This document shows positions 1-44,054 of a stretch of 44,054 bases of DNA, in pieces; within the stretch, counting starts at the first letter, position 1, and each line of letters begins with the position of its first letter. A program made the position numbers and the translations under genes. The stretch is from NCBI GenBank assembly GCA_035505015.1, contig DATJRF010000093.1, positions 1-44,054 of the forward strand, written 5' to 3'. Source of the DNA: Verrucomicrobiia bacterium (GTDB taxonomy: Bacteria; Vulcanimicrobiota; Vulcanimicrobiia; Vulcanimicrobiales; Vulcanimicrobiaceae). The notes under the pieces are model-generated. The model did no database searches. It had not been told where the DNA came from and saw nothing but the letters and a program-made list of their open reading frames with translations.

Positions 1-1
1 C

Positions 2-2695
2 CAAGACGGCCACTTCTCCGACTTCTTCTCGTTCCGCTCGACGCGCTCTGCCCCCGAGTACGCGCCTTACGGCGTCGACGTCTCGCAGATCGGCCAGTAC
101 TACGGCACGTCGTTCAACTACGACGACGACGTGCTCAATAATTTCTACTACCGTTTCGGCAAGAACGAGACGCAGCAGATTCAAGTTCTCACCGACTGGC
201 TGGATCATCGCGCCTGGGCCAACGCCGGCGGCATCGAGTATGCGAACTACTACCCGTACGATCCGTTCTCTCAAGCGTACTTCACGAGCGACTACAACTC
301 CAACCCGATGTGGCCGTCGGCGCCGTCGATCTGCCGCGGCAATCCGACCTGTGCGGGCGACAAGTGGGGAGCCTCGTGGTACGACTCGGTCATTCCGTAC
401 TATCAAGGCGTTCCCCAGGTCTTTCGCAGCCCCTCGCAGCCCGAGCAGTACGTCTACGGCCCCACCAACTTTCTCAAGATCGGCTACACGCGGCCGCTCG
501 GTAACAACACGTCGTTCAACTCGTTTTTCTACAACTGGGGCGGACTCGTCGCCAATAACGTGACCGGTTCGTCCTCCGATCTTACGCTCGGATCCTACCT
601 TCCCGGCTACAACAACGCCGGCGGAAGAAAGGTCGGATTCCAGGGTCAAGCCACGACCGTAGCAAGCGATAAACATACGCTTACCGTCGTCGCTAAGTTC
701 GAGAACGGGTTCCCCTACTGGGATCAGCTCAACTACGGCAATACCTGGCAGGGCTTTCTCGGCGGCCGCAGCGAGGACGAGGCGGTCGCTCAAACGCCCT
801 GCGTCTACAACCCGCAAACCGGCGAGGATACCGTCACGCCTACCTGCTACCAGCCGACCGGGCCGCGCATCGAAGACTGGTATCTTCCGATCGACCCGGG
901 CCAGCCGGTGAGCGCGAGCAACCCGTGCATCGGCCCGGCGCTCGATAACGGCTACAACGCCAAAGATCCGACGGGGGAAGGCTGTTACATCTACAGCTGG
1001 ATGCTCGCGCACGGCGACTGGCACGGCAAGCTTCCCGCGATCCCGTCGACCGGGTTCGACTACATGGGCAGCGACTTCCAGCAATACGGCGTCGGCCTGC
1101 GCGATCAGTATACGCCGAGCGACCGGCTGTCGTTTGACTACGGCGTTCGTCTGGACGGACAGAATCTCAAGTGGGCCGGCAATACCGCGCTCAACAAAGA
1201 CTTGAGCAATACGGCCGACATCGGAACCGGCTATGCGACCCTCTCCAACAGCTACCTCTATCCGCAGGTTATCGAGCCGCGCATTGCCGCCAGCTACCTG
1301 CTCGGCCAGAGCGACAGCGTTCGCGCCAGTTTCGGCCGCTCCGCGAGCTTTTTCTTCGGGCAAACGGCCGGGACGCCGACCAACATCGGCGACGTCAACC
1401 CGATTCTCTGGATGATTCCCTCCAAAGACGCGGGCGATCCGACCTACGACGCGCTCAACGGCGAGGGCCCCACCTGCGGCAGCGGCTGGCACCCGCCGGG
1501 GGAGGGGCTCAACGGGCTGTACGTTCCCAATCCAAACGTCTACTGGTCGGGCGACGGGAGCGTCGGAACCGTGGGGAATTACTTTCGGTGCGATAACTAC
1601 GCGCAGTCCGTCTATTGGGCGTTCGATCAAGCCTACGCGGCGCCGGACATCGGCGGTCAGACCGTCGCGACGTACAACAACTTCGATCTAGCCTGGAGCC
1701 ACCAGTTTCACAGCGGCTGGGGAACGAAACTGACCGGCTACTATCGTCGCGGATACGACACCTATCAAACGGTGCTGCTCAACGCGGGCCCGCCCGACCC
1801 GGTAACGGGCCAACAGACCGCCGGCTCCTTCCAAGAGCGCCAGACAGGTACCACCGAAACCTACGGCATCGAGTTCATGATGACGACCCCGGATCGTCCC
1901 AGCGGCTGGGGCGGCTTCCTCACGGTCAACTACGTCAACGCGCTCACGACGACTCCCCCCGTCTCCAACTCCGACAGCCTCCCCGCCGTCGCGCAGTATC
2001 TCTACCAAACCGGCGCGCTCTTCCACGCGGCGTACCTGCCGCCGCTCTCGGCGGTGGCGGGCATTCAGTACAAGACGCGTTCGGGGATAACGATTAATCC
2101 GATTCTTACCGCTAACGACGGCATTCCGTTCGGCGTCGGCACCACGACCTACGGCTTCGTCAACGGCGTGCTCTATCAAATTCCCACCGGGAACATCGGC
2201 CAGAGCCTCCCCTTCGCCGGCCCCGGGCAGCCGCTGCAGTCTTATAACGCGCTGTGTTACGTCGATCCGGCGTTTCCCGGCAGCATCTTCCATCCCAAAG
2301 ACTACGCGTGCCGCGGAGACAAAGAATCCACGCTCGCAGGCCAAACGCTCACGTCGCCGACGGCAAACCTCGACTTGAGCCTGCAGTACCAGCACCGCGG
2401 CATCACCTACGGTGCCTACGTCAGTAATATTTTCAACAACTACCGCAGCGAACCGGGCGTCAACCAGGACTGGCAGCCGGTCGCAACGGGGGTCGGCGGC
2501 GCGCAGACCGGCGAGTATGCCGGCACGTACCCGTACTTGCTCTCCGGGGGAAAGCTCGTTCCCAACCCGCTCTATCAAGCCGGAGGTCGCAACGAGCCGG
2601 CGTTCAACCAATCGTGGTTACCCTATCCGCAGCTCTACGTGCCGGGCACGACGATTCGCGGATACGTTCAGTTTGCGCTCGGAAGAGCGCCTTAG
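2..2695 (+). CDS. Outer-membrane beta-barrel protein, TonB-dependent-receptor-like (5' end outside the window)
   Basis: The reading frame is open from base 2, and there is no start codon before GTG 131. Barrel-like strand motifs are present (LSFDYGVRLDGQ, ETYGIEFMMT, GAYVSNIFNNYR, and YVQF near the C-terminus). Confidence 0.5.
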   Translation, partial: QDGHFSDFFSFRSTRSAPEYAPYGVDVSQIGQYYGTSFNYDDDVLNNFYYRFGKNETQQIQVLTDWLDHRAWANAGGIEYANYYPYDPFSQAYFTSDYNSNPMWPSAPSICRGNPTCAGDKWGASWYDSVIPYYQGVPQVFRSPSQPEQYVYGPTNFLKIGYTRPLGNNTSFNSFFYNWGGLVANNVTGSSSDLTLGSYLPGYNNAGGRKVGFQGQATTVASDKHTLTVVAKFENGFPYWDQLNYGNTWQGFLGGRSEDEAVAQTPCVYNPQTGEDTVTPTCYQPTGPRIEDWYLPIDPGQPVSASNPCIGPALDNGYNAKDPTGEGCYIYSWMLAHGDWHGKLPAIPSTGFDYMGSDFQQYGVGLRDQYTPSDRLSFDYGVRLDGQNLKWAGNTALNKDLSNTADIGTGYATLSNSYLYPQVIEPRIAASYLLGQSDSVRASFGRSASFFFGQTAGTPTNIGDVNPILWMIPSKDAGDPTYDALNGEGPTCGSGWHPPGEGLNGLYVPNPNVYWSGDGSVGTVGNYFRCDNYAQSVYWAFDQAYAAPDIGGQTVATYNNFDLAWSHQFHSGWGTKLTGYYRRGYDTYQTVLLNAGPPDPVTGQQTAGSFQERQTGTTETYGIEFMMTTPDRPSGWGGFLTVNYVNALTTTPPVSNSDSLPAVAQYLYQTGALFHAAYLPPLSAVAGIQYKTRSGITINPILTANDGIPFGVGTTTYGFVNGVLYQIPTGNIGQSLPFAGPGQPLQSYNALCYVDPAFPGSIFHPKDYACRGDKESTLAGQTLTSPTANLDLSLQYQHRGITYGAYVSNIFNNYRSEPGVNQDWQPVATGVGGAQTGEYAGTYPYLLSGGKLVPNPLYQAGGRNEPAFNQSWLPYPQLYVPGTTIRGYVQFALGRAP

Positions 2696-2707
2696 TAGGA
2701 GCTTCGC

Positions 2708-4177
2708 ATGTTCGGACGTCTTCTCGCCATCGCTGCCGTAGCCGGCCTCTTCGCGATCTCCGGTTGCGGAGCCGGGAGCGGGGGCATCGGGGTCAACTCG
2801 GTCAATCCGACGAGCCCCAGCTATTCGTCGCTGCAGTTCGCCGTCGGTACGGCGAACTTGTACGGCAAAGACCGGGGCCTCAACGTCGTCTCAACGCTGC
2901 GCCAGCCCGACGGCGACAGCGCGCTTGGTGCCGACACGCCAACGATCTCCGGTCCGTTCGTCGTCACCGCCCTCGCCGTGCCTTCGTACGGCGAGATTCC
3001 GAGCAACAGCGGCTTTCCCGATCCTTACACCACCGTCATCAACGGCGGCCCGAGCCTGCGCGAGTTTCACCGGTCCGCCGTCTCCGGAACGGCGCAAACC
3101 GTCGCGCCCGGCACGCCGGCCTGCGACCGCAGCGGCGGGGTTCCCAACGGCTTCGTCAGCTGTCCGAACGGCCTCTCACCCAACACCACGACCTTCGGCC
3201 AAAGCGGAGGCGTCTTTGCGATGGGCCTGCAGCCGGCCAACGTCGTTGCCAATACAGGGCAGGCCTATAGCTACGCACCGTACGCGCAGCCCTTTTACGT
3301 CGACGCGGCCGCATCCAAGTACGAGTTCGTTCCGTGGGGCGGGCCGCCGGCCTTCGATCCATTCGGCGACGGCCTCGGCACGCGCGATGGGGTGAACATT
3401 CAACTGGGCGACGACTCCTTCGGCGACCCGTACTTTCTGGGCATCGGCGAGGGCATCACCGTTTTCGACGGCATGGCCGCGCGCTCGGGAACGTACACGC
3501 TGGCGGTAGCGGTTTCCACGATCGGCAGCGGTGGGAGCGTGTCCACGACCACGATATCGAAGCGAGCGCATCTCGATGCGGCGGTCTTGCTTCCGACGCT
3601 CGTGACGCCGGTCTTCCACCCCAACGGCAAGGGCGGCGGCACGTTTACGGTCGCGCTGCCGCACGGCGTAACGCAAGGTTACGTGCAGATCGTCGACTGG
3701 GGCCCGGGCGGCGGTCCGCACGACGGCGCGGCGACGCAGCCCGCCAACTGCCAAGGCGCGCGCGGAACCAGCTTCGCTCCCGTCTATTACACGGTCGAGA
3801 TCACCAAAGCCGCAAAGACGACCTACCGCCTGCCCGATACGATCGGCCCGAACTCCGCAACCACCGGCGGCAAGGGGAATATCACGCCGAGCCCCTCGAT
3901 CTGCACCGCGGCGCAGAACCAGGCGAAGGTGAGCTCCTCGACGCCGGGCGACGACATCGTCGTGCAGTTCATCGGCTTCGACTACCCCGCGTACGAAGCG
4001 GCGCACGGTTTGATCGAGGCGACGACACCGCAAAATCCGCCGATCGTGGGCAGCGGCGGACAGAGCAATATCACGATCTCAGATGCCGCCGAGCAAGACA
4101 ACGGCTCCACCACGCAAACGCCGCTCGTCGTTACCGCGCGACCACATGGCGCGTCTCGTTTCGCGGTTCGCCGCTAG
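2708..4177 (+). CDS. Putative lipoprotein of unknown function
   Basis: ATG 2708 sits 8 nt after a GGAG. The signal peptide carries a lipobox (LFAISGC). Codon usage is coding-like with high GC3. I recognised no catalytic motif. Confidence 0.6.
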   Translation: MFGRLLAIAAVAGLFAISGCGAGSGGIGVNSVNPTSPSYSSLQFAVGTANLYGKDRGLNVVSTLRQPDGDSALGADTPTISGPFVVTALAVPSYGEIPSNSGFPDPYTTVINGGPSLREFHRSAVSGTAQTVAPGTPACDRSGGVPNGFVSCPNGLSPNTTTFGQSGGVFAMGLQPANVVANTGQAYSYAPYAQPFYVDAAASKYEFVPWGGPPAFDPFGDGLGTRDGVNIQLGDDSFGDPYFLGIGEGITVFDGMAARSGTYTLAVAVSTIGSGGSVSTTTISKRAHLDAAVLLPTLVTPVFHPNGKGGGTFTVALPHGVTQGYVQIVDWGPGGGPHDGAATQPANCQGARGTSFAPVYYTVEITKAAKTTYRLPDTIGPNSATTGGKGNITPSPSICTAAQNQAKVSSSTPGDDIVVQFIGFDYPAYEAAHGLIEATTPQNPPIVGSGGQSNITISDAAEQDNGSTTQTPLVVTARPHGASRFAVRR

Positions 4178-6239
4178 CCTGCTCTGCTGCGGGGTCGTCG
4201 CCGCCGGTGCCTCGGCGGCGGCCCCGACGAGCGACGCGATCGTCGTCGATACGGCCCCGTCGCATCGGATCGCCGCATTTCGCCCGCTCGAAACCTTTGG
4301 CTCCACCGTCGACAAAGAGCCGGCCGGCTCGATTCCGGCTCTGTACTCGCGCGACCACGTCCGTTTGATGCTCGCATCCGGGCTCGGCTGGCTGAGCTAT
4401 CGCCTCTACAGCGAGATATCGGTTCAGGACTGGCACTGGAATCCGCGCGGCCGCTTCAGCCAAGGCGACCGGGGATACTGGACCAGCTCGGCCTCCACCG
4501 ACGCTCCGCCGATCGACGACTCCTACCAGTACGCGCTGCCGCACCGCGGCTTTACGACCGACCAGGGCGATTCCGCATCGTACTCGCGGCTCGACGACGG
4601 CGATACGCACACCTATTGGAAGAGCGATCCCTACCTCACCAGCCGCTTTACGCACGAGTCCGACGCCCTCCATCCCCAGTGGGTCGTCGTCGATTTGCGT
4701 TCTGCGCGGCACGTGGACGGCGTGCGCATCGCCTGGGGCAATCCCTATGCCACGCACTATAGCGTCGGCTACTGGACCGGCGCAGACCCGATCGACGATC
4801 CGGCGAACGGCACGTGGAAGCCCTTGCCGCGCGCCGGCGTCAGAACGCGCTACGTGCGCGTTCTCATGACGCGCTCCTCGGATACCTGCGATAGCCACGG
4901 CTCGAGCGACGTCCGCAACTGCGTCGGCTACGCTATTCGCGAGATCGCCGTCGGGCGAATCGAGAACGGCCGCTTCATCGACGAGGTCCATCACGCGGCG
5001 GGTCCTTCCCAGAGCCCCACCTACGTCTCTTCCGTCGATCCGTGGCACGCGGCCGGCGATCGCGTCCGCAACCAGGAGCAGCCGGGCCTCGATCTGATCG
5101 CGCGCAGCGGCCTCACGCGCGGCATCGGCGGCACCTACCCGGTACCGATGCTCTACAGCACGCCGGAGAACGCAGCCGCCGAGATTCGTTATCTCGAAGC
5201 GCGCCACTACCCGATTCGCATGGTCGAGCTCGGTGAAGAGCCCGACGGCCAGTACGTGACGCCCGAAGACGACGCCGCGCTCTACGTCCAGTGGGCGCGC
5301 GCGATCCACGCCGTCGACCCTTCGCTCGAGCTGGGCGGCCCGGTCTTTAGCGGGAGCAACGACGACGTGCAGGCCTGGCCCGACGCCCGCGGCGACGTAT
5401 CGTGGCTGCATCGCTACCTCGCCTACTTGCGCTCCCACCACGCTCTGCGCGACTTGGCGTTCATGTCGTTCGAGCACTATCCGTTCGACGGCTGCGAGCA
5501 CGGCGCCGAGCTTCACGCCGACCTGGTGCGGGAACCGGCGCTCATGCGGCACGTCGCCGCTACCTGGCGTGCCGACGGCCTCCCCGCGTCCGTCCCGATG
5601 TTCGTCACCGAGGCGAACTTCTCGGCAGTCAACTTCACCGAAGTCCCGATGCGGATCGAGGGCGCGCTGTGGCTTGCCGATTACTTCGGCAGCGCGCTCG
5701 AGAGCGGCGTTTCCGGCGTGGTCTACTACCAAGACGAGCCGGTGCCCCTCTCGCAAAACCAAGGCTGCCCCGCCGATTGGGGGAATCTCACGATGTTCGT
5801 CGCCGACCGCAAAGCCCACATCCGCGCCACCGACGCGCAGTACCGCGCCGCCCAGTTGATTTCGCAGCAATGGGTCGTTCCCGGCAGCGGCCTGCACCAG
5901 CTCTTCCCCGTCGCCGCTACGAAGGAGGTTACGGCCTATGCCGTCCTGCGCCCCGACGGCCTCTGGTCCGTCATGCTCGTGAACAAGGACGAGCGATCTC
6001 ACGACGTCGGCGTCAGCTTCGTCGATCCGGTCGCGCACGTAACCTCGGCGTTTACGGGCACCGTTACCGAGCTGTCGTACGGCCCGGCCCAATACCGGTG
6101 GCACGCGCAAGGTGCGTCATCCTTCGCAAACCCCAACGACCCGCCGGCGCTCGCACGGCTCCCGGCCGCGCCGGCGTACGCGATTCCCGCGAAGTCGATC
6201 GCGATCTTGCGCGGACACGTCGCGCCGCTCGCGCCGTGA
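4146..6239 (+). CDS. Secreted discoidin (F5/8 type C)-domain protein with a clan-A glycoside-hydrolase-like TIM barrel
   Basis: I placed the start at ATG 4146, where a signal peptide begins (MARLVSRFAASLLCCGVVAAGASAAA), not at track start 4083. A discoidin-like block is present (DDGDTHTYWKS..HPQWVVVDL..VRIAWGNPYATHYSVGYW). Glycosidase-like motifs are MVELGEEPDGQY and MFVTEANF. Confidence 0.6.
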   Translation: MARLVSRFAASLLCCGVVAAGASAAAPTSDAIVVDTAPSHRIAAFRPLETFGSTVDKEPAGSIPALYSRDHVRLMLASGLGWLSYRLYSEISVQDWHWNPRGRFSQGDRGYWTSSASTDAPPIDDSYQYALPHRGFTTDQGDSASYSRLDDGDTHTYWKSDPYLTSRFTHESDALHPQWVVVDLRSARHVDGVRIAWGNPYATHYSVGYWTGADPIDDPANGTWKPLPRAGVRTRYVRVLMTRSSDTCDSHGSSDVRNCVGYAIREIAVGRIENGRFIDEVHHAAGPSQSPTYVSSVDPWHAAGDRVRNQEQPGLDLIARSGLTRGIGGTYPVPMLYSTPENAAAEIRYLEARHYPIRMVELGEEPDGQYVTPEDDAALYVQWARAIHAVDPSLELGGPVFSGSNDDVQAWPDARGDVSWLHRYLAYLRSHHALRDLAFMSFEHYPFDGCEHGAELHADLVREPALMRHVAATWRADGLPASVPMFVTEANFSAVNFTEVPMRIEGALWLADYFGSALESGVSGVVYYQDEPVPLSQNQGCPADWGNLTMFVADRKAHIRATDAQYRAAQLISQQWVVPGSGLHQLFPVAATKEVTAYAVLRPDGLWSVMLVNKDERSHDVGVSFVDPVAHVTSAFTGTVTELSYGPAQYRWHAQGASSFANPNDPPALARLPAAPAYAIPAKSIAILRGHVAPLAP

Positions 6240-8314
6240 TCGCGGCCGCGCTGCTCGCGATCGCTACTCTCGCGAGCGTTCGCGTCGACACCTCACCCGC
6301 GCATCGCCTAGCGACCATACGCCCGGATCGAGCGATCGGCACGGCCGTCGACTCCGATCCGCCTGGAAAGATTGCGTTGCTCTACTCGCCCGAGCGCGTT
6401 CGCTTGATACGCGACTCCGGCGTGGGCACGCTTACCTATCGTCTGTACACCGAGCTTTCGATTCAGGACTGGCACTGGAACCCGGCCGGGTCTTTCAGCG
6501 ACGCCGCGCGAGCGCAAGGCTATTGGACCGGCTCGGCCGTCCCGGGCGCGCCGATCCTCGACTCGTACGGTTACCGCCTGCCGCATCGCGGCTCGACGCA
6601 CGACCAGGGCGACGACGACGGCTACTCGCGCATCGACGACGGCGACCCGTCGACCTATTGGAAGAGCAACCCGTACCTAAGCTCCGCCTTTACGGGGGAG
6701 CCGGACGCCGCGCACCCGCAGTGGGTCGTGATCGACCTCGGGAAGGCACAGCCGGTCGACGCGATTCGCATCGCCTGGGCCGATCCTTATGCGACGCGCT
6801 ACCGCGTGCAGTTCTGGCGCGGAGCGGGCGACGCGATCCTCGATCAGGCAAATGGGACTTGGAACGATTTCGCCGACGGCCGGCAACGTAACGAGGCGCC
6901 CTCGGCAGCGCTGGTAAGGCTCGCACCCGTGCCGGTCTGGGCGCGCTGGGTGCGCGTGCTCATGACGCACTCCTCGGATACCTGCGATACGCACGGCAAG
7001 CAAGACCTGCGCAACTGCGTCGGGTACGCGATCGCCGACATTGGCCTGGGCACCGTCGACGGCGCCGGCGTTCTCACCGATCTCGTGCGGCGCTCGACGA
7101 CGACGAGCGAGCAGACCGTCATGTGGACCTCGTCCGACGACCCGTGGCACGCGCGCGGCGATCGCGTCACCGCGGATCAGGACCAGCCCGGTTTGGACGT
7201 CGTTTCGAGCAGTGGAATCACCGGCGGCTTGCCCGCAATCTATCCGGTCCCGCTCTTCTACAGCACGCCCGAAAACGCGGCCAACGAGATTCGTTACCTC
7301 GAGGCGCGCCGCTATCCGATCGCTTACGTCGAGATGGGCGAGGAGATCGACGGGCAGTACGCGCTTCCCGAGGATTACGCCGCGCTCTACATGCAGTTCG
7401 CGCGCGCGATCCACGCCGTCGACCCTCGGCTCGAGCTCGGCGGACCGGTCTTCTCCGGTTTCAACACGGATCTCACCACGTGGGCGGACGCGAGCGGGCG
7501 CGTCTCGTGGTTCGCGCGTTTTCTCGACTATCTCCGCTCGCACGGTGCGCTCGGAGAGCTCGGCTTCATGTCGTTCGAGCACTATCCGTTCAAGGCGTGC
7601 GACGCCGGCGACGCGCTGCAGGACGATCTCTTGCGCGAGCCCGATCTCGTGCGCAACATGGTGCGGATTTGGCGCGGCGACGGTCTTCCCGCGAACGTGC
7701 CGGTCCTCATCACGGAGGCGGGCTTCGCATCCGACGGCCCCTCGGAGCCGCAGCGCGTCGAAGGCGCGCTCTGGACGGCCGATTATATGGCCTCGGCGCT
7801 CTCAGCCGGCATCTCGTACGTGACCTACTACCAAGCGGAGACGGAGCCGCTTCACTTCAACCGCCGCTGCGCGACGTGGGGCGCCTACGACCCCTTCATC
7901 GTCGGCGAGGCCTACGACGTGCGCGCCAAGGCCGCCGCCTTCTACGCGCTGCAAATGCTCGCGCACGAGTGGCTCCAGCCCGGCGATGCGCCGGTCGGGC
8001 TCTATCCCGTCGCGACGAACCTCGGCCGCAACCGTGCCGAGGTGACCGCATACGCCGCACATCGCCCCGACGGCCGGTGGTCGCTGCTGGTCGTCAACAA
8101 GGATTTCGTCGCGCGCCCGCTTGCAGTCGCCTTTTCGGACCGACGGGCGCGAGTGCCGAAAGCCTTCGCCACCTTCGGCATCGAGCAGTACTTCTGGAGC
8201 GCGACGAGCGCGAGCGAGCTTCCCTCACCCGACGCCGGCATCTCGCACCGATCCCTGAGCGAAGGAAACGGCTACCTACTGCCCCCGCGATCCATCTCCG
8301 TCATCCGCTTCTAG
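6236..8314 (+). CDS. Paralog of the preceding discoidin-domain glycosidase-like protein
   Basis: GTG 6236 overlaps the upstream TGA (GTGA). The protein aligns with the 4146-6239 product over its whole length (WHWNP, HPQWVVIDL, VEMGEEIDGQY, LITEAGF). The track ORF 5402-8314 is an artefactual 5' extension. Confidence 0.6.
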   Translation: MIAAALLAIATLASVRVDTSPAHRLATIRPDRAIGTAVDSDPPGKIALLYSPERVRLIRDSGVGTLTYRLYTELSIQDWHWNPAGSFSDAARAQGYWTGSAVPGAPILDSYGYRLPHRGSTHDQGDDDGYSRIDDGDPSTYWKSNPYLSSAFTGEPDAAHPQWVVIDLGKAQPVDAIRIAWADPYATRYRVQFWRGAGDAILDQANGTWNDFADGRQRNEAPSAALVRLAPVPVWARWVRVLMTHSSDTCDTHGKQDLRNCVGYAIADIGLGTVDGAGVLTDLVRRSTTTSEQTVMWTSSDDPWHARGDRVTADQDQPGLDVVSSSGITGGLPAIYPVPLFYSTPENAANEIRYLEARRYPIAYVEMGEEIDGQYALPEDYAALYMQFARAIHAVDPRLELGGPVFSGFNTDLTTWADASGRVSWFARFLDYLRSHGALGELGFMSFEHYPFKACDAGDALQDDLLREPDLVRNMVRIWRGDGLPANVPVLITEAGFASDGPSEPQRVEGALWTADYMASALSAGISYVTYYQAETEPLHFNRRCATWGAYDPFIVGEAYDVRAKAAAFYALQMLAHEWLQPGDAPVGLYPVATNLGRNRAEVTAYAAHRPDGRWSLLVVNKDFVARPLAVAFSDRRARVPKAFATFGIEQYFWSATSASELPSPDAGISHRSLSEGNGYLLPPRSISVIRF

Positions 8315-8982
8315 CACTTGCGCGTGTAGCTGATACCGCCGCCGTTGAGATGCTTTCCGTCGGAAGAGAGCGTCGCGGTCTTGGTGCCGTAATGCGTGAT
8401 CGTCGCGGTCGTTCCCGAGAGCGCCCAGCTTCCGACCACGCCGTCCTGATCGGTTAAGCCGCCGTTGGCGTCCATCGTCAGCGTCTGCTTGGGATCGTCG
8501 TTGCTCACCCACGTACCGACGAGGTTGTTGAGCGCGCAGCCGGTCGGCACCGGCGTCGGCGTCGCGAGCGTCGGCGCTGCGGCGGCCTTTCCTTGGAAGA
8601 CGGCGGCAAGCCGGTTGCAGAGATCGTCGGCGCTGTACGGATTGGGCGGCAGTTCGACGGCGCAGGTAAAGGTCACGACGTAGCCGGTGCCAACCGGAAA
8701 ACAGTGGATTGCCGCGGCGGCGGACGCGTGCCCGGCCGCGTCGATCGGGCCGTAGCCGAGCCACTGTCCGGTTCCCGCGCCGGCCTCGAACGTGCTCGCG
8801 AGCTGCGAGGTGAGCGCTTCCTTGGCTTTCGCGCTGCAGTCGCTCTCAGGAGCGTTGGTCGTTACGATGCGCAGACCCGTCGACATGTCGAGCGCGGCCG
8901 TCGCGCGGAGCACGCTCGAGGCGAAGCCCAGCGCGAGCACAACGGCGAAGATGCCAAGGCGGAAGCGAGTCGTCCGAGCCAC
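8311..8982 (-). CDS. Secreted hypothetical protein
   Basis: GTG 8982 is preceded by GGAGGA at 6 nt. The signal peptide is ARTTRFRLGIFAVVLALGFASSVLRATA. The track start at 9132 gives an Arg-rich extension that is unlikely to be real. Confidence 0.5.
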   Translation of the reverse strand: MARTTRFRLGIFAVVLALGFASSVLRATAALDMSTGLRIVTTNAPESDCSAKAKEALTSQLASTFEAGAGTGQWLGYGPIDAAGHASAAAAIHCFPVGTGYVVTFTCAVELPPNPYSADDLCNRLAAVFQGKAAAAPTLATPTPVPTGCALNNLVGTWVSNDDPKQTLTMDANGGLTDQDGVVGSWALSGTTATITHYGTKTATLSSDGKHLNGGGISYTRKC

Positions 8983-9086
8983 GAAGTTCCTCCAGCGAAA
9001 AGCGCGAGCAAGCGCCGGCGGCGCCTGCGGAAGCCTTAGCCGGTCGCCAGTGCAACCCTTCGAAGACGCTCCGCCTTCTCGCGAAT

Positions 9087-9725
9087 ATGCACGCCGCCCA
9101 AGAACGCCGCGAGCGGCCCTCGCCGGTGCCACAGCCCCATCCGCTCGCCTTCCACGAAGGGACCCTCTGGATCGGCTCCTGGGAGAACCATCGGCTCTAC
9201 GGGATCGACCCGCAAACCTGGACGATCCGCGAGGAGCACGAGTCGCCCGGCAAGCCGTTCGGCATCGCGCCGCTGGGCGACGAGCTGCGCGTCGTGATCT
9301 CGCTCGACGACGACGACCGCTACCTCTTCCCCTTCCGGCCGGGCCGCGGATTCGACGTAGGCGGCAAGCGAGCGTGCCCCGATCTCACCGGCTCCTACCT
9401 CGCCTCGCAGGGCGGACGGCTCTACTTGGGACAGATGACGAACCGCCGCATCCTCGTGCTCGCAAACGACGCAAGCGTCGAACGAGAGATCGCCTTGCCG
9501 ACCCGCTGCGCCGGCCTCGGTTTCGGCCCCGGCGGATTCCACATGATCTCCGGCGACCAGGAGCTCGAACATCTCGTGTTCGGTACCTTGGATGCCTCGC
9601 AAGCCGCGCCGTCGTTCCAACCGCTCGCCCCACTGCCCGACGAAGCCCGCTCGCTCGCGCACGACGGCTCGCGCTGGTGGACGTGCCTGCGCGACCGCAA
9701 CGAGATGCTTTCCTTCATCGTGTGA
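9087..9725 (+). CDS. Hypothetical protein, possibly beta-propeller-repeat-like
   Basis: The ORF has coding-like composition. Short motifs such as GTLWIGSW and RLYLGQM resemble propeller blades. No firm family assignment. Confidence 0.4.
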   Translation: MHAAQERRERPSPVPQPHPLAFHEGTLWIGSWENHRLYGIDPQTWTIREEHESPGKPFGIAPLGDELRVVISLDDDDRYLFPFRPGRGFDVGGKRACPDLTGSYLASQGGRLYLGQMTNRRILVLANDASVEREIALPTRCAGLGFGPGGFHMISGDQELEHLVFGTLDASQAAPSFQPLAPLPDEARSLAHDGSRWWTCLRDRNEMLSFIV

Positions 9726-9738
9726 CGAACGACGGCGG

Positions 9739-11100
9739 GTGCACAAGGGTATCCCCATCGTTGCCGCCGCGCTTACCATGGTCGGCTGCGCGAGCTTCGC
9801 GCCCTCGCAATCGCCGCTTCCCTCGCAGCCGCTGCGCTCGCGTGCCGCGCTGACCGGCGCAGGGCATTACATCAAGCACGTCGTCCTGATCGTTCAAGAA
9901 AACCGCAGCTTCGACAACCTCTTCGCGGGCTTCCCCGGAGCCGACGCACCCACGCACGGGAAGATCGGCAGCCAGTCGATTGCGCTCGCGCCCCGATCGC
10001 TCGCCGACGGAGCGATCATCGAGAACGAATGGCGCGACGCAATCGCCGCGTGGGATCACGGAAAGATGGATCGCTTCGACGAGGAGCTCGCCTATCCGCC
10101 GAGCACGACGGTGCCCTACTCGTACGTTCCCCGCTCGGAGAGCCTGCCGCTTTGGACGATCGCCGAGCAATGGGTGCTCGCCGATCGCATGTTCCCGACG
10201 CAGTTCGGCCCCAGCTTCACCGCGCACTTGAGCCTCATCTCCTCCAACACCGAGATCGACAACGGCAAGCTCGACGAAGTCGACTATCCGACGTCGCTGC
10301 CGTGGAACTGCGATGCAGCACCGGGAACCACCACCTTTACGCTAACGCAGCAGCGCGTGGTCGAGGGCAACGGGCCTTTCCCGTGTTTTTCCGGCATCCG
10401 CACCATCGCCGATCCGCTCGACGCGAAGGGCGTCTCTTGGCGCTATTACGCGCCGCCGGTTTCGTCGGGGCTCGCCTGGGACGTCTGGTCTGAGTTCGGA
10501 GCGATCGATTCGATCCGCTACGGGCCCGACTGGAAGAACGTCGTCACGCCGCAGACGCAGGTGCTCGAGGACATCGCCGACGGCGCGCTGCCGGCGATGT
10601 CGTGGGTGATTCCCGACTGGCAAGATTCGGATCACCCCGGCAGCGACAGCACCACCGGGCCCTCGTGGGTGGCCGGCGTCGTGAACGCGATCGGCGAGAG
10701 CAAGTACTGGGACTCGACGGCGATCGTCATCCTTTGGGACGATTGGGGCGGCTGGTACGACAACGTTTCGCCGCCCTATCGCGACTTTCGCGGCCTGGGC
10801 ATTCGCACTCCCTGCTTGATCGTTTCGCCGTACGACCGCAAGAGCGCGAGCGGAAAACCGGGCTACGTCTCGCACACGCAGTACGAGTACGGCAGCATCA
10901 TGGCCTTCGTCGAGGACGTCTTCGGACTCGGGCGGATCGGACCGGCGTCGATGGGGTATACCGACGGCCGGGCCCCGAGCATGCTCGACGTCTTCGATTT
11001 CACGCAGCGTCCGCGCGCCTTCAAGGCGATCCCCGCTCCTTATCCCCCGTCGCACTTCCTGCACGAGAGACCCTCCTTCAAGCCGCCGGACGATCACTAG
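9739..11100 (+). CDS. Phosphoesterase-family protein (AcpA / non-haemolytic phospholipase C family), lipoprotein
   Basis: GTG 9739 gives a signal peptide with lipobox (VAAALTMVGC). The family signature HVVLIVQENRSFDNLFAGFPG is present. The 5' part of track ORF 9592 overlaps the previous gene. Confidence 0.7.
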   Translation: MHKGIPIVAAALTMVGCASFAPSQSPLPSQPLRSRAALTGAGHYIKHVVLIVQENRSFDNLFAGFPGADAPTHGKIGSQSIALAPRSLADGAIIENEWRDAIAAWDHGKMDRFDEELAYPPSTTVPYSYVPRSESLPLWTIAEQWVLADRMFPTQFGPSFTAHLSLISSNTEIDNGKLDEVDYPTSLPWNCDAAPGTTTFTLTQQRVVEGNGPFPCFSGIRTIADPLDAKGVSWRYYAPPVSSGLAWDVWSEFGAIDSIRYGPDWKNVVTPQTQVLEDIADGALPAMSWVIPDWQDSDHPGSDSTTGPSWVAGVVNAIGESKYWDSTAIVILWDDWGGWYDNVSPPYRDFRGLGIRTPCLIVSPYDRKSASGKPGYVSHTQYEYGSIMAFVEDVFGLGRIGPASMGYTDGRAPSMLDVFDFTQRPRAFKAIPAPYPPSHFLHERPSFKPPDDH

Positions 11101-11120
11101 GAACCATGAACCGCGAGGCC

Positions 11121-12089
11121 CTAGCCTGGCCCGCGATGTGACTCCGCCGGCGTACCGCGGAAGCATCCCACCGTGTACGGATACTCGTACGTGGCGTGGT
11201 AGTGGTACATCACAACCATCTTCCCGTGCCACAGAATCGCGTGCGTATGGCCGTGGCAAGCGTCCAAGTCCGCGTCGGTGAGTATCTTGCCGTTCTCGCC
11301 GCGATGGCCGTAGATCCCAAATCCGTCGAGCGCGTAGCCGATGAGCTTCGAATGCCCGGTGCCCGGATCGCTCAAGCAGCTCGTGACCATGTGATAGTGA
11401 TACGTGTCGGATTGATCCGGGTGGCCGCCGCACTTGTCGAAGATCTCGTGCGCACCGCCGTCGCGGCCGGCGGCGTCGAGGGCGTTGAAGAACTGTGCGC
11501 CATCGGTGGTAACGCCGATCGGCCCCATCGGCAGGCACGACGGCGTCTTGGCGACGGTCGGGTTCGCCGGGACGTCGTCCGCGACGTTCTGAGCCTCGAT
11601 GCTGTTGGGATTACCGTCGTACTTGTGCGCCGGATCGCTGGGCTGGATCGGGAAGATCCCGGTCGGCTCCGACGGCAAGCCGTTACCGGTGATCTCGCGC
11701 ACCGCGCCGTCGATGACGTCTTTGAGCTCCGACGTCCACGTGACCGAGCCTTCCACCGTCGGCTTCGTCTCCAAGTTCCACGTCTTGGTCGTCTCGTCGA
11801 TCCACGGCGTCGGACCGTCGGCTCCGCCGCCGTTGAACGAGGTCATGCACGAATCGACGTAGCCGACTTTGGGCGTCGTCGAAACCTTGCCGTCGCCCAG
11901 GGGCAGCGCCGTGAGCGAGATGTGGCTGCGTTTGATCCCTTCGAGTGCCGCCGTCGATATCTCGGTCGTAGCGCCAACGCCTCCCGAGGTGCCGCTCGAC
12001 GCGAGCGCCGGCGCCCCGGCGGCCCCTGCGCTGCAGCCTTGTGCCAACACGCCGAGCGCGAGCATTCCGGCAAGAACTGATTTTCGCAT
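11121..12089 (-). CDS. YHYH-domain lipoprotein
   Basis: ATG 12089 is preceded by GGGAGGA. The lipobox is VLAQGC. The C-terminal region carries His/Tyr-rich motifs (TYHYHM, CHGHTH, MYHYHATYEYPYTVGCF). Confidence 0.65.
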   Translation of the reverse strand: MRKSVLAGMLALGVLAQGCSAGAAGAPALASSGTSGGVGATTEISTAALEGIKRSHISLTALPLGDGKVSTTPKVGYVDSCMTSFNGGGADGPTPWIDETTKTWNLETKPTVEGSVTWTSELKDVIDGAVREITGNGLPSEPTGIFPIQPSDPAHKYDGNPNSIEAQNVADDVPANPTVAKTPSCLPMGPIGVTTDGAQFFNALDAAGRDGGAHEIFDKCGGHPDQSDTYHYHMVTSCLSDPGTGHSKLIGYALDGFGIYGHRGENGKILTDADLDACHGHTHAILWHGKMVVMYHYHATYEYPYTVGCFRGTPAESHRGPG

Positions 12090-12171
12090 GATTCCTCCCA
12101 TCGGTCTGTGGGGGAATCCTAGGAGAGAAATCTTGTGGCTATCTGTGGCCGCCCCCAGGCCGGTATAAGGA

Positions 12172-13497
12172 TCACTTGACCTCAACGACCTCGGCGCCGT
12201 CCCACTGCGTCCGGCCGCGCTCGCGTACCGCCGAGAGCGTGCAGCGATCGCGAAAGTACGCCGCCGCGGTGTCGGTCGAATCGAGCTCCGCGACGCGCGC
12301 GAAGAGCCTCCCGGCGGTGAGGAAGTAGCCCTTGCGAAACTCCGACATCGCGGCCAGAAACGCTTCGGAGGTGCGCCGCTTGTGCGCGATCGCCTCGTCC
12401 GGGTCGTTGTCGTAGCACTCGAAGATCTCGACGCTGTGCGTCTTGCCCTTGGCCTTGACGGCCCCGAGGTGGCGCAACAGATGGTCGTGCGCGTCGGGCA
12501 ATCCCGCTACCACCGAGCCGCTGACCAGCAGCGAGACGCCGAAGGTCTTCGTCAGGCCTTCGATGCGCGAGGCCACGTTGACGGCATCGGAGATGACCGT
12601 CGTCTGCATGCGCTCCTCTTCGCCGATCGTGCCCAAGATCAGATCGCCCGTGTGTAAGCCGATGCCGATTCGCACCGGCGTATAGCCGGCCATCGCTCGG
12701 CCGCGATTGTACACGACCACTTGGCGCTGCAGCTCCACCGCAGCCTCGAGCGCGTCGCTCGAGGAGCGTGGAAAGAGCGCCATGATTCCGTCGCCGATGT
12801 ACTTGTCGACGAAGCCGTGGTTGGAGCGAATCACCGGCGTGACTTGGCGGAGGTAGGAGTTGAGGAAGTTGAAGTTCTCCTGCGGCGACATTCCTTCGGA
12901 GAGTGCGGTGAAGTCGCGTATGTCGCAGAAAAACACCGTCATCTCGCGCTGGACGTGATCGCCGAGCCGGACGTCGGCGAGCGTCTTACGCCCGAGATTG
13001 TCGAGAAACTCGCGAGGAACGAAGCGGCCAGCCGCGTTCGTGTAAACCTCCAGCACGGCGGTGTCTTCGGGCTCCAAGCGCGCGCGCAAGCGAATGGTCG
13101 CGTCGTTGAGCATGCGTCGCTGCAGCGCGAGCTGAACGCGCCGCGTGATCAGCAGCGGATTGTTCGCTTCGAAAGGCGTGATGAGGTAGTCTTCGGCGCC
13201 GTACTGCAAGCATTTTTGAATGCGCTCCGGCGCGAGCGCCGGCCCGGTCACGATCGTCGACGCGCGGGTGCGCCCTCCACCGCCCGGTGCGGCCGCCTGC
13301 AGCACGCGTACGACGTCGTTATTGGGCTGCATCAGATCGAGCAGCAGCAGATCGACGCGACGCCCCTCCAGCTGCGAGATCGCCTCCGAGGCCGTAAGCC
13401 GGCGCACGTCGGCGTAGCCGGCGCCGAGCAGCGCCGCTTCCAAGAGGCGATTGTCGGCCTCTCCCCCGCCGACCCGGACGATCCGTGTGCCCTGCAA
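12172..13497 (-). CDS. Response-regulator receiver domain fused to a class III nucleotidyl (adenylate/guanylate) cyclase
   Basis: Cyclase motifs are present (FFCDIRDFTALSE, VDKYIGDGIMALF, DAVNVASRIE). The N-terminal receiver-like domain contains VDLLLLDL. I preferred TTG 13497, which has GAGGGAGG 5 nt upstream. The alternative is TTG 13554. Confidence 0.75.
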   Translation of the reverse strand: MQGTRIVRVGGGEADNRLLEAALLGAGYADVRRLTASEAISQLEGRRVDLLLLDLMQPNNDVVRVLQAAAPGGGGRTRASTIVTGPALAPERIQKCLQYGAEDYLITPFEANNPLLITRRVQLALQRRMLNDATIRLRARLEPEDTAVLEVYTNAAGRFVPREFLDNLGRKTLADVRLGDHVQREMTVFFCDIRDFTALSEGMSPQENFNFLNSYLRQVTPVIRSNHGFVDKYIGDGIMALFPRSSSDALEAAVELQRQVVVYNRGRAMAGYTPVRIGIGLHTGDLILGTIGEEERMQTTVISDAVNVASRIEGLTKTFGVSLLVSGSVVAGLPDAHDHLLRHLGAVKAKGKTHSVEIFECYDNDPDEAIAHKRRTSEAFLAAMSEFRKGYFLTAGRLFARVAELDSTDTAAAYFRDRCTLSAVRERGRTQWDGAEVVEVK

Positions 13498-13659
13498 GAG
13501 CGCCTCCCTCGGGCCGTGATGCTTTCGGCCCTCCGATGGAATTCCCCGACCCAAGAGTCCCTCGAGAGCCCGATTCGCCGCGTCGAAGAGGCGATCTTTA
13601 CGGCAACTTTACCGCAACGGCTTGTCATCCGCCGACAGCCCGGGAGCGTAGTAAGGAGT

Positions 13660-14274
13660 ATGAAAACCGCCCTCAACGCCTTCGTCCTCGCACTCGCCGC
13701 CGCTCTCGCCTTCGCGGCGCCCGTCGCGGCGGCGAAGCCAGCCCAAACCCAGAGCGTCGTTCTCGCCGGCGGCTGCTTCTGGGGCATGCAGGCCGTCTTC
13801 GGAGCGTTGCGCGGCGTTACGGCCGTAGCCGGCTATTCCGGCGGCGACGAGGCTACGGCGCACTACGAGATGGTGAGCACCGGGACCACCGGCCACGCCG
13901 AATCCGTCGAGCTCACGTACGATCCGGCGAAGATCAGCTTCGCGCAGATCCTCGAGGTCTATTTCCTGGTCGCGCACGATCCGACGGAGCTCGACCGGCA
14001 AGGCCCCGACGACGGGACGCAGTACCGCTCGGAGATCTTCTACACGACGCCCCAACAGCTGGCGGCCTCCCGCGCCTACATCGCCAAACTCACGAGCGAG
14101 AAAATCTTCAACGCGCCGATCGTCACGCAGCTCGCGCCCTTACGCGGCTTCTATCCCGCCGAGGCCTATCACCAGAACTTCGTCGCCCACAATCCCGACA
14201 ACCCGTACGTCGTCTACAACGACCTGCCGAAACTCCAAAAGCTCAAAGAAAAGTTCCCCCAGCTCCTACGCTAG
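13660..14274 (+). CDS. msrA: Peptide-methionine (S)-S-oxide reductase MsrA, with signal peptide
   Basis: ATG 13660 follows TAAGGAG. The signal peptide is MKTALNAFVLALAAALAFAAPVAAA. The active-site motif GGCFWG and the GHAESVELTYDP block are present. The 5' part of track ORF 12721 is antisense to the cyclase gene. Confidence 0.9.
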   Translation: MKTALNAFVLALAAALAFAAPVAAAKPAQTQSVVLAGGCFWGMQAVFGALRGVTAVAGYSGGDEATAHYEMVSTGTTGHAESVELTYDPAKISFAQILEVYFLVAHDPTELDRQGPDDGTQYRSEIFYTTPQQLAASRAYIAKLTSEKIFNAPIVTQLAPLRGFYPAEAYHQNFVAHNPDNPYVVYNDLPKLQKLKEKFPQLLR

Positions 14275-14295
14275 CGTTCCGATTTACGCAGCTTC

Positions 14296-15204
14296 TTAGA
14301 TCGGCAAATCGTCGGCGTGGCTGGCCCAGCTGCGCGGGTCGAAGTACCAGGCGGGGAGGCTCGGCGGGAAGGTGATGTCTTTGAACGTGTAATCGACGAC
14401 GCCGAGGTGGCCGAGATACTCTTGATCCTGCTCCTTCTGCGGCTGGCCGTGGATCGTCGTGACCACCGGGATGCCGTCGAGCATGTCGAGCGTGACGGTA
14501 AAGAGCATCGGGAACACCTGCGGTCCGTCGAAGAACTTATCGGTCGCCACCAGGCGGTGCAGTTCGAGCGTCTTGCGATCGACGTAGATCTCGCGCAAGC
14601 GATTGCGGTTGGGGTCGCGGCGCGGCAGCAAGCTGACGTGAATGTAATCGCCTTCGATCGCGACGTTCGTCACGCGATAGTCGAACTCGCCCAGCACCGT
14701 CACCGACGCGATGAGCGGGGGCAGCGAACCGGTCGGCTCCGGCGTCGGCGCCTCGGTCACCGCGTGCGGACGACTCGGCGCCGGTTGGAAGAGATCGGCC
14801 GTCGGCGGACCCGGATCGCGCGCCTCGTTGAACTCCGGCCGCAAGAACTCGGCGAAGCCGCGATCGTCGTGGCGATAGACCTTTCTTCCCAGGCATGCGT
14901 CGTCGTAGGTACGGCACCAGATGTGGTAGGTGTAGCTGTTGACGAGATCCGGGTACGGCGGATCGCCGTAATCGGTAAGCTGCGCGCGCACCAGCGTATA
15001 GGTCTCGTATGGCGGCGGTGGGCGGTGCGAGCGGAACTGGCGGCGGATCAGGAATAGCAGGCGGTCGGGTGAGGGCAAGGGGCTGGGCGTTGCGGTCGCC
15101 GTCGCCGCGCGGGCGACGAGCCGTTCGCCTCCCCGCTCGGGCGGCAAGGCGGCGGCGCAGAGAAGAATCGCGGCGAACGCGACGATGCTTGCGAGATATT
15201 TCAC
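14296..15204 (-). CDS. Secreted hypothetical protein
   Basis: An N-terminal signal peptide is present (MKYLASIVAFAAILLCAAA). Composition is coding-like. I recognised no family. Confidence 0.5.
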   Translation of the reverse strand: MKYLASIVAFAAILLCAAALPPERGGERLVARAATATATPSPLPSPDRLLFLIRRQFRSHRPPPPYETYTLVRAQLTDYGDPPYPDLVNSYTYHIWCRTYDDACLGRKVYRHDDRGFAEFLRPEFNEARDPGPPTADLFQPAPSRPHAVTEAPTPEPTGSLPPLIASVTVLGEFDYRVTNVAIEGDYIHVSLLPRRDPNRNRLREIYVDRKTLELHRLVATDKFFDGPQVFPMLFTVTLDMLDGIPVVTTIHGQPQKEQDQEYLGHLGVVDYTFKDITFPPSLPAWYFDPRSWASHADDLPI

Positions 15205-15243
15205 GGCAACGCCACCATTTGTCGCCGCACCGGCATCCTCATG

Positions 15244-16008
15244 CTAGCGCGGCGCCAGGCGAATCGCTCCATCCAGGCGGACCACCTCGCCGTTGAGCAT
15301 TTGATTCTCGACGATGTGCCGGGCGAGCGCCGCGAACTCCGCGGGGCGTCCCAAGCGTGCCGGAAAGGGCGTCTGCTTGCCCAGCGATTCCCGCGCCGCC
15401 TCCGGCAACCCGGCGAGCATCGGCGTGTCGAAGATCCCCGGCGCGATGCCGGCTACGCGAATCTGATGCTGCGCGAGCTCGCGCGCCGCCGGCAGCACTA
15501 AAGCCACCACGCCGCCCTTCGAAGCCGCGTACGCCGCCTGCCCGATCTGGCCGTCATACGCGGCGACCGAGGCCGTGCACACCACCACGCCGCGATCTTC
15601 GCCGGGTTCGACGGCGCGCTCGATCATCCGCGCAGCGACCAACCGCAACACGTTGAACGTCCCGATGAGGTTTACCGCAACGACGCGCGAAAAATGTTCC
15701 AGCGGCTGCGCGCCGTCGCGCCCTACGATGCGTTCGGCCGTCGCGACGCCCGCGCAGTTGATCGCGCCGTGCACGGCACCGAAGGCCCCGATCGCCGTGT
15801 CGATCGCCGCCGCGACGGCGTCGGCGCTCGTCACGTCGGTGCGCGCGAATCGCGCTCGCTCCCCGAGCTCGCTCGCAAGCTCCGCGCCGCGCTCGCTCAC
15901 GTCGGCGATGATCACCTTTGCTCCGGCTCCGATAAACTCTCGCGCGCACGCCGCGCCCAGCCCCGAGCTTGCGCCGGTGACCACGAAGACTCGATCCTTC
16001 AGCTCCAT
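15244..16008 (-). CDS. Short-chain dehydrogenase/reductase, 3-hydroxyacyl-CoA dehydrogenase-like
   Basis: ATG 16008 gives MELKDRVFVVTGASSGLG (a TGxxxGxG motif). The catalytic YAASKGG motif is present. Confidence 0.8.
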   Translation of the reverse strand: MELKDRVFVVTGASSGLGAACAREFIGAGAKVIIADVSERGAELASELGERARFARTDVTSADAVAAAIDTAIGAFGAVHGAINCAGVATAERIVGRDGAQPLEHFSRVVAVNLIGTFNVLRLVAARMIERAVEPGEDRGVVVCTASVAAYDGQIGQAAYAASKGGVVALVLPAARELAQHQIRVAGIAPGIFDTPMLAGLPEAARESLGKQTPFPARLGRPAEFAALARHIVENQMLNGEVVRLDGAIRLAPR

Positions 16009-16030
16009 CCGGTACGACCTTTCCGCATCT

Positions 16031-17167
16031 TCAGATGCGCTCGATGATGGCGGCATTGGCCATGCCGCCGCCTTCACACATGACGATCAGTGCGTATCGC
16101 CCACCCCGTCGCTCCAGCTCGCGCAGCGCGATCGTCACCAGGCGCGCCCCGGTCGCGCCGAGCGGGTGCCCGAGCGCGATCGCCCCGCCGTTGACGTTGG
16201 TCCGTTGCGGGTCCGCCCCGGTCTCGCGCAGCCATGCGAGCACGACGCTCGCGAACGCTTCGTTGACCTCGAAGAGGTCGATCTGCTCGAGCCGCAAACC
16301 GCTGCGCTCCAGCACTTTGCGCGTCGCCGGAATCGTCGCCGCCAGCATGAGCACGGGATCGTCGCCCAGAACCGCCGTCGCCACGACGCGCGCGCGCGCC
16401 CGCAGGCCGCGCTGGTTCGCGAACTCGCGCTCGCAGAGCAGCAACGCCGCCGCGCCGTCGCTGATCTGCGAGGCGTTTCCCGCCGTCACGACGCCGCCCT
16501 CGCGAAACGCCGGCCGCAGCGCCGCGAGCTTCTCGATGCTCGTGTCCGCGCGAACCCCTTCGTCGCGCAGCAAGCCCGCGACCGGCAGCAGCGTTCCGGC
16601 GAATCGCTCTTCCAGCGCCGCCGCATGGGCGCGCACGTGGCTTTCGAGGCTGTACGCATCGAGCTGCTCGCGCGTGAGCGCGAAGCGGGCGGCGAGCAGC
16701 TCGGCGCTCTCCCCTTGATCGATCAGCCGCCCGTCGTAACGCGCGCGCAACGCCGGGCCGAAGCGCTCGCCGGGACCGTTCGCGTACGAAGCCCCGAGCG
16801 GAACGCGCGACATCGACTCCACGCCGCAGGCGATCGCGCACTGGTAGTCGCCCGCAGCGATCCCGGCCGCCGCAAAGGAGAGCGCTTGCAGGCTCGATCC
16901 GCACTGCCGGTCGATCGTCACGCCCGGCACCGATTCGGGCAGACCCGCCGCCAGCGCCGCGCTGCGCGCGACGTCGAGCGACTGCTCGCCGATCTGGCTG
17001 ACGCAGCCGGCGAGCACGTCGTCGATCGCCGCCGGCTCGACGGTGTTGCGAGCGACGAGCGCACGCAATACCTCGGCGAGCAGATCCACCGGGTGAATCC
17101 CCGAGAGAGCGCCGTTGCGCTTCCCCGCCGGCGTGCGCAACGCATCGACGATCACCGCCTCTCTCAC
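16031..17167 (-). CDS. Acetyl-CoA C-acyltransferase (thiolase)
   Basis: Thiolase motifs are present (DRQCGSSLQA, NVNGGAIALGHPLGATG, MCEGGGMANA). GTG 17167 overlaps the upstream stop (GTGA). Confidence 0.85.
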   Translation of the reverse strand: MREAVIVDALRTPAGKRNGALSGIHPVDLLAEVLRALVARNTVEPAAIDDVLAGCVSQIGEQSLDVARSAALAAGLPESVPGVTIDRQCGSSLQALSFAAAGIAAGDYQCAIACGVESMSRVPLGASYANGPGERFGPALRARYDGRLIDQGESAELLAARFALTREQLDAYSLESHVRAHAAALEERFAGTLLPVAGLLRDEGVRADTSIEKLAALRPAFREGGVVTAGNASQISDGAAALLLCEREFANQRGLRARARVVATAVLGDDPVLMLAATIPATRKVLERSGLRLEQIDLFEVNEAFASVVLAWLRETGADPQRTNVNGGAIALGHPLGATGARLVTIALRELERRGGRYALIVMCEGGGMANAAIIERI

Positions 17168-18027
17168 GGTGCGCCGCCGGACTCGGCCGGGATCGCGGCC
17201 AACGGCACGTCGAGCTCGTCGGCGAGCGCCTGCCAATGCGCGGCACTCCGCTGCGCGAACGCTCGGCTCAAAGACGCCTCGTCGAGCCGTTCGAGATCGA
17301 GCAGCTCTTGCAGCCGCGCGATGAAGTGCGTCTCCAGCGCGGCCACGGCAATCCAGCCGTCGCTCGCACGATACAAGCGATACGTGTCCAGCCCGCCCCC
17401 CAGCGGGCCGCCCGGCGCCGTCAGCCCGTGCCGCAGCGGCGCCGCGAACGCGCGCGCCGCGTCGACGATCGCGACCTCGACGCGCATGCCTTGCGAGCCG
17501 CGCTCACGAGCCAGCAAGGCCGCGAGCGCGCTCGAGACCGCGCGCTCGGCGGCGGCCAGATCTGCAACGACCGTGCGCGGCATCGCCGGCGGCGAGAGCA
17601 GCCCCGCCCGCGCCTGATAGGTGAGGTCGTGGCCGGCGCGGTCGTCGTGCGGCGACGCCTCGCCCACGATCGCGACGTGCACGAGGCGCGGATAGCGCGC
17701 GTGCAGCGAGGGCCAGCCCAGACCAAGGCGTTCGAGCGCGGCGGCACGCATCGTCGTCAGCAGCAGATCGGCATCGCGTAACGCATCGCGCAGCGCTTGC
17801 CGGGCCGGCTCCTCGCGCAGATCCCAGCGCACGACCTCGATGCCGGCGACGATCTCGCGATACCAGCGGGGTGCCGGCGTCTCCAACGCGTCGCCGTGGA
17901 TCGGCTCGATCTTGAGAACGCTCGCACCCATCGCATGCAGCGCGGCGGCGGCAAGCGGGCCCGGGACGTTGGTGACGAGCGCGACGACGCGAACGCCGTC
18001 GAGCGCGCCAGCGAGGGCGTCGGTCAT
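17164..18027 (-). CDS. Family III CoA-transferase (CaiB/BaiF-like), short form
   Basis: ATG 18027 gives MTDALAGALDGVRVVALVTNVPGPLAAAALHAMGASVLKIEP, a typical family-III N-terminus. A GHDLTYQA block is present. The protein is about 288 aa, shorter than usual for the family. Confidence 0.65.
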   Translation of the reverse strand: MTDALAGALDGVRVVALVTNVPGPLAAAALHAMGASVLKIEPIHGDALETPAPRWYREIVAGIEVVRWDLREEPARQALRDALRDADLLLTTMRAAALERLGLGWPSLHARYPRLVHVAIVGEASPHDDRAGHDLTYQARAGLLSPPAMPRTVVADLAAAERAVSSALAALLARERGSQGMRVEVAIVDAARAFAAPLRHGLTAPGGPLGGGLDTYRLYRASDGWIAVAALETHFIARLQELLDLERLDEASLSRAFAQRSAAHWQALADELDVPLAAIPAESGGAP

Positions 18028-18979
18028 GCATGAGCACTTCGCGCGGCGCCGAAGGAGCCCCGTCGTGCCCAAGAAATCCTCCCGGCGGCAGCGCGGACCG
18101 GGCGCCCGCGTCGCCGTGCTCCTCCTGCTGCTCGTCCTCGCGGCAATCGTCTCCTGGCAGATTTTCACACCGCGCCACCGCGCCGAGCCGCTGCGCGTCG
18201 CGCGAGCGAGCCCGCGGCCGCCGCTCGCGACGCCCTCGCCGACGCCGGCGCCCGTTGCGTCGAGTTCGCCCAGCGCGCTGCCGCCGGTGCCGGCGCGCCC
18301 TGCGCGCAGCGGCGGCGCAAAGCTCGCGCTCATCGTCGACGATTGCGGGCAATGGATCGACACCGAGCGCGGCTTCCTCGCACTCGACATCCCGCTCACG
18401 CTCTCGGTATTGCCGTCGGTGCGCTACACGACGACGATCCAGCGCGAAGCGGCGGCGGCGGGCAAAGGCGTCATGCTTCACCTGCCGATGGAGACCGTCT
18501 CCGGGCTCTATCCCGGGCCCGGCGAGGTCACGACCGAGATGAGCGACGCGCAGATCGTCGCGCAGGTGGAAGCGGATCTCGCGCAAGTTCCTCTCGCGAC
18601 CGGCGTCAACAACCACGAGGGGAGCAAAGGCTCGGCGGATCCGCGCGTGATGCGCGACGTCATCGGCGTGCTCGCCAAGCGCGGGCTCTTCTTCATCGAC
18701 TCTCGCACGAGCGCGGCGTCGGTCGGCGAGCAGACCGCGCTCGCCGCCGGCGTACCGACCGCGGCGCGCGACGTCTTTCTCGACAACCGCGCCGACCTCG
18801 CTTACACCGAGCAGCAGCTACGCGACGCCGCAGCGATCGCTCGCCGCACCGGCAGCGCGATCGCGATCGGCCATCCGCGGCCGACCACGCTGGCCGCAGT
18901 CCGGGCGCTCGCGCCCGAGCTCCAAGCGCAAGGCATCGAGTTCGTGCTGGCGGGCCGGCTGACGAGCGCTACGCACTAA
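18026..18979 (+). CDS. Divergent polysaccharide deacetylase family protein (YibQ-like), membrane anchored
   Basis: A basic N-terminus is followed by a TM helix (VAVLLLLLVLAAIVSW). Family blocks are present (LALIVDDCG, LPMETVSG, GVNNHEGSKGSAD, LFFIDSRTS). Confidence 0.7.
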   Translation: MHEHFARRRRSPVVPKKSSRRQRGPGARVAVLLLLLVLAAIVSWQIFTPRHRAEPLRVARASPRPPLATPSPTPAPVASSSPSALPPVPARPARSGGAKLALIVDDCGQWIDTERGFLALDIPLTLSVLPSVRYTTTIQREAAAAGKGVMLHLPMETVSGLYPGPGEVTTEMSDAQIVAQVEADLAQVPLATGVNNHEGSKGSADPRVMRDVIGVLAKRGLFFIDSRTSAASVGEQTALAAGVPTAARDVFLDNRADLAYTEQQLRDAAAIARRTGSAIAIGHPRPTTLAAVRALAPELQAQGIEFVLAGRLTSATH

Positions 18980-19301
18980 GCGGCGCTTCGAGCCAGCGCT
19001 CGGCCCAGCGGCCGATCGCTTCGAGCGCGTCTTCGAGCTCCCGCCCGCGCGTCGTGAGCTCGTAGACGACGCGCACCGGCGAACCCGCGTAGACGTCGCG
19101 CCGCACGATCTTGGCAGCCTCCAGCTCGCGCAGCCGCTCCGTGAGCAGCCGGTCCGAGATGCCGGGGATCGCCGCGAGCACCTCGTTGAAGCGGCGCGGG
19201 CCGGTCATCAACACGTGCACGATCGCGCCGGTCCACCGCTTGCCGATCAACTCGACCGCGGCATGAAACCGCGGGCAAAGCCCTGCGTGCTTATCCGGCA
19301 T
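18969..19301 (-). CDS. HxlR-family transcriptional regulator
   Basis: The sequence CPRFHAAVELIGKRWTGAIVHVL...RFNE...GISDRLLTERLRELE is typical of HxlR winged-helix regulators. The start is ATG 19301 or ATG 19319. Confidence 0.8.
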   Translation of the reverse strand: MPDKHAGLCPRFHAAVELIGKRWTGAIVHVLMTGPRRFNEVLAAIPGISDRLLTERLRELEAAKIVRRDVYAGSPVRVVYELTTRGRELEDALEAIGRWAERWLEAPLSA

Positions 19302-19312
19302 AGCCTGGCTAC

Positions 19313-19367
19313 TTGACATAAGCTTGTTACCCTGATACCTTGTGCCCATGAGGCTACCATAAGTAGC
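19313..19367 (+). promoter_or_regulatory. Putative doxX promoter and HxlR operator
   Basis: This lies in a low-GC divergent intergenic region. TTGACA is at 19313-19318, with TACCTT 17 nt downstream. The palindrome GCTAC-N5-GTAGC is at 19353-19367, and GCTACTT (19308-19314) is inverted relative to AAGTAGC (19361-19367). Confidence 0.35.
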
Positions 19368-19405
19368 TTACTAAGACAAGATACGTTCCAGGAGCAGAAA
19401 AGATC

Positions 19406-19915
19406 ATGTCGATCGCCTTCCTTCTCGTTCGCCTCATCCTGGGGCTCGCGATCGCCGCGCACGGCGCGCAGAAGCTCTTCGGGTGGTTCGGCGGGTACGG
19501 CCTCGCGGGTACGGGCGGCTTCTTCGAGCAGCTCGGCTTCCGCCCGGGAAAACTCTTCGCGCTGATGGCCGGCCTGGCCGAAGCCGGCAGCGGACTGCTG
19601 ATCGTGCTCGGTCTGGGCGGTGCGATCGGTCCGGCGCTGTTGGTGATGGTGATGCTCGTCGCAATCGCCACGGTTCACCTTCCGAAAGGCTTCTTCGTAA
19701 CCAACGGCGGCTGGGAGCTCAACGCCGTCTACATCGCAGGCGCGCTGGGGCTGGCCTTCGGCGGCTTCGGCCGCTACTCGCTCGACCGGGCGCTGGGCGC
19801 CGGCGCCGTCCACACCACGCTCTTCGGAGCCGAGGCGATGGCGGTGGCGGTGGTTTTAGCGGGGCTCAACCTGCTCGCGCGCCGGCCTACTGGATCTCCC
19901 TCGCCCACGCCGTGA
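19406..19915 (+). CDS. DoxX-family membrane protein
   Basis: The N-terminus LLVRLILGLAIAAHGAQKLFGWFGG and several TM segments are typical of DoxX. The gene is divergent from an HxlR regulator, a common pairing. Confidence 0.8.
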   Translation: MSIAFLLVRLILGLAIAAHGAQKLFGWFGGYGLAGTGGFFEQLGFRPGKLFALMAGLAEAGSGLLIVLGLGGAIGPALLVMVMLVAIATVHLPKGFFVTNGGWELNAVYIAGALGLAFGGFGRYSLDRALGAGAVHTTLFGAEAMAVAVVLAGLNLLARRPTGSPSPTP

Positions 19916-20480
19916 TCGCGGCGGGAAGCGCGTCGTCGCCGTCGATCGCCCCGTAGTCGAGACGGCGATGCGCGCTTCGCGCAGCGCTAATAAGGGCCTG
20001 CGTTCCGGCGTCCGGAGCGCCGGCGTCCTGCTCGCGCAGCAAGAGGATCGGCACCGCGACCGCCGCGATCTCGCCGGGCGTCGCGAGGGGATCGAGCAAG
20101 ACGAGCCCTCGCACCGGCACGCCGCCGGCGGCAGCCTCGGCAGCTGCTGCGGCACCCGCTCCGAGCCCGAGCAGATAGATGCGATCCGGGTCGACGTGCG
20201 GATCGGCGGCGGCGGCTGTGACGGCGGCCGCCACATCGCCGGAGCTCGCTGCGTCGATCGAAACGACCGCGAAGCCGGCGGCGTTGAGCGGCTGCGCGAG
20301 ACCGGGATGCTCCCCGACCGCTACGAGCGCCGGGCTCGTCCCTTGCTGGCCCGCCGGCCAGCTCAGCGTTGCCGAGAGCAATCCGCCGCCGCTCGAGGGC
20401 AGCGTCAGGACGGCCGCGTTGGGCGGCGGCGAGGGCGCGATGGCGAGCAGCAGCGCCGCCAAGAGCGCGGGGGCGCTCAC
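19887..20480 (-). CDS. Secreted alpha/beta-hydrolase-fold-like protein with no obvious nucleophile
   Basis: GTG 20480 overlaps the GntR gene stop (GTGA). A hydrophobic N-terminus is present. At the position expected for the nucleophile elbow the sequence is LLGLGAGAA, with no Ser or Cys. Confidence 0.45.
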   Translation of the reverse strand: MSAPALLAALLLAIAPSPPPNAAVLTLPSSGGGLLSATLSWPAGQQGTSPALVAVGEHPGLAQPLNAAGFAVVSIDAASSGDVAAAVTAAAADPHVDPDRIYLLGLGAGAAAAAEAAAGGVPVRGLVLLDPLATPGEIAAVAVPILLLREQDAGAPDAGTQALISAARSAHRRLDYGAIDGDDALPAAITAWAREIQ

Positions 20481-20899
20481 TTCGCTCCCTGCAGCACGCC
20501 GGCGGAGCGGGCGAGAGCGACTTGGCGCTTGATCTGCGCTGCGACGGCGCGCTCGATCTCCGCTCCATCGAAGCCGAGCGCTCGCGCTTGCGCGACGAAA
20601 CGCTCGGCGGCTTCGGCCAGTTTCACCTTGTGCGGCCGCGCCTCGCCGCGCGCTCGTTCCGCGACGAACGTGCCGCGCCCGCGCTGCGCAGCGAGGACGC
20701 CTTCGCGCTCGAGTTCGAGATAGGCGCGGTTCACCGTGTTCGGATTGACCGCCAGCGCGACCGCGACTTCGCGCACCGTCGGCAGCCGATCGCCGCCGCG
20801 AAGCGTGCCCCGCGCGATCGCGTGCAGGATCTGATCGCGGAGCTGAAGGTAAACCGGGATGCCGGAGCGTTCGTCCAGCCGAAACTCGGTTCGCTGCAT
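20477..20899 (-). CDS. GntR-family transcriptional regulator (short YtrA/YhcF-like type)
   Basis: The sequence PVYLQLRDQILHAIARGTLRGGDRLPTVREVAVALAVNPNTVNRAYLELEREGVL is a typical GntR winged HTH. The C-terminal region is short. Confidence 0.85.
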   Translation of the reverse strand: MQRTEFRLDERSGIPVYLQLRDQILHAIARGTLRGGDRLPTVREVAVALAVNPNTVNRAYLELEREGVLAAQRGRGTFVAERARGEARPHKVKLAEAAERFVAQARALGFDGAEIERAVAAQIKRQVALARSAGVLQGAK

Positions 20900-20907
20900 T
20901 GTGTTGG

Positions 20908-20919
20908 TGTCTTAAGACA
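20908..20919. promoter_or_regulatory. Perfect 12-bp palindrome TGTCTTAAGACA, candidate GntR operator
   Basis: I read it directly from the sequence, 9 nt upstream of the GntR start codon in the divergent intergenic region. It has the GT...AC core typical of GntR-family operators. Confidence 0.45.
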
Positions 20920-20977
20920 TTTAGACTATATCGGCGTCCGCCGGGGATTGTCAAGCCGTGCGCAGTATGCCCGCTTC

Positions 20978-21817
20978 ATGGAAACCGTCGCCTTTTACGG
21001 GGCCGGCATGCTCGGCTCGGCCATGATCCAAGCGATGCTGCGGCGCGGGGTGCAGGTGCGCGTCTGGAACCGCTCGTTCGAGCGCGCGCAGGCACTCGAG
21101 GCTCACGGAGCGGTCGCGATCGCCGATCCCGCCGAGGCGGCACGCGGCGCCGCTTACGTTCACCTCTGCCTCTACGACGACGCCAGCGTCGACGCAACCC
21201 TCGAACGGGCGCTTGCGGGCATCGAGCCTTCGACCCCGATCGTCGATCACACCACGGCGCTGCCGCAGCGCGTGCTCGAACGCTGCGAACGTTTGGCGCA
21301 CGACGGCCGGCTCTTCTTCCACGCGCCGGTCTTCATGGGACCGCCGATGGCGCGCGAGGCAAAGGGCACGATGCTGGCCAGCGGCGATGCGGTACTCTTC
21401 GAGCGCCTGCGCCCCGCGCTCGGCGCCATGTGTTCGGATCTGCGCTATCTCGGCTCGCGCGCCGATCTGGCGGCCGTCTACAAACTGCTCGGAAACGCGA
21501 TGATTCTCGCCGTCGTCGGCGGCTTGAGCGACGTCTTTCGCATCGCCGGGGAGCGCGGCCTCACGCGCGAGCAGGCGTACGAGCTCTTCTCCTTCTACGA
21601 TCCCTCGGGCCAGATCGGCGGTCGCGGAAAGCGCATGGCCGCCGGGGATTACGAACCGGCTTGGAAGCTCGACGTCGCGCGCAAGGACGCGCTGCTGATG
21701 CAAGCCGCCGCCAATCACGAGCGCCTGCCGGTGATCGACGCGATCGAGGCAATGCTCCGCGACGCCTCCGCACGCGGCTTGGGCGATCGCGACTTGGCGG
21801 CGGTTGCCGCCGTCTAG
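20978..21817 (+). CDS. NAD(P)-dependent beta-hydroxyacid dehydrogenase family oxidoreductase
   Basis: ATG 20978 gives VAFYGAGMLGSAMIQAML, a Rossmann GxGxxG motif. The length and the C-terminal helical domain resemble 3-hydroxyisobutyrate/6-phosphogluconate dehydrogenase-like enzymes. Confidence 0.7.
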   Translation: METVAFYGAGMLGSAMIQAMLRRGVQVRVWNRSFERAQALEAHGAVAIADPAEAARGAAYVHLCLYDDASVDATLERALAGIEPSTPIVDHTTALPQRVLERCERLAHDGRLFFHAPVFMGPPMAREAKGTMLASGDAVLFERLRPALGAMCSDLRYLGSRADLAAVYKLLGNAMILAVVGGLSDVFRIAGERGLTREQAYELFSFYDPSGQIGGRGKRMAAGDYEPAWKLDVARKDALLMQAAANHERLPVIDAIEAMLRDASARGLGDRDLAAVAAV

Positions 21818-22302
21818 CGGCGCGGCGGAGCGCTGGCCGGCAACGGCGTGCGGCGCGGCAGCGGCGAACCGGTCCAAGCCGGTCGCGGCGTCGGCACCGG
21901 CTGCGGCGTGAACACCGCACGCGGCGCGACCGAGGGCGCTGCGGCGTCGTACGGTGACGGCGTAGCAAATCGCGCGCCTCTTTCGGTGCGGATCTCGAGG
22001 CTTCGCCTCTGCGGCACGTAGCTGACGCTCGCTCCGAGGGCGCGCAGCAACGGGCCGATCGCCACGTACGCGGCGTCGGGCACTTGCGGGTTCCCGCGCG
22101 AGAGCGCGACGCGCACCCGCCGGCCGTTTCGCTCGATCACCAAGACGTTGCCGTCGAACCACAGCCGATCGGCGAGACGCGTGAGCAGCGGCTCGACCGG
22201 CGCGTAGACGCGCCCGCTCGCGAGGTACGCCTGCACGTAAGCGACGACGGGACGGCCGTCCAGGATCAGCGCGACCGGCGTTCCGGGTGGGAATACGGGC
22301 AT
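21814..22302 (-). CDS. Hypothetical protein, possibly with a copper-amine-oxidase-N-terminal-like (stalk) domain and a Pro-rich tail
   Basis: Composition is coding-like. The pattern LILDGRPV...RVYAPVEPL...LWFDGNVLVIER resembles that domain, but the call is weak. Confidence 0.35.
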   Translation of the reverse strand: MPVFPPGTPVALILDGRPVVAYVQAYLASGRVYAPVEPLLTRLADRLWFDGNVLVIERNGRRVRVALSRGNPQVPDAAYVAIGPLLRALGASVSYVPQRRSLEIRTERGARFATPSPYDAAAPSVAPRAVFTPQPVPTPRPAWTGSPLPRRTPLPASAPPRR

Positions 22303-22325
22303 CGCGCAGCGATATACCGCATCGC

Positions 22326-23156
22326 ATGGCGCGATTCATCTCGGCGGTCAAGGAGGCTTCGCTGCGCTTCTCGCGCGACGGCTGCGCCTTCCTCGCGCAA
22401 GCGCTCGCCTTCAACGCGCTCTTCTCGCTCTTTCCCCTGGTCGTGCTCGTGCTCAGCGCAATCACTTTCTTCGTGCCCAACGCCGAGCATCGCGCGATCG
22501 CGCTCTTCCACGAGCTCGCCCCGACCGCCAACGAGATCGTCGCGCAGAATCTGCGCACCTATCTCTACGCCCGCGGAATCACGAGCCTCATCGCGCTGCT
22601 CTTCTTGCTGTGGTCCGGCAAGAATCTCTTCATGGGGCTCGCCTACGCGCTGGATCGGGCGCTCGGCGTACCCAAGGGCCGTCCGCTCGTCCACAGTCTG
22701 GCCCTCTCCTTCGTGATGCTGCCGATCATGGGGCTGATGCTCGTGGTCGCGATCGCGCTGCCGGTCCTGCTCTCGCTCGCACTCCATTTCACCGGCATCA
22801 GGGATCCGGCGCGCCTCACTCACATCGCCGCCTACCTCGTTTCCATCGTGCTGGTCTTCGTCGTGACGGTCGTGCTCTATCGCTTTCTTCCCAACCGTCA
22901 CGTCTCGTACGGCTTCTCCCTGCCGGGAGCGGCGATCGTCGCGATCCTCTGGCCGATCGTGCAATACGCCTTTGCGCAGTACGTCACGCACGTCGACTTC
23001 ACGCACGTCTACGGCGCGCTCTCCGCGCCGCTCGTGCTGCTGCTCTGGTTTTATTACATCGGCTCGATCTTTCTCTTCGGCGCCGAGTACTGCGCGGCGT
23101 GGGCCTCGCAGAAGGGCTCCGACGACGTGCCCAAGCTGGTCGACGAGATCGGATGA
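22326..23156 (+). CDS. YihY/BrkB-family inner-membrane protein
   Basis: The N-terminus is FLAQALAFNALFSLFPLVVLVL and the C-terminus is LLLWFYYIGSIFLFGAEY, with multiple TM segments. The start is ATG 22326 or GTG 22287. Confidence 0.75.
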   Translation: MARFISAVKEASLRFSRDGCAFLAQALAFNALFSLFPLVVLVLSAITFFVPNAEHRAIALFHELAPTANEIVAQNLRTYLYARGITSLIALLFLLWSGKNLFMGLAYALDRALGVPKGRPLVHSLALSFVMLPIMGLMLVVAIALPVLLSLALHFTGIRDPARLTHIAAYLVSIVLVFVVTVVLYRFLPNRHVSYGFSLPGAAIVAILWPIVQYAFAQYVTHVDFTHVYGALSAPLVLLLWFYYIGSIFLFGAEYCAAWASQKGSDDVPKLVDEIG

Positions 23157-23833
23157 CGTACGTTTTCATCCACGGCTCCGGCTGCACGGGCGAGGTCTTC
23201 GCGGCGCAGAGCGCCGCCTTCGCCGGCTCGATCGCGCCGACGCTGCCCGGACACGGCACCCCGGGCTCGCCTTGCTCGATCGACGAGTTCGCCGACTTCG
23301 TCGCCGCGGAGCTGGCCGGGCGCGACCTCCGCGACGCGATCTTGTGCGGGAGCTCGATGGGCGGAGCGATCGCGCTCACGCTCGGCCTGCGGCGCGATCC
23401 GCGCGTGCGCGCCCTGGTCCTCATCGGCTCCGGTGCCCGCTTGCGGGTCGCTCCCGCGATGCTCGAGCGCCTGGAATCCGACTTCGCCGCCGGCGCGCGC
23501 GAGCTGGCGCCGTGGTTCTTCGCCGAGCCCGAACCCGCGCGCGTCGAGGCGGCCGTGCGCTCGATGCTCCTGGTGGGCCAAGCGCAGACGCTGCGCGATT
23601 TTCGCGCTTGCGACGCCTTCGACGTGACCGAGCGCCTCGGCGAGCTCTCCCTGCCTTTGCTCGCCCTCACCGGCGAGCACGACCGCCTGACGCCCCCCAA
23701 ATACGCGGCCTTCCTGGCCGACCGGGTGCCCGGAGCTTCAGCGCGAATACTGCCCGGTGCCGGTCACCTCGCAATGGTCGAGCGGCCGGATGAGGCCAAC
23801 GCCGCGTTACGCGCGTTTGCCGAGCTCACCTGA
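23153..23833 (+). CDS. Alpha/beta hydrolase
   Basis: ATG 23153 overlaps the upstream TGA (ATGA). The motifs FIHGSG, a nucleophile elbow GSSMGG, and a C-terminal GAGHLAMVERP are present. Confidence 0.75.
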   Translation: MTYVFIHGSGCTGEVFAAQSAAFAGSIAPTLPGHGTPGSPCSIDEFADFVAAELAGRDLRDAILCGSSMGGAIALTLGLRRDPRVRALVLIGSGARLRVAPAMLERLESDFAAGARELAPWFFAEPEPARVEAAVRSMLLVGQAQTLRDFRACDAFDVTERLGELSLPLLALTGEHDRLTPPKYAAFLADRVPGASARILPGAGHLAMVERPDEANAALRAFAELT

Positions 23834-23853
23834 GTCCCGCTGAAAGGAACACC

Positions 23854-24885
23854 GTGCGCCGGCTCTTCGGAGTGCTCTTGCTCTGTTCGTCCCTCTCCCT
23901 GGTGGCCGCCGCCCCTCCCGCGCTGCCCACGACGACGCCGACTCCCCTGCCGCTGATCACGCCGACGCCGGTGCCGACCTCGCGTGCCGGCGCCCCGACC
24001 GTGCTCGTCTTTCCCTTCGACGTGCAAGGCGGCTCCAATCCGAACATCGGCATGGCGATGGCGCAGATCACCGTGCAGCAACTGCAGGCGGCCGGAGGAC
24101 TCACGGTTCTTCCCGTTCCGCAAAACGTCGCGCGCGCGGAGTTCCTTTCCACGGCGCGCGCCGATCACGCCGACTACTACCTCAGCGGATACGTGACGCC
24201 GGTCGGAGACATGGCCTCGTCCGTAGAGCAGCTCGTGGCCATCGACAGCGGCGTGATCATCTACTCGCAGACCGCCGAGATCACGTCGGTGGCGGACGTC
24301 GCCTCGCAGGCGCTGGTCGTGCGGGACGCCATCATGGCGCATTCCGGTCTCGTTCCTCGCGAGAACGTCGCCGCGTCGAGCTCGACGCCAGCACCGGCCT
24401 CGAGCAACGGCACCGCCGTCAAGATCACCGGCCTGAGCAGCATCGTCGATTCCGTCTTCGGCAAGCACGCCAAGACCGGCCCGCGAGCTTCCGCCTCACC
24501 GATCGTCAAGCCCGACCGCGGCGTCATCATCGCCCGCGTCACCGGCAGCGCGAGCATTCCCGCAAGCGAAGTGACGACCGCGCGCAGCCTGCTCTATCTG
24601 GGCATGAACCATTTCTTCAACACCGAGATGACCGCGGTCACCACCAATCCGGAACGGTCGGCGGACTCGATCTGCGGCACGAGCCGCGACAACACCATCG
24701 CCTCGGGCGTGGTTTCGACCACCCCGCCGGCCAAGCACGAAAAAGAGCAGACCGTCTTTACCTTGACGATCTACACGTGCTTCGGCGCGCAGCTCGCGCA
24801 GCAAATCGGCAAAGGCCCGAACATCTCCGCGGCGATCGCCAGCGCGATCGCCGCCTACGCGGCCGCGCACCCCGATAACAGCTAG
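23854..24885 (+). CDS. Secreted hypothetical protein with a Pro/Thr-rich linker
   Basis: GTG 23854 gives a signal peptide (MRRLFGVLLLCSSLSLVAA) followed by a PT-rich linker. No family recognised. Confidence 0.5.
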   Translation: MRRLFGVLLLCSSLSLVAAAPPALPTTTPTPLPLITPTPVPTSRAGAPTVLVFPFDVQGGSNPNIGMAMAQITVQQLQAAGGLTVLPVPQNVARAEFLSTARADHADYYLSGYVTPVGDMASSVEQLVAIDSGVIIYSQTAEITSVADVASQALVVRDAIMAHSGLVPRENVAASSSTPAPASSNGTAVKITGLSSIVDSVFGKHAKTGPRASASPIVKPDRGVIIARVTGSASIPASEVTTARSLLYLGMNHFFNTEMTAVTTNPERSADSICGTSRDNTIASGVVSTTPPAKHEKEQTVFTLTIYTCFGAQLAQQIGKGPNISAAIASAIAAYAAAHPDNS

Positions 24886-24907
24886 GGGAGGCCCCCGGCC
24901 GCGAAGA

Positions 24908-26335
24908 TTAGGCCGCTCCCCGGCGGCGGCGCTGAATCGTCGGGGGCTCGGGTTTCGGCATCGCCTGCACGCTCGGCGCGGCCGGCTTGGGCAGCACCGC
25001 AACCTGCTGCTCGACCAGGCGCAGCGCCTCGGCGGTGGGCGGCAGCGTGGGGACGCTCGCGTCGGCCGGCGAGCCGAAGCCGAACGCCGCGGTGAGATCG
25101 CCGCAGGTTTCGCGCCGCCATTTCGTGAGATACGGCACCTCCACGCCGAAGCGCGCCTCGATCAGACGCAGCGTCGAGGTGTGGTCGAACGTGTTGCCGC
25201 AGACGAACCCGCCGCGCGAGAACGGCGAGACGACCATGCACGGGACGCGAAAGCCCAACCCGATCGGCTCGCCGCCGACGTACTCGCCCGGCGTGCCCGG
25301 CGGCGGCGTCGGCGGAACGACGTGATCGAAGAGGCCGTCGTTTTCGTCGTAGACGAGCACGAACGCCGTGCGCGCCCAGAGCCTCGGGTTCGACCAGAAC
25401 GCTTCGAGAATCCGGCGCAGATAATCTTCGCCGGCGGCCGGCAGCATGTCGGGATGCTCGCATAGCGCATACGGTGGGACGATCCACGTGACTTGCGGCA
25501 AGTTACCGGTGCGAATGTCCTGCAGCATCGTCTCGGCCGAGCGCACCTTGACCGCATTTTCGTACAGGCCGGAGGTCGGCGGCGCGTCCTGAAATGCCGC
25601 GAAGTTCATGATGACGTCGAGCCCCACCGGGAACTCCGGCGTGCTCTCTTCGCGATAGATGCGCCACGTGACGCCGGCTCGCTCGAGGCGCTGCGCGTAG
25701 GTCTCCCACGTGTAGCGCGTCCCGCGATTGTTGGTGGCGGGCCCGCCGTTCTTTGCGTCGGGGTCGATCCACGCCGACATCCAGTAGTAGCGGTTGGGAT
25801 TGGTCGGCCCCATCAACGAGCAATGGTAGCCGTCGCAGATCGTAAATGCGTCGGCCAACGCGTAGTAGAACGGCAGATCGGCGCGCGTGTAGTAACCCAT
25901 CGTCAAGGGCGCGCTGCTGCCGTCGGTGCGTTCGTGCGCGGTGACCCACGCGTCGGCCCGGCCGCCGTTCCAGGATGCATGGAGCGCTCCCCAGGCATGG
26001 CTGAGATCGTGCAGGCGCTGAGCGCTCGTCGTTTTCGTATCGAGGTGAAAGGGCAGCACGTAGCCGTCGCGCGACGAGGCATACGGCTGGTAGAAGACCG
26101 GGCGGCCGTCGGGCAAGAGCGCGGCCTTGGCATCGCCGAACCCTCGCACGCCTGCGAGCGTGCCGAAGTAATGATCGAACGACCGGTTCTCCTGCATCAG
26201 GATCACGATGTGATCGATGTCGCTCAGCTTCGATGGCGGTGCCTGCGCATCGGCCGGTCGAACCCACTCGACGCAAGGCGTCAGCGCGGCGCCGGCGGCC
26301 AGGGAGAGAAAATGCGATCGCGAGAGACGGCTCAT
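24908..26335 (-). CDS. Phosphoesterase-family protein (phospholipase C / acid phosphatase family) with a Tat-like signal
   Basis: The N-terminus is MSRLSRSHFLSLAAGAAL....ADA. The family signature IDHIVILMQENRSFDHYFGTLAGVRGF is present. Confidence 0.75.
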   Translation of the reverse strand: MSRLSRSHFLSLAAGAALTPCVEWVRPADAQAPPSKLSDIDHIVILMQENRSFDHYFGTLAGVRGFGDAKAALLPDGRPVFYQPYASSRDGYVLPFHLDTKTTSAQRLHDLSHAWGALHASWNGGRADAWVTAHERTDGSSAPLTMGYYTRADLPFYYALADAFTICDGYHCSLMGPTNPNRYYWMSAWIDPDAKNGGPATNNRGTRYTWETYAQRLERAGVTWRIYREESTPEFPVGLDVIMNFAAFQDAPPTSGLYENAVKVRSAETMLQDIRTGNLPQVTWIVPPYALCEHPDMLPAAGEDYLRRILEAFWSNPRLWARTAFVLVYDENDGLFDHVVPPTPPPGTPGEYVGGEPIGLGFRVPCMVVSPFSRGGFVCGNTFDHTSTLRLIEARFGVEVPYLTKWRRETCGDLTAAFGFGSPADASVPTLPPTAEALRLVEQQVAVLPKPAAPSVQAMPKPEPPTIQRRRRGAA

Positions 26336-26377
26336 GGGCGCCCGATTCGCAGCGGAACTCGCTTTGCCTTCGAGCGC

Positions 26378-26391
26378 CGGGGCCGGCCCCG
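26378..26391 (-). terminator. GC-rich 14-bp palindrome CGGGGCCGGCCCCG directly after the rimM stop, a possible transcript boundary
   Basis: Read directly from the sequence. It is not followed by a T tract, so it is not a canonical intrinsic terminator. Confidence 0.25.
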
Positions 26392-26393
26392 CG

Positions 26394-26828
26394 TTACTCC
26401 AGCAGGCCGGCCGGGGGATCGATCACGATACGCTTGGCGGCAACGTCGATCTCGAGCACGATCGCCCGGACCATCGGCACCATCTTGCCGCCTACGACGA
26501 GCATGTCGCTTGCGGGATAGTGTTCCACGTCGTCGACGGCGCCGTAGTCTTCGCCGTTGGGTCCGGCGAGGCGGCAGCCGATCAGATCGACGTCGAGATA
26601 CTCGTCGCTAGCGACGTCGAGCACCTCGCGCGGCGCGAAGAAGGTCGCGCCGGTGTACGCTATCGCGGCATCGGCGTCTTCGACGCCCTCGATGCGCAGC
26701 AGCAGCCGTCCCTTGTGCTCCCGCGCCGCCAGTATCCGCACCGTCGACGTCTGGTCTCCGCGCCGGCAGTGCAGCTGCGCGCCTTTCGAAAACACGATGC
26801 GACCCGCGCTCGTCGGGTCGCATTTCAA
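26394..26828 (-). CDS. rimM: 16S rRNA processing protein RimM (start unresolved; coding appears to extend upstream to at least 26873)
   Basis: The C-terminal PRC-barrel region is present and the gene sits directly after rpsP and the KH protein. The only canonical start is TTG 26828. The conserved N-terminal motif LPVGRIAGPFGVRGEL is encoded in frame upstream of it. Confidence 0.8.
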   Translation of the reverse strand: MKCDPTSAGRIVFSKGAQLHCRRGDQTSTVRILAAREHKGRLLLRIEGVEDADAAIAYTGATFFAPREVLDVASDEYLDVDLIGCRLAGPNGEDYGAVDDVEHYPASDMLVVGGKMVPMVRAIVLEIDVAAKRIVIDPPAGLLE

Positions 26829-26874
26829 CTCGCCGCGAACGCCGAACGGACCGGCGATCCGTCCGACCGGGAGC

Positions 26875-27381
26875 TCACTCCTGCGGCTGCTCGTCCTCGG
26901 CTCCTTCGGCGGCCTCCTCGGAATCGAGGATATCGACCGAGACGCGGCCCTCCGCGGTCGCCCGAACGATCGTGCGCAGCGCGTGCGCGACGCGGCCGCT
27001 GCGGCCGATGACTTTGCCCAGATCCTCGGGATCGACGATCAACTCGATGACCGGCTTGCCTTCTTCATCGGTGAAGAGCTCGACGCTCACGTCGTCGGGA
27101 TGCTGCACGAGCTTGCGCGCGAGGAAGCCGAGCAGTTCCGCCGCCCGGCGATGACCGGCCCAGGGATCGTTCGGATTGCGGCTGCGGCGGCTCGGCTCGC
27201 GATCGCGGCGCGGCGAGCGATCGCGGCGCTCGGCACGCGGCGGACGAGCGTCTTCGGGCTCGATCTCGTCGATGACCGTTTCGTTGCCCGAGGCGATCTT
27301 GCGCGCGCCCAGCGTCGAGCGGCGCTCGGACTCGTCGGAATCCTCTCCGAAGAGCCCGAACTCGTCGTCGAACGAGCTCAT
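26875..27381 (-). CDS. khpA: KH-domain RNA-binding protein (YlqC/KhpA-like) with a long N-terminal charged extension
   Basis: The C-terminal half (LARKLVQHPDDVSVELF...EDLGKVIGRSGRVAHALRTIV) matches the UPF0109/KhpA type. ATG 27381 directly abuts the rpsP stop. There is no internal canonical start before the KH core. Confidence 0.75.
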   Translation of the reverse strand: MSSFDDEFGLFGEDSDESERRSTLGARKIASGNETVIDEIEPEDARPPRAERRDRSPRRDREPSRRSRNPNDPWAGHRRAAELLGFLARKLVQHPDDVSVELFTDEEGKPVIELIVDPEDLGKVIGRSGRVAHALRTIVRATAEGRVSVDILDSEEAAEGAEDEQPQE

Positions 27382-27678
27382 TTACGCGCCGGCCTTTTCG
27401 CTCTTCGGTTTCCGCTTGGTCGCCGGAATCGGGCCGCGCTCCATGATGCCCTTCTCGGCAAACAGGCGCCGCACGGTCTCGGACGGCTGCGCGCCCTTCT
27501 CGAGCCATTCCTTGGCCTTGGCTTCGTCGACGACGACCGTCTTCGGCTCGGTGCGCGGGTTATAATGTCCGAGAATTTCGATGAACCGCCCGTCGCGCGG
27601 CGCGCGCGAATCCGCCACGACGAATCGATAGCTCGGTTGCTTCTTGGCGCCCATCCGGCGCAGTCGGATCTTTACCAT
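27382..27678 (-). CDS. rpsP: 30S ribosomal protein S16
   Basis: [41 protein letters not shown] is the canonical S16 N-terminus. Confidence 0.95.
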
Positions 27679-27701
27679 GTTCTGCTTTCTAGAGTGAGGT
27701 A

Positions 27702-29030
27702 TTAGCGAAGCATCCCGGCAGGCAAGCGCGGCATGCGCCGCTTCCCCCCTCCGAGCTGCTTCATCATCTGACGCGCCTGCTCGAACTGTTTGACGAGCCG
27801 GTTGACGTCGGAAACTTGCGTGCCCGAGCCCGCAGCGATGCGCTTGCGGCGCGAGCCGTTGAGCACGTCGGGGCTGCGCCGCTCGCGGCGCGTCATCGAG
27901 CAGATGATCGCTTCGATTTTCTTGAGATCTTTCTCGGGAATATCGAAGTCCTTGGGCAGCGCGCGCGAGAGCCCGGGAATCATCTTCATGATCTCGCTCA
28001 TCGAGCCGAGCTTGCGCATCTGGCGCATCTGATCGAGAAAGTCGTCGAGCGTGAAGCTCTGCTTGAGAAACTTCTCCTCCAGCCGCTTTGCCTGATCGGC
28101 CGTGTAGAGGCTCTGCGTCTTCTCGATGAGCGTGAGCACGTCGCCCATACCGAGGATGCGCGACGCCAAACGATCGGGATGGAACGGCTCGAGCGCCGAG
28201 AGCTTCTCGCCGACGCCGACGAACTTGATCGGCGCGCCGGTAGACTCGAAGATCGAGAGCGCCGCGCCGCCGCGCGTATCGCCGTCCATCTTCGTGAGAA
28301 TGACGCCCGTGATGCCGAGGCGCTCGTTGAAGACTTTCGCGACCGACGCCGCTTCTTGGCCGGTCATCGCGTCGGCGACGAAGAGGATCTCCTTCGGATG
28401 CGTGGCGGCCTTGATCGCCTCGAGCTCCGCCATCAGCGCGTCGTCGATCTGCAGCCGCCCCGCCGTATCGACGATGACGGTCGAAAGACCGAGGCGTTTG
28501 GCCTCCGCGACGCCGTCGCGGGCGATCTTCACCGGATCGCCGGCACCGCGTTCGAAGACCGGCAGGTCGATCTGCTTGCCCAGCGTCTGGAGCTGCGCGA
28601 TGGCAGCGGGGCGGTAGACGTCGGCTGCGACCAGCAGCGAGCGCCGGCCCTGTTCCTTTAGACGAAGCGCGAGCTTGCCGCTCTGGGTCGTCTTGCCGGA
28701 GCCTTGCAGGCCGACCATCATGATGACCGAGGGCGGTGCGTCGGAGAACTGCAGCCGCGCCTGCGCGCCGCCCAACAGATCGACCAGCTCGTCGTGGACG
28801 ATCTTGACGATCGTCTGCGCGGGCGTCAGCGACTCGAGGACGTTGGCGCCGAGCGCCTTCTCCTTGACGCGCGCCACGAACGCCTTGGCAGCGCCAAGCG
28901 AGACGTCCGCCTCGAGCAGCGCCACGCGAACTTCGCGCAGAGCCTCCGAGACGTCGCCTTCGCTGAGCCGGCCGCGCCCGCTCAGGCGCGAGAAGATCGC
29001 GCCGAGCCGCTCACTGAGTTGGTCGAACAA
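27702..29030 (-). CDS. ffh: Signal recognition particle protein Ffh
   Basis: The N domain begins MFDQLSERL. GTPase motifs are [14 protein letters not shown] and TKMDGD. The M domain is Met-rich. The start is TTG 29030, with AGGGGAG upstream. Confidence 0.95.
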
Positions 29031-29039
29031 CGCTCCCCT

Positions 29040-29282
29040 TTACGATCCCGCCGTCGCCTCGTCGATGCGCTTGACGGCATCGCCGACGGTCTTGATCTTC
29101 TCCGCCTCTTCGTCGGGAATATCGATGTTGAACTCGGTCTCGAACGCCATGACCAGCTCGACCTGGTCGAGCGAATCGGCTCCGAGGTCGTCGGTGATCG
29201 ACGCTTCGAGCGTCACTTCCGACTCGTCGACTCCGAGCTGCTCGACGATGATCTTCTTCACTTTATCGAAGGTAGCGGACAT
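29040..29282 (-). CDS. acpP: Acyl carrier protein
   Basis: ATG 29282 follows GGAGA. The phosphopantetheine site [17 protein letters not shown] is present. The long track ORF 29040-29888 is an artefactual extension antisense to fabG. Confidence 0.95.
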
Positions 29283-29326
29283 TACGTCTCCTTTTGCGAG
29301 TTTGCGTTTGAAAGCGAAACCGGTCG

Positions 29327-30073
29327 TTACATCAATACGCCGCCGTCGACGACGAGCGTTTGGCCGGTGATATAGGCGGCGGCATCGGAGCAGAGGAACG
29401 CGACGACGCCGCTCACGTCTTCGGGCCTTCCCGGGCGCCCCAAAGCGGCCGCCTTGATCAAGTACTCCCTGGCTGCGTCGGGCATCTTCTCGGTCATGGC
29501 GGTCTCGATCAGCCCCGGCGCGACGGCGTTGACTCTTATATTCCTCGAACCCAACTCCTTTGCGACCGACTTGCACAAGCCGATCAGGCCGGCTTTCGAG
29601 GCCGCGTACGCGGCCTGCCCGGCGTTGCCCATCATCCCGACGATGCTGGTCATCAGGACGATCGATCCGGCGCGCTGCTTCATCATCGGCTTGGCGACCG
29701 CCGCGCACAGGTAGAAGGCGCTCTTGAGGTTGACGTCGAGCATCCGGTCCACGGTCTCGGCCTTGAGGCGCAGCAACAACGAGTCGACCGACTGGCCGGC
29801 GTTGGCGATCGCGAAATCGACCCGCCCGAATCGCTCGATCGTCGCGGCGACCGCCGCCTCGACGGAGGCTTCGGCGGTGACGTCGCACGCCAAGACGTGC
29901 GCCGCCGCGCCGGCGCGCGCGTTCGCACAGAGCCCCGCGGTCTCTTCCAGAGCCGCGAGGTCGCGACCGAGCAGCGTCACGTCCGCGCCGCGCCGAGCGA
30001 ACTCGACGGCGATCGCACGGCCGATACCGCGGCTCGCCCCCGTCACGAGCGCGACCTTCGCGTCGAATCTCAC
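29327..30073 (-). CDS. fabG: 3-oxoacyl-ACP reductase FabG
   Basis: The motifs [12 protein letters not shown] and YAASKAG are present. GTG 30073 overlaps the fabD stop (GTGA). Confidence 0.9.
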
Positions 30074-31020
30074 GCCCGCACTTCCTCTTCGGCCAGCATC
30101 GCGCGCAGTTTGCCGACCCCGGCGTAGTCGCTCACGACCATCGCCGCGGGCGCGTTCGCCATCCGCTTCATGAGCGGCGCGAGCACGGCGGAGGCGCCGA
30201 ACTCCACGACCAGATCGAGCTCGTACGAGAGCAAGCGCTCCGCCGTTTCGTGCCAGCGCACCTCGTGGACGATGGAGGTGACGAGATTTTTGCGAATCGC
30301 CTCGACGCTGCGGTACGGCTGCGCGTCGACGTTGGAGATGACGTCGAACTGCGGAAGCGCGAAGTCCGCGCCGGCAACGGCCCGCTCGAAGCGCTCCACG
30401 GCCGGCTCCATCAGCTCGCTGTGCCAAGCGCCCGAAACGTTGAGCGGCACGACGCGCTTTGCGCCGGCGGCGAGCAGCGCGTCGCCGGCCGCCTGCACCG
30501 CGCTCAGGTCGCCGCTGATCACGATCTGCGTCGGCGAGTTGAAGTTCGCGAGGGTCACGCGAGCGCCGCTCTGCGCGCGCACGGCCTCGATCGTCGCGCG
30601 AATCTGGCCGGCTTCCAAGCCGAGCACCGCCGACATACCGCCCCGCGCGAGCTCGGCGGCGTATTGCATCGCACGCGCGCGCTCGTCGACCACGCGCAGC
30701 GCGTCGTCGAACGAGATCGCGCGGCCGGCGTAGAGACTACAGAACTCCCCGAACGAATGCCCGGCGCTCACCACCGGCGCGAGGGCATCGCCGACCGCGG
30801 CGTAGAGCGCGACGTTGGTGGTAAAGATTGCGGGTTGGCTGAACTGCGTCTCGCGCAAACGCTCCTCGGGCCCTTCCCATGCGATCGCCGAGAGATCGTA
30901 TCCGATCAGCGCGTCGGCCCGCTCGAAAAGCGCGCGCGCGGCGCTCGCGTTGGCCGCCACCTCGGCCCCCATTCCGACGTTCTGCGAGCCCTGCCCCGGG
31001 AATACCACGCCGACTCTCAC
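30070..31020 (-). CDS. fabD: Malonyl-CoA:ACP transacylase FabD
   Basis: The motifs VFPGQGSQ and GHSFGEF are present. GTG 31020 overlaps the fabH stop (GTGA). The alternative start is ATG 31035. Confidence 0.9.
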
Positions 31021-32006
31021 GCTGCCCACCTCCATGCGACCGCGCCCCACGAAAGCCCGCCGCCGAAGCCGACGAAAACGATGACGTCGCCTTCCTGGAT
31101 CATGCCGCGCTCCACCGACTCCGAGAGCGCGATCGGAATCGAGGCGGCCGAGGTGTTGCCGTACTCCTGAATGTTGATCACGACCTTTCCCTCGGGCATC
31201 GCGAGGTACTTGGCCGCGGCGTCGATGATACGCTTGTTCGCCTGATGCGGAATGAGCAGCGTCACGTCGCCCTTGGTGAGATTGGCCTTGGCCAGCGCCG
31301 AGTCGGTCGCCGCGATCATCTTGTTGACCGCAAACTTGAAGACCTCGCGTCCCTGCATGTGAATCAGGTTCAACTTGGAGTCGAGAGCGGCGCGATCGAT
31401 CGGCTTGCGCGAGCCGCTGGAGGCCACGTAGAGCAGGTCCGGCCGGCTCCCGTCGGCACCGAGCTCCGCCGCGAGGAACGAGTTGCCCTCCGAGCGCTCG
31501 AGAATCACCGCGCCGGCGCCGTCCCCGAAGAGAATCGCCGTCGAGCGGTCGTCCTTGTTGAGAATCTTCGAAAGGGTCTCGGCCCCGATCAGCATGACGC
31601 GGCGATAGACGCCGGAGCGCACGAGGCCCGACGCGACGGTGAGCCCGTAGATGAAGCCGCTGCAGGCGATCGAGATGTCGAAGGCGGCCTTGTCCTTGGC
31701 CCCCAGCCGAGCGGCGACCACGCACGCGGTCGCCGGAAAATAGTAATCGGGCGTCACGGTCGCCACGATGAAGCAGTCGACGTCGGACGGCCGCAACCCG
31801 GCGCGCTCGAGCGCCATGCTCGCGGCGCGCAGCGCCAGGTCGCTGGTCGCCTCATCCTGCGAGGCCCAGTGACGGCGCTTCATTCCGGTGCGCGTCGTGA
31901 TCCACTCGTCCGAGGTATCCAGCCACCGTTCGAAATCTTCGTTGGTCACGACGCGCGGCGGCGCGTAGTGCCCGACGCCGGCAATCTTAACGCCGCAAAG
32001 GGACAC
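31017..32006 (-). CDS. fabH: 3-oxoacyl-ACP synthase III FabH
   Basis: The catalytic triad contexts are present: ACSGFIYG (Cys), PHQAN (His) and GNTSAASIP (Asn). Confidence 0.9.
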   Translation of the reverse strand: MSLCGVKIAGVGHYAPPRVVTNEDFERWLDTSDEWITTRTGMKRRHWASQDEATSDLALRAASMALERAGLRPSDVDCFIVATVTPDYYFPATACVVAARLGAKDKAAFDISIACSGFIYGLTVASGLVRSGVYRRVMLIGAETLSKILNKDDRSTAILFGDGAGAVILERSEGNSFLAAELGADGSRPDLLYVASSGSRKPIDRAALDSKLNLIHMQGREVFKFAVNKMIAATDSALAKANLTKGDVTLLIPHQANKRIIDAAAKYLAMPEGKVVINIQEYGNTSAASIPIALSESVERGMIQEGDVIVFVGFGGGLSWGAVAWRWAA

Positions 32007-32016
32007 CGGTTACGGC

Positions 32017-32220
32017 CTAGTCGTCGCGACCGGCGTGTTCGTCCCGAATTTCGACGACCTGCCGGCCGTCGTACGTGCCGCAGGTCGCGCAGGTAAAGTG
32101 CGGTCGCTTCGGTTGATGGCACTGCGGGCACTCGACGGTCGTCACCGTGCCGAGTTTCCAGTTGGCCGCCCGACGACTGCGCGTCTTGCTGCGCGGCGTC
32201 TTCCATTTGAGGTTTGCCAC
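32017..32220 (-). CDS. rpmF: 50S ribosomal protein L32 (zinc-ribbon form)
   Basis: GTG 32220 follows GGAGA. The product is KWKTPRSKTRSRRAANWKL with a CPQC...CATCG zinc ribbon. Track ORF 32017-32661 is an upstream extension. Confidence 0.85.
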   Translation of the reverse strand: MANLKWKTPRSKTRSRRAANWKLGTVTTVECPQCHQPKRPHFTCATCGTYDGRQVVEIRDEHAGRDD

Positions 32221-32233
32221 GTAAATCTCCGTA

Positions 32234-32686
32234 TCAACACGAGCACGCGCTCGCGTTCTTGTTGGCTCCGCACGTCCCGCACAGACCTTTGCAATCGTCG
32301 CTGCACCGCAGGCCCATCGGTAACGCGCTGAGCACGAGTTGCTGCGCAAAATCCGCCACGTCCAACCGGTCGCCCGAGAGCACGTTGCCCTCGCCGAACG
32401 GATCCGCCTCGGCGCCGAGGTGCGGGTCCAGCCGCTCGTCCGCGTCGACGTGGATCTCCCGATCGACGTCCTCCAAACACCCGTCGCATTCTCCGTGCGC
32501 GCACGCGTCGATGCTGCCCTCGATGTGCAGCATACGGTCGACGCATCGAAGCTCCAGGCGCACCCTCGCACCCTTCGGGAACTCGATGCCCTCGAACGAT
32601 GCGATCGGCACCTCCGCGTCCACCAGCATCCGCTGGCGCCCGCCGGCGAGGAGCCCCCCAATATCGATCTTGTGCGAACGGCCCAT
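32234..32686 (-). CDS. yceD: YceD/DUF177-family protein
   Basis: The C-terminal cysteine cluster CSDDCKGLCGTCGANKN is present, and the gene sits immediately upstream of rpmF. Confidence 0.8.
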   Translation of the reverse strand: MGRSHKIDIGGLLAGGRQRMLVDAEVPIASFEGIEFPKGARVRLELRCVDRMLHIEGSIDACAHGECDGCLEDVDREIHVDADERLDPHLGAEADPFGEGNVLSGDRLDVADFAQQLVLSALPMGLRCSDDCKGLCGTCGANKNASACSC

Positions 32687-32807
32687 AGAATTACGACCCG
32701 CAGAAACAGGGCCCCACCACCGGGCGGGGCCCCTTCTGCAACCCCGACATTCTAGAACCCCCGTTACCGCTTGTCAAACCTCTGGGTCGGAGGGATGGGG
32801 CTGCGCC

Positions 32808-33482
32808 ATGAGTATCGACCCTGCCGCCTCCCGGCTCAGCGCCCAGGGCGTCGCCTACGCTCCGGCCATCGCCGGGGCCGCGCAGCGCCACGGGCTCGAC
32901 CCCGAGCTCCTCGCCGCCGTCGCCGCCCAAGAGACGGGCGGCCCCGGGGCCAACGCCGGCCGCAACGTCGTGGGCGACGGCGGCCACGGCCACGGCCTCT
33001 TTCAAATCGACGACCGCTACCACACCTTTGCCCAGAGCCCGCAGGCGATGGACCCATCGGCCAACGCCGACTATGCCGCCGGCATGCTCTCGGGCCTGCT
33101 CCAGAAGTACGGAGGCAACGTGCACGACGCCCTTTCCGCCTATAACGCCGGGAGCCCCCAGGCGACCGGCACCACCACCACCTGGTCCGACGGGTCGACC
33201 CTCGGCTACGCCGACTCGGTCATGCGCCACTACACCCAGCTCACCGGCGGCGGGTCGCCTTCGGCACCGGGAAACTCCGGCGGCACGGGCGGCGAGAGCG
33301 ACGAGCTCGAGCAGAGCGTCGTCTCCGAACTCTCGACGCTCGTCTCCTCGATCGGCATGCTCGGCGCGCAGGCGCAGTCGATGCCGAGCATGCCGCAGCT
33401 GCCGCAGCCCGCCCAGCCGCAGAGCTACCAGCGGGCCGCCACCGACTACAGCGGCCTCTTCGACGACGGCGACGACGCCTAA
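32808..33482 (+). CDS. Lysozyme-like / lytic transglycosylase (SLT) domain protein with a low-complexity C-terminal tail
   Basis: ATG 32808. The catalytic-Glu context is LLAAVAAQETGG, followed by GHGLFQIDDRYH and LSAYNAGSP. I see no signal peptide. The tail is rich in G/S/Q/P and ends DDGDDA. Confidence 0.7.
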   Translation: MSIDPAASRLSAQGVAYAPAIAGAAQRHGLDPELLAAVAAQETGGPGANAGRNVVGDGGHGHGLFQIDDRYHTFAQSPQAMDPSANADYAAGMLSGLLQKYGGNVHDALSAYNAGSPQATGTTTTWSDGSTLGYADSVMRHYTQLTGGGSPSAPGNSGGTGGESDELEQSVVSELSTLVSSIGMLGAQAQSMPSMPQLPQPAQPQSYQRAATDYSGLFDDGDDA

Positions 33483-33502
33483 CCCCGACGAAGGAGAACA
33501 CG

Positions 33503-33832
33503 ATGGCCTTCCTACTTCCGATGCTCGAGGGTGCCGGCGCTGGGCTGCTCGGCAGCAGCGTGAGCGGCCTGCTGGGCGGCGCCAGCGGAAATATGCAAAA
33601 CGCCGCGATGAACGCGCTCAACAATCAAGACGAGACGTTTCAACTCGGGATGTACGCCTCAGAGGTGCAAAACCAGGAGCAGCTCCAGATGCAATCCGAG
33701 GTGTTCGATCAGATGATGGACGAGCGCTCGGAGAACATGCGCGAGATCGACACCCTGCGCAACGTCGACATGGCGCAGCGCAAATCCGACGACTCGATCA
33801 CCAAGAAGTTCATCCAGAGCATCACGGAGTGA
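33503..33832 (+). CDS. Small orphan protein with a Gly-rich hydrophobic N-terminus and a Q/N/E/M-rich helical C-terminus
   Basis: ATG 33503 follows AGGAG, 20 nt after the SLT gene stop. The product starts MAFLLPMLEGAGAGLLGSSVSGLLGG. No family recognised. Confidence 0.55.
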   Translation: MAFLLPMLEGAGAGLLGSSVSGLLGGASGNMQNAAMNALNNQDETFQLGMYASEVQNQEQLQMQSEVFDQMMDERSENMREIDTLRNVDMAQRKSDDSITKKFIQSITE

Positions 33833-33848
33833 CGCGTTACTGGGCCGG

Positions 33849-34070
33849 TCAGACCGGGTCGTTGCCCTCTAAGGCATCGACCTCGCTGCCAGTCACGAGG
33901 ACGCCGAGTCGCGGACATAGCGCTCCAGCGTACCACCGTGGATTCAGCCGGCACCAGACGTAGAGATACGTGCTAGGCCCGAATAGTAGCGTAAGCGCGA
34001 TCAGCAATCGGGCCGCCACGGTCGGCTTAGGCGCGAACCACACGATAGCCCAAGCTAGACCTTGCGACAA
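33849..34070 (-). CDS. Possible small membrane protein
   Basis: The ORF starts at TTG and lies in a patch of locally lower GC. It has two hydrophobic stretches. Support is weak. Confidence 0.3.
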   Translation of the reverse strand: MSQGLAWAIVWFAPKPTVAARLLIALTLLFGPSTYLYVWCRLNPRWYAGALCPRLGVLVTGSEVDALEGNDPV

Positions 34071-34180
34071 ACATGAGAAATGCTATTTCCGGCCTGCGAT
34101 TTTGGGGCCTTCTGCACAACAGGAGCTAAAGGTTGGATAACGTCCCACTCACCAAGAAGGTGCATCACGGAATAAAGCGT

Positions 34181-34498
34181 TCACATGGGGCTGCACGAGA
34201 CGATGGCCGTGTAGCTCCATAAGAACGTCGCCAGAACCAGCGCGAGCAGCGCAACGGCACCGATGACGATCGCCCGAGCCCACCCCTGGGCGAACGCAGC
34301 CGCCAGGGGCGCCACGAGGAGATAGACGGTCAGCACCGTTGCCGCTCGCGGTGCCCAATCGTAGCAGTGGTAAGGCGCCAACGGCCGGCCGGCGAGGCCG
34401 AGAACCCGCACCACCGCGCCCAAAGCCGCACCCGCCAGCGCGAGGCCGTACGCACTCAGAACGCCTAGGACGCGGCCTCTGGGCTCAGCAGCGCTCAT
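34181..34498 (-). CDS. Small integral membrane protein
   Basis: ATG 34498. There are three hydrophobic segments (VLGVLSAYGLALAGAALGAVV, VLTVYLLVAPLAAAF, IVIGAVALLALVLATFLW). Confidence 0.5.
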   Translation of the reverse strand: MSAAEPRGRVLGVLSAYGLALAGAALGAVVRVLGLAGRPLAPYHCYDWAPRAATVLTVYLLVAPLAAAFAQGWARAIVIGAVALLALVLATFLWSYTAIVSCSPM

Positions 34499-34611
34499 CG
34501 CCGGCTTCTTTGGAGGATGGCCTTGCAGAATCTTGCACCGGGATTCGGTCTTCAAAGCGCGTCGTTGGCCGGCGCCGAGATCGCCAAGAGGCTCATCGGG
34601 AGCACCTCCCG

Positions 34612-34869
34612 ATGATCGCACCGCTTCCGCCCCGCAGCGACCGTCCCTCGACGCCCCGCTCCGGCGCGGCGTCGCCGGGCAGCGGCGCGGCCGCCTCGGA
34701 TCTTAGCGCCGAGCAGCAGGCCCAGCTCGCCGCGCAGCACGCGGCCTTCGATTTCGAAGCGGCGGAAGCGGCCGAACTGCTCCGAGAGCACGAGGCGCTC
34801 GAAGCACTCCTTGCGGAGCAGCTCAAAAACGACGACGAGATCATGAAGAAGTGGATCGCGCTCATCTAG
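34612..34869 (+). CDS. Small hypothetical protein with a Pro/Ser-rich N-terminus and an acidic helical C-terminus
   Basis: ATG 34612 has GGGAG upstream. GC3 is high. The A/E/L/Q-rich helix ends DDEIMKKWIALI. Confidence 0.45.
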   Translation: MIAPLPPRSDRPSTPRSGAASPGSGAAASDLSAEQQAQLAAQHAAFDFEAAEAAELLREHEALEALLAEQLKNDDEIMKKWIALI

Positions 34870-34945
34870 CGCCCACGCGGCCGCACCGCTGCCGAAAACG
34901 GCGGCAGGGGGGCTTGCCGTCCGTGGTATACTTCACCCTTGTCGT

Positions 34946-35019
34946 GGGCCATTAGCTCAGCTGGTTAGAGCGCATGCTTGATAAGCATGAGGTCCCTGGT
35001 TCGAACCCAGGATGGCCCA
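34946..35019 (+). tRNA. tRNA-Ile (anticodon GAU)
   Basis: I folded the cloverleaf by hand. The acceptor stem is GGGCCAT/ATGGCCC, the D arm GCTC/GAGC, the anticodon stem CATGC/GCATG with loop TTGATAA, and the T arm CCTGG-TTCGAAC-CCAGG. The discriminator is A. No CCA is encoded. Confidence 0.95.
34978..35019 (+). repeat. Direct repeat copy 1 (attL-like): the 3' 42 nt of tRNA-Ile
   Basis: It is identical to 39358-39399 at 41 of 42 positions. The only difference is A 35005 versus G 39385. Confidence 0.9.
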
Positions 35020-35025
35020 GTATCG

Positions 35026-35052
35026 AAAACCCTTGCACCGCAAGGGTTTTTT
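35026..35052 (+). terminator. Intrinsic terminator after tRNA-Ile
   Basis: An 11-bp stem AAAACCCTTGC/GCAAGGGTTTT has a 3-nt loop and runs into a T tract. Confidence 0.8.
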
Positions 35053-35203
35053 GTTTGCCCCGCCTTGGCGGCGGTCCGCCGTAGCTGGCGGTTAACCCAC
35101 TTTCTAACGCAGGTAACTCACCTGCGAGCAGCGCTCCCATAGTCGCTTCGCCGCAAAATACGTAGCTGGACTGCCGAGCGACATTGATCCTAGAATGCTC
35201 GGA

Positions 35204-35389
35204 CTACTGGACGCCGTTTTGGGCGAAGTGGGAGGGTGGCAACGTGACTTTGTCGTTCCGCGCGCGGCCGAGCACCAACAGGACCGAGTCATTGAGGACT
35301 TCGACCGCGTCGGCGTAAGGATCAACGTCGAAGGCGTCTATTTCATGAAGGCCGCGGGACCAGCGCCCGACGCAAACTTCTTTATCGAT
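35204..35389 (-). pseudogene. Start-less 61-codon gene fragment of unknown family
   Basis: The minus-strand frame reads IDKEVCVGRWSRGLHEIDAFDVDPYADAVEVLNDSVLLVLGRARNDKVTLPPSHFAQNGVQ. It opens directly after a stop that abuts the tRNA-like fragment, and it has no start codon. Confidence 0.3.
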
Positions 35390-35396
35390 CTAAAGC

Positions 35397-35424
35397 GGCC
35401 CCTGGTTCGAACCCAGGACGGCCC
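35397..35424 (+). repeat. Third, shorter tRNA-3'-end-like fragment (T arm plus acceptor)
   Basis: GGCCCCTGGTTCGAACCCAGGACGGCCC compared with tRNA GGTCCCTGGTTCGAACCCAGGATGGCCC shows 2 mismatches in 28 nt. Confidence 0.7.
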
Positions 35425-35439
35425 CCACAACTATCGGGG

Positions 35440-37362
35440 CTACCAGATGATGATGACGGAACCGTTGCCGGCCTGGGTACCGTTCGTCGTCGTCACGTTC
35501 GTCGCGCCCGTTATGTAATACGAGGACCCGCCGCCGCCACCGCCGCCCGCGATTCCATCGCTTGCGCCGCCTCCGCCTCCGCCCCAGTAACCGCCGCCTC
35601 CGCCGCCGCCCCCGGATCCTACGCCGCTGCAACTGCTCACGCACGTCGCGCCGACGCCCCCGTTTCCGCTGGTTCCCGCGCTCCCGTTCGTGGTTCCGAC
35701 CGATCCGTCGCCGCCCGGTCCGCCGCCAGATTGGGTTCCGCCGCCGCCGCCGCTCCCGCTTCCGGAGCCCGGACACGTACCGCCATCTTCCCCGGTGGGG
35801 TAGCCCCCGTAGCCGCCGTAGGGCTGGCCGGACGTCCCGCAGTTATCGGCGCCCCCGCCCCCTCCGGCGCCGAGGACCAGGAGAACGCCGCCTTGGGCGA
35901 CGCTCGATGCGCCGCCGCCGCCGCTGCCGACGTTGATCGCCGCGCCGTAGCCCCCGGCGGCGCCGCCATTGAATCCGCCCGATCCGGCCGTACTTGACGT
36001 TCCCTGCTGGCCCTGCCCGCCGGTGAGGACATCCAGGCTCCCTGCCGCAACCGGGACGGTCGCTTGCACGGTACCGCCGTCGCCGCCTGGGCCGGAGCTC
36101 GTGCCGCACGACGTGTCGCACCCTGCGGCGCCTTGCGCCCCTGCGGCGTTCACGGTGACCAGCGTGACGCCCGCGGGAACCGTTATCGACTGCGTCGAGC
36201 CCGTGTACCCGAAGTTCGTGTACGCGAGCGTCACCGCTTGGCTCTGGCCTAAACCGTCACTCAACGTCAAAGCCGTGCAGGTGCCGGGTGACGGGACCGA
36301 TGCGACGCTCGCGGTGAATGAATTGCCGCTCCGTAATACCGTGCCGATGCTCCCGCAGCCGCTGCCGTTGGTTACGGTGAGCGATTTGCTATATGGCGCA
36401 TTGGTCCAGCCGGCTTCCGATGTGGTAAACGTGCCACTCGACCCCGCGCCGGTCGTAGCGTACAAATCCACGCCCGCGAAGGACGGATTGAGCGTGTCGC
36501 TCGTCGTGACGACGATCGGCTGCAAGGCCGGCGCGAACTGCGCGCTGCCGTTCGTCGCGCCGCTCGCGCGCGCCGTAATGGTTACCGGCAAGATGGCGAG
36601 GCCGGTGTAGCTCAACTTCGCGGTATCGCTCGAACTGAGCAGTTGCCCGGCCGGCGGACTATCGCTGCCCGACGTCGCGATGCTCGTCGCGCCGCTGGCG
36701 TCGTCGTCGCTCAGCGTCACCGCGTTGTCGTACGCGCCGACGATCGTGTCGCCGTCCGCATCTTTCGCGCTAACCGTAAACGCTTGCGACGACGCGAACG
36801 GCGTGCCGGCCGTTCCGCTCGGCAAGCCGCTAACGACGAGCGATGCGACGACGCCATCGAGCGTGAAGCCGATGTCGTTGGTGATTCCGCCCTTCATCGT
36901 AAACGGCACGTTATTTGCCGTCGACAACAGCTTGGCGCCGGCGGGGATGCTGCCGCTTACCGGCGCCTTGTCGTAGGTTTTGATGGTGACGGTGTAGCTA
37001 CCGGCAAGCAGCGTCACCGCGATGGTACAGGTCAACGGCGATCCCGTGCATCGCGGATCGCTTGGCGTGAGGTTGACCACTTGGGTCGTCGTCGACGGCC
37101 CGGTAAAGGCCATGGTCATTCCCTTGGTTGCCGCCGAAATATAGCGCGGCGCTCTCCCGCGGGGGCCCTTTGGGATTCGGATGTGGATCCTAAGCGCCCC
37201 TTTACGCCGACGTTTTTCAGCAATCGTCGAGGGATGCGCGCGCGCAGGCGCGGCGCTCGCATCGCTCGATGCGGGCAACGACGAACTCCGCTCGCCCGCA
37301 CTCGCGCATCCCGCCAGCAGACCGACCGCACAGAGGGTCGCAATCGTGCGCCGTACATCCAT
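35440..37362 (-). CDS. Lipoprotein with Ig-like middle region and a C-terminal glycine-rich (polyglycine, ALK-like GRD-type) domain
   Basis: The lipobox is AVGLLAGC. The C-terminal ~260 aa begin FGYTGSTQSITVPAGVTLVTVNAAGAQG, contain GGGGGGGGYWGGGGGG and GGGGGGGSSYYITG, and end GNGSVIIIW. Confidence 0.75.
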   Translation of the reverse strand: MDVRRTIATLCAVGLLAGCASAGERSSSLPASSDASAAPARAHPSTIAEKRRRKGALRIHIRIPKGPRGRAPRYISAATKGMTMAFTGPSTTTQVVNLTPSDPRCTGSPLTCTIAVTLLAGSYTVTIKTYDKAPVSGSIPAGAKLLSTANNVPFTMKGGITNDIGFTLDGVVASLVVSGLPSGTAGTPFASSQAFTVSAKDADGDTIVGAYDNAVTLSDDDASGATSIATSGSDSPPAGQLLSSSDTAKLSYTGLAILPVTITARASGATNGSAQFAPALQPIVVTTSDTLNPSFAGVDLYATTGAGSSGTFTTSEAGWTNAPYSKSLTVTNGSGCGSIGTVLRSGNSFTASVASVPSPGTCTALTLSDGLGQSQAVTLAYTNFGYTGSTQSITVPAGVTLVTVNAAGAQGAAGCDTSCGTSSGPGGDGGTVQATVPVAAGSLDVLTGGQGQQGTSSTAGSGGFNGGAAGGYGAAINVGSGGGGASSVAQGGVLLVLGAGGGGGADNCGTSGQPYGGYGGYPTGEDGGTCPGSGSGSGGGGGTQSGGGPGGDGSVGTTNGSAGTSGNGGVGATCVSSCSGVGSGGGGGGGGYWGGGGGGASDGIAGGGGGGGSSYYITGATNVTTTNGTQAGNGSVIIIW

Positions 37363-37364
37363 CG

Positions 37365-38948
37365 TTAGTGAACCCCGACGTTTCCGAGCGTGACCTCAAC
37401 GTTCACCACGAGCGTTCTGCCCGCGGCGTCCGAAAAAGTCGCACTGCACTTCGCTATGTTGCCGCTCGTGCCGGCATTCTTGGCTTTGACCGTAAACGAA
37501 GAAGCACTCTGGCCAACACCCGGCGCGAACGCAGCCCAGTTGCCGCCCGCCGCCGGATCGTCAGTTTTGTTACAGGTATCGCTCTTGAGCGTGAAGTTCG
37601 GCGCGTGCGACCACTTGGGAGCGCTCGGCGTCAAGGTCGCGGTATCGCCGACGGCGGTGAACTGTACCGAGCCCGGGGAAGTCGCGCTTCCGTCTACGCA
37701 TGCGTCGGCTTTCTGCGCGCAGACGACGGCGATCACCGGCACGGGTAAGGTGACCGAGATCGGAAGCGACGCGGAGCTGCCGATGCCCGCGATCTTCGCG
37801 GTGCACGAGCCGGGCCCGGTGGCCGTCACCGTATAGGTCGCCTTGCCGCCGCTATTCTTCGAAGCGCTTAGCGTCGCAACGTTCCCACAGTTGTCGCTCT
37901 CGTCGAACGAGCCGGTGTAGTTGGCCTGCTTTGCGGTGACAGTTTTCGTGCTGGACGAACTTACGGCCGTGAAGCTCAGGCTGCCGGGCGAGAGCACGAC
38001 GCTGCCGAACACCGAGATCGGCAGCGACGCCGACTCACGGTCACCGCCGGTGAACGTCGCGTTACACGATCCCGCAGCCACCGGCGTGACCGTGTAACTC
38101 GCGCTACCACTGCCGTTGGCGGTCGCAGCCAGCGTTGCGATCTTCGCGCAATCGTCGCTTTCGGTAAAGCTCCCGGTGTACTTGGCTTGCGTCACGGCGA
38201 CCGTCTTGCTGTTTGCCGACCCGGTCGCGCTGAAGCTCAGGCTCGAGGGCTTCAGCACGACGCCGCCGAGCGCCACGACCGAGATCGGCAGCGACGCCGA
38301 CTCGCCGTCCCCACCCATGAACGTTGCCTTACACGATCCTGCCCCCACCGGCGTGACCGAATATTTCCCGTCGCCGCCTCCGTTTCGATCGGCTGCCAGC
38401 GTCGCGATCTTCGTACAATCGTCGCGCTCGGAGAACGTCCCTCCGTATGAGCCCTGCGCGATTCGAACGTCCTGCGCGTACGAGGAACCGATCGCCGTGA
38501 ACTTCAGGCTCGACGGCGACAGGAGAATGGAGCCGGTCTTCGGGACGTTCTCGACCTGCAAGGCTGCCGAGGTGACGATCGCGCCTCCCGCGCCGCTTAC
38601 GGAAATCGATGCCGATCCCGGCCCGGCCACAATGACGTACGCCTTGCCGTTGGCGCTCACCAGCGTCTGCTTTCCGTGCGCTTCGCGTGCGTTAGGCGAC
38701 ATGACCGCCGGCAACGCCGATGAAAGCCTCAACACGGCACGATCCGTCGATGTGTACGTGAACGGTCCCGTATACGCGCCCTGACTCGCCTCCACGCGCG
38801 CAACGTCACCGACGTAGTGCAGCTTACCGGTGACGTGCACCGATAGCGGCGCGCGTGACGCGGGCGGAATACTAGCCGGCGTGCATGATGTGAAAAGGGC
38901 CGCCAACAATGTGGCAGCAAGCCATCTCAATGCCAATCGACAGACCAC
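37365..38948 (-). CDS. Lipoprotein made of tandem ~87-aa two-cysteine Ig-like repeats
   Basis: GTG 38948 has GGAG 7 nt upstream. The lipobox is ALFTSC. There are three clear repeats (aa 139-227, 228-314, 315-402) flanked by degenerate copies. The stop lies 2 nt before the start of the next gene. Confidence 0.75.
   Translation of the reverse strand: MVCRLALRWLAATLLAALFTSCTPASIPPASRAPLSVHVTGKLHYVGDVARVEASQGAYTGPFTYTSTDRAVLRLSSALPAVMSPNAREAHGKQTLVSANGKAYVIVAGPGSASISVSGAGGAIVTSAALQVENVPKTGSILLSPSSLKFTAIGSSYAQDVRIAQGSYGGTFSERDDCTKIATLAADRNGGGDGKYSVTPVGAGSCKATFMGGDGESASLPISVVALGGVVLKPSSLSFSATGSANSKTVAVTQAKYTGSFTESDDCAKIATLAATANGSGSASYTVTPVAAGSCNATFTGGDRESASLPISVFGSVVLSPGSLSFTAVSSSSTKTVTAKQANYTGSFDESDNCGNVATLSASKNSGGKATYTVTATGPGSCTAKIAGIGSSASLPISVTLPVPVIAVVCAQKADACVDGSATSPGSVQFTAVGDTATLTPSAPKWSHAPNFTLKSDTCNKTDDPAAGGNWAAFAPGVGQSASSFTVKAKNAGTSGNIAKCSATFSDAAGRTLVVNVEVTLGNVGVH
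37743..38534 (-). repeat. Three tandem ~260-bp coding repeats
   Basis: The DNA-level similarity is visible by eye, for example ...GCTCAGGCT...CACGACGC.GCCGA...GAGATCGGCAGCGACGCCGACTC...TTACACGATCC.GC..CCACCGGCGTGACCG recurring with a ~260-nt period. Confidence 0.8.
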
Positions 38949-39214
38949 GGGCTAACTCCAATGCTTTGTTGCGGGCGGGCGCTCGAGCGATCTCCTTTAA
39001 CTTAACGTATCGGCCCCCGTCAAGCAAGCAGCCACCTGCGTGCCGCATTCGCGCCAAGTTTAGTCCAAGCGCGATTAGAGGTCATCTCATAAATCCCCGT
39101 GCGTGGATTTCGGGGTGCGATGTCACCTTGGCGTCGGGCCACGCCGCGCTCTTCGCCCCGAAAGGCCGCGTCCACCGCGTAGCGGGAAGCTTTTTTTCGG
39201 GTCCACGCTCGTGA
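38909..39214 (+). pseudogene. Degenerate tyrosine-recombinase (integrase) C-terminal remnant
   Basis: 39056-39181 encodes KFSPSAIRGHLINPRAWISGCDVTLASGHAALFAPKGRVHRV. This parallels the XerC/integrase C-terminus (K-L-S-P-H-x-L-R-H...G-x-D-L...LLGHAxL...Y-T-H). The catalytic His, His and Tyr positions are substituted. Confidence 0.4.
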
Positions 39215-39357
39215 TGGCAGCGTTCGCCACCTACCTCGGCGCGGTCGTTCCGCGGCGCTCGGGTTTATCCCACTAATCCCGACTTTGTCTGCGACCGGAA
39301 GCTCCACAAATCCTTATTTTGCGCGCCTCTTGCTATGCGGCACAGGCTTCCGGCCCT

Positions 39358-39399
39358 TTGATAAGCATGAGGTCCCTGGTTCGAGCCCAGGATGGCCCA
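39358..39399 (+). repeat. Direct repeat copy 2 (attR-like): displaced 3' part of tRNA-Ile followed by CCA
   Basis: It matches tRNA positions 33-74. The upstream sequence does not match the tRNA 5' half. CCA is at 39400-39402. Confidence 0.9.
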
Positions 39400-39406
39400 C
39401 CAACTC

Positions 39407-39431
39407 AAAGCCCATAACCACGGGTTTTTTT
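39407..39431 (+). terminator. Terminator-like hairpin plus T tract after the displaced tRNA 3' end
   Basis: A 7-bp stem AAAGCCC/GGGTTTT (with one G-U pair) has an 8-nt loop and is followed by TTTTT. Confidence 0.45.
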
Positions 39432-39454
39432 CATCCCCGGTGAACCCCTAGCAA

Positions 39455-39566
39455 GGGGAGCCTAAGATGCTGGGGAGCCTACTCGGGAGCCTATTTCCAT
39501 GGGAGGCCGCGCGCGCGCGCAGCGTATTCGTGGCGGCTCCCTCGCGCGCGCGCGTACGCGTATACG
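39455..39566 (+). repeat. Iteron-like GGGAGCC(TA) repeats and alternating Py-Pu tracts
   Basis: GGGAGCCTA occurs at 39456, 39473 and 39485. A degenerate copy is at 39501 and an inverted copy, GCGGCTCCC, at 39533-39541. A (CG)n run spans 39508-39520, and a 24-nt perfect Py-Pu alternation spans 39543-39566. Confidence 0.7.
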
Positions 39567-39577
39567 AGACCACATGA

Positions 39578-39880
39578 CGACTCGAACCGCAACGCCCGGC
39601 ACTCGGCGGCAACGGCCAAGGCGAAGGCGGCCCGGCTAACGGGCCGGGCTGGGGTGGTCCGGCTCGGGGCGCATCCCGGAAGCCGCCGCGTGCTCCGTTA
39701 CAGAAGGCCGGGCCGGGCCGCGGCAACTTCTCCATCACCGGCGAGGAAAGGCGTGCGCGGAACGAACGCCACGCTGACGAGATGCGCGAACTATACTACG
39801 AAATCGCGCACGATACCGCGCGGCCAGCAATGGTTCGCCTCAATGCGGCGACTCATCTTCTGAACCGCATCGACTGCCGT
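39578..39880 (+). pseudogene. Phage small-terminase-like / Gly-rich N-terminal phage protein remnant lacking a start
   Basis: The frame opens after TGA 39575 and reads GGNGQGEGGPANGPGWGGPARGASRKPPRAPLQKAGPGRGNFSITGEERRARNERHADEMRELYYEIAHDTARPAMVRLNAATHLLNRID. The first canonical start (ATG 39782) lies inside the conserved part. The end coordinate is approximate. Confidence 0.4.
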
Positions 39881-40241
39881 TACGACGCTCGAGTACAGCA
39901 CGTCGAATATTGGACTGCCGTTCTGCCATTCGTGGCGGTGGGGCATCCGTTTGCGTCTTCGCAAAGCGACCATCATCGAGAAGCCACTGACCGTCTGGCG
40001 CCTCCGTCAAAGCCCACCACCCCTCGTAGTGGCTATGAACACTCTTGCCATTAATCAGATCAATCGCGTCGAGAGCAACGTGCAACTTGTGCGCGTTGCC
40101 CGGGATTTCCACAACGCTCGCATGTACGGATGGCGAGAGCAGGCTCCAGGCGGTCCTAAACTCTTTGCGGCTGATTGCGTCGTAAAAAGCCATCACGACA
40201 CGCGCCGGCCTATCCGCACGCATCTCCTTCCGCGACGTCAT
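39840..40241 (-). CDS. Small hypothetical protein, translationally coupled to the sulfatase gene
   Basis: ATG 40241-40239 shares one base with the sulfatase TGA (40243-40241). The product contains VVMAFYDAISRKEFRTAWSLLSP...YEGWWALTEAPDGQWLLDDGRF. Confidence 0.5.
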   Translation of the reverse strand: MTSRKEMRADRPARVVMAFYDAISRKEFRTAWSLLSPSVHASVVEIPGNAHKLHVALDAIDLINGKSVHSHYEGWWALTEAPDGQWLLDDGRFAKTQTDAPPPRMAERQSNIRRAVLERRNGSRCGSEDESPH

Positions 40242-42016
40242 CAACCCGGAGGCAGTTCGTTTTTTCCTTCGAGGATCGGCTCGAGAAACCGGCCGTCGTT
40301 GACCCCTACCTCGGCCGCAATGAGATCGTTGAGCAACGCATTCATGCCAAGGATGGTCTCGCGATGCGCTTTGGGCTCGACCGCCAAGTTATGCACCTCG
40401 TGAGGGTCGCTTTGGAGGTCGAAAAGCTGCACGTCGTTGTTCTTTAGGATTTCCTCCATCGTTCGCGGGGTATTGAATCCGGTCGGCGCATAGTAGCGAC
40501 CAAACTTGTATCGCCCGTCGAACGCGAAGGAAACAAGGCCGCGCTTCGTTAGGTTTGCCTGGCTGATGGGAGGCTGAGGCGAGTTCAACATCTGCGAATC
40601 CATAACGCTCTGCAGATATCGAGCGTCGACCGTGGCAAGGCCCAAGTAGTTGAAGAGCACGCCCGGGCGCACCGCATCGAGCTTGGCTTCGCTTGGGTTC
40701 GCCAGCAATCCCGAGAAGTCGCGTCCCGGCAGCGCTCTGGCATCGGCGGGGCGCTGCGATTCGGGCAGGCCCGTCAGGCCAACGAACGTGGGGACCAAGT
40801 CTAAGTGACTGGTGAGCGCAGCGCACGTGGCACCGGCCGGCCCCGCGGGATGGGCTATGACCATCGGCACGTGCGCGTTCTGCTCGTAGATGAACGGCCC
40901 CTTGCCCTTTAAGCCGCCGTGGGAACCACCCATCTCGCCGTGATCGGCCGTGAAAACGATCACCGTGTCGCGCCACAAATCCATTTCGTCGAAGACGTCG
41001 ACTACTTGCTTTACGTTCCGTTCGTTATCCTGAATCGTATTCAAGTAGTAGTTGTAGAATATCGTCCACATATCGGTCCGGTCGGTCGGGATCGAACCGG
41101 ACCAGCCGTCCCAGCCCTTTCGATACTCGTCGAGGGCGCCCGGCATCCCCTCGGACGTCAGCGATTCCGCAAGGCTCTCCGGCAGCGTTAGCGGCCATTT
41201 CCGCTCGTAGATCGAGTTCGGCGGCGGGGGCGGCGTCGCATCCGCAGTCACGGGCTTTTGAACCGGCGGTTCGCCCGGAACGTTACCGTCGCCGTACATG
41301 ATGTCGTGCGGATTCACGAAGCTCGCGACCATGAAGAACGGCCTCCCGCCGCTCTTGCGCGATTGCAGGGCGGCGTTGCGAAGCCAGCGCACGCTTTCGC
41401 CGGCGATGAACGGATCGTTCTCGAAGCCGCTGAGAGGAGCGCTCCCGATATCTCCGCCCGCGCCGAACACGTCAAAACCGTAGGCCTGCGCGGCGGTGCT
41501 GTAGTTGACGGTCGGCTCGGGATTGAGTATCCCCTTGTCCATTTCGAACTTGCCGAAATACGCGGTTTTATATCCCAGCTCTTTTAGTACCGATCCGACG
41601 TTTGGGATGCTCGGATTGAGCGTCGGCACGAAGGCAAATTGCTGCTGATCGATAACGTGATGATACTGCGGCGGCCGGCCGGTTAAAAACGTCGCCCGCG
41701 ACGGCGTGCACATCGCCGAGGCCGTGTAGTGATTTGCAAACGTAACGCCGTTTCGTGCAATCCGGTCCGTCCCCGGCAGCGAATACTCCGGGCCGCCATG
41801 GAGTTTATGCGTCTGCTGGTCGACGATGATGAAGACGATATTATAGGGCGGCTTTCCCGGCGGCCCCTTACGCGCCGGCGTTCCGCTCTCGGCCTGCGCG
41901 GGCGCACCTTGCGCGGCACCCGGCAAACTCGATCCCAGCGCGGCTGCCGCGAGCGTCGATGCGCCCAACAGAGCTTCGCGACGATTGACCGTGCCTTTGG
42001 AATCGTCTCTCTTCAT
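40241..42016 (-). CDS. Sulfatase (formylglycine-dependent, Cys-type) with a Tat signal
   Basis: ATG 42016 gives MKRDDSKGTVNRREALLGASTLAAAAL, a Tat-like signal. The sulfatase signature is CTPSRATFLTGR, with DQQTHK and TADHGE blocks. Confidence 0.85.
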   Translation of the reverse strand: MKRDDSKGTVNRREALLGASTLAAAALGSSLPGAAQGAPAQAESGTPARKGPPGKPPYNIVFIIVDQQTHKLHGGPEYSLPGTDRIARNGVTFANHYTASAMCTPSRATFLTGRPPQYHHVIDQQQFAFVPTLNPSIPNVGSVLKELGYKTAYFGKFEMDKGILNPEPTVNYSTAAQAYGFDVFGAGGDIGSAPLSGFENDPFIAGESVRWLRNAALQSRKSGGRPFFMVASFVNPHDIMYGDGNVPGEPPVQKPVTADATPPPPPNSIYERKWPLTLPESLAESLTSEGMPGALDEYRKGWDGWSGSIPTDRTDMWTIFYNYYLNTIQDNERNVKQVVDVFDEMDLWRDTVIVFTADHGEMGGSHGGLKGKGPFIYEQNAHVPMVIAHPAGPAGATCAALTSHLDLVPTFVGLTGLPESQRPADARALPGRDFSGLLANPSEAKLDAVRPGVLFNYLGLATVDARYLQSVMDSQMLNSPQPPISQANLTKRGLVSFAFDGRYKFGRYYAPTGFNTPRTMEEILKNNDVQLFDLQSDPHEVHNLAVEPKAHRETILGMNALLNDLIAAEVGVNDGRFLEPILEGKNELPPG

Positions 42017-42106
42017 CGTACCGATTATCCTCGAGCGGTCTAGGTGCCGTCTCCCCAATACCGCTCGTCGGCCCGCGGCACCTTGAATCAACGCATAACG
42101 GCGAGA

Positions 42107-43432
42107 CTATTTGCCCCGGTGCCGCGCTCCGACCTTGATTGGGCTGCAGCAGATGATTGGTAGCGGCTCTTGGAAGTCGAAGATGCTATCCGGCGAGCCC
42201 ACGCCCGTCGATCCGTCGAAGCCGGGTCCCGGACTGCACAAGTTGGCCGGCGAACTGGCGCAGTTTCCGGTCGCATGGCCTCCGGTAACGTCGTAGAACG
42301 GCTCGCGAGCGCTCGCGAAGTTCGAGTAGATCCAACCCAGAGACGACGTGCTGGCATCGGACGACATGTAGGCGGCGATCGCCGGAGCTCCGATGCTCGT
42401 GCCCTCGATGCTCGTGAATGCGCCGTTCGCGAACACGGCCACGTAGGCGGCGTCGAAGGAGATATCCGGCGTCTCGCGCATTTGCCCCGCGCATTTCGTG
42501 TAGCTCGCCTGGAACGACGGCGCGGCGAAGAAGAGCGAACATCCGCCGCCGCTGGCTTCTCCGTCCGCCGTATCGTACCAGGCGTTTTCGGCGCGCGGTG
42601 AGATCGACGTCAACTCCGTCCCTCCGACAGCGATCACCGTCGGGATGTCGGCGGGCACCTGGGGAGCGACGGGGTATCCGCTGCGGTACGAGGAGTCGTA
42701 GCCCCAGTCGCCCGCCGACGCAACCACGGGGATGGGAAGGGCGGCGAAGTTCGCAGCGTGCGTCTGCATCGTCGCGGCGGTGACGCTCGTGCTCTCCATG
42801 TCGCCGTAGCTGGCCGAAGCCACGACGGCCCCCAAGCTCGCGGCCGTCTTGACCGCGGTTTCGGTTTGCGTGAGCAGCGTATCGATGTCCGAGGTCGCCC
42901 CCGGAAGTTCGACGACGAGGATTTTACAGTACGGGCACATCGCCGAAACCATGTCGACGTCCGTCGACGTCTCCAGCGTGTTATCCACGGTGGGGAGATT
43001 CTGGCCGCCGTTCATGTCGACAACGGTGAGGCATCCGAAGTATTCCTGACACTCCGAGAGCCCGTACTCCTCGCGGTAGACGGCAAGGTCGCGGTTGACC
43101 GTTGCATCGCCGCCCAACTCGAGCACGGCTACGGTCGGACTGGCGCTCGGATTGGGATCGGCGGTGCCGTACGCCTTCTCGAGCTGCGTCGCGGAGAGGC
43201 CCATCGAAGCCGGCGGCGAGGGAGGCGCCGTCGGGTACGGGCACAAGATCGAGCCGGACGCCAGACAGATGATGGTGAAGTCCGGTTTCTTCGAATGCTT
43301 CGCGGAAGCGGCCCCATCGCCGGAGCCCGCCGCACCGGTCGAGAGGCTCGGGGAGAACGTACGACCGCCGCTGCACGCGGCCGTCGCGAGAGTCGCGAGG
43401 CACAGAACTACCCAAACGAGACCTTTTCTCAC
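42107..43432 (-). CDS. S53 (sedolisin-like) serine peptidase lipoprotein
   Basis: GTG 43432 has GGAGG 5 nt upstream. The lipobox is LATAAC. Motifs are ETSTDVDMVSAMCP, SAGDWGYD and the catalytic-Ser context IEGTSIGAPAIAAY. I see no long propeptide. Confidence 0.65.
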   Translation of the reverse strand: MRKGLVWVVLCLATLATAACSGGRTFSPSLSTGAAGSGDGAASAKHSKKPDFTIICLASGSILCPYPTAPPSPPASMGLSATQLEKAYGTADPNPSASPTVAVLELGGDATVNRDLAVYREEYGLSECQEYFGCLTVVDMNGGQNLPTVDNTLETSTDVDMVSAMCPYCKILVVELPGATSDIDTLLTQTETAVKTAASLGAVVASASYGDMESTSVTAATMQTHAANFAALPIPVVASAGDWGYDSSYRSGYPVAPQVPADIPTVIAVGGTELTSISPRAENAWYDTADGEASGGGCSLFFAAPSFQASYTKCAGQMRETPDISFDAAYVAVFANGAFTSIEGTSIGAPAIAAYMSSDASTSSLGWIYSNFASAREPFYDVTGGHATGNCASSPANLCSPGPGFDGSTGVGSPDSIFDFQEPLPIICCSPIKVGARHRGK

Positions 43433-43685
43433 GGTGACCTCCACAAGACGACGAACTCGGCGAGCGGATATCGTTAGCCGGCTCGCCGACTCCTATCCCG
43501 TTGACCGCAGACGCCAAGGAACGGCCAAATACCGTCAAACCTAGCCGGGAGAAATTATTTCGATAACGGTAAGGCGGTGAGCCACCTGCGCTAGCCGAAA
43601 ATCTTCCTCCTAGGCGTCCGGCGTTCCGCAGGAGCGCCGTGCGGCTAGTTGGAGCAACCGCGAACCTTCTCGGAAAGGAACACCC

Positions 43686-44021
43686 ATGCTACGGAGCATC
43701 TTGCAGCCGGCGCTTATTGCAGCGCTGGCGTTTGCATTCTGGGTCGCTCCGGCAAAGGCCGGCGACCAAGACTTCACGCTGCACAATAACACCAAAGCGA
43801 CCATGACCTCGCTGTACGTCTCGCCGCATTCGAGCGACAAATGGGGCGACGACATTCTCGGCGAGGATACGCTCGCCCCCGGTGACAGCGTCGACGTAAA
43901 GTTCGACCGCGACGAAGACGAGTGCAACTGGGACGTCAAAGGCGAGTTCAAGGACGGCAGCACTGCGGAAGTCGACGACGTCGACTTCTGCTCGGTCAGC
44001 GAAGTCAACTTCCACGACTAA
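43686..44021 (+). CDS. Small secreted protein with two conserved cysteines
   Basis: The signal peptide is MLRSILQPALIAALAFAFWVAPAKA. The mature part contains DECNWDVKGEFKDGS...VDFCSVSEVNF. Confidence 0.6.
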   Translation: MLRSILQPALIAALAFAFWVAPAKAGDQDFTLHNNTKATMTSLYVSPHSSDKWGDDILGEDTLAPGDSVDVKFDRDEDECNWDVKGEFKDGSTAEVDDVDFCSVSEVNFHD

Positions 44022-44054
44022 CCGGCGCAATGCCGGAGCCCGAAGGCACGGCCG

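Follow-up and report, generated by a model that had tools for sequence, protein, structure and literature searches.

In actinomycete elements such as pSAM2 and in P4-type islands, a tyrosine integrase gene directly adjoins an att site whose sequence overlaps the 3' part of a tRNA gene; integration restores the tRNA. The integration target of ICESt1 and ICESt3 is fda. A regenerated tRNA gene (tDNA) and a displaced fragment of it mark the two ends of a genomic island, and anticodon-centred (class A) sites form a recognised category among them (PMC4383910). Decay to a CIME and accretion in tandem are likewise documented processes, described for elements related to ICESt1 and ICESt3 of Streptococcus thermophilus (Pavlovic 2004 and Bellanger 2011, as summarised in PMC5704250).

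The stretch of DNA analysed here (44,054 nucleotides, hereafter the window) comes from an uncultured soil bacterium of the Baltobacteraceae (Eremiobacterota). We consider it probable, at roughly 75%, that decayed integrative elements stand in a tandem array at a hot-spot tRNA-Ile(GAU) gene of the window (Table 1). The tRNA was called by both programs that were applied (as tRNA-Ile(GAT) by ARAGORN; 72.7 bits with Rfam). Directly 3' of it stands GTA instead of CCA; among 54 relatives CCA is encoded at this tRNA in 46 and absent in 8. The strong hairpin and T-run that follow (35025-35057, z = -3.96) complete the picture of a CCA-less tRNA-Ile with its terminator that a first-pass annotation of this DNA had drawn. 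The flank in which they lie belongs to the same sequence family, TATCGGAAAAG...TTTTTGTTTGC, as the integrase-linked flanks of three related loci (L029, L038 and L093).

The 42-mer formed by tRNA nt 33-74 occurs twice in the window, where chance would give 0 occurrences. The distal copy (39358-39399) is identical at 41/42 positions, the sole mismatch being an A to G change in the T loop, and the identity sets in at T33, where the anticodon loop begins. Behind it follow CCA and a weak hairpin with a T7 run (-7.6 kcal/mol, z = -1.8). The 32 nt upstream of this copy match tRNA nt 1-32 at only 6/32 positions, so that the 5' half of the tRNA is not duplicated, and neither ARAGORN nor Rfam calls a tRNA at the fragment. 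The distal 3' copy with its T-loop mismatch, its CCA and its weaker hairpin, and the missing 5' half, had all been annotated before and were found again here. The same is true of a third tRNA-like fragment, which comprises the T arm and the acceptor 3' strand (26/28 match, 35397-35424). Its acceptor strand, ACGGCCC, pairs with GGGCCGT and not with the GGGCCAT of this genome; among the relatives, 40 have the GGGCCGT/ACGGCCC type and 14 the GGGCCAT/ATGGCCC type. The structure is composite, with three att-like sites of which the middle one carries a foreign acceptor-stem type. We also considered encoded CCA as a marker of the native end, and rejected it as unreliable because in locus L011 it is the regenerated gene that has CCA, not the displaced fragment, and both copies in L093 are without it.

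Table 1. Features of the tRNA-Ile islet and its flanks, in window coordinates
Feature	Position	Strand	Basis or remark
Intact tRNA-Ile(GAU), no encoded CCA	34946-35019	+	ARAGORN, Rfam RF00005
tRNA nt 33-74, proximal attL-like repeat copy	34978-35019	+	
Junction flank with strong hairpin and T-run	35020-35057	.	folds on both strands: -16.2 (+) and -14.8 (-) kcal/mol
Relic segment, no recognisable gene	35058-35396	.	no Pfam or family-HMM match, no homologue in 80 loci
Middle tRNA-Ile fragment (28 nt) followed by CCA	35397-35427	+	acceptor strand ACGGCCC
Putatively transferable two-gene module	35434-39036	-	extent of blastn homology
Cargo gene 2, 640-aa predicted lipoprotein	35440-37362	-	signal peptide ending LLAGC, Gly-rich C-terminal region
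Cargo gene 1, 527-aa predicted lipoprotein	37365-38948	-	three ~88-aa repeats (261-267-nt period)
Unique non-coding spacer, module to distal repeat	39037-39357	.	best family-HMM E = 1.5 at 38875-39081 (-)
Distal copy of tRNA-Ile nt 33-74 with CCA	39358-39402	+	attR-like, or internal att site of a longer array
Distal flank with weak, apparently decayed terminator	39403-39440	+	33/43 to internal-fragment flank of L016/L091
Three exact GGGAGCCTA copies within 38 nt	39456-39493	+	the only exact copies in the window

Set against 80 related genomes or loci of Eremiobacterota (Baltobacteraceae), the locus falls into a wider pattern. The order fabH-yceD, SLT-p109-p85, tRNA-Ile is conserved across the 80 loci, and what lies downstream is hypervariable, differing in all 54 relatives that carry the tRNA. 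When near-identical loci are counted once, 3' fragments that start at tRNA nt 31-33, within the anticodon loop, occur in six other loci (L011, L016, L055, L074, L091 and L093). The full pattern of tRNA, integrase relic, 3.1 kb of DNA and fragment is seen in L093. Tyrosine integrases with a PF00589 domain are present in L038 and L016, and an integrase sits at the tRNA-Ile locus in 5/5 contexts examined (L016, L038, L089, L090/L091/L092 and L093), in all five convergent on the tRNA 3' end or on a fragment, with an ORF that runs into the terminator and the tRNA. This integrase family is rare, with 10 proteins (P0001-P0010), mostly relics, among 5.8 billion; a search with the N-terminal domain for intact, full-length members returned only the L089 and L093 copies in the database. 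Taken together, these comparisons mark tRNA-Ile(GAU) as a family-wide integration hot spot in Baltobacteraceae. The recurrent breakpoint at nt 31-33, the dedicated integrases and the hypervariable downstream DNA also uphold the core of the first-pass annotation, a decayed site-specific integration into the 3' part of the tRNA gene that has no integrase left.

The integrase-less islets at this tRNA in the window, L011, L055, L074, L016/L091 and L093 measure 0.7-4.4 kb, hold 1-3 genes and have well-preserved att repeats of ~42-47 nt (L055 has a 28-nt fragment). One may speculate that the tRNA-Ile gene serves as a cassette-exchange platform, at which islets would be more than debris, being captured, shuffled and moved in trans by the locus-dedicated tyrosine recombinase. 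In function it would resemble an integron, with a tRNA gene as its base; we think such a platform quite improbable.

An empty tRNA-Ile site had been proposed as a check, and one was found across species only: in L056 a gene stands directly after the tRNA, and in L011 that gene comes behind the displaced fragment, 0.7 kb farther along. No empty site came from the same species or a close relative. When JGI metagenome contigs were scanned with exact patterns, the promoter-tRNA junction and the distal junction both gave 0 matches, and an exact-protein look-up of the 109-aa neighbour returned two contigs only, with the same arrangement or too short. The arrangement itself is reproduced, with 10 scattered SNPs over 13.9 kb, in an independent ENA contig from another sample (L001). 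The window does come from a metagenome assembly, and the duplication could in principle have been created there; given the agreement between samples and a 42-nt repeat that is shorter than typical assembly k-mers, we regard the chance of such an artefact as negligible.

As had been annotated, no intact integrase lies between the repeats, where we found only two lipoprotein genes and non-coding DNA. A degenerate recombinase C terminus had also been read as pointing at the attR-like repeat, and this we could not recover. Pfam gave no match in four of the six frames of 38940-39360 and nothing in the translated frames of 35020-35445 and 39400-40260, and an HMM of the locus family (12 members), run on the six-frame ORFs of the whole window, reached E = 0.7-1.5 at best; no integrase relic was detectable in 39400-40300. 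Matches of 20-24 aa by tblastn at 38989-39060 (-), with E = 0.03-2, were rejected as not significant, including that of P0009 in the spacer (E = 0.03 over 24 aa), which does not withstand correction for multiple queries. In addition, the known integrases of the PF00589 locus family adjoin the tRNA 3' end in convergent orientation and are not aimed at the 5' edge of a distal fragment. Beside the intact tRNA, a weak resemblance to the C-terminal tail of the L038-type integrase ORF is found at 35024-35146 (-) (tblastn E = 0.005 for a window-sized search space), and alignment of the DNA shows that the shared part is essentially the ~37-nt terminator, which leaves a weak hint only. The start-less gene fragment annotated in this region did not hold up either, the sole ORF there (35195-35518) having no homologue in the 80 related loci. 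When the spacer upstream of the distal repeat was compared with those of L011, L055, L074, L091 and L093, none scored above shuffled controls. A viral origin was considered and rejected: the integrase has only distant relatives in IMG/VR and the 640-aa cargo protein has none, and by Pfam the two cargo genes show no sign of the phage structural, lysis or replication genes expected of a prophage remnant.

The two cargo genes form an operon with a 2-nt gap, and their lipoprotein signal peptides bear out the earlier description of a two-gene operon of large lipoproteins on the minus strand. The 640-aa protein shares 86% identity with its homologue in L094 and 49% with the one in L016/L091, which adjoins an integrase. 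Pfam detects PF12810 in the L091 homologue (8e-18), finds no match in the 640-aa protein of the window and no phage domain in either cargo gene; an exact look-up of the 640-aa protein found no record. At the DNA level, homology of the module sets in 6 nt beyond the stop codon of the 640-aa gene, and at the other end it reaches 88 nt into the DNA upstream of the 527-aa start. By blastn the module matches L094 at 87.5% and 81% and L097 at 82.9%, and the right boundary coincides in the two, whereas the syntenic core is only 76.9% identical to that of the same L094/L065 genome, a difference which suggests that the module was horizontally transferred between lineages. The GC content of the cargo is host-like, as had been stated, and this counts against the integration reading. 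A search for homologues of the cargo beside tRNA genes or integrases gave a divided answer: the 49%-identical homologue does lie beside an integrase (L016/L090-L092), but five other contigs (L094, L096, L097, L098 and L099) carry the module as a chromosomal two-gene unit in ordinary contexts, with no tRNA, fragment or integrase nearby. Delivery of the module by an integrative element is what we infer; given these ordinary contexts and the gene-tight boundaries of homology, it could have entered the array by another route.

The general mechanism of integration is established, and we infer that it operated in this window. According to this model, a tyrosine integrase would have recombined the attP of an element (tRNA-Ile nt ~31/33-74) with the chromosomal gene, with the crossover within the anticodon loop. 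The tRNA would then be rebuilt from the host 5' half and a 3' half brought in by the element, in this case lacking CCA and followed by the terminator of the element, and the earlier 3' half would be pushed to the far side of the insert. At least two integration events, or one together with a rearrangement, would account for the three att-like sites, the middle one having drawn its acceptor strand from a foreign tRNA-Ile type. The integrase genes would later have been lost through deletion, leaving between the sites ~380 bp of relic DNA and the two-gene surface-lipoprotein module.

How far the array extends depends on the distal fragment, which had been taken as the displaced original 3' end of the host gene. 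This is not established, for its flank, which has a sulfatase gene further to the right, resembles that of the internal L016/L091 fragment, which runs into a convergent integrase (39400-39440, 33/43 identical, in register), and the array may therefore continue rightward. The distal fragment would then be an att site inside the array, forming the left junction with another, older element, and the true right end of the island would lie further right, possibly beyond the contig, so that the islet described here would be no more than the inner portion of a larger composite island. The ~840 nt without a called gene (39403-40240), the three clustered GGGAGCCTA repeats therein, which may be arm-type sites of a recombinase, and the last base, 44054, which the two independent contigs share, fit such an extension. 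However, one in 30 shuffles equalled the score of the flank alignment, the distal hairpin resembles also the terminator after tRNA-Ile in L069, 39400-40300 has no detectable integrase relic, and a 61% homologue of the sulfatase stands downstream of tRNA-Ile in L051, suggesting that the sulfatase represents the ancestral flank. We thus hold the extension to be possible, if doubtful. A different view is that the fragments are old scars and that the module is no element cargo at all, having come in at a later time through gene conversion from a paralogous copy on the chromosome or through recombination, illegitimate or homologous. The five ordinary contexts and the gene-tight boundaries speak for this, as does the orientation of the module relative to the tRNA fragments, which is opposite to that of the homologue in L016/L091. 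Yet the module sits exactly between two att-like sites, its homologue directly adjoins an integrase, and its lesser divergence than that of the core genome fits delivery by a mobile element, and later entry appears unlikely to us. Finally, the distal fragment could be what remains of a tandemly duplicated tRNA-Ile whose 5' half was deleted, with no mobile element involved. A weak similarity that does not stop with the tRNA but extends into the terminator (78% over 74 nt) is in line with this, but none of the relatives (0/54) has two complete tRNA-Ile genes at the locus, integrases sit at the fragments, and random deletion would not give a breakpoint shared with six other loci. This origin is very improbable, and a second, degraded tRNA-Ile gene at the distal site is largely refuted by the lack of a 5'-half remnant and of any tRNA call.

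The tandem array of decayed elements favoured here adds one more case, in a poorly studied uncultured phylum, to the rule, long known, that mobile DNA uses tRNA genes as landing pads. It is a scar of an ordinary type, left by an already known kind of process, and opens no new question. What it contributes is an integration site common to many Baltobacteraceae species and served by a dedicated, rare integrase, and a surface-lipoprotein pair that apparently passes from lineage to lineage by way of this site, or into it. This should help in annotating Eremiobacterota MAGs, in placing island boundaries and in understanding how the gene content of the cell surface varies.

Among the described systems, pSAM2 and the P4-type islands are matched by the locus integrase family, which also lies immediately beside an att site overlapping the 3' part of the tRNA. 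The family differs from theirs in being known from only ~10 contigs and in its convergent orientation, with the ORF entering the terminator and the tRNA, and no xis, rep or tra genes were seen with it. The tDNA islands catalogued by Islander (Hudson, Lau & Williams 2015, PMC4383910; classes of Williams 2002) share with the window an intact tRNA and a cognate, displaced 3' fragment in the same orientation, a canonical crossover sublocation in the anticodon loop (class A) and the occurrence of tandem arrays at one tDNA. The window differs in that it is very small (4.4 kb), has three sites, one of them truncated to the T arm, and holds no integrase gene (PF00589) between tDNA and fragment, for which reason it would fail the Islander integrase filter. 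A further parallel is with CIMEs of the ICESt1/ICESt3 type. The window target is a tRNA gene in Eremiobacterota as opposed to the 3' end of a protein-coding gene in Firmicutes, and no conjugative or mobilisable parent element, nor a transfer module, has been identified in Eremiobacterota. As in those CIMEs, the tandem structure is consistent with successive site-specific integrations, attL and attR are kept and the genes for integration, excision and transfer are absent, while integrase-bearing relatives use the same site in other genomes (L038, L089 and L093). Since the contig has no integrase, the islet cannot move on its own; a cognate integrase acting in trans would still find a substrate in the outer pair of sites (42 nt, 41/42 identical, anticodon loop intact), which makes the element CIME-like. 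We judge the islet to be a composite, integrase-less, CIME-like integration relic.

The window holds one tRNA gene on which ARAGORN and Rfam agree, a tRNA-Ile(GAT), and nucleotides 33-74 of this gene occur exactly twice, at 34978-35019 within the intact gene and again in a distal copy with a single mismatch, in the T loop; no such match is expected by chance. Directly 3' of the intact gene stands GTA, not CCA, and the hairpin and T-run that follow form a good fold on either strand (-16.2 and -14.8 kcal/mol). After the distal copy come CCA and a weaker hairpin with T7 (-7.6 kcal/mol); of the positions immediately preceding this copy, only 6/32 agree with the tRNA 5' half. Between the two copies lie a third, shorter fragment and two adjacent lipoprotein genes with a 2-nt gap. 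All of this agrees with the first-pass annotation. An assembly artefact as the source of the duplication is ruled out by L001, an independent ENA contig with the same arrangement (99.93% identical to the window across 13.9 kb, with 10 scattered SNPs). The window is a complete contig of 44,054 bp, and L001 (14,136 bp, from another sample and independently assembled) ends at its last base, 44054; this coincidence suggests that a repeat, or a junction that varies between strains, lies just past this position.

Table. Features of the window, and extent of the tRNA-Ile fragments at related loci
Feature	Position	Strand	Remarks
Small membrane-protein gene	34181-34498	-	between p109 and p85
Intact tRNA-Ile(GAT)	34946-35019	+	ARAGORN and Rfam, 72.7 bits
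Middle tRNA-Ile fragment	35397-35424		26/28 to T arm and acceptor 3' strand; CCA after
640-aa ORF	35440-37362	-	signal peptide ending LLAGC
527-aa ORF	37365-38948	-	three ~88-aa repeats
Distal tRNA-Ile copy	39358-39399
GGGAGCCTA repeats	39456-39493		three exact copies in 38 nt
L011 fragment	tRNA nt 33-74		0.7 kb from intact tRNA
L016 fragment	tRNA nt 31-74		2 kb from intact tRNA
L055 fragment	tRNA nt 32-59		0.7 kb from intact tRNA
L074 fragment	tRNA nt 32-74		2.5 kb from intact tRNA
L090/L091 fragment	tRNA nt 31-74		~2 kb from intact tRNA
L093 fragment	tRNA nt 32-74		3.1 kb from intact tRNA

With the SLT-domain protein encoded next door as query, a scan of GTDB species representatives yielded 80 loci, nearly all labelled Eremiobacterota/Vulcanimicrobiota (genus names given: Cybelea, Tumulicola). 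The left side is conserved among these relatives (fabD-fabH-rpmF-yceD, SLT-p109-p85, tRNA-Ile(GAT)); the DNA 3' of tRNA-Ile varies between species, and in many of them a tRNA-Ala(TGC)/tRNA-Ala(GGC) pair 1.4-8 kb away closes the variable stretch. CCA is encoded after tRNA-Ile in 46 of 54 tRNA-bearing relatives and absent in 8; the acceptor pair is GGGCCGT/ACGGCCC in 40 and GGGCCAT/ATGGCCC, the window's type, in 14.

Incomplete copies of the tRNA-Ile 3' part, oriented like the intact gene and lying downstream of it, occur at several other loci, and at the six listed in the Table every fragment starts where the anticodon loop begins on its 5' side. This start matches anticodon-centred attachment, a recognised class for tDNA islands (PMC4383910). 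A duplicate tRNA gene that was randomly deleted would not yield one breakpoint in so many species. At locus L056 a small gene (MRLRFGDRVTI...) and an S9 peptidase gene directly follow tRNA-Ile; at L011 the same genes come after the displaced fragment, with 0.7 kb of other DNA between it and the regenerated tRNA. The two loci are thus a cross-species empty/occupied pair. For the window's own species, exact-pattern scans of JGI metagenome contigs with the promoter-tRNA junction and with the distal junction gave no hits. The L011 islet contains two tandem small ORFs of similar sequence (L011:12031-12517, minus strand; MKQ.PDAK.QPGQEEASEISE.VLDELAAGTG.NGP.QP...), whose products resemble the precursor peptides from which a ribosomal natural product is made.

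Minus-strand tyrosine recombinase ORFs (PF00589) adjoin the L016 fragment (5.9e-11) and the L038 tRNA (4.5e-16). With the L038 integrase as query only 10 relatives were found among 5.8 billion proteins, and with the N-terminal domain only two matches. In 5/5 contexts examined (L016, L038, L089, L090/L091/L092 and L093) the integrase sits at this same chromosomal locus, convergent with the 3' end of either tRNA-Ile or a fragment, its ORF reading into the terminator and the tRNA. The complete pattern is seen in L093: tRNA lacking CCA, integrase relic, 3.1 kb, fragment. In L089 one frameshift lies between a SAM_3 domain ORF and a catalytic-domain ORF; since fabH and yceD are also split there, the integrase gene may in reality be intact. 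The called ORFs of P0001, P0002, P0004 and P0010, all family members, extend through the terminator, antisense into the tRNA (e.g. L089:6307-6963, ...WWAVLGSNRGPHAYQ), and tblastn is therefore spuriously strong on any tRNA-Ile, for example with E = 6e-17 for the window. At L026:17940-18611 (minus strand), immediately after tRNA-Ala(GGC), lies a tyrosine integrase that is more distant (26% identity to the one of L016), so the neighbouring tRNA-Ala may be a second integration target.

At the window's proximal junction, A|GTATCGAAAACCC...TTTTTTGTTTGC, the flank is of the family also found at L029, L038 and L093, and in the latter two this flank leads into the integrase. In the window, neither Pfam nor the family HMM detects an integrase beyond the proximal terminator. 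An integrase tail beside the intact tRNA is at most weakly hinted at, as the tblastn match (E = 0.005) mainly reflects the shared terminator. The first-pass annotation had placed a recombinase relic pointing at the attR-like distal repeat; this relic is undetectable by Pfam (four of six frames of 38940-39360), tblastn or the family HMM (all six frames of the window), and its geometry is the opposite of that seen in the locus's integrase family.

The acceptor strand of the middle fragment, ACGGCCC, is the partner of GGGCCGT; it does not pair with the GGGCCAT of the resident 5' half. Judged by this mismatch, the fragment was most likely brought in by an element whose source lineage has the other tRNA-Ile type. 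When the distal flank is compared in register with that of the L016/L091 internal fragment, which leads into an integrase, 33/43 positions are identical; the hairpin of the distal flank also resembles the terminator after the L069 tRNA-Ile, and ~840 nt to the right of the distal copy contain no called gene. The GGGAGCCTA repeats, which lie 55 nt to the right of the distal copy, have no further exact copies in the contig, and at the equivalent position the tandem motif of L016/L091 is another one, GTTACACCCCGA x2; such repeats may be arm-type recombinase sites. Taken together, flank, hairpin and the geneless, GGGAGCCTA-bearing stretch indicate that the distal fragment may be the native end or may lie inside a longer array as one of its sites.

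The cargo proteins, which have no significant Pfam match, are predicted to be secreted lipoproteins that carry Ig-like repeats and a Gly-rich domain. For the 527-aa protein 30 homologues were found, and where a source is named it is an Eremiobacterota or Acidoferrales MAG. In every context recovered, the next gene is either homologous to the 640-aa one or another large ORF, indicating a conserved two-gene module. Repeat number varies in this family, as P0011, the homologue at L094:10001-12676, has 891 aa (75% identical) and several more repeat copies. At L094, L096, L097, L098 and L099 the module stands in ordinary chromosomal surroundings, without tRNA, fragment or integrase; at L016/L090-L092 the integrase is directly adjoined by a gene whose product is 49% identical to the 640-aa protein and has an ALK/LTK-type glycine-rich domain (PF12810, 8e-18). 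Beyond this homologue, L090-L092 carry ArsR-type HTH_5 and MerT genes (e.g. L092:2261-3569), suggesting metal-resistance cargo on the island of the L016/L091 lineage.

L094 and locus L065 share a 3.92-Mb contig, on which L094 lies 2.6 Mb away from the tRNA-Ile of that genome. Window 35434-38424 is 87.5% identical to the L094 module at the DNA level (640-aa protein, 86%), compared with 76.9% over 7.5 kb of syntenic core in the same genome pair, an unusually high similarity for so distant a genome. That a fast-evolving surface module has diverged less than the genes for fatty-acid synthesis speaks for horizontal transfer, with paralogy as a caveat. The homology to L094 extends 6 nt beyond the stop codon, to a point 10 nt short of the middle fragment; on the other side it stops 88 nt ahead of the start codon, and this right boundary also holds against L097.

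The left flank shows variation of its own. In L004, L007, L012, L019, L020, L024, L031, L041, L049, L065 and L089, tRNA-Ile lies 1-9 kb downstream of p85, and these stretches, devoid of leftover tRNA 5' fragments, form a second variable region, upstream, which the 3'-end integration model leaves unexplained. The window's small membrane-protein gene has a homologue in just one of the 80 relatives, L044, located there ~1.5 kb downstream of p85; in the window the gene seems to be a lineage-specific insertion into a flank that is conserved otherwise. Just past fabD, L089:14410-16963 is a defence cluster with a DarT-Macro (DarTG-like) pair and type I restriction-modification genes (Methylase_S, HsdM_N). 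tRNA-Ile(GAU) and tRNA-Ala(UGC) usually sit in the 16S-23S spacer. Here (L003-L082) they lie a few kb apart, beside tRNA-Ala(GGC), and the window has no rRNA gene, the tRNA being its sole Rfam match.

The account with the best support is that tyrosine integrases repeatedly inserted elements, one after another, at the anticodon-loop site of tRNA-Ile, and that the integrases were afterwards deleted. The lipoprotein module would have arrived on such an element; the insertions would have preceded the deletions, and the outer att-like sites may still be competent for recombination. Textbooks already describe integration scars in tRNA genes, their tandem arrays and derivatives that lack an integrase; the kind of structure is known, and the phylum is under-studied. 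A family-wide hot spot, a very rare integrase dedicated to one locus and an apparent traffic of a surface-protein module add mildly to this. The outcome of such successive insertions would be an array resembling the CIME defined in PMC5704250, in the state reached after loss of its integrases.
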